This document shows, one piece after another, positions 1-33,193 of a stretch of DNA of 33,193 bases (position 1 is the first letter of the stretch; each line of letters starts with the position of its first letter). The notes under the pieces are model-generated. The model was given only the letters and a program-made list of their open reading frames with translations. It made no database searches and was not told the DNA's origin. This DNA is from Nemertoderma westbladi (lineage: Eukaryota; Animalia; Xenacoelomorpha), in NCBI GenBank assembly GCA_032718475.1, contig JAUCBJ010001410.1:1-33193 (forward strand), written 5' to 3'. The position numbers and the translations under genes are program-made.

Positions 1-31
1 TGAATTTGTGGGGATTGGGTCGTTGATGGTA

Positions 32-300
32 CTAATTGTCGATGTACTTGGTACGGAGTTCCGAACATTTGGGACAAACAAGTAAAAAGCGCAGTTCGTC
101 TTCTATTTGGTTCAGGTTACATAGTTCGCTAATTCTCTCAGTTCGCGGAACCCTACGCCACCGCCCGGCCTCAATATGCAAGTCGTGTGATGAACAACGG
201 AATTTAGCTAGAATGTGTCGCAGTCGCGGTGACTCCTTTAGGCTGTCCAGATACGGTTCGGTTTCAAAGCTCCTTTTGCTATATAACTGTCCTCTATAGG
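32..300 (-). mobile_element. Non-LTR retrotransposon (CR1/L2-group-like) ORF2 C-terminal relic
   Basis: Translation ...EPYL...LAKFRCSSHDLHIEAGRW...RTERISELCNLNQIEDELRFLLVCP matches the typical LINE ORF2 C-terminus (FRxSxHxLxIExGR...CxxC...EDExHFLLxC) with degraded zinc ligands. Confidence 0.8.
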
Positions 301-711
301 GGATCCGGCCAGAGCTGATCACCATCCTCGCATAAATTGGTCTTTGATAATTTTTTTTATTTATAAAGAAAGACCCCTCCGCAGAATAAACTGCTCTTTG
401 GGCCGTTTCCCAGGTTGCGGATAAGGATACTATTTCATGCATCGCAGTAATTGTGATTATGATTTGTTTGCCTAGGCGAATGTGTATTACATTAAATGGG
501 AGGCAGTTTTTTGGTTGATGCAAGTCATTCTTGGTTTGCAGCTTCCAATCCCATCAGTTTCTTGGAGTTTGTGTAAGACAGGTTCGTTTAAAGCCATCTT
601 GATGGCGATCTAGTTATATATATGTATAGTTAGTAATATTATATATATGTATATGTATTTGTGTGGCAAATAGTGAACTTAGATATATATAGTATTTACG
701 TATGAACAATG

Positions 712-1302
712 GCAGACCCCGGACAGCAGCCCCCCAGACAGCAGCCCCCTGGGCAGCCGCCCCCCGGACAGCAGCCCCCCGGACAGCAGCCCCCCGGACA
801 GCAGCCCCCGGATAGCAGCCCCCTGGACATCAGCCCCCGGACAGCCGCCCCCCGGACAGCAGCCCCCCGGAGAGAAGCCCCCCGGACAGCAGCCCCCAAA
901 CAGCAGCCCCCCGGGCAGCCACCCCCCGGACAGCCGCCCCCAGGACAGCAGCCCCCCGGACAGTAGCACCCCGGACAGCAGCCCCACGGAGAGAAGCCCC
1001 CAAGACAGCAGCCCACCAAACAGCAGCCCCCCGGGCAGCCACCCCCCGGACAGCCGCCCCCCGGACAGCTGCCCCCCGGACAGCAGCCCCCCGGGCAGCA
1101 GCCCCCCGGACAGTAGCACCCTGGACAGCAGCCCCACGGACAGCAGCCCCCCGGACAACAGCCCCGCGGGCAGCAGCCGCCCGGACAGCAGACCCCCGGA
1201 CAGCAGCTCCCCGGACAGCAGCCCCCTGGACAGCAGCCCCCGGGCAGCAGACCACCGGACAGCAGTCCCCCGGGCAGCAGCCCCCCAGACAGCAGCCTCC
1301 TA
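712..1302. repeat. 15-bp minisatellite, consensus GGACAGCAGCCCCCC
   Basis: About 39 tandem units read directly. The variant GGAGAGAAGCCCC recurs at 869 and 988, indicating a ~120-bp higher-order duplication. Confidence 0.97.
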
Positions 1303-1457
1303 GATGTTACGGGATTATCCTTATATGCACTTCGCCACCCCTAGAAACCAATATATCACCCTATTAGCCATCAGCAATTTGACGGCAGCAATTATCACTT
1401 ACCAATAAGGGGATTACAACCTAACAAAGTCAAGGTAGCAATAGGGCCCCGCGGCCT

Positions 1458-1880
1458 TCTACTACTAGTAGGATCGAAGGATCGGCATGCTGCATTGCAG
1501 CTGCATTTTCAAGAATGTTGTGCTGGCCTGTCCACAAATTCGCGCCACCACAACTCCCTATCACCCATGACATTTGCTAGATCATCTACATCTTCAAGGC
1601 CAGTGTCCTTTAAGATGCGTCTCAAGAAAGTCATGGGCTGCCCACCAAGCTTATCCACTACATGAGGTTGCCAAAGTACAAGATTATGCACTGGCTGGTC
1701 CTTACGGCGAAAGCAATGTCCTGCGAAGTGGAGGCGTCTTTGTTCTAGTGTCAAACTTGGGGGAACCAATGCGACACCTCCAATGTTATATAGTGTCTGG
1801 TTGGAGATGTGTGCATTGTACTTGACACTGTGAACCCGGCGTAGCATTCTTGTGAATGTGCCATCTAGAGATTTGGCCAC
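1458..1880 (-). mobile_element. 5'-truncated RTE-clade LINE, local family B
   Basis: Encodes LDGTFTRMLRRV...RRLHFAGHCFR (RTE ORF end). The 3' end AATGCAGCTGCAATGCAGCATGCCGATCC plus TAG-type tail is shared with the copies at 15728 and 22038. Confidence 0.9.
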
Positions 1881-2587
1881 TCAGCCAAACAATGGCAAGA
1901 TCACGTGTTGCGCAATCTATAATATTGTCGTACAGTAAACCTATATAATATATTTCTTATCCATTGTGCATAGATTGTCAGGGGTTAATCACTATAGGTG
2001 AACCCCTAATATTGTGCCAGAGTCTTAAACAATATTAGTCTTGAATAATATTGTTAAGGGAAAACTAACTACAGTACATCGTTTAGTCAAAGATCGATTA
2101 GTCACACATTACTGCTGCTACTTAATGAGACTAGTAGCCAGGAACAGCCAATTAGAAGTCTACAATAGGTTGGCACGTACATCAACCAGAGTTAGGTTTC
2201 CTGACATAAGACACATATAATATCGTCATACAATATTGTAGTTCAGTTGTTGATTTGATTGCTATAGTATTCAAAGCAAGCCCATTGTTATTACGTACAA
2301 CGACTGACTTATAGTTTTCAACCTATGCGGTGCCACCACCCCGCGCAAGAACGGACTTGGGGCATTAGCTAGTTATCTATCTGTAACAGATTTGCTATTA
2401 TATTGTTTATTAACGATAAAGTTAAAGACGAAACCAGCTGAGTTTTCACCAAGATCCAGATCTATTAGAACACCTTTGTCCAGTAAACCTACGGGATTAC
2501 AACAAACTTCGCTTGATATTTAGGCTCCAACAACTCTGTCAGGCTACTACCCTATATCCCATGACACCGATCAGCAAATCCCTCTTG

Positions 2588-3581
2588 GGCAGTAGCCCCC
2601 TGGACACTAGACAGTACCCCTCTGGGACAGTAGCCCCCTGGACAGTACCCCCTGGGACAGTGGCCTCCTGGATAGTAGTCCCCTGGGCAGTAGCCTCCCG
2701 GACAGTAGCCTCCTGGACAGTACCCCCTGGGACAGTGGCCTCCTGGATAGTAGTCCCCTGGGCAGTAGCCTCCCGGACAGTAGTCCCCTGGACAGTAGTC
2801 CCCTGGACAGTAGCCTCCTGGACAGTAGTCCCCTGGACAGTAGCCTCCCGGACAGTAGTCCCCTGGACAGTAGTCTCCTGGACAGTAGCCTCCCGGACAG
2901 TAGTCCCCTGGACAGTAGTCTCCTGGACAGTAGCCTCCTGGACAGTAGTCTCCTGGGCGGTAGCCTCCTGGACAGTAGTCCCCTGGGCAGTAGCCTCCCG
3001 GACAGTAGCCTCCTGGACAGTACCCCCCCTGGGACAGTAGTCCCCTGGACAGTAGCCTCCTGGACAGTAGTCCCCTGGACAGTAGCCTCCCGGACAGTAG
3101 TCCCCTGGACAGTAGTCTCCTGGACAGTAGCCTCCTGGACAGTAGTCTCCTGGGCGGTAGCCTCCTGGACAGTAGTCCCCTGGGCAGTAGCCTCCCGGAC
3201 AGTAGCCTCCTGGACAGTACCCCCCCTGGGACAGTAGTCCCCTGGACAGTAGCCTCCTGGACAGTCTCCTGGACAGTAGTCCCCTGGACAGTAGCTTCCT
3301 GGACAGTAGTCCCCTGGACAGTAGCCTCCTGGACAGTCTCCTGGACAGTAGCCTCCTGGACAGTAGTCCCCTGGACAGTAGCCTCCTGGACAGTCTCCTG
3401 GACAGTAGTCCCCTGGGCAGTAGCCTCCTGGACAGTAGTCCCCTGGACAGTAGCCTCCTGGACAGTCTCCTGGACAGTAGTCCCCTGGGCAGTAGCCTCC
3501 TGGACAGTAGTCCCCTGGACAGTAGCCTCCTGGACAGTAGTCCTCTGGGCAGTAGCCTCCCGGACAGTAGGCCCCTGGACA
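2588..3581. repeat. 15-bp minisatellite, consensus GGACAGTAG(T/C)C(C/T)CCT, with 12-bp variant units
   Basis: About 1 kb tandem array. A block containing TGGGCGGTAG recurs at 2954 and 3151 (197-bp higher-order repeat). GGACAGTCTCCT 12-mers appear only after ~3260. Confidence 0.97.
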
Positions 3582-3890
3582 GTGTCGTTCTGTTCTGTTA
3601 AGTCCAATTTTAATCGTTAATAACTCGGTCTATCTATCGTGTGGCCTTCGAGAAGCTAAGATAAAAGCAGTTACTGTAATTAGTTAATTAAGTAAAAAAT
3701 ATGTATTTCAACCTGACTTTTAATTGAAATTAATTATTTTATAGTATAAGATTTAAATAATTATACTTAAAAATTATACAGCGGTAGTCCCTATACCCCA
3801 TTCCATTATAGTTTTTAATTAGTTCAAGTGATTTGTTTGCTTATAAAATTTGTTTTTAATTGATCCAAACGTAATTAATTTATTAAAATG
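3582..3890 (+). mobile_element. Internal fragment of the HINE/Helentron-like element at 19971-21259
   Basis: Colinear homology to 20105-20470 (GTCGTTCTG remnant, CGTGTGGCCTTCGAGAAGCTAAGATAA, AGTATAAGATTTAAATAATTATA, TTATAGTTTTTAATTAGTTCAAGTGATTTG). Confidence 0.8.
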
Positions 3891-4013
3891 CCCCGGTCAC
3901 TCTATACTTCCAGCTCCCTCATTCCTTGGCATGCTAGCTATTGTCTAAATGTCTAGCCTAGCTGCTGGCGCTGGGAACCAGTCTAACCACCTCAGCACTA
4001 CTCGGCAATATGT

Positions 4014-4647
4014 AATTAGGAGCCCGCTTGACAGCGGGATACTTACTGTAAGAATCTCAGGGATACTTTCTGTAAAAATCTCAGGATACATTACACTGAC
4101 TGACATACTGACTGACTGATAATTATCTAGGTTAAGGCACTTCCTGCCTGGCGATTTTGATGAAATTTTGCAAGTACATTGCTTTGGTGGTTCATAATCG
4201 CGTTACAAAATTTCAGATCGATTCTATGTGTGGTATTCGATATATTTAGTTTTTTGACATTGTTTTGTCGCGAAATTAAAAGCAATGGTAAAATAACAGC
4301 TGGTGTTCATGATGAAATATGGCTTAATATGTTATACACAGTCATAGAAAAACGTGTTGGTTGCCAAGTTTTACTAGTAGGCTATAAGGAAAGGCAATGT
4401 TTACTCACACATAAGCTGTTGGTTTCTAATGTATTACCCCATAAGCTGATTGCTCTCCCAGTGCTTCCTAAGGGTATATCTACAATAATGTTACTCACTC
4501 TGCTATGTTAGGGGGTGGATCAGGATAATTAATTTTAGTTACACAAAGCAGTGTGTTGTGTCCTATGGCAGTCGATACTCACTGTGGATTGTAAAATGTT
4601 TTGTCTGGGAAGAGATATTCCGCTTGACGACGGGGTACTACCTATAG
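4014..4647 (+). mobile_element. Putative HINE/DINE-1-like non-autonomous element
   Basis: 5' hairpin CCCGC-TTGACA-GCGGG, then a (GACT)n microsatellite and an ATTTTGATGAAATTTTG motif. A related motif TCCGCTTGACGACGGGGTACT lies near the 3' end. Confidence 0.45.
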
Positions 4648-4815
4648 AAGGAAATTAAATTTGTTATTTGGCTCTATTCGTTGTTATTTATCTGGTTGTG
4701 CATCATGGGCATTTTTTATAAATATTCGGTAATCGTATCTTATATCTTGTAAACATGCTTGATAATGAAATTATTTGCTTCATATTATATTTTTGTTAGT
4801 GGTAGCTAAGTTGCA

Positions 4816-5436
4816 TTTTTATTATGTGGGGCGAGCCACAAAGTCAGCTAGCCTCACGCCTGCAGTTTAGACAATTTTAGTTTACTTACTGCTGACTGAC
4901 AGTTCTTTGTAATAGTCTTGGCTAGGATATTTCCCCCGGGCTCCTTCCAGCCAGCTTGCTGGCTTTCTAGTTACATCTATAGAACATGGCAGTAGTGTAA
5001 GGTGCCTGAATAATAAGCCAGCTTGCTTATTATTTATCTCGCAAAATGATTGGCTGAGTATTTAATGGAGATTCTTTAGAATAAATATAGCTAAATAATT
5101 TTGTTGTGGCATTGACATGATAAATTAATATTTCAGTATCAATACTGTCTGCATAAGGTAAGGTTTAATGTTTCTTACAAATTGGGTCGCCTCCACGCCT
5201 TAGATATATTTAATATATTACTTTTAAAATTTCCTGTTAATATCTCTGCCTTTCATCAATCATCTGTGCGCCTTTGGGTTGGTGTGGTGAAGATTAAGAG
5301 GACGGTAGAAGGGGGGGGGGGGGGGGGGGTAACTTTTCCTTTTCTTTGATTTATTCGTGGTTTGGTTAAATTCAATTTTAATTTGTGTCTCACTGAGCCT
5401 AGTGCTGCGCGAAGGCCCCACAAACGTCTAAGTATT
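4816..5436 (+). mobile_element. HINE/Helentron-like non-autonomous element, short copy
   Basis: Same termini as 19971-21259: 5' TATGTGGGGCGAGCCAC.AAG and 3' GCCT.GTGCTGCGCGAAGGCCCCAC.AACGT (GTGGGGC/GCCCCAC subterminal inverted repeat), with a G tract before the 3' end. Confidence 0.7.
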
Positions 5437-5701
5437 ATATGGCAATATTGTTCAGTCCTAATTGCCCGTGGCTTGATACTGTGATTTGATTTCCGCATAT
5501 TTAATCATTTATCTGGTCCTAGCTTGAGTTTGTAACATATTTAATCAGACATACCCCTCGAATTATTAAGTAACCACACATTCCCGGTACTGTTAATACG
5601 CGTACCTCTTTCACTATATTGTATATAGAATTGGGCATATTACTGTGTGCGCTAACATAGTTTATTGTACAGTACACTAAATATTTGTATATTTATTTTG
5701 T

Positions 5702-5790
5702 GGGGAAACGATATTGCGACAACCATGGAGAATCTATCCAGAAGCCTAGAAGGACTCATTTCCACTGTCCGTGTTCGCCCGAACTAGTAG
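5702..5790 (+). mobile_element. 3' end fragment of RTE family A
   Basis: Matches 22845-22930 (TTGCGACAAC.ATGGAGAATC...CTCATTTCCACTGTCCG.GTTCGC..CTAGTAG). Confidence 0.8.
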
Positions 5791-6944
5791 AATTAGTAAA
5801 TATATTTTGTTACGTATTTGTAAACAATATATATATCCCTTAAAACATTACATGCCCATTTACACTTTCTTGTCATCTCCAACAAACAAGTCCCTTTCAG
5901 AATTCTTAGCCATATCATGGACAAATTGACTTTATTCTCGTAAAAACTTCTTTCCGTAACTGGTTACCACAAAGTCGCCATTTCATTGGATATTTGTTGA
6001 AAAAATATCCTCAACAACACAGAGCAATCATTATCATGATTTAATTTGGTTTCTGTGATTGGCTGTTTTTGAAGTTCGAGTTACTTTGTGATTGGCTATT
6101 TGGTTTTCTCAGGTATTAGAACTCAGGGCACGGATTTTCATTTTATTAAACAATAAAGTTTATTGTAAATCAAAAAATCCATTAACTCCACTACAGTATG
6201 CCTTGAAATTTTTTATGAGTTGATTATTTTTATTGCTATTTTTATACTATATATTATACTATATTTATTGCCACATTTTCCTGCTGTTTGCCGATAAGTA
6301 TGCTCATCTCAATCGTCTTTATAATTAGCCACGTAAAATTTGCAGAATATTTGTAGGTTAGCTACTCACTTTAAATCTTGTATTCTAGCGCTTTATGAGT
6401 TACGCGTTTACGCGTTACGCTTTTATGAGTAGAGCGACGCGTTTCAAATTCGAAGCGTCAGCCTGGATTTCAATAAGAGAATTGTATAATTGTGTGTGTT
6501 GATGAAGTATGAAGTATGCGTCAAAGGAAGACCTTACTGATTTTTTATTAAATCTTGACCATTAAATTGCAGTAGGCCTACTCTCTTGTCTGCCAACTCT
6601 CTAAACCTATATGATGCTGTTGTTTATTGTTACCGGATTATTGTCGTAAGGTGACAGACATCATGTAGTAAAGAGAAGTTAGAAAAAAACATTTTTTCGT
6701 TAGAAAAATTATTTTTGTTCAATCAATGCTACCATCTAATATAAGATAAGATGCCTTCTTATACACCCTTTCTCATAATGGGACGTAATGAGTGTAAGAT
6801 GTTGGGTAGCCTTTTAGGATATAATCAGTGCAATATGTTAGCATCCATTTAGTTAGTCATATGTCATTTTAAAAGGTTTTCCGTGCAAGATGGTGGCAAG
6901 AAAAAGCAATGGCCTTCTATAATTTCAGTCTATTGTTGCTGAAC

Positions 6945-7342
6945 TCCCCACACGTAGAAACCTGCTGTTGCAACTTGTTTCTGCAACTTGTTTCTGCAAC
7001 TTGTTTCTGTAACTTGTTTCTCCAACTTGTTTCTGTAACTTGTTTCTCCAATTTGTTTCTGTGACTTGTTCCTGTAACTTGTTTCTGCAACTTGTTTCAC
7101 TCATCACAAGTGGCAAACTTGTTGCTCAAAAAAATTACAATAATTATTTAAAATAAACAGCTAACATGTCCAGGACTCTCAAATTATCTAATAGTATAAA
7201 AATTGGATGTAATATAAGTTTTTAAAAATGATATAAAATAAATATAAATTCTTCAAAATTTTGCATCAACTTGTTGCTGGAGAAACTGTTGCTTTAGAAA
7301 CAAGTTGCAAATACAAAAGTTGATCCGTGTGACGCGGCCTTA
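6945..7342. mobile_element. MITE-like element (PIF/Harbinger-like end) with internal 13-bp minisatellite
   Basis: Left CACACG...TTGCAACTTGTTTCT is inverted relative to right AGAAACAAGTTGCAA...CGTGTGACGCGGCC-TTA. About 10 units of AACTTGTTTCTG(C/T) at 6968-7097. The left terminus is degenerate. Confidence 0.55.
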
Positions 7343-7565
7343 TCGCGTTACTTTTATTGGTAACAAATTACCTATTTCTACAGTAAGCAGTTTTGTTGAA
7401 TTATGAGTATAACGAAAAAATCATTACATTAATAAAAATATATATTTTCAAAAAAAGCTAGTAATCCTATTGCACAATATATTACACAATCTATACTGCC
7501 CCTTTTTTATCTAATGTAGGTCTAATTACAGGAGTGAGTTTGTTTAGAATTTCCAGATAATTATA

Positions 7566-7739
7566 ATGGGTCAACGCATAATTCTTATTTGTTCAGTGTT
7601 TTGTCTAGTCGTTATCACTTCTTGGAGTCAGCCCTTGTACGAGAAGTCCAACGGATATTCGATTCATGAAAACGACGATACGGACAACGTTGTTAGCAAG
7701 CGAAATCGACAACCGGCCCGGTACAGCGGTGCGGCCAGG
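7566..7739 (+). CDS. Secreted peptide precursor, coding exon 1 (signal peptide, acidic propeptide, KR site)
   Basis: MGQRIILICSVFCLVVITSWS|QPLYEKSNGYSIHENDDTDNVVS-KR-NRQPARYSGAAR, then donor AGG|GTTAGT at 7740 (phase 0). An acceptor-like TTTCCAG at 7550-7556 lies just upstream of the ATG. Confidence 0.8.
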
Positions 7740-7984
7740 GTTAGTGATTTACAACGAATTATTGAATTCAGTAATCTAATGATACTTTTATAATAAATGA
7801 TATTTTTGGTTCAAATAGCAGCCAAACAGAGGAGACCTGTAGTGTCTTATAAATATGACCATAAACACAACTCAAGGCTTTGCTCGTAGAAACTATACTA
7901 TTTAATTCCAATTGCCTATTAGGTATAAACGTAGTGGGGGTACATTCAACGCATTGAAACTTCGTCCCCCTCCAGTGAAAATCA

Positions 7985-8330
7985 AAGCAAATAGAAATAA
8001 CAACTATAGTTACTCCATAAAACAAAACTGTAACCTTTTCTCCAGTATTCACTTTAGTTTATTGTCTTGACTAGTGGCTAGATTGACGTGAACATTTAAC
8101 CTGCTCCTTTCCCTTAATTGTTAATTTAACATTGATAGGATATATTAATTCAAACACCCCCCCCCCCCCCCCCCCCCCCCCCTCGTATGTCTCCATAGGG
8201 ACATTGGTACTTTACAGTGGTAGGTAAATATAACCAAAACAATAAACTAAAGTCAATAGCACCCATTACGGTTTTTTGTTTGTATTCACTCAGCAATTAT
8301 TTACATCGATTATTTGTTATTATTTGTGTC
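7985..8330. repeat. Two inverted copies of a dispersed repeat flanking a poly-C tract
   Basis: CTTTAGTTTATTGTCTTG (8052) vs CAAAACAATAAACTAAAG (8235). The same family occurs at 9665-9760 (-), 13530-13675 (+) and 30100-30225 (+), sharing CCACTGTAACCTGCTCCTTTCCCT-like cores. Confidence 0.7.
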
Positions 8331-8691
8331 TCGCTGGCTGTCGTACATAAGGTTATAAACATCAACATACATTATTTAACATAGGCCTACATCTTATTAT
8401 ACTGATTGGAATTAATGTTATAGTGTAGAATAATTATTATATGCAAGATACAGTTGTTGGGTATATTAATACCATCGGAAATTCCTACGCAAATTGAAAC
8501 AAAACCCACGATTAATTCCGTCTAAAGATGAGTTTATCTGCAACTATATTGATATTCCATCAGTTTATCAGCTAATTTATCAGTCAGAGTTTTCTTTATT
8601 ACCTTTAAATATTTTCCATCTCAGCAGCACTGCTGTTCTTGTGCAACATCTTCTGATGTTATTGAATTTATTTAAATTGATTCCTTTATAG

Positions 8692-8727
8692 CAAACCGGC
8701 TGCAGCGCCGCCACATGCGGCAAGTAA
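8692..8727 (+). CDS. Peptide precursor coding exon 2: QTGCSAATCGK* (calcitonin/CGRP/adrenomedullin-like ring)
   Basis: Acceptor TTCCTTTATAG| at 8691 opens a GC-rich island in AT-rich DNA. It is in phase with exon 1 and gives a CX4C ring followed by G-K-stop (amidation signal). Confidence 0.7.
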   Translation, partial: QTGCSAATCGK

Positions 8728-9178
8728 AGCAACTTGTAATTCTAAATACATTTCATATTAAATTCGAAAAAATACATAATTATTCAACATTCTATGTAAA
8801 ATATATTGATTGTTAGTGATTCACTGAAAAGTTGTTTGTTTTTTGTTTGTGTTTATTTGTGGAACTATTGACAATCTAATTATTTTAGAAACTAACAAAT
8901 ATGAATAGTTTATACTACAAGTGTTTCTTATTACTTAGATATCTATAATCTATTAGTAAATGGAGCGCAAATATGAACCCCAGCGGGGGTCGTCTTCTGA
9001 TAAACATTCAGTTATCCACTACTACACCATGGAGGTAGATCTGTATTTCTCTCCGCGTGTAATTATCACCATTGTTGCATTTGATAATTTTAATTTAATT
9101 ATATTAACCAAACATTTTGGAATTAATGACACACTGTTACTAAAATTATGCTAAAATTAGTAAAATATGTAAATAAAG

Positions 9179-9413
9179 TCAGTCATCGATCTGTGGTCGG
9201 TCGAGGTTCGCAAGGTGGAGGGAGCTGCCAAGGTCGGAGTTAAATCGGGGGAGAGCGTAGCAAGTTGAACAGTGGTCTTTGGAGACCGCTTTGTCGTGGC
9301 AGAGCCAGCAAATGCAGTCTTCAGTGGGCCTCCAGCATTTTGGGGACTGGCACCGTATTTGATAATTTTCCCGATATATTACTTTGGTGAAAATCCAAAG
9401 TAAATGTGAATAT
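9179..9413 (-). other. Candidate Cys-rich terminal exon of unknown gene
   Basis: After acceptor TTTATATTTCCAG| an open frame reads YSHLLWIFTKVIYRENYQIRCQSPKCWRPTEDCICWLCHDKAVSKDHCSTCYALPRFNSDLGSSLHLANLDRPQIDD*. GC content is above the flanks. Confidence 0.3.
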
Positions 9414-10086
9414 CTGGAAATATAAATTTATTGTCGCAGATGGGCTGCCGGGGAGGGGAGGGGGGGAAGCAAGACCGAAAACCATTCAAAATGAGGAAGT
9501 TAAAAGAACGAAACACAACAATTAATATTTTGTTTCGTTTCCAATCCCTGGTAATTGTAATTATAAACATTATAAACATTATAAACATTATAAACATCAC
9601 GCTTTTAAATTAATTGCTAATTGTCTATTTATCACAACTCATATGTAGCACCGATATACTTTTGAATTAATATATCCTTTCAATTTTGATAAAGTAAAAG
9701 GAGCAGTTTACAGTGGCAGACCTGCAGTACGTTATTATTACCAAAAAATAAATGCCTAAATTTCACCTGGAGACAGATGAAATTTCATAACATTGAAAGT
9801 CAACCCAACCCGTAATTTTCTAACCCAACAGAACTTAGTTCGTTCCCCTTTACACAACAATTTTTGTTATTTAGGTTCAGGATTGAGTATAAAATGAAGG
9901 ATAAGATTTAGTGCCAAATATTTAAACAATAATCACATAAATATTGGTTTTAATTATTTACTCTATTTAATAATCCTAATTTCACAAAGAGAAAATGTCA
10001 TTTTTTTACCACTACAACCAGAGGCGATACAATTAAACCGGTTAATGAACTTTACTATGTCTTGTAAGCCATACACACAATGGATC

Positions 10087-10445
10087 AGTTGTCAAAAATC
10101 CATGTTAAACCTTGGAAGGAACAATTCTGTTCATTAAATTCATTGATGCAGTCGACGAAACCATCGCAATTGTATAAGTCGAGGCGAGGTAACACTGGTC
10201 GCATCTAGTCGCGCATTCTTTGCAGGTCTCGGAACTGAGTTGATCGCCGCCTTCGGGTTCGGTCGAACGCTCGACAATCCGTGGTTGGTTCCATCGTAGA
10301 CCCATTCCTGCGGCCCGCACGGGTACTGTAACCCACGTCGTAACACCCGAAGTCCTCCGCCGTAGAGAAATCCGCGTTGCATCCCGTCTCATCCGAGTTG
10401 TCGTCCTGGCCTGGTACGAGTCGCACAGATTCGGACGCCTTTGGC
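10087..10445 (-). pseudogene. Frameshifted relic of tandem LDL-receptor class A (LDLa) repeats
   Basis: Pieces in different frames: NLCDSYQ / QDDNSDETGC, FGCYDVG / CGPQEWVYDGTNH, CKECATRCDQCYLAS / YNCDGFVDCINEFNEQNC. These resemble the LDLa consensus CxPxxWxCDGxxDCxDxSDExxC. Confidence 0.7.
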
Positions 10446-11043
10446 TAAACTCATCTCCAAATAAAATTCGTTAAGATAGAAATTCGCATTTAAAAATAGA
10501 AAGTCAGCCGGTCAACAACCACGTACACAGTTGCATAGATTACGTTGAATATAATCGCCACTGTTTGTATTTATTTTGGAATCTGACAAGATCAAAAATA
10601 ATAGGAATTATATCCGAAAGGGGGGGAGTAATAAAATTCCGTATGAAAATTACAATTTCTGTTCCAGACCAAGTAATATATATTTTAATATAAATTCGGT
10701 TCTCAAATTTTCAATGTCAATTTGGGTCAATAATGTTCGCAATAATGTGTAATAATGTTCGTGAAGACATCTTGCAAATCTTGTTCTATATGGAACAGTT
10801 TCTCGATATAGACTTTCCAACTTACCAGAGGCGTTCATGTGGTGATTTTGTTTTGACCTTGGTTTGGAAACCTTCACCTATAAGTAGATCAGGTTGATTG
10901 CATGCCATGCTTTAGCATTTCCTATATAGAATCCACTTGCTCTTTATTAAGTCCAGCAGCTTGTACGGGAACTGCAATTTTAAGGACTTTTACAGGAAAT
11001 TATTAGGCCTCAATAGTTTCTTCCCTTGATATTTTCATCAACC

Positions 11044-12030
11044 CGCAGCTTGGCTTGGTCTAGTGGTGACATTCCTGGGTTTTCAATTAGGAAGTTCTGC
11101 TTCGCTGCCTAGATGGGGCCCTAGCCCAACCCTGGCTTTCATCCTTCGCTGGTCTATAAATGGGAACCTAGGCAACTTTACTGTGGAAGATCAGATAACC
11201 CATCATGGTGGTGAACAGGCATTCCTTTAGGAAACAAAGTGGAAGGGTTTACTGTGGAAGATCGCCCATGGTGGTGAACAGGCATTCATTTAGGAAACAT
11301 AGTGGAAGGGTTTACTGTGGAAGATCAACAGTGGTGGTGAACAGGTATTGCTTTAGGAAACAGAGTGGAAGGGTTTACTGTTGAAGATCACCCATCGTGG
11401 TGAACAGGTATTGCTTTAGGAAACAGAGTGGAAGGGTTTACTGTTGAAGATCACCCATCGTGGTGAACAGGCATTCCTAGGAAACAGAGTGGATGGGTTT
11501 ACTGTGGAAGATCACCCATGGTGTTGAACACGCATTGCTTTAGGAAACAAAGTGGAAGGGTTTAATGTGGAAGATCTCCTATGGTGGTGAACAGGCATTC
11601 CTTTAGGAAACACAGGTGGAAGGGTTTACTGTGGGAGATCACTCGTGGTTGTGAACAGACATTCCTTTAGGAAACATAGTGGAAGGGTTTACTGTGGAAG
11701 ATCAACAGTGGTGGTGAACAGTCATTCCTTTAGGAAAACGGGTGGAAGGGTTTACTGTGGGAGATCACCCATGGTGGTGAACAGGCATTCCTCTAGGAAA
11801 CAGAGTGGAAGAGTTTAATGTGGAAGATCTCCTAGGGTGGTGAACAGGCATTCCTTTAGGAAACATAGTGGAAGGGTTTACTGTGGAAGATCAACAGTGG
11901 TGGTGGACAGGCATTCCTTTAGGAAACAGAGTGGAAGGGTTTACTGTCGGAGATCAGGATCACCCATGGTGGTGAACGGGGATTCCGTGACCTAACGAGC
12001 CTAAAAGATTCTCCCATTCACATTATCATT
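11044..12030 (+). mobile_element. tRNA-derived SINE, copy 1, with 13 internal 63-bp units
   Basis: A-box-like TGGTCTAGTGG, core CCCAACCCTGGCTTTCATCCTTC...ATAAATGGGAACC, tandem array, then 3' TAACGAGCCTAAA..ATTCTCCCATTCA. Homologous to 24176 and 32888. Confidence 0.88.
11175..11985 (+). repeat. 63-bp tandem array GGCATTC(A/C)TTTAGGAAACAGAGTGGAAGGGTTTACTGTGGAAGATCACCCATGGTGGTGAACA
   Basis: 13 units counted by the TTACTGTGG motif and its variants. No unique spacers. Confidence 0.95.
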
Positions 12031-12789
12031 TTCAGATCATTTTCATTAGATCACAACACAGTTACTATTTAATTAGAACTTGTCTCACCCAAACTTGAAG
12101 TCAACTCTAAGAAATTCTCTAAATTTATCTCAGGTTTTTGACTTTGGGTGTATGGGGGTTACATACAGTAAGCTACTGTATAATTCGGTTTGGAGCGACT
12201 AATGATGTAACCTGATGCGTTAAGTCCTATCCTTCTCCTTGAAGTATTATACCGTAGCCTTTATAAATGGGATATAATTAATCTGACTTTTACACCATTG
12301 AAGGAGAAGAAGTTGAAGGCGTGGGCTTATTATGAGAGCAGAATTCAGAAATGTTAGTGAAATGACGGCCTCTCTAAAATAGTATATCATTATAATATAC
12401 AATCACGTGCAAAATCTACCCAACCTTATCTTGTCGCGATATATACGTAAAGGGACTTTTTCCCCCTGAAAAATTTCTTAGAGTTTGTAATTATTTTTAA
12501 CTTCCGAATCTAGAGAAGCCCCCCCTGACCCTTTCAATGTTAAACTAAAGAGCCAGAAGTTAATTTTTATAGGTAGGCGTATTTTTGAAATAAACTTTCG
12601 TGAAATAATAATTAATTACCTTAAATTTGTGACCTATTTATTATTAGTTTGGTCTGGTCTGGTTATCATTTCACGCAGCAGGACGAAAGAAACTGAGAAA
12701 GAAAGTTTAATAAAACAAAACCAGTTGGATTTTTTTTTCAGTAATTAAAATTTATCTATTTCAGATGACAAAGTAAAAAAAGGTTGTGT

Positions 12790-13095
12790 AACTCGTGGTT
12801 GGTAAAGCTGTCGGCCAGATTAATTAAGTCTCTTGGCCCTTTTGTTGTTGTCAAAGTCCTCATCCGTCTTTTTCATTTATCCTTGGAGATTAACATATTC
12901 CCTGACTGGAAGTTTACAAGAGTTCATCCCATAGGCCTCCCTACATATAAAGGAAGAATTGTTACCTTTGTAATAATGATAATTACCGTCAAATTTCCCT
13001 TCTTTGAATTCAAAATCTTTGAACTAATTGTTAGGATCATGTGAGAACATTTTTTTATTGATGTTATTTTAGACAGCAATCTGGGTTCACCACTA
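12790..13095 (+). mobile_element. Degenerate CR1/L2-type LINE reverse transcriptase relic
   Basis: Frameshifted motifs SLEINIFPDWKFTRVHPI..YKG / NYRQISLL / KIFELIV / QQSGF match the RT N-terminal consensus FPxxWKxAxVxPIxKKG..NYRPISLL..SKIFE..QxGF. Confidence 0.75.
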
Positions 13096-13778
13096 TTTCG
13101 ATCCGTATTTTCCCCTACCCTCTCTACCTTTTGTTTGGTTTGTATATTATGGTAGAATTTCCAGCCATAAATTTGTTAAACCACTAAAATTATTTTTTGG
13201 ACCTTGGGATTTTTCTCATTTGTTAACAAAAACTTTTGGCACTTTTGTCACATTTTTTTCGAATAAGTCACTACACTGTTATAACTGTTTTTAGAATGCA
13301 CATCAAATTGATTTAAAAGGAATAACTTTTTCTGATGTTGTAAATGGTTAATACTTAACCCTGCTAAGTTTTTGCAATATAAAATATTCAATATAAAAAT
13401 AAACAGCCTCACAAAATCTTTTTTTTTATATCGAACTGGGGCAAAAGTGCTTAAGTAATAAAGTTTGTGTTCAAGCATTTCCCGAAACTGGATGCAATAA
13501 AAATTCATCCCTCGCCATGGGAAATTGGACGCAAATAACAGCAGATTACTCCCAAAAATAAAACTGTAACTTGTTCTATTGTGTTTAGTTTATTGTTTTG
13601 GTTAAAATAACGTGCCACTGTAACCTGCTCCTTTCCCTAAATTGAAAATTTAATATTGAGGCGGGATATTAATTTGCCAAGGCGGGTTTTGCGCCCAGTT
13701 TCCCCCCCTGTCTCAAAATTTGTGAAATGTATTGAATGATTCAGGCTGCATAAAATATTTAATTTTATGCAGCCTAAT

Positions 13779-13947
13779 GAGGGTCCACTCAGCCTTTCAT
13801 CCACTGGGGTCGATAAAATGAGTGTCAGTTAAATAACTGGGAGCAAAACGTGGGATAGGAGTAGCGCCCACCCCCTACCATCGGGTAGCAGCTATCGAAA
13901 AAGGAGCCTTTGGCTCGCCTCCGGCTTCGGCCGACTGTTTGCTTTTA
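13779..13947 (+). mobile_element. Headless SINE fragment with a Deu/Nin-domain-like core
   Basis: GGTCCACTCAGCCTTTCATCCACTGGGGTCGATAAAATGAGTGTCAG resembles, from memory, the conserved central domain of Deu/Nin SINEs. Needs a Dfam/SINEBase check. Confidence 0.55.
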
Positions 13948-14174
13948 CGGAAAATATAATAATGCAGAATTTTCCATATTTTGTTCACTGTTATTATATA
14001 AAACAAAACGCTCCTCTGTTTTTCTAACACCAGAATTATTATTTAATTAATAACATTTACTATTATCATATAACACCACAGCATTTACCGGTAACAAACA
14101 AAGACGCAAGATGCAATACATTCAACAATATTTAATATCATAAAATTACCAAATTCTAGAATACTTGTATAGAG

Positions 14175-14594
14175 TTAGGCAGCTTTCTTGTAGATTCGCG
14201 TGCAAGTGACTCCCTTACACTGCAAAGTGATGGTCATCTTATCTCCCTCGATCTCCCGTACAGATGTTGTGTAATCTTCCTCGCCCTCCGGTCCTTTCTG
14301 CGACTCAACTAGTTTCTCCCCGTCCCATTTCTGAAGCGTTTCAACGTTTTTACGTCCGTCCAGAGTCTCAGCAACGGTGTAAGCAACTCCGGGAACGAAA
14401 GTGACGCTTTTATTTTTAAATGTTGATTTCGAGTTGATTGTGATGTTGTCGCCGCTTGCGGAAATTTCGTGCGTCGACTTGAGGTTGGCGGCGATTTTTC
14501 GAGTTGCAATGCCAACGCCTAATGCTACCATGTAGGGTTCAAAGTTATCGCTACCACTGAGATCCCATTTGCCGAGGTATTTTTCTGTTGCCAT
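14175..14594 (-). CDS. FABP: Intracellular fatty-acid/lipid-binding protein (iLBP/FABP), intronless, paralog 1, 139 aa
   Basis: GKWDL..SDNFEPYMVALGVGIATRK, STFKN..VTF..G, ETLDGRK and C-terminal VREI..DKMTITL..KGVTCTRIYKK with the R-x-Y carboxylate-binding motif. Intact ORF, ACCATGG start. Confidence 0.96.
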   Translation of the reverse strand: MATEKYLGKWDLSGSDNFEPYMVALGVGIATRKIAANLKSTHEISASGDNITINSKSTFKNKSVTFVPGVAYTVAETLDGRKNVETLQKWDGEKLVESQKGPEGEEDYTTSVREIEGDKMTITLQCKGVTCTRIYKKAA

Positions 14595-14686
14595 GGTTAT
14601 AGTTATATTTTTAAGACAGATTAGTATAAACTAATAACACACACCAAAAAATTGAGATTAACACAATAAAATTTACTAAATGTGTC

Positions 14687-14745
14687 ACTGAGATAAACAC
14701 GTAAATTCCCTTTATATACTAGTTCCGCTTTGATCTTTGAGCTAA
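14687..14745 (-). promoter_or_regulatory. Core promoter of FABP paralog 1 (TATA, Inr, DR1-like site)
   Basis: Minus strand: TATATAAA at 14718-14711, Inr TCAGT at 14691-14687 (A+1 is 29 nt from the TATA start), and DR1-like AGCTCA-A-AGATCA just upstream. Several GATA (WGATAA) sites lie at 14800-15070. Confidence 0.7.
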
Positions 14746-15261
14746 CATTTTCTTGGATTAACATGTTACTAAGAAAGGAGTGGTCACATAATTAGCATAG
14801 CTATTGATAGATAACAATATCGAACTCTTGTGTGTGTGTCATATTTTTTTATTATTATTATAGAGAATAGAGGAAGAGGTTGACGTTATGATAAGATTAT
14901 TAGTTGACTTTCAACCTAATAAAATATGTTGAATAATTGTCTGACTTTGTTTGACGAATGCTAATTAATGGAGTGAACTGTCCATTTGAGGGGTGTAACG
15001 TTCACCAGTTGTTTGAGATGAATCTTCCTTATCTAAAAACTGTGTGGATATCTGAATTTAGTTATCTAAATTACTAATCTAAAACGATAAATCAATATAG
15101 TTAATTAATAGGTGAGTATATACGGGTAGAAATTTAATAATGGGGAAATAGAAACAAAAAATGGGCGGAATTTCGGGGTAGAGACCCCGGTATTTTACGT
15201 GTTCAGGTCACCAGGAGATGAGTTAACATGCTAGCAGTACTCATGGGAGGACATGATTGGC

Positions 15262-15677
15262 TCTAACTGCTGAGGACACCAAAAATACATGGATGGCACA
15301 CATAAGAATTCTACCTTTCGCTCACTCAGTATGAAGTACAATGCACACATCTCCAACCACACAATGTATAAAACATTGGAAGTGTCTCATTAGTCCCTCT
15401 AAGCTTGATACTTGAACAGAGCCGCCTCCCCTTTGCAGGACATTGATTTCGCCGTCAAGACTATCCTGCGCACAATCTTGTGCTTTGGCAGCCCGCTGGA
15501 GATGATAAGCATGGTGGTCAGCCCATGACTTTCTTGAGACGCCTCCTAGGGGACACTGGCCTTGACGATGCGTATAATATTGCGAAAGTCGTGGGGTACA
15601 GGGAGTTGTGGTGGTGCAATTTTGTCGATTAGACGGAGTAGTATACGTAATCCAAGCTGTATTGCAGCATACCGATT
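15262..15677 (+). mobile_element. Older, degenerate RTE family B copy
   Basis: Colinear with 22180-22590 (ACTGCTGAGGACACCAAA, TACAATGCACACATCTCCAACCA, CAGCCCATGACTTTCTTGAGACGC) with many indels. Confidence 0.85.
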
Positions 15678-15727
15678 GTGAAATGTATGGTGGCTGCACA
15701 ATTTCGATGTTAAGTCGGAATGGCAAT

Positions 15728-16340
15728 CTCTACTACTAGGATCGGCATGCTGCAATGCAGCTGCATTTTTAAGAATGCTGTGCCGGCTTGTCGACAAGAT
15801 TGCGCCGCCACAACTCCATATCCCCCATTACTTTCGCGAGATTATCCGCATCTTCAAGGCCAGTGTCCTTTAAGATGAGTCTCAATAAAGTCATGGGCTG
15901 TCCACCATGCTTATTCACTCCATGAGGCTGCCAAAGCATCAGATTATACACTGGCTGGTCCTCACGGCGAAAGCAATGTCCTGCAAAGCGGAGGCGAATT
16001 TGTTCTAGTGTCAAGCTTAGGGGAACCAATGAGACACCTCCTATGTTATATAGTGTCTGGTTGGAGATGTGTGCATTGTACTTGACATAGTGAACCCGGC
16101 GTAGCATTCTTGTTAATGTGCCATCCAGAGATTTGGTGTCCTCAGCAGTTAGAGCCCAGCACGGACTCCCATAGAGGAGTACTGGAACTACTGCTGCTCT
16201 AAATAATCGGACCATAAGTTTCCGATTAATTCTATGTGACTTCCAAATCCTGGAAAGCCTATTAAAGGCTGCCCATGCCTTTCCCTTAGGTATGTATTCG
16301 AAGGTCCTTCACCTGACTTCCCGATCCATGCATCCATAGG
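15728..16340 (-). mobile_element. 5'-truncated RTE family B copy
   Basis: KGKAW...IWKS...RLFRAAVVPVLLYGSPCWALT...RLRFAGHCFR...DKPAQHS*, followed by the 3' UTR and (TAG)n tail. Confidence 0.92.
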
Positions 16341-17964
16341 CCTACATCGGAATATCAATCTCAATGTATCTACAATGAAGCATCCCGATTATAGATAGAT
16401 GGATTGCTTTACTTCCGGTTTTTCTTTTCTCCTGCATCAATCCATTTCTAAATTGAACTATGATTGATTCCTCTTAGCCACTGAAAATGACACCGAAGGG
16501 CGTACTTGGCACCAGGGCCATGAGACTAAACTGAGCGGAAGGTACCCGTGCAAGGATAGGTAGGAATATACAACTACATTTTTACGTCAAGCTTCACCCT
16601 TCAGGAGGGTTGCGGCTCATGGCCTGGGAGGGAGATGAACCCTTTTGCCAATAAGGGCGGCCAATAATTTCTAATGTTCAGTAAGTAGATTGATACCCGA
16701 TTATCTTATTGTTACATATCTGGTGTTAAATATTGACAGATGTCCGATTGAATTCTAATTTCAAATATTCCAGATCATTGTATGTGCCCATGTGAAGAAT
16801 ACCAGGATTTCACTTTTCGGTCGACTTTTTATTGGAATTTTATATATGATGATTTTTTATTTTTTTTAATTATCTTTATTAAGTGTTTTATAGCGCTTAT
16901 TTCTGTCTTATAACCTGTACATATACTAATTCGTTTATTGTTTTGGTTCAATTCAACCCTCCTGTAACTGCAAGGGGAAATATAACGGCAGAAAGTCTGG
17001 TATTCTTCACACATGGGCCATTTTATGTACCAAAATGGTTGAAAACAATCTATTTAGCTAGAAGCGATTTTCTCATTATATGGGATATTGTGTTTTTGAA
17101 ATACGCTGCTGGCTACTTTATTAATCAGTGCATGGGCTTGTAAAGTAGCTACAGCAGGGAACACTCCGACATTAACGCAGAGTGTACCGTATATGTGGCC
17201 TATAAAATAATGTGGGTTGATTATTGACAAGTGAAACCGTGAATGTAGGTTGAAAAGTATCGATTAAAATGGACCCGTATTGATTTGGGAATACCTGACA
17301 ATGTCACCTAAATCAGTATCCTTTGAAGTGTTTGAAAGGGTCGCAGTACAAAGCGTAGAAAAATAGAAGCATCAGATAGATGTCGATTTTTTTACAACGA
17401 AATCCTCAGAAATGGATTTAAAAAATAACTTTCCTTTTCTGAATTTTGTAACTTTTCTAAATAAAAATTGTTTAGAGTTTCGGACCCTATACTATAATTA
17501 TTACAAGATAACAGTAACTTATTCCCCCCAAATTAGAGGCAACATAATTAATAAATGCATTACAAACTAGAGTAAGATAATGAACCAGCTCACCGTTATA
17601 TTGCTGAACAATATTTGATTTATAGATTTCATGTCATTATACCCTAATAATTTCTGGGTAGACCATGGACTTTTAGGATTATCTTTAAGGCCTATCTTTA
17701 TTTCGTCTTTATTAGCTTTATCTTTATCTTTATCTTTATCGTTTTCTTTATCTTTATTTTATTCTCAAACTAGTATTATTTACCACGGATGGACTTGTAC
17801 TCAAGGCATTACCAACTATCTGAGCATGCCTTATCAATATTTATTTTATTTTTGTATTCTCTCTACGGCCAAGCCATGTACTGTAGGCCCCAACAATTAT
17901 TAGACTCTCTACATTTGGTTTTCTTATTCAAGAAGAAAAAACTTTCCGCTTACAATAAATTTAC

Positions 17965-18105
17965 GGTACCGGTACGGACATTTCGTCCTGAACTTTTCGT
18001 TCTGGAATATTCGTATCCGGAGAGTTGTCGCCCCGGAGTTTTGCCCCGGACTTTTCGTCCCGGATGTGACAACCGAACCTTTTTTGTTCCTGGTCTTTTT
18101 TGCCT
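17965..18105. repeat. Degenerate ~15-bp repeat cluster (GGACTTTTCGTCCC-like)
   Basis: Several imperfect GGA..TTTCG.CCC units, resembling subterminal repeats of a DNA-transposon relic. Confidence 0.5.
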
Positions 18106-18297
18106 GATTTTTCATCCCATCATTTTGATCCTACTAGAGGAAAACTACAAAAGGCAGAATTTAGCGAATCAATATTTAATGTTATTTTCGCCCAGAACTA
18201 TCAATATAAGTATAAGTAAATTAATGATAATATTATCTATCACATAACCTAACGATGCATTCGGCAAAAAAAACGATTCTAGAATACTTGTATAAAG

Positions 18298-18717
18298 TTA
18301 GGCAGCTTTCTTGTAGATTCGCGTGCAAGTGACTCCCTTACACTGCAACGTGATGGTCATCTTATTTCCCTCGATCTCCCGTACAGATGTTGTGTAATCT
18401 TCCTCGCCCTCCGGTCCTTTCTGCGACTCAACTAGTTTCTCCCCGTCCCATTTCTGAAGCGTTTCAACGTTTTTACGTCCGTCCAGAGTCTCAGCAACGG
18501 TGTAAGCAACTCCGGGAACGAAAGTGACGCTTTTACATTTAAACGTTGATTTCGTATTTATCGTCATGTTGTCGCCGTTTGCCGAAATTTCGTGGGTCGA
18601 TCTGAGTCTGGAGGCGATTTTTCGAGTTGCCATGCCAACGCCTAACGCTGCCATGTAGGGTTCAAACTTATCGCTGCCACTGAGATCCCATTTGCCGACG
18701 TATTTCTCTGTTGCCAT
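18298..18717 (-). CDS. FABP: Intracellular fatty-acid-binding protein, intronless, paralog 2, 139 aa
   Basis: Intact 420-nt ORF starting MATEKYVGKW, with 12 amino-acid differences from paralog 1 by manual alignment. Confidence 0.93.
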   Translation of the reverse strand: MATEKYVGKWDLSGSDKFEPYMAALGVGMATRKIASRLRSTHEISANGDNMTINTKSTFKCKSVTFVPGVAYTVAETLDGRKNVETLQKWDGEKLVESQKGPEGEEDYTTSVREIEGNKMTITLQCKGVTCTRIYKKAA

Positions 18718-18792
18718 GGTTATATAGTTTTTTCTAAGATAAATATAAAATAATAACATTTCCCCGAAAACAAACATTAACACAATAATATA

Positions 18793-19889
18793 CACCATAA
18801 CCCTTAATACAACAACCATTTTTAGGGGGTCGGAGCCCCCCCCCCCTAAATTTTTTCAAATTTTATTAAAATGCCACGAAATTTGGTATGATGATAGATC
18901 GACACTTTTTCTTACTGGTGGCCGGCCTGGCCGGATTTTTCAATTTTCTCAGTTATTTCCATACAACAAGCCCTTAAAAATGTATATTTGGCAATGTTTA
19001 ACCACCTCCGTAGACTTTATTTTACGTCTTTGAAATGTAATCTAGATATCATTAGAAGCGCCTTCGTCTGTAGATTCCGAATCTGAAAACCGTTTTAAAT
19101 TTAACCAAAAATTGGTAAAGATATTATCAAAATACTAATGTGTAAATTTAGAGACGTAAATCGCTATAATTCTGATGCTTTGTTGACTTTATTTTAGAAT
19201 ATTAATTATTATTTAGCTGAGCGTTTAAAATCTGAGCGTTTTTCAACGGGGCGGCCATCGGAGGCAGCAGGGGTGGAATGCGGGGTTGAGCTGCTGTGTG
19301 CTGCACACTAATTAACTCTCTTCTCAACAAGTGCGTTTATTGTCATAAAGAATTCAGTCGGCAAAGCAATCTAAATAGCCATGTCAATTCTGTTCATAAC
19401 TCTTAAATTTACCGGTAACAAAATTGTTGTATTTGTACTGAAATATATATTTGTAGAGCGTTTAAAACTCTCTCATCGTGTTTTTTCATTACCCAATTAG
19501 AATTATAGCGATTTACGTCACAAAATTTACACCTTAGTATTTTGATAATATCTCCGGAAGTTATTGGTGAAATTTACAACGGGTTTCAGATTCGGAATCT
19601 GCAGATGAAGGCGGATCTAATGATATCTAGATTTCATTCCAAAGACGAAAAATAAAGCCGACGGAGGAGGCTAAATATTGCGAAATAGACGATTTTTAAC
19701 GGCTTGTTGAATCGAAATAGCTCATAAATTAAAAACTCCGGCCAGGCCACCAGTAAGAAAAGGTGTCGATCTATTATCATACCAAATTTCGTAGCATTTT
19801 ATTGAAATTTGAAAAAAATTAGGGGGGGGGGGGGGGGGGGGGTGGGCTCCGACCCCCTAAAAATGGTTGTTGTATTAAGGGTTATGGTG
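18793..19889. mobile_element. Tc1/mariner-type long-TIR MITE (foldback), TA target-site duplication
   Basis: The outer 46 bp are a perfect inverted repeat (CACCATAACCCTTAATACAACAACC...GAGCCC). Imperfect IR continues to about 19173/19499 (~380-bp arms). TA at 18791-92 and 19890-91. Confidence 0.93.
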
Positions 19890-19970
19890 TATTATATGAC
19901 AATAATATATGTGTTATATCACAAGAATATGTTATAACAATAGAAGGCACCAAAGGGCTTCTAACCCTAA

Positions 19971-21259
19971 TTTTATATGTGGGGCGAGCCACGAAGTGAG
20001 TGAGCCTTAGCGTAGTGGTACCATTAATCAACCTGTCGTTCTGTCGTTCTGTCGTTCTGTCGTTCTGTCGTTCTGTCGTTCTGTCGTTCTGTCGTTCTGT
20101 CGTTCTGTCGTTCTGTCGTGTTCAATTTTAAACGTTAATAACTCAGCCAATCTTTGATGAAATCTATCCAAACTTGGTACACATGTTGTTTGGCAAAAGT
20201 TTAGAAATTTTCCAAGTAGAATTTCCGTGTGGCCTTCGAGAAGCTAAGATAATAGCAGTTAATTAGTTAATTAAGTTGATTACGGTGAAAACACCATTTT
20301 CAACCTGCCTTTTAAAGGAAATTAATTGTTTTACAGTATAAGATTTAAATAATTATAATTAAAAATTATACAGATGTAATCCACATACGCCATTCTATTA
20401 TAGTTTTTAATTAGTTCAAGTGATTTGCTTTAATAATTGTGTCTTTAATTGATCTAAAGTAATTAAAACGGCATAAAAAATGGATTCTCATTAAATACTG
20501 ATCATTTATTGGCCAACTTGCAAGTTGGCTGGTACATAGATGGGGGATGTGTGTGTAAGGGAGCCAGTTGCTGGGAATGCCAGTGGAGGGGGGTTGTATG
20601 TAACTAGCCACACGGCTGCCAGCTAGACCTAACGAGATTGAAACCTGCATTCCCTACCTCCTATTACACTATAGAGTCTGTGTTCTTTAGTCTCAGGTAA
20701 TAGACAGATCTCATTTAATGATTGTCAGTCAATAAGATTACCACTGCAGAAGGCTTATATCCAAAATTGTTTATTTCTCAAAATATTATGCTTATTATTT
20801 TTTGATGGGATTTCTGTGTATTTTAATTGTCTAAGTTTTCAGAGGCATTAACAGTATATTAAATAAATTATTTGAATATCATTCATTACTGCATCGACTG
20901 TATTTAGTACTGCGTAGATTATATTCCTATAAACCACCTGGCTTCGCATATTGAACGTGCGATTGGAAATAAGTTCGTGCTACCTTCCGTGGGTGGTAGA
21001 TGTCGCGGTTATGTATTGGTGGGAGGGAAGGGTGGGGGGGGGGTGGGGTGGGGTGGGGTGGGGTTGGGTGGGGGTGCAGATTTAAAGGGCTGAACACGTA
21101 CTGTCCCTCTTTTTTTGATTGATTGGCGGTGTGGTTAAATTTCTAAATTTTACTAATTTATAAAGTTAAATACTGATTTTGTGATACAGTCGCTCGATAT
21201 TAATTTGTATCTCATACCTGGGCCTCGTGCTGCGCGAAGGCCCCACGAACGTGTTGTTT
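19971..21259 (+). mobile_element. HINE/Helentron-like (DINE-1/pearl-type) non-autonomous element
   Basis: T-rich ends, subterminal IR GTGGGGC/GCCCCAC, (CTGTCGTT)x~11 near the 5' end, then AATAACTC...CCAAACTTGGTACACATG, and a 3' GGGCCT...AGGCCC hairpin. Termini shared with 4816-5436. Confidence 0.75.
20033..20119. repeat. (CTGTCGTT)n microsatellite, ~11 units
   Basis: Read directly; perfect units. Confidence 0.98.
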
Positions 21260-21589
21260 ATTAGTGGAAGATCTACAGTAATAGTCACTCAACATTTTGT
21301 TATATCAATAATAGTCGCGTCCAATCCACACTCTCAAATTCAATCAACCCCGCCAAAGCTTTACTCTGTGGAACTTTTACTTACGTTTAATCATAGATTT
21401 TAATTAATTTATGTTCACCTTACTAATAATCCTGGTCAATTTTACTGCTGTTATAATAATACTGTATACAATATAAGTTTGTACACACACACGGTCTGTT
21501 CCTCACGGCGCGGCGGAAGGGTTGCCACAAATGGAGAAAATCCTGGATTCACACTACAAGAAGTTAGTAGATATCCGGCAACTACTGTA

Positions 21590-22950
21590 CATTCACAGAC
21601 ACCGACTTTGCGGATGACATCGCCCTGCTCTCTAATACGCTAGCAGATGCACAACTTCTACTAAATAAAGTGGAGAGGGCTGCTATGGAGGTTGGATTGC
21701 ATATAAATGCTACAAAGACCGAATTCATGACCTTTAATGTTGATGGAAACTTGACAACCATTGATAATAATCAACTAAGGAAGGTCGACGACTTCCAGTA
21801 CCTTGGATCATGGATAGAGAGTAGCAAAAAGGACATAGAAGTTAGGAAAGCAAAGGCTTGGGTAGCTCTATCAAAAATGGATACCATCTGGAAATCAGAT
21901 CTCCCCAGGCACCTGAAGACTAAGTTCTTTCGAGCCACAGTGGAAAGTGTATTTTTATACGGGGGTGAGACCTGGACACTGACTAAATCACTTGAACAAC
22001 GAATTGATGGTTGCTACACAAGACTACTAAGGGTAGCGGTACGTAAGGGAAAGGCATGGGCAGCCTTGAATAGGCTTTCCAGGATTTGGAAGTCACCGAG
22101 AATTAATCGGAAACTTAAGGTCCGATTATTTAGAGCAGCAGTAGTTCCAGTACTCCTCTATGGGAGTCCATGCTGGGCTCTGACTGCTGAGGACACCAAA
22201 ACTCTGGATGGCACATTCACAAGAATGCTACGCCGGGTTCATTGTGTCAAGTACAATGCACACATCTCCAACCAGACACTATATAACATTGGAGGCGTCT
22301 CATTGGTTCCCCCAAGCTTGACACTAGAACAATATCGCCTCCGCTTTGCAGGACATTGCTTTCGCCGTGAGGACCAGCCAGTGCATAATCTTGTACTTTG
22401 GCAGCCTCATGGAGTGAATAAGCATGGTGGACAGCCCATGACTTTCTTGAGACGCATCTTAAAGGACACTGGCCGTAAAGATGCGGATGATCTAGCAAAT
22501 GTCATGGGTGATAGGGAGTTGTGGCGGTGCAATTTTGTCGATAAGCCGGCACAGCATTCTTAAAAATGCAGCTGCAATGCAGCATGCCGATCCTAGTACT
22601 AAGGGTAGCCCTAAACATCAGCTGGAGAAAACACATGACAAACGCCGAGCGTTATGGTACAATACCACCTGTATCAACCACCCTCCGTGAACGCAGATTA
22701 AGATTTAGTGGGCACTGCTGGCGAAGACGCAGGCAAAGACGAGGTCATACCAGATCTACTTCTCTGACAACCAACTCATGGAAAGCGTAGTCGTGGACGA
22801 CCGGCCATAACATAAATAGATCAACTTGAAAGGGATACTGAATTTGGGAGAAACCAAATTGCGACAACTATGGAGAATCGGGAAGCCTGGAAGGATCTCA
22901 TTTCCACTGTCCGAGTTCGCTCGCTCTAGTAGTAGTTGTAGTAGTAGTAC
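21590..22950 (+). mobile_element. 5'-truncated RTE-clade LINE family A (host), interrupted by a family B insertion
   Basis: DTDFADDIALL RT catalytic motif at ~21600, GLHINATKTEFM, FQYLGSWI, LYGGETWTL. Resumes at 22610 (LNISWRKHMTN..RRLRFSGHCWR) and ends in a (TAG)n tail. Confidence 0.93.
22038..22596 (+). mobile_element. RTE family B copy nested in RTE family A, 13-bp TSD
   Basis: Flanked by the direct repeat TACTAAGGGTAGC (22025-22037 and 22597-22609). Closely similar to the reverse complement of 15728-16290. Confidence 0.95.
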
Positions 22951-23180
22951 AGGTTGAACCTTCAAAACCTTCAACAAATAAATAATGTATATAACTACAG
23001 TACTTCGGCCTGCGGCCTCAGTAAGTTATACACAGATTAATTGGCTTCAGGTTTTATAACCGTACGCTCTCTCGTGATTCTAATTTAGAATGAAATAATT
23101 ACAACATAATTATTCCCTTTCCCTTCCTTCTCCTCAATATTCCCTGCTATCTACACCCAATATACCACGGCCTTCCCAAA

Positions 23181-23234
23181 CCGGTCGGTACTGGTTCAGT
23201 ATGCGTACTGGGTACTGAACCAGTACCCAACCGG
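23181..23234. other. Near-perfect hairpin (~21-bp stem, 11-nt loop)
   Basis: CCGGTCGGTACTGGTTCAGTA...TACTGAACCAGTACCCAACCGG. Confidence 0.75.
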
Positions 23235-23983
23235 GCACCTATCAATCACCTATAAACCCCTCCAAGTTAACCACACTGCAATAATACCAGCATCCCTTCT
23301 GATAACCACCAGTTGTTTCATCTGGTGAGAATATAGTCCTGGTGGGACCGTACTGGTATAAGTTACACACTTTGTGAGTAATCCCTGGCCTAACGGCTTA
23401 AGAAAACTTCTTTGACTTTAACCTAAGGATAATGAATACTACTTACTTGCTGCTCTCTGATCTTCTTGCTCTAAATCTTTATTTAGGAGTTTGTTTAATG
23501 TAGGCTAAAATTTATTCTCCAAACGGCTATTTAGATCAAAATCATGTTGCTGGTTGTTGGCTTTTTTGTATGATAATTTTTTAATATAATTCGAGAAAAG
23601 TATATATTACGTTACCGGACAAAATATTCTAGAACAAGTAATTTTTAATTATAGTAACAATAGTAACAATTATTCATAATATTAATTTAACTAAATTTTA
23701 CTTATTTTGCTATTTTAATTTATTGTGTAATTTTTTAGATATATTATAGTACATGCTGGAGTATTTTAATACCAAATGTTTGAAAGAATGAACCTGTTGA
23801 AAATTTAACTCTGAGACCGAGATTGGAAGCATAGGAACCTCTCACCAACCTTATTTATCTTTCTTGGTTAATCAGCTGCAGTTCGGTCGCGGTTTTCACA
23901 GGGAAATGCAAGACCAATCAATAAAATTGGGCCTTCCAATGATATTGACGTGTTGAACTATTAGCCCTTGAGCTGGGGTAGTA

Positions 23984-24055
23984 GGTAGATCAGTAGCTCA
24001 GTGGAAAGGACCCTACGGGTTAAAGGTACGTGGTTCGAATCCCGCTACCAGCTTT
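23984..24055 (+). pseudogene. Degenerate tRNA-like sequence (tRNA pseudogene or SINE head)
   Basis: A box TAGCTCAGTGG and B box GGTTCGAATCCC are present, but there is no coherent anticodon arm. Confidence 0.6.
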
Positions 24056-24175
24056 AATCTTTCAAAAATTCATATCTATAAGGTTCTTTTTGAATCTTAT
24101 ATTTTATTACACCATCGAATGTCAGCATTCCACAACAATAATACCATCTCATCTTCCTCGCTTAATTGCCTTTTG

Positions 24176-25262
24176 CAGCAGCTTTGTGTAGTGGTTGCAT
24201 TCCTTGGCTTCCAATTAGGAATCCGTGGTTCGATCCCTAGATGGGGCAGCACTGTTTTGGGCACAGTGCTTTAAATGCTGCAGCCTAACCCAACCCTGGC
24301 TTTCATCCTTCAGTGGTGATAAATGGGAACCAAGGCATTCATTTAGCAAACAGTGTGGGAGAGTTACTGTGGAAGAATACCCATGGTGGAGAACAGGCAT
24401 TCATTTAGGAAACAGTGTGGAAGAGTTACTGTGGAAGATCACCCATGGTGGTGAACAGGCATTCATTTAGGGAACAGAGTGGAGGGTTTACTGTGGAAGA
24501 TCACCCATGGCGGTGAACAGGTATTCATTTAGGAAACAGAGTGGAAGGGTTTACTGTGGAAGATCACCCATGGCAGTGAACAGGCATTCATTTAGGAAAC
24601 GGAGTGGAAGGGTTTACTGTGGAAGATCACCCATGGCGGTGAACAGGCATTCAATTAGGAAACAGTGTGGAAGAGTTACTGTGGAAGATCGCCCATGGTG
24701 GTGAACAGGCATTCATTTAGGAAACAGAGTGGAAGGGTTTACTGTGGAAGATCACCCATGGCGGTGAACAGGCATTCTTTTAGGAAACAGTGTGGAAGAG
24801 TTTGTGGAAGATCACCCATGGCGGTGAACAGGCATTCATTTAGGAAACAGAGTGGAGGGGTTTACTGTGGAAGATCACCCATGTCAGTGAACAGGCATTC
24901 ATTTAGGAAACGGAGTGGAAGGGTTTACTGTGGAAGATCGCCCATGGTGGTGAACAGGCATTCATTTAGGAAACAGAGTGGAAGGGTTACTGTAGAAGAT
25001 CACCCATGTTGGTGAACATGTATTCCTTTAGGAAGCAGAGTGGAAGGGTTTACTGTGGAAGATCACCCATGGTGGTGAACATGCATTCCTTTAGGAAGCA
25101 GAGTGAAAGGGTTTACTGTGGAAGATCACCCATGGCGGTGAACAGGCATTCCTTTAGGAAACAGAGTAGAAGGGTTTACTGTGGAAGATAACCCATGGTG
25201 GTGAACAGGCATTCCTTGGCTTAACGAGCCTAAACGATATTCCCGTTCATTAATTACATTTA
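24176..25262 (+). mobile_element. tRNA-derived SINE, copy 2, with 14 internal 63-bp units
   Basis: A-box-like TGTGTAGTGG, B box GGTTCGATCCC, hairpin AGCACTGT/ACAGTGCT, core GGCTTTCATCCTTCAGTGGTGATAAATGGGAACC, array at 24334-25216, then the shared 3' end. Confidence 0.9.
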
Positions 25263-26136
25263 ACTTGATCTTATCTTATAAGTTTATTGAGTGTTTAAGG
25301 CGCTGCTATTCCGAACGTTAATATCTAATATATAGGAGTACCAGGTGCACAAGATATATTCTAGACACTATTAAGATATTCATAATTCGTGATTCTAACG
25401 GAATAGATTCAAAATCAATGTATAAAAATCATTCCTCAACTTGTAGGGGCGACTACCTCCCCATATATTGGGCTCTATGCTAATGCAATGATGTAGTAAG
25501 TACATGTCACAGGTTGTGCTATCTGCTGCATTCTTTACTGTGCTTATCCTATAGCATAGCCCTATTCCTGGAAAGATTACCGAATCAAAGTATTTCACCG
25601 GATTCCCTAAGGTGATTATCAACCGGTTTAAATTATTTTAATTATCTCATTGAATATGCATTGGTTTCTATGTAGAGCGCAAACGAAAAATTGCCTTTTC
25701 AATGAAAATGAAAGCGCGAAGGCAACTTCAAATCAATTGCTTGGATAGAAACGCATTTGTACTCATGAAAACATTTTAATTGAAAATGCCCTTGTTAGTA
25801 CTACCTTACATGAGACGGTGGTAACTTGTAAACAAATCATGCATAAGTTGTTAGTGACACCCAACAAACAGCGGCTTAATTACAGTGGTTAAATGTAAGT
25901 GACACCCAACAAACAGCCCACAATTCATCAATGGATTAATACTACTATACAGCGTGGAAACAAATTGACATGTCTTTAGACCATTATACCGGATATTTCC
26001 CGCATGTGGCGCGATTGAAGATATACCGGAATGATTATAGCTAATACAAGCTCTAGCACTACTTGATTTTGAACCTGATTATCATGTCTAAAACATTATT
26101 AGACTGTTTCTCAAGTTACCTCTTTTGTTCTCTTTT

Positions 26137-26205
26137 GCTGCAGCATTTAAAGCAGTGCGTCCCAACTCTGCAGCTCAGTCCAGGAATGGACCACCCACAG
26201 GTTCT
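26137..26205 (-). mobile_element. Degenerate fragment of the same SINE head
   Basis: GCTGCAGCATTTAAAGCAGTGCG is the reverse complement of the motif at 24263-24284. Confidence 0.55.
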
Positions 26206-27799
26206 ACTAATTTAATTTGAAGTTCAAACCCCAGATAGAAAGTTCCATGTGGCTCTTTGATTTTATATTATCATAGGGCTCTTGTTTCACTACCCAGAAC
26301 CCGGACAATAATATTCTTAATATTTTTAGAGGTATGTTCGACCTTATCGATAGATCCAAACAGTGGTTCTGCAGTGAAAGTGTCCGGTATTACTTTTTAT
26401 CGATGATATTCTCCCAAACTATCACGATCGTATTTAATATACAACATTTAAATGGTGAATATGATTTTGTAGTGAGTGAAGGTAAACAAATCAATAACTA
26501 TCAGTTTACTTTGAAATATGTTAAGTGAATATGTGAAGACATTATGCTTCTGGGGATTTCTTTCTATCATGGGAAGCAGAAAGGCAGTAAATAATTTGTT
26601 AACCAGAGAGTTCGGTTTCACATGTGTTTTACACAAAGGTTATTTGATCAGGTAACAAAACTAATTGCAGCTATGCAAATGTCAATTTCATCATTGACCA
26701 AGGAAGTGTACAGGAATATTACATGAAAATTTATTTATATTTCTTAGTTCTATTACTAAAAGATTGTGTCACCATTAGCCTATTGGTCTTGCGTACATAA
26801 CTTGCGGACGGACGGTAGATGTCAATCTCCGTTTGTCGATTAACATATAATGGTAACAAAAGTCCTGAAGGTCTTGAACATAATTAAGGAGTATAATTAA
26901 TTATATTTTATGTTGTATAGGTTGTTTTTTATCGCTAGCAGCTGTAGTAGTGAGATTCGTTCTTAGTCACAACCAACTCATCATAACCAGAGGCTTAAGC
27001 TCATCTCTTGAAGTATTTCTTAACCTCCCAGATGCTGGGCGGCATAATCCCCAGAATACTTGTGCCAGTCGCCACTACTGCACCGGTCACCTGCGGCATG
27101 ACGGAGTTACGACAGGAACTATTCTTTACAGGACGGGAAACCGACAAATGAATGAATTACTACTGATCTCTCAATGTAAAGTTATTCCGTCATATTTTAA
27201 ATCATAAAATAATTATGTATTCTGATCCAAAACCAAAACTTCTTGCGAATGTGTTGACATAACAGCATAGAATATGAGTTCAACTTTCTTTGTATACACG
27301 CATTGTGTATCTACGCAACACTGGGTGTTGCGTTTCGGAGACATTTCGGAATCAAATCGGCCTACTCTGAGGCTCCACTCTTCTGTGAAGTGAAATCACT
27401 CGATCCTATAACCGTACGGGACAGGTACATTAGCACAAGAATACTCTCATCCATTCAGGTCGCTGGACATTTTTATTAACTTATGTAAAATTCGTATTGT
27501 TAAATTACCACTTGACACTGACACAAATAAAATTATACAACGCTTTGTCGGTTCCTGTGTTTTATTTCTCCCCTACTCTGAACATATTATTAATAGTAAA
27601 TAACAGTTATTAATATAATAATATAATAGTCCGTCTTCGCGTCTTTCTCCCATCGACTTATCGTGTTGTGCAACGCTATGCATGGCTGTAGAGTACTTTA
27701 ATACAACTACGGTCGTTTTGTAATTGGCTGGTTTCCCTACTATTACTTTTGCAGGCATCTCAGTGTTAATGTCTCCGTACCTTACGGGCCCGCGGTCTC

Positions 27800-27922
27800 T
27801 AAAGTCGCGGTGTGGCGAGGATTAAATGTCCTATGGGACTTTAGTGCCCGCGAGAGTTTAGTGCCCACGCGACTTTAGTGCCAGCGGGACTTTAAGTGCC
27901 CGGGAGATATTAGTGCCCCCCT
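27800..27922. repeat. Short GC-rich repeat cluster (GACTTTAGTGCCC x5 plus an inverted part-unit)
   Basis: TTAGTGCC recurs every 17-19 bp from 27835 to 27920. CTAAAGTCGCG at 27799 is its inverse. Confidence 0.65.
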
Positions 27923-28910
27923 GCCCTAGCGACTCATTAACGACTCATGTAGTACAGCAGGGTCAGAGTGAGACATTATTTCCCGCTGACGAAACTTCTA
28001 GATCCTGCTGACGTAACTTCTCTCAATGAGTCGTTACTTTCTTCAAACTTGTCTTTAAGATTAACATCTAACTTCGCAACTTGGGATAGAAACTGCAGTA
28101 TTTATTTTATACATATTTGTAAAGTATATGACGTGACGTATGTGACGTATTCATACATTATCTTATTTTGAAAATTATTTGGAAATTAATTCACCCTTTA
28201 CAAACAATAAGAACTACTGAATATTGGCGGCAATGTCTTCTAGGAATAATCATTGGGCGACCGTGATTGGTTGTTTAGACATGATCTAATGTAGACCGCA
28301 TATGTTTAATTTGTTCACTTTTGATTAATAGTATCCATGGGTTACTACTACACGCTGCATCCATTGGATACAGCAGCGTGGAGTAATAAATTAGGTGAGG
28401 CAATCGTTGAGACTCTAATATTATATAATGAATGAAGTAATTGAAATACACCGTTCAGCCGTCAGTCTGAAATTTTGACAACGAATTAAATAGTAAAATA
28501 TGAATGATAATAATTACATTTTAAGAAAGTTTAGACATTCAGCATTCATCTGACTTCAGCATTCTTGTTGTTCAAAACATCGATGATTATAATATATAAA
28601 TAATATTCACACTGACTCCCAAGGATAAACAATCCATAACTCAAAATCCCCCACCACCCACCAGATGCCAGGTTCCCATTGTTCCGCACAGTGTATGTAG
28701 GAAGGACATAAACATTCAGAAATTTCTACAGAGTTTTGTCGGATTTTATCCTGCACTGCCAAGCACTATTGTGAATCCATTCAGACACTGCGACACTTTG
28801 GGTATCTTCAGTTGGGTGAAGGAAGAGGAGTGGAAATGTGAAAGATATATAAGTTCGGGTTTCGAGCCCTAATAGGTTGATATGTTTCTCTATGGAGATC
28901 GTTAACATAA

Positions 28911-29852
28911 CACCATGACCCGTACACACCACGTCCTGGAATATAGTGCCTAAAGTGTCTAAAAAGTGTCTCCGGCGAAATTTCACCAGTTACACCGCAT
29001 TTATTCTTCACCCTTATACTGATTTGTTGGTACTAAAATAACTGGCCATGCAAGGATTCCAAATATGTAAATTTGTATTTGAATTTTGTTACGAAATAGC
29101 TGAGATATGGGCGTTGAAATGTTGCATGATTTTGCACCTGCGCTAGGCTATTTTATTCTATTTAATAAATACACCATATTCTAGAACATATTGTTTATCC
29201 CATACGTAGCTTGGCAACAATGCATTATTTCATTAATCATACTATTACATAGCTACTCATGCATTAACAAAATGTTCCAGAATATGATGTATTTATTAAA
29301 TAGAATAAAATGGCCTCGCTCATATGCAAAACCACGCAAGTTTTAATGGGGGGGGGGGGGGGGGGGGGTACACCATTTTGGTCCAAAATATGTCGAAATT
29401 TCTTTATGGTCTATTATAATGCACCATTGAATGGTGTTTCCAAATTTGTAAACCGCTATTTAATAGCTCTATAACTTTTCAAGTTATATAAATTTCCATT
29501 TAGGGAATCCTATGGAAATTACTATTACTATGTATAATGAAAGGTCGATTATCTCCAAATATTTTTTTCACCCAGTAAGGAGGAGGGAGGTGAAACTATC
29601 TCTGTTTCAAATTTCATGCAATCTCATTAAGATTTGTAGAAAAATTTGGGGGGGGGAGGTGTACATGAATAAAGATACTATATTCCAGGACATGGTGTAA
29701 TATAGTGTAATTTTCTGATGACACGGACACGGTGAGTGGAACTAGTTGTGTTTCAAATTGTAAGCAATATGATAAAGATTTATAAAAAGTTGGGGGGGGG
29801 GGGGGGGGGGGGGGTGTCATCATAAAATTACACTATATTGCGGGTCATGGTG
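28911..29852. mobile_element. Small Tc1/mariner-type MITE A whose left TIR is split by MITE B
   Basis: The right TIR reverse complement CACCATGACCCG-CA-ATATAGTGTAATTTTATGATGACAC matches 28911-28922 joined to 29698-29724. TA follows at 29853-54. Confidence 0.88.
28927..29697. mobile_element. MITE B nested in the TIR of MITE A
   Basis: 21-bp TIR CACCA(C/T)GTCCTGGAATATAGT at both ends. TA at 28923-24 (followed by an extra CA) and at 29698-99. Internal inverted repeat at 29122-29340. Confidence 0.88.
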
Positions 29853-31389
29853 TATTTAGTATACAATCACTCCACAATTATATTTCTATCTTTTTACCTA
29901 TGAATTTTACTCGCCAATAGGGTTTCGTACTTTTTAACTAAGTTTCTAAATATAATATCAACTTGGACGATCCATTTGATTCGATTAAATTAAATCACCT
30001 TTAATCCCCTGGTTTTAACATATGCAAAAGTAGTACAGAGTGTACAGAGGATGGGGAATTTCTACGCAATCAAAATTCAACCATCTTCAAGGGAAAATCA
30101 ACTCAAATAACAACAGATTACCATCAAAAATTAAACTGTTGACTTTCATTTAATGTTTTGGTTAGAATAATGTGCCACTGTAACCTGATCCTTTCCCTTA
30201 TCTGACAATTAACATTGTTAATTCACCGTGATGTGATTTATGCCAATCCCCGTCTGGTCCAACTATCATAAGTACCGGATGTACAGCTATTAATGCGATG
30301 CAAAATTATCCAGTTTAACTTGATATTCTGATTGCGTACCAATTCTAGAGTTGCTTTCAAGATACAGTAATAATATCTGACTTTCTCGGTTACTAAATCA
30401 AATATCAACGGAAGTGGATTGTCGGATAAGTTATTAAGTGTTGCACTAAGAGAGTACGAATTGTAATGACCCTAAACAGCGTGAGTCCAAACGACTCCAA
30501 GTGAGTCGATTGTTTCACCGATAGTACACCCTTGTGTTGATACATTCCTGAACCAACAACGAAACAACAAGAAAGAAAAAGAATCAACAACACCCAAGTA
30601 TGTGGTGTTGTGTATATATCTATTTCAGGCTAACTTTAATCTAATCCCATTTGTTTATAATCTCCTCAGAGGAATTCGTCTGCCGTTCTTTCACAATTAT
30701 CGCACTATTATTTTCATGATGACACATTATTCCTCTTTTGAAATGTCCCCATTTCCTAGCCCCATAGGCCTCCATCTCACTCCCTCTGCTCCATTTTACT
30801 ATCCATCTTCCTGCCCTCTCAGTATTTCTTTGACCAAACACATTTTTTGTCTCTCATCAATTGTTCCTAAACATCACGCCGGATCATCCACCCCCTATAG
30901 TAGTTTGCTTACTATTGGTACAATGTCTTAGATGATGTCTCTTACAAGTTACAAGGTCATATTGAGAGCGGTTTGATTGGCGCTAGATTGGGCTTTACTA
31001 ATCTCAAGATCATTCATAATATTCATCACTCTCTGTTGGCACCGGTTCAACCTGATTACCTAATGTTTCCAAATCAATTGAGAATCTATCCCAACCTATC
31101 AAAGATGCACAATGATATTAGTGTTCATGAAGTTGTCTCTCTCCATCGGTGAAACGTTAACCCCAGCATATTCCCCATCTGGAGTCAACATGACAAGAAC
31201 AACCAGCACCGTCTTTCTGATTCTTTTATTTATTACTTCTTATGTTTTTATATTCCTGTCTCCCTGATTTCCTTTCTAGTTTATCCCATCCTCCTTTCTC
31301 ACCCTGACTGACCCATCCTGGAGGCTGTGGTATATATATCCCACTCCTTGAGTAGTCTCTATTCCTTCCCCACTCTCATTCCTTCCCCA

Positions 31390-31498
31390 CAGTTGTGGTG
31401 GCGCAATTTTGTCGACAAGCCGACACAGCATTCTTAATATATTTGTAATATATACTGTATATAATGCTGCAATGCAGTATACCGATCGTAGTAGTAGT
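31390..31498 (+). mobile_element. Extreme 3' fragment of RTE family B
   Basis: AGTTGTGGTGGCGCAATTTTGTCGACAAGCCGACACAGCATTCTTAA...GCTGCAATGCAGTATACCGATCGTAGTAGTAG. Confidence 0.88.
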
Positions 31499-32199
31499 TT
31501 ATTTTTATTACTCCAAACACGGATGATGAATATAGTTGCGACTTCTCCGAACTATTATCTTTCCAACCACTGCTCCTAAGACGACACGGGTTAAATCATA
31601 TTTATACATATATTAACCATGGAACTTCATAATGTAGACACACACACATTTAGAACATTTAGCACCCTCAGCCAATAATGGGTCATTATCTCTACCGGAT
31701 TTGAGGCGATCTCGGAAACTTCTCTCAAGGGAAACTCGAAAATTCTCGGGAGAAAATATCGCAAACTGCTGACTGGGGGGAAAAATCACAATTAATATCC
31801 TCAATAAAATGTAATTGGTCCAGAATATACAACCTTTGATATCTTGAGAATTATACAACATGGAGAAATTATATCATCCCAAGCTATTTCAAAATCTCGA
31901 TACTCTTGGAACCCAGGAAACTGCTCGTTCGTTCTGCGGTTCAAGTGCGGCGCCCAAACTCTTCCATTATGTTTATAATTTGTGCAATTAACCGCACTCA
32001 ACCGGTACCTACCTTTAACTCTTATGTTGCCTTATTTTATTCGTCTTTCTTTCAGAACACCCATTATTAGTCCAGATCTATCAATAATTACATTTTGGTT
32101 AAGTTTATATTATTATGTAACAATGTGCGAGGTGTTGGGTGTAAAATAACGTTTGGAAATTAAGCGATTGGCCGAGTTTATTGATGCAGCAAACCATCA

Positions 32200-32270
32200 C
32201 TTATCGTCCGTCGAAATATAAACCAAGATAACTACTATTTGGGGTTACCTTAAGGAAAAGGCTTTGCTTT
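32200..32270 (+). mobile_element. Possible Tc1/mariner transposase C-terminal relic
   Basis: IWGYLKEKA resembles the WGYLKxKV motif that follows SPDLNP in Tc1/mariner transposases. The surrounding frame is broken. Confidence 0.35.
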
Positions 32271-32480
32271 TAAAGATCACCACCAACATGCCAGGATGAA
32301 CACGATTTACTGGCTTAATAAGCGATTATCAGATTCAAATTCCAGAAGTAAGAGTTATCAATAATGGTTCCTTCGAATACTTCGATAAATATTGACCAGA
32401 TAGCATCAAGATAATAATCCTTGTTATTTTCATGAAAAAGTGCTACTTTTTATTACCTGTTATGTATTTTCCTTTTCTAG

Positions 32481-32642
32481 CCTTGCATGCAGAAGCAGCC
32501 ATGCAAGAAAACCTCCGAGAAGACCTTGAAATGTAAATGTCAACTTTCTGGGCAAAATAAATGCTGGGCGAAGAACTCCTTTATGGACGCAACATGCGTT
32601 TTTGTAGCTCCACCATACGGAGTTGAATTCTACTCGGCCTGA
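32481..32642 (+). other. Candidate terminal coding exon (frame ambiguous)
   Basis: Strong acceptor TTTTCCTTTTCTAG|. Phase 0 reads PCMQKQPCKKTSEKTLKCKCQLSGQNKCWAKNSFMDATCVFVAPPYGVEFYSA* (6 Cys). Phase 1 reads xLHAEAAMQENLREDLEM*. Confidence 0.4.
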
Positions 32643-32887
32643 ATAGTTGACTTAAACCTCCATTCTTGTAACTAAATATGGATATTATTATTTAATTAAA
32701 TATTATTTTCAATTAAGAACATGTCATTTATGATATGGTCCATTGATTAAATGTGGTGGTTTTTGTCGCAACGTAATTTCCTTTAGTTTCTGGGCAGAAT
32801 ATTAATATTAATTAACTCTAACAGATCTCATCTGATATGGCTCTGTAGAAATTCACCCAGGTGGAATGTTTATATAAAATGAAAGTA

Positions 32888-33126
32888 AATTAATGAATGG
32901 GAGATTCTTTTTTTAGGCTCGTTATAAGCCAATGAATGCCTGTCCACCACCATGGGTGATCTGTTTCCCAAGTTGCCTTGGTTCCCATTTATCGACCAGT
33001 TAAGGATGAAAGCCAGGGTTGGGCTAGGCTGCAGTATTTAAAGCACTGCGCCAAAACAGTGCTGCCCCATCTAGGGATCGAACCTGTGCCTCCTGATTGG
33101 AAGCCCAGGTATGCCACCACTAGACT
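32888..33126 (-). mobile_element. tRNA-derived SINE, copy 3, without array expansion
   Basis: The reverse complement has the same head, B box, hairpin, core and 3' end as the copy at 24176, but only one shortened unit, GGCAACTTGGGAAACAGATCACCCATGGTGGTGGACAGGCATTC. Confidence 0.92.
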
Positions 33127-33193
33127 AATTATTTAAGTAAAATTATGAAACATAGGTAAGTTGTATTGAAGGGTTATCTGTCTCTCCATCTTA

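What the first reader, a model, noticed from the sequence alone, without database searches (positions are those of the whole stretch)
7566..8727. Hidden two-exon peptide-hormone precursor in register with adrenomedullin 1-21
Seen: splicing 7739|GT...AG|8692 gives a 69-aa precursor with a signal peptide, acidic spacer, KR, then NRQPARYSGAARQTGCSAATC-G-K-stop. Known: human adrenomedullin starts after KR with YRQSMNNFQGLRSFGCRFGTC, and the CGRP and amylin rings are CDTATC and CNTATC. Ungapped comparison gives identity at R2, Q3, R12, G15, C16, T20 and C21 and the same CX4C ring. Inference: this is a calcitonin/CGRP/adrenomedullin-family relative in an apparently invertebrate genome, ending in an amide right after the ring and lacking the ~30-residue receptor-binding tail. 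It could be a ring-only peptide (21-mer, or pGlu-TGCSAATC-amide after monobasic cleavage). Seven identities in 21 residues could still be convergence.
Basis: partly seen in the sequence, partly recalled or inferred. Interest (0 to 1): 0.85.

Follow-up and report, generated by a model that had tools for sequence, protein, structure and literature searches.

The report
Undescribed ring-ended amidated neuropeptide gene
Two short coding stretches in an invertebrate animal's DNA likely splice into a small secreted precursor predicted to release an amidated peptide that ends in a six-residue cysteine ring; it matched nothing in the databases and catalogues searched, and its likeness to human adrenomedullin is likely coincidence because the helix and tail that define that hormone family are missing.

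Summary
The sequence claim holds. Splicing 7739|GT..AG|8692 gives a 69-residue frame: signal peptide, acidic spacer, Lys-Arg, 21 residues ending in a CX4C ring, Gly-Lys-stop. Both splice sites sit at the sharpest GC steps of the window outside homopolymer runs, and a Cys-pair + amide-signal + stop exon arose in 4 of 3,000 shuffles. No RNA evidence could be obtained.

The adrenomedullin reading is weak. The 7 of 21 identities are real, but two are the cysteines that prompted the comparison; the other five have P about 0.006 for one comparison and 0.06-0.47 for the best of 10-100. The helix and amidated tail that define the calcitonin family are absent, and CGRP fragments without the tail were inactive at the CGRP receptor (PMC13196087). 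No homologue was found.

Best reading: an undescribed, lineage-specific neuropeptide precursor that likely yields an amidated ring-ended peptide for a GPCR. A tail-less calcitonin offshoot (0.18) and a CCAP-type peptide (0.12) remain open.

The parts
7566..7739 (+). First coding exon, 58 codons: signal peptide, acidic spacer, Lys-Arg, first 12 residues of the predicted mature peptide
   Evidence: Open frame from ATG with A at -3 and G at +4, like the neighbouring FABP starts; GC 0.48/0.43/0.52 by codon position against 0.27 upstream and 0.33 in the intron
7566..7628 (+). Predicted signal peptide, residues 1-21 (cleavage after 18, 19 or 21 fits the small-residue rule; after 21 exposes Gln)
   Evidence: Hydropathy above 3 for 9-residue windows starting at residues 5-9, negative from residue 17; -3/-1 rule check; aligns with engineered signal peptides in PDB constructs. 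SignalP not available
7629..7697 (+). Acidic spacer, residues 22-44, net charge -4
7698..7703 (+). Lys-Arg, predicted prohormone-convertase site
   Evidence: cleavage inferred from general neuropeptide processing rules
7740..8691 (+). Predicted GT-AG intron, 952 nt, phase 0, falling between Arg12 and Gln13 of the predicted mature peptide; holds a dispersed repeat and a C26 run
   Evidence: branch-like CTGAT 8653 and TTGAT 8677; not shown in RNA
8692..8727 (+). Second coding exon: nine residues with Cys at codons 8701-8703 and 8716-8718 (C-S-A-A-T-C ring), then Gly-Lys (amidation signal) and TAA
   Evidence: The 33-nt GC peak (0.70) starts at the acceptor and ends at the stop; only strict hit among 539 acceptors
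8728..8862 (+). Likely 3' UTR and 3'-end signals: 21% GC, ATTAAA at 8757, AATACA at 8745 and 8771, U/GU-rich tract at 8831-8862
   Evidence: the tract is the top-scoring 30-nt window on the + strand by a score I devised after seeing it
7500..7565 (+). Possible 5' UTR part of the first coding exon, with acceptor-like sites before 7520, 7532 and 7557 (an upstream non-coding exon is inferred, not located)
   Evidence: Acceptor scores at the 96th, 92nd and 84th percentile of window AG sites

Best explanation
This stretch holds an open two-part reading frame that likely splices into a 69-residue neuropeptide precursor of a family not yet described, predicted to release an amidated peptide ending in a six-residue disulfide ring that likely signals through a G-protein-coupled receptor. 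Shown by the sequence: start codon, hydrophobic leader, acidic spacer, Lys-Arg, two cysteines four residues apart, Gly-Lys-stop, and splice signals at the compositional edges. Inferred from standard prohormone processing: the leader is removed in the ER, the cysteines pair, a convertase cuts after Lys-Arg, carboxypeptidase trims the last Lys and the amidating enzyme turns Gly into an amide on the last Cys, giving a 21-mer (MH+ about 2166.00). Further cutting at the single Arg12, exactly where the intron lies, would give a pyroglutamyl nonapeptide (MH+ about 821.29) encoded wholly by exon 2. Because the ring is terminal and no helix follows, the receptor is more likely rhodopsin-type (as for CCAP or vasotocin) than the calcitonin-type class B receptor. 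The adrenomedullin likeness is read as convergence of small residues around a CX4C ring.
For: Gene model: (see observation check). Precursor grammar; published xenacoelomorph precursors often end Gly-Lys-stop. Single-Arg cleavage with a second basic residue 3-6 positions upstream was seen by mass spectrometry in a nemertean (PMC8557429 passage); Arg6 is six residues before Arg12. No family assignment: no Pfam match for exon 1, no homologue among proteins of 31-102 or 103-2000 residues, none in the whole published xenacoelomorph precursor list (PMC6188537 supplement parts 2-5) or the Xenoturbella list. Against the calcitonin family: helix and tail absent, while 7 of 7 xenacoelomorph calcitonins carry Leu after the ring and a 20-25-residue tail ending Ser-Pro-Gly-Lys/Arg (counted by eye); CGRP1-17 and CGRP1-24 gave no cAMP response at the CGRP receptor (PMC13196087). 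Acoels are reported to carry several lineage-specific precursors, some with cysteine pairs.
Against: No transcript, peptide, orthologue or receptor was seen. Splice sites are good but not the best by a generic matrix of my own: donor 97th percentile, acceptor 92nd, with 7 higher-scoring acceptors inside the intron and a higher-scoring donor at 7728. A codon-usage test trained on the two FABP genes did not favour exon 1 (-9.98 bits) and was unremarkable for exon 2 (61 of 910 intron windows scored as high). The Lys-stop would also arise by reading into a phase-2 donor at 8723 (92nd percentile). Homologue searches used exon 1 only and need shared exact words, and this animal's lineage is poorly covered (its FABP has no listed relative above 51% identity), so 'no family' is weakly tested. 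Five extra identities in exact register with adrenomedullin are unlikely for a single comparison (P 0.003-0.015). The receptor class is an inference from peptide shape only.
Confidence: 0.55

Rival explanations
1. A tail-less offshoot of the calcitonin/CGRP/adrenomedullin family: a calcitonin paralogue that lost helix and tail, kept the ring with Thr before the second Cys, and acts on a class B receptor or a new target.
For: 7 of 21 identities in register with human adrenomedullin. Precursor plan signal-spacer-Lys-Arg-ring peptide-Gly-Lys-stop matches xenacoelomorph calcitonins; 6 of 7 have Thr before the second Cys and 2 of 7 have CX4C. Starfish calcitonin has an N-terminal extension, Gly-Cys-Ser at the ring start and Gly after the ring (PMC6002491). 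Calcitonin is reported, unpublished, in one acoel (PMC13551398).
Against: Ring position, helix and tail all fail the family definition. No remnant of a tail behind the stop: 21% GC and stops in frame. Ring-plus-helix CGRP fragments were inactive. Best-of-many chance 0.06-0.47 at a 6.5% match rate. Calcitonin-type receptors were not found in seven acoel transcriptomes, though present in nemertodermatids (PMC6188537); the host's taxon is not settled.
Confidence: 0.18
2. A divergent CCAP/neuropeptide-S-type (vasotocin-superfamily) ligand: the exon-2 nonapeptide with an amide on its last cysteine is the missing ligand of xenacoelomorph CCAP-type receptors.
For: CCAP is a nonapeptide amidated on its final Cys (PMC4422128); with one gap its ring shares Cys, Ala, Thr, Cys with this one (by eye). 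CCAP precursors lack neurophysin. CCAP-type receptors were found in acoels with no ligand listed (PMC6188537) and the system is reported for Xenoturbella (PMC11521371).
Against: The ring is CX4C against CX5C in arthropod CCAP; both phenylalanines and the Asn-Gly/Asn-Ala motif highlighted for the family are absent; Thr-Gly occurs but before the ring, not inside it. No profile test was possible.
Confidence: 0.12
3. Exon 2 is an internal 32-nt exon: the donor AA|GTAAAG at 8723 splices on to a third exon that carries a helix and tail, making an ordinary full-length calcitonin-type peptide; the apparent Lys-stop is intron read-through.
For: A phase-2 donor AA|GTAA always reads Lys-stop; the site scores at the 92nd percentile and its GC step (0.47) cannot be told from that of the stop. 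Notes on this genome report very large introns (unchecked).
Against: Of 1,259 downstream AG sites, 5 give a frame ending Pro/Phe/Tyr-Gly-Lys/Arg 12-42 residues on; none ends Pro-Gly-Lys/Arg, three lie antisense to an LDLa-like coding remnant, and all have modest pyrimidine tracts. The donor lacks both G at -1 and G at +5. A U/GU-rich tract and ATTAAA follow the stop. Echinoderm calcitonins sit each in one exon (PMC12638048).
Confidence: 0.06
4. The gene model is wrong in its second half or is not a gene: exon 1 splices from another donor (7728, 7720) or to another acceptor (8199, 8625/8628, 10226), or the pieces are chance.
For: Donor 7728 and several acceptors outscore the proposed pair on a generic matrix. 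The join 7728-8199 also ends Gly-Arg-stop.
Against: GC steps at 7728 and 7720 rank 242 and 1,016 of 1,936 against 3 for 7739. The 8199 candidate lies in a repeat found again at 13553-13623 and 30136-30183; 10226 lies antisense to an LDLa-like remnant. Shuffle rate 4 of 3,000.
Confidence: 0.05
5. A secreted defence or prey-capture peptide rather than a nerve signal: acidic spacer masking a cationic mature peptide with a terminal ring, as in frog-skin peptide precursors (recalled, not checked).
For: Spacer charge -4, mature 21-mer +3. Hormone-mimicking toxins, including tick adrenomedullin, are known (PMC13311285 passages).
Against: The 21-mer is hydrophilic (GRAVY -0.8), unlike membrane-active peptides. 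The gene is single-copy in the window. An intron inside the peptide and low identity do not fit a recent transfer from a vertebrate.
Confidence: 0.04

Closest known systems
Human adrenomedullin 1-21 (sequence in PMC2233874, passages read) and the calcitonin/CGRP/amylin family (PMC6283891, PMC6002491, PMC6544337, passages read)
   Same: CX4C ring at positions 16-21 of the peptide, Gly before the first and Thr before the second Cys, 7 of 21 identities; single-copy secreted precursor; amidation
   Different: No helix and no 20-30-residue tail; amide sits on the ring cysteine; peptide split by an intron; 69-residue precursor
Xenacoelomorph calcitonin-like precursors (7 sequences, PMC6188537 supplement parts 2, 4, 5 read)
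   Same: Signal, spacer, dibasic site, ring peptide, Gly-Lys/Arg at the very end; CX4C in 2 of 7; Thr before second Cys in 6 of 7
   Different: All 7 have Leu after the ring and a 20-25-residue tail ending Ser-Pro-amide; their ring starts 0-2 residues after the dibasic site, here 15
Crustacean cardioactive peptide, CCAP / NPS / NG-peptide family (PMC4422128, passages read)
   Same: Nonapeptide-sized ring peptide amidated on the final Cys; no neurophysin; Ala and Thr inside the ring
   Different: CX4C against CX5C; no Phe residues; no Asn-Gly/Asn-Ala; precursor stops right after the amide signal
Vasotocin/oxytocin-type peptides (xenacoelomorph precursors in PMC6188537 supplement)
   Same: CX4C ring, amidated nonapeptide size
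   Different: Peptide is not next to the signal peptide, has no Pro-X-Gly tail and no neurophysin
Unassigned acoel cysteine-pair precursor candidates (Cmac_321.1, Cmac_844.1, Ipul_11125.1, Ipul_701.1 in PMC6188537 supplement)
   Same: Small secreted precursors with ring peptides at or near the C-terminus, no known family
   Different: Rings of 8-10 internal residues and no visible sequence match (by eye)

Membership tests
Neuropeptide/peptide-hormone precursor (general kind) | N-terminal signal peptide | tested here: met
   Hydropathy and -3/-1 rule; SignalP not run
Neuropeptide/peptide-hormone precursor (general kind) | Dibasic cleavage site and Gly-basic amidation signal | tested here: met
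   Lys-Arg at 45-46; Gly-Lys-stop, conditional on the splice
Neuropeptide/peptide-hormone precursor (general kind) | Spliced transcript and processed peptide in neurons or gland cells | not testable with these tools
   No run could be laid on the region; no peptidomics
Calcitonin/CGRP/adrenomedullin/amylin | Disulfide ring of 6-7 residues with Thr before the second Cys | tested here: met
   C-S-A-A-T-C; ring spacing 4-5 in deuterostomes
Calcitonin/CGRP/adrenomedullin/amylin | Ring N-terminal, followed by an amphipathic helix | tested here: not met
   Gly-Lys-stop follows the ring; no tail exon found among 1,259 downstream AG sites in the window; definition
Calcitonin/CGRP/adrenomedullin/amylin | C-terminal receptor-binding tail ending Pro-amide (calcitonins) or aromatic amide | tested here: not met
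   Amide falls on Cys21
Calcitonin/CGRP/adrenomedullin/amylin | Match to the Pfam family profile | tested here: inconclusive
   Exon 1 alone has no Pfam match; exon 2 is too short to scan and the spliced product was not scanned
Calcitonin/CGRP/adrenomedullin/amylin | Activation of a CTR/CLR-type class B GPCR | not testable with these tools
   Needs receptor assay; tail-less CGRP fragments were inactive in PMC13196087
Adrenomedullin subfamily | Identity to adrenomedullin beyond chance | tested here: inconclusive
   5 of 19 non-Cys identities: P 0.003-0.015 single, 0.03-0.77 best of 10-100 over the three match rates tried (match rates assumed)
CCAP/NPS/NG peptide | Disulfide ring with amide at or just after the last Cys, no neurophysin (protostome type) | tested here: met
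CCAP/NPS/NG peptide | Asn-Gly (or Asn-Ala) motif and conserved Phe residues | tested here: not met
   Ser-Ala in place of Asn-Ala, no Phe
CCAP/NPS/NG peptide | Activation of a CCAP/NPS-type receptor | not testable with these tools
   Needs receptor assay
Vasopressin/oxytocin (vasotocin) | Peptide directly after the signal peptide, Pro-X-Gly-amide tail, neurophysin domain | tested here: not met
   against the precursors

The most novel reading that the evidence does not exclude
A calcitonin/adrenomedullin-family hormone reduced to its activation ring: an early-branching bilaterian makes a natural tail-less, ring-ended agonist that switches on a class B GPCR without the receptor-binding tail that the two-domain model requires, and its N-terminal extension preserves an adrenomedullin-like state older than vertebrates.
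Probability: 0.1. Interest if true: 0.85.

Novelty: new member of a known kind. Interest (0 to 1): 0.4.

Why it matters
As it stands it adds an undescribed single-copy ring-peptide precursor of a kind that repeat-based and similarity-based neuropeptide surveys tend to miss, with exact masses that can be looked for. If the host is a xenacoelomorph (a lead from unchecked notes), it bears on the open question whether these animals lost conserved peptide systems or hold them in unrecognisable form: one synthetic 9-mer and one 21-mer tested on the animal's calcitonin-type and CCAP-type receptors would settle the family. A positive on a class B receptor would be a natural exception to the two-domain binding model; a positive on the CCAP-type receptor would supply a ligand not listed in the 2018 survey.

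Tried and rejected
No whole genome is held for this window. Sequencing runs: no RNA holder listed; this says nothing about expression. Protein homologue searches with exon 1, near and longer lengths: no candidate; with the FABP: 5 candidates, none at E 1e-10 or better. Metagenome scans: 454 pattern matches, none confirmed; exact 24-base exon-2 probe, 0 matches. Pfam on exon 1: none; on residues 22-58 one weak NOP5NT hit, E 0.13, rejected. PDB on exon 1: 13 weak hits, the top two to engineered signal-peptide/tag leaders. ESM Atlas on exon 1 and on residues 22-58: all scores under 0.9; many rows are hormone precursors (PDH, DH31, NPY/PP, PrRP, GnRH, gastrin, NPS) with no agreement on a family; leads only. 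The NPY-like look of the Arg-Gln-Pro-Ala-Arg-Tyr stretch was dropped: Ser, not Gly, follows Tyr. Rfam gathering scan of the window: 0. No second copy of either exon in the window. A DNA likeness between the end of exon 1 and exon 2 was reached by 271 of 5,000 shuffles, not significant. Codon-usage test inconclusive. FABP search for taxon: 894 proteins at E 0.001 or better, best 150 listed at 27-51% identity, unnamed, so no placement. Paper searches: three short motifs of the peptide gave 15 papers, 14 listed, none on neuropeptides by title; truncated invertebrate calcitonin and ring-only adrenomedullin activity gave nothing relevant by title and abstract start. Intron-phase data for calcitonin genes were not found in the passages read. 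No fold or complex prediction was run: a 9-21-residue peptide without alignment or receptor would not inform. The spliced precursor was not sent to any database search, so those negatives cover exon 1 only.

Full report
What is there. The window is AT-rich animal DNA with retroelement remnants, tandem repeats and two intronless fatty-acid-binding-protein genes. At 7566 an ATG in good context opens a frame with a hydrophobic leader, an acidic stretch and Lys-Arg.

Is it more than chance. Composition marks both exons independently of the protein reading. The GC-rich end of exon 1 stops at the 7739 donor (step ranks 3 of 1,936 GT sites; the rival donors 7728 and 7720 rank 242 and 1,016), and a 33-base GC peak begins at the 8692 acceptor (rank 3 of 1,834 AG sites; the two higher ones are at poly-G runs) and ends at the stop (rank 6 of 1,912 stop triplets). 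Among 539 pyrimidine-rich acceptors on both strands, read in three phases, only this one gives a short frame with a cysteine pair, Gly-Lys/Arg and stop; 4 of 3,000 shuffles of the following 5 kb give one. That pattern was chosen after the fact; the amide signal alone arises in 1,062 of 3,000 shuffles. Behind the stop the DNA falls to 21% GC, with ATTAAA at 8757 and a U/GU-rich tract at 8831-8862 that tops the + strand on a post hoc score. Results against: on a generic splice matrix built from recalled frequencies the donor is at the 97th and the acceptor at the 92nd percentile, with 7 better acceptors inside the intron, and a codon-usage test from the two FABP genes was inconclusive. Competing joins were followed up: the acceptor at 8199, which also gives Gly-Arg-stop from donor 7728, lies in a dispersed repeat; the strongest acceptor, 10226, lies antisense to a broken LDLa-like frame. 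I put the two-exon, terminal-exon model at about 0.85-0.9; it has not been seen in RNA.

The bases at 8722-8729 read AA|GTAAAG, a possible phase-2 donor, and any such donor reads Lys-stop when translated through. If used, a third exon could add a calcitonin-like tail. Of 1,259 downstream AG sites, 5 gave a frame with a Pro/Phe/Tyr-Gly-basic ending at a fitting distance; none ends Pro-Gly-basic and three sit in the antisense LDLa-like remnant (a looser listing over 424 acceptors is mostly tandem-repeat frames). An exon beyond the window cannot be excluded.

The adrenomedullin comparison. Against the sequence printed in PMC2233874 (passages) the seven identities are right. Two are the cysteines that prompted the match. 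Five of the other 19 has binomial probability 0.003-0.015 for assumed match rates of 5.5-8%, and 0.06, 0.17 and 0.47 for the best of 10, 30 and 100 comparators at 6.5%. That is suggestive, not decisive. The family is defined by an N-terminal ring, an amphipathic helix and an amidated C-terminus (PMC6283891, PMC6002491, PMC12638048, PMC6544337; passages); the C-terminal part binds the receptor ectodomain and the N-terminal part activates it, and CGRP1-17 and CGRP1-24, which keep ring and helix, produced no cAMP response (PMC13196087; passages). Here the ring is terminal and nothing follows. It therefore fails two defining features and should not be filed in the family.

Host and published catalogues. 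I could not place the animal: its FABP has no listed relative above 51% identity among unnamed representatives. Unchecked notes on other pieces of this genome point to a xenacoelomorph worm, one saying acoel and one citing a Nemertoderma transcript. I therefore read the full precursor list of PMC6188537 (supplement parts 2-5; text searches) and the Xenoturbella list of PMC11521371 (supplement 1, both parts): no entry matches by eye or by motif search. All 7 xenacoelomorph calcitonins have Leu after the ring and a 20-25-residue tail ending Ser-Pro-amide; 2 have a CX4C ring and 6 have Thr before the second Cys, so that ring type needs no link to vertebrate adrenomedullin. The same paper found no calcitonin precursor or receptor in seven acoels but did find CCAP-type receptors there (passages and section 8); a 2026 review mentions an unpublished acoel calcitonin (PMC13551398, parts 1-2 of 4), whose sequence I could not see. 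CCAP is a nonapeptide amidated on its last cysteine (PMC4422128, passages), which fits the ending here, but its phenylalanines and Asn-Gly/Ala motif are missing.

How it most likely works. Shown: the layout of the frame. Inferred from standard processing: signal removal (most plausibly after residue 21), disulfide formation, cleavage after Lys-Arg, trimming of the last Lys and amidation of Cys21, giving a hydrophilic 21-mer of net charge +3. The intron falls exactly between Arg12 and Gln13, so exon 2 encodes the would-be pyroglutamyl nonapeptide as a unit; single-Arg cleavage with another basic residue 3-6 positions upstream has been seen in a nemertean (PMC8557429, passage). A short, ring-ended, amidated peptide is the shape of ligand that rhodopsin-type GPCRs take (CCAP, vasotocin), so I favour that class over class B. 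I give 0.55 to a lineage-specific family, 0.18 to a tail-less calcitonin offshoot, 0.12 to a CCAP-type ligand, 0.06 to a hidden tail exon, 0.05 to a wrong model and 0.04 to a defence peptide.

Novelty. Notes on a placozoan and on corals describe precursors of similar build (unchecked). It is an apparently undescribed member of a known kind of gene. The striking claim, a ring-only calcitonin/adrenomedullin relative, is not excluded but is unlikely, and is cheap to test with two synthetic peptides. Verdict: real candidate gene, family label not earned; interest 0.4.

Noticed in passing
window 14175-14594 (-) and 18298-18717 (-): Two intact, intronless FABP-family genes (139 aa each) in tandem, about 90% alike in DNA, differing at 10 synonymous and 12 non-synonymous codons; animal FABP genes usually have introns (recalled). 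No listed relative above 51% identity.
   Followed up: partly
window 10085-10445 (-): GC-rich remnant with LDL-receptor class A-like motifs spread over shifted frames and an in-frame stop (Pfam Ldl_recept_a E 0.033 on one piece); pseudogene fragment or assembly error.
   Followed up: partly
window 32481-32643 (+): Acceptor-like site followed by a GC-raised stretch with a 53-codon cysteine-rich frame and AT-rich DNA behind it; may be a terminal exon of another gene; no Pfam match.
   Followed up: partly
window 21571-22563 (+), 15235-16308, 1478-1880: Several remnants of a non-LTR retroelement reverse transcriptase (RVT_1, DUF6451); the 15235-16184 region is an imperfect inverted pair of such remnants.
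   Followed up: partly
window 11204-11986 and 24333-25214: The same 63-base tandem repeat at two places, each with a similar GC-rich lead-in that recurs inverted at 32974-33128; likely a minisatellite-bearing mobile element.
   Followed up: no
window 717-1297 and 2625-3583: Two related 15-base GC-rich tandem arrays (39 and 64 copies) with long open frames on both strands.
   Followed up: no
window 7995-8282: Dispersed repeat inside the predicted intron, with a short inverted pair (8046-8069 / 8235-8258) and copies at 13533-13674 and 30066-30220.
   Followed up: partly
window 9176-9355: Unique GC-rich patch about 450 bases behind the peptide gene, open in more than one frame, unexplained.
   Followed up: no
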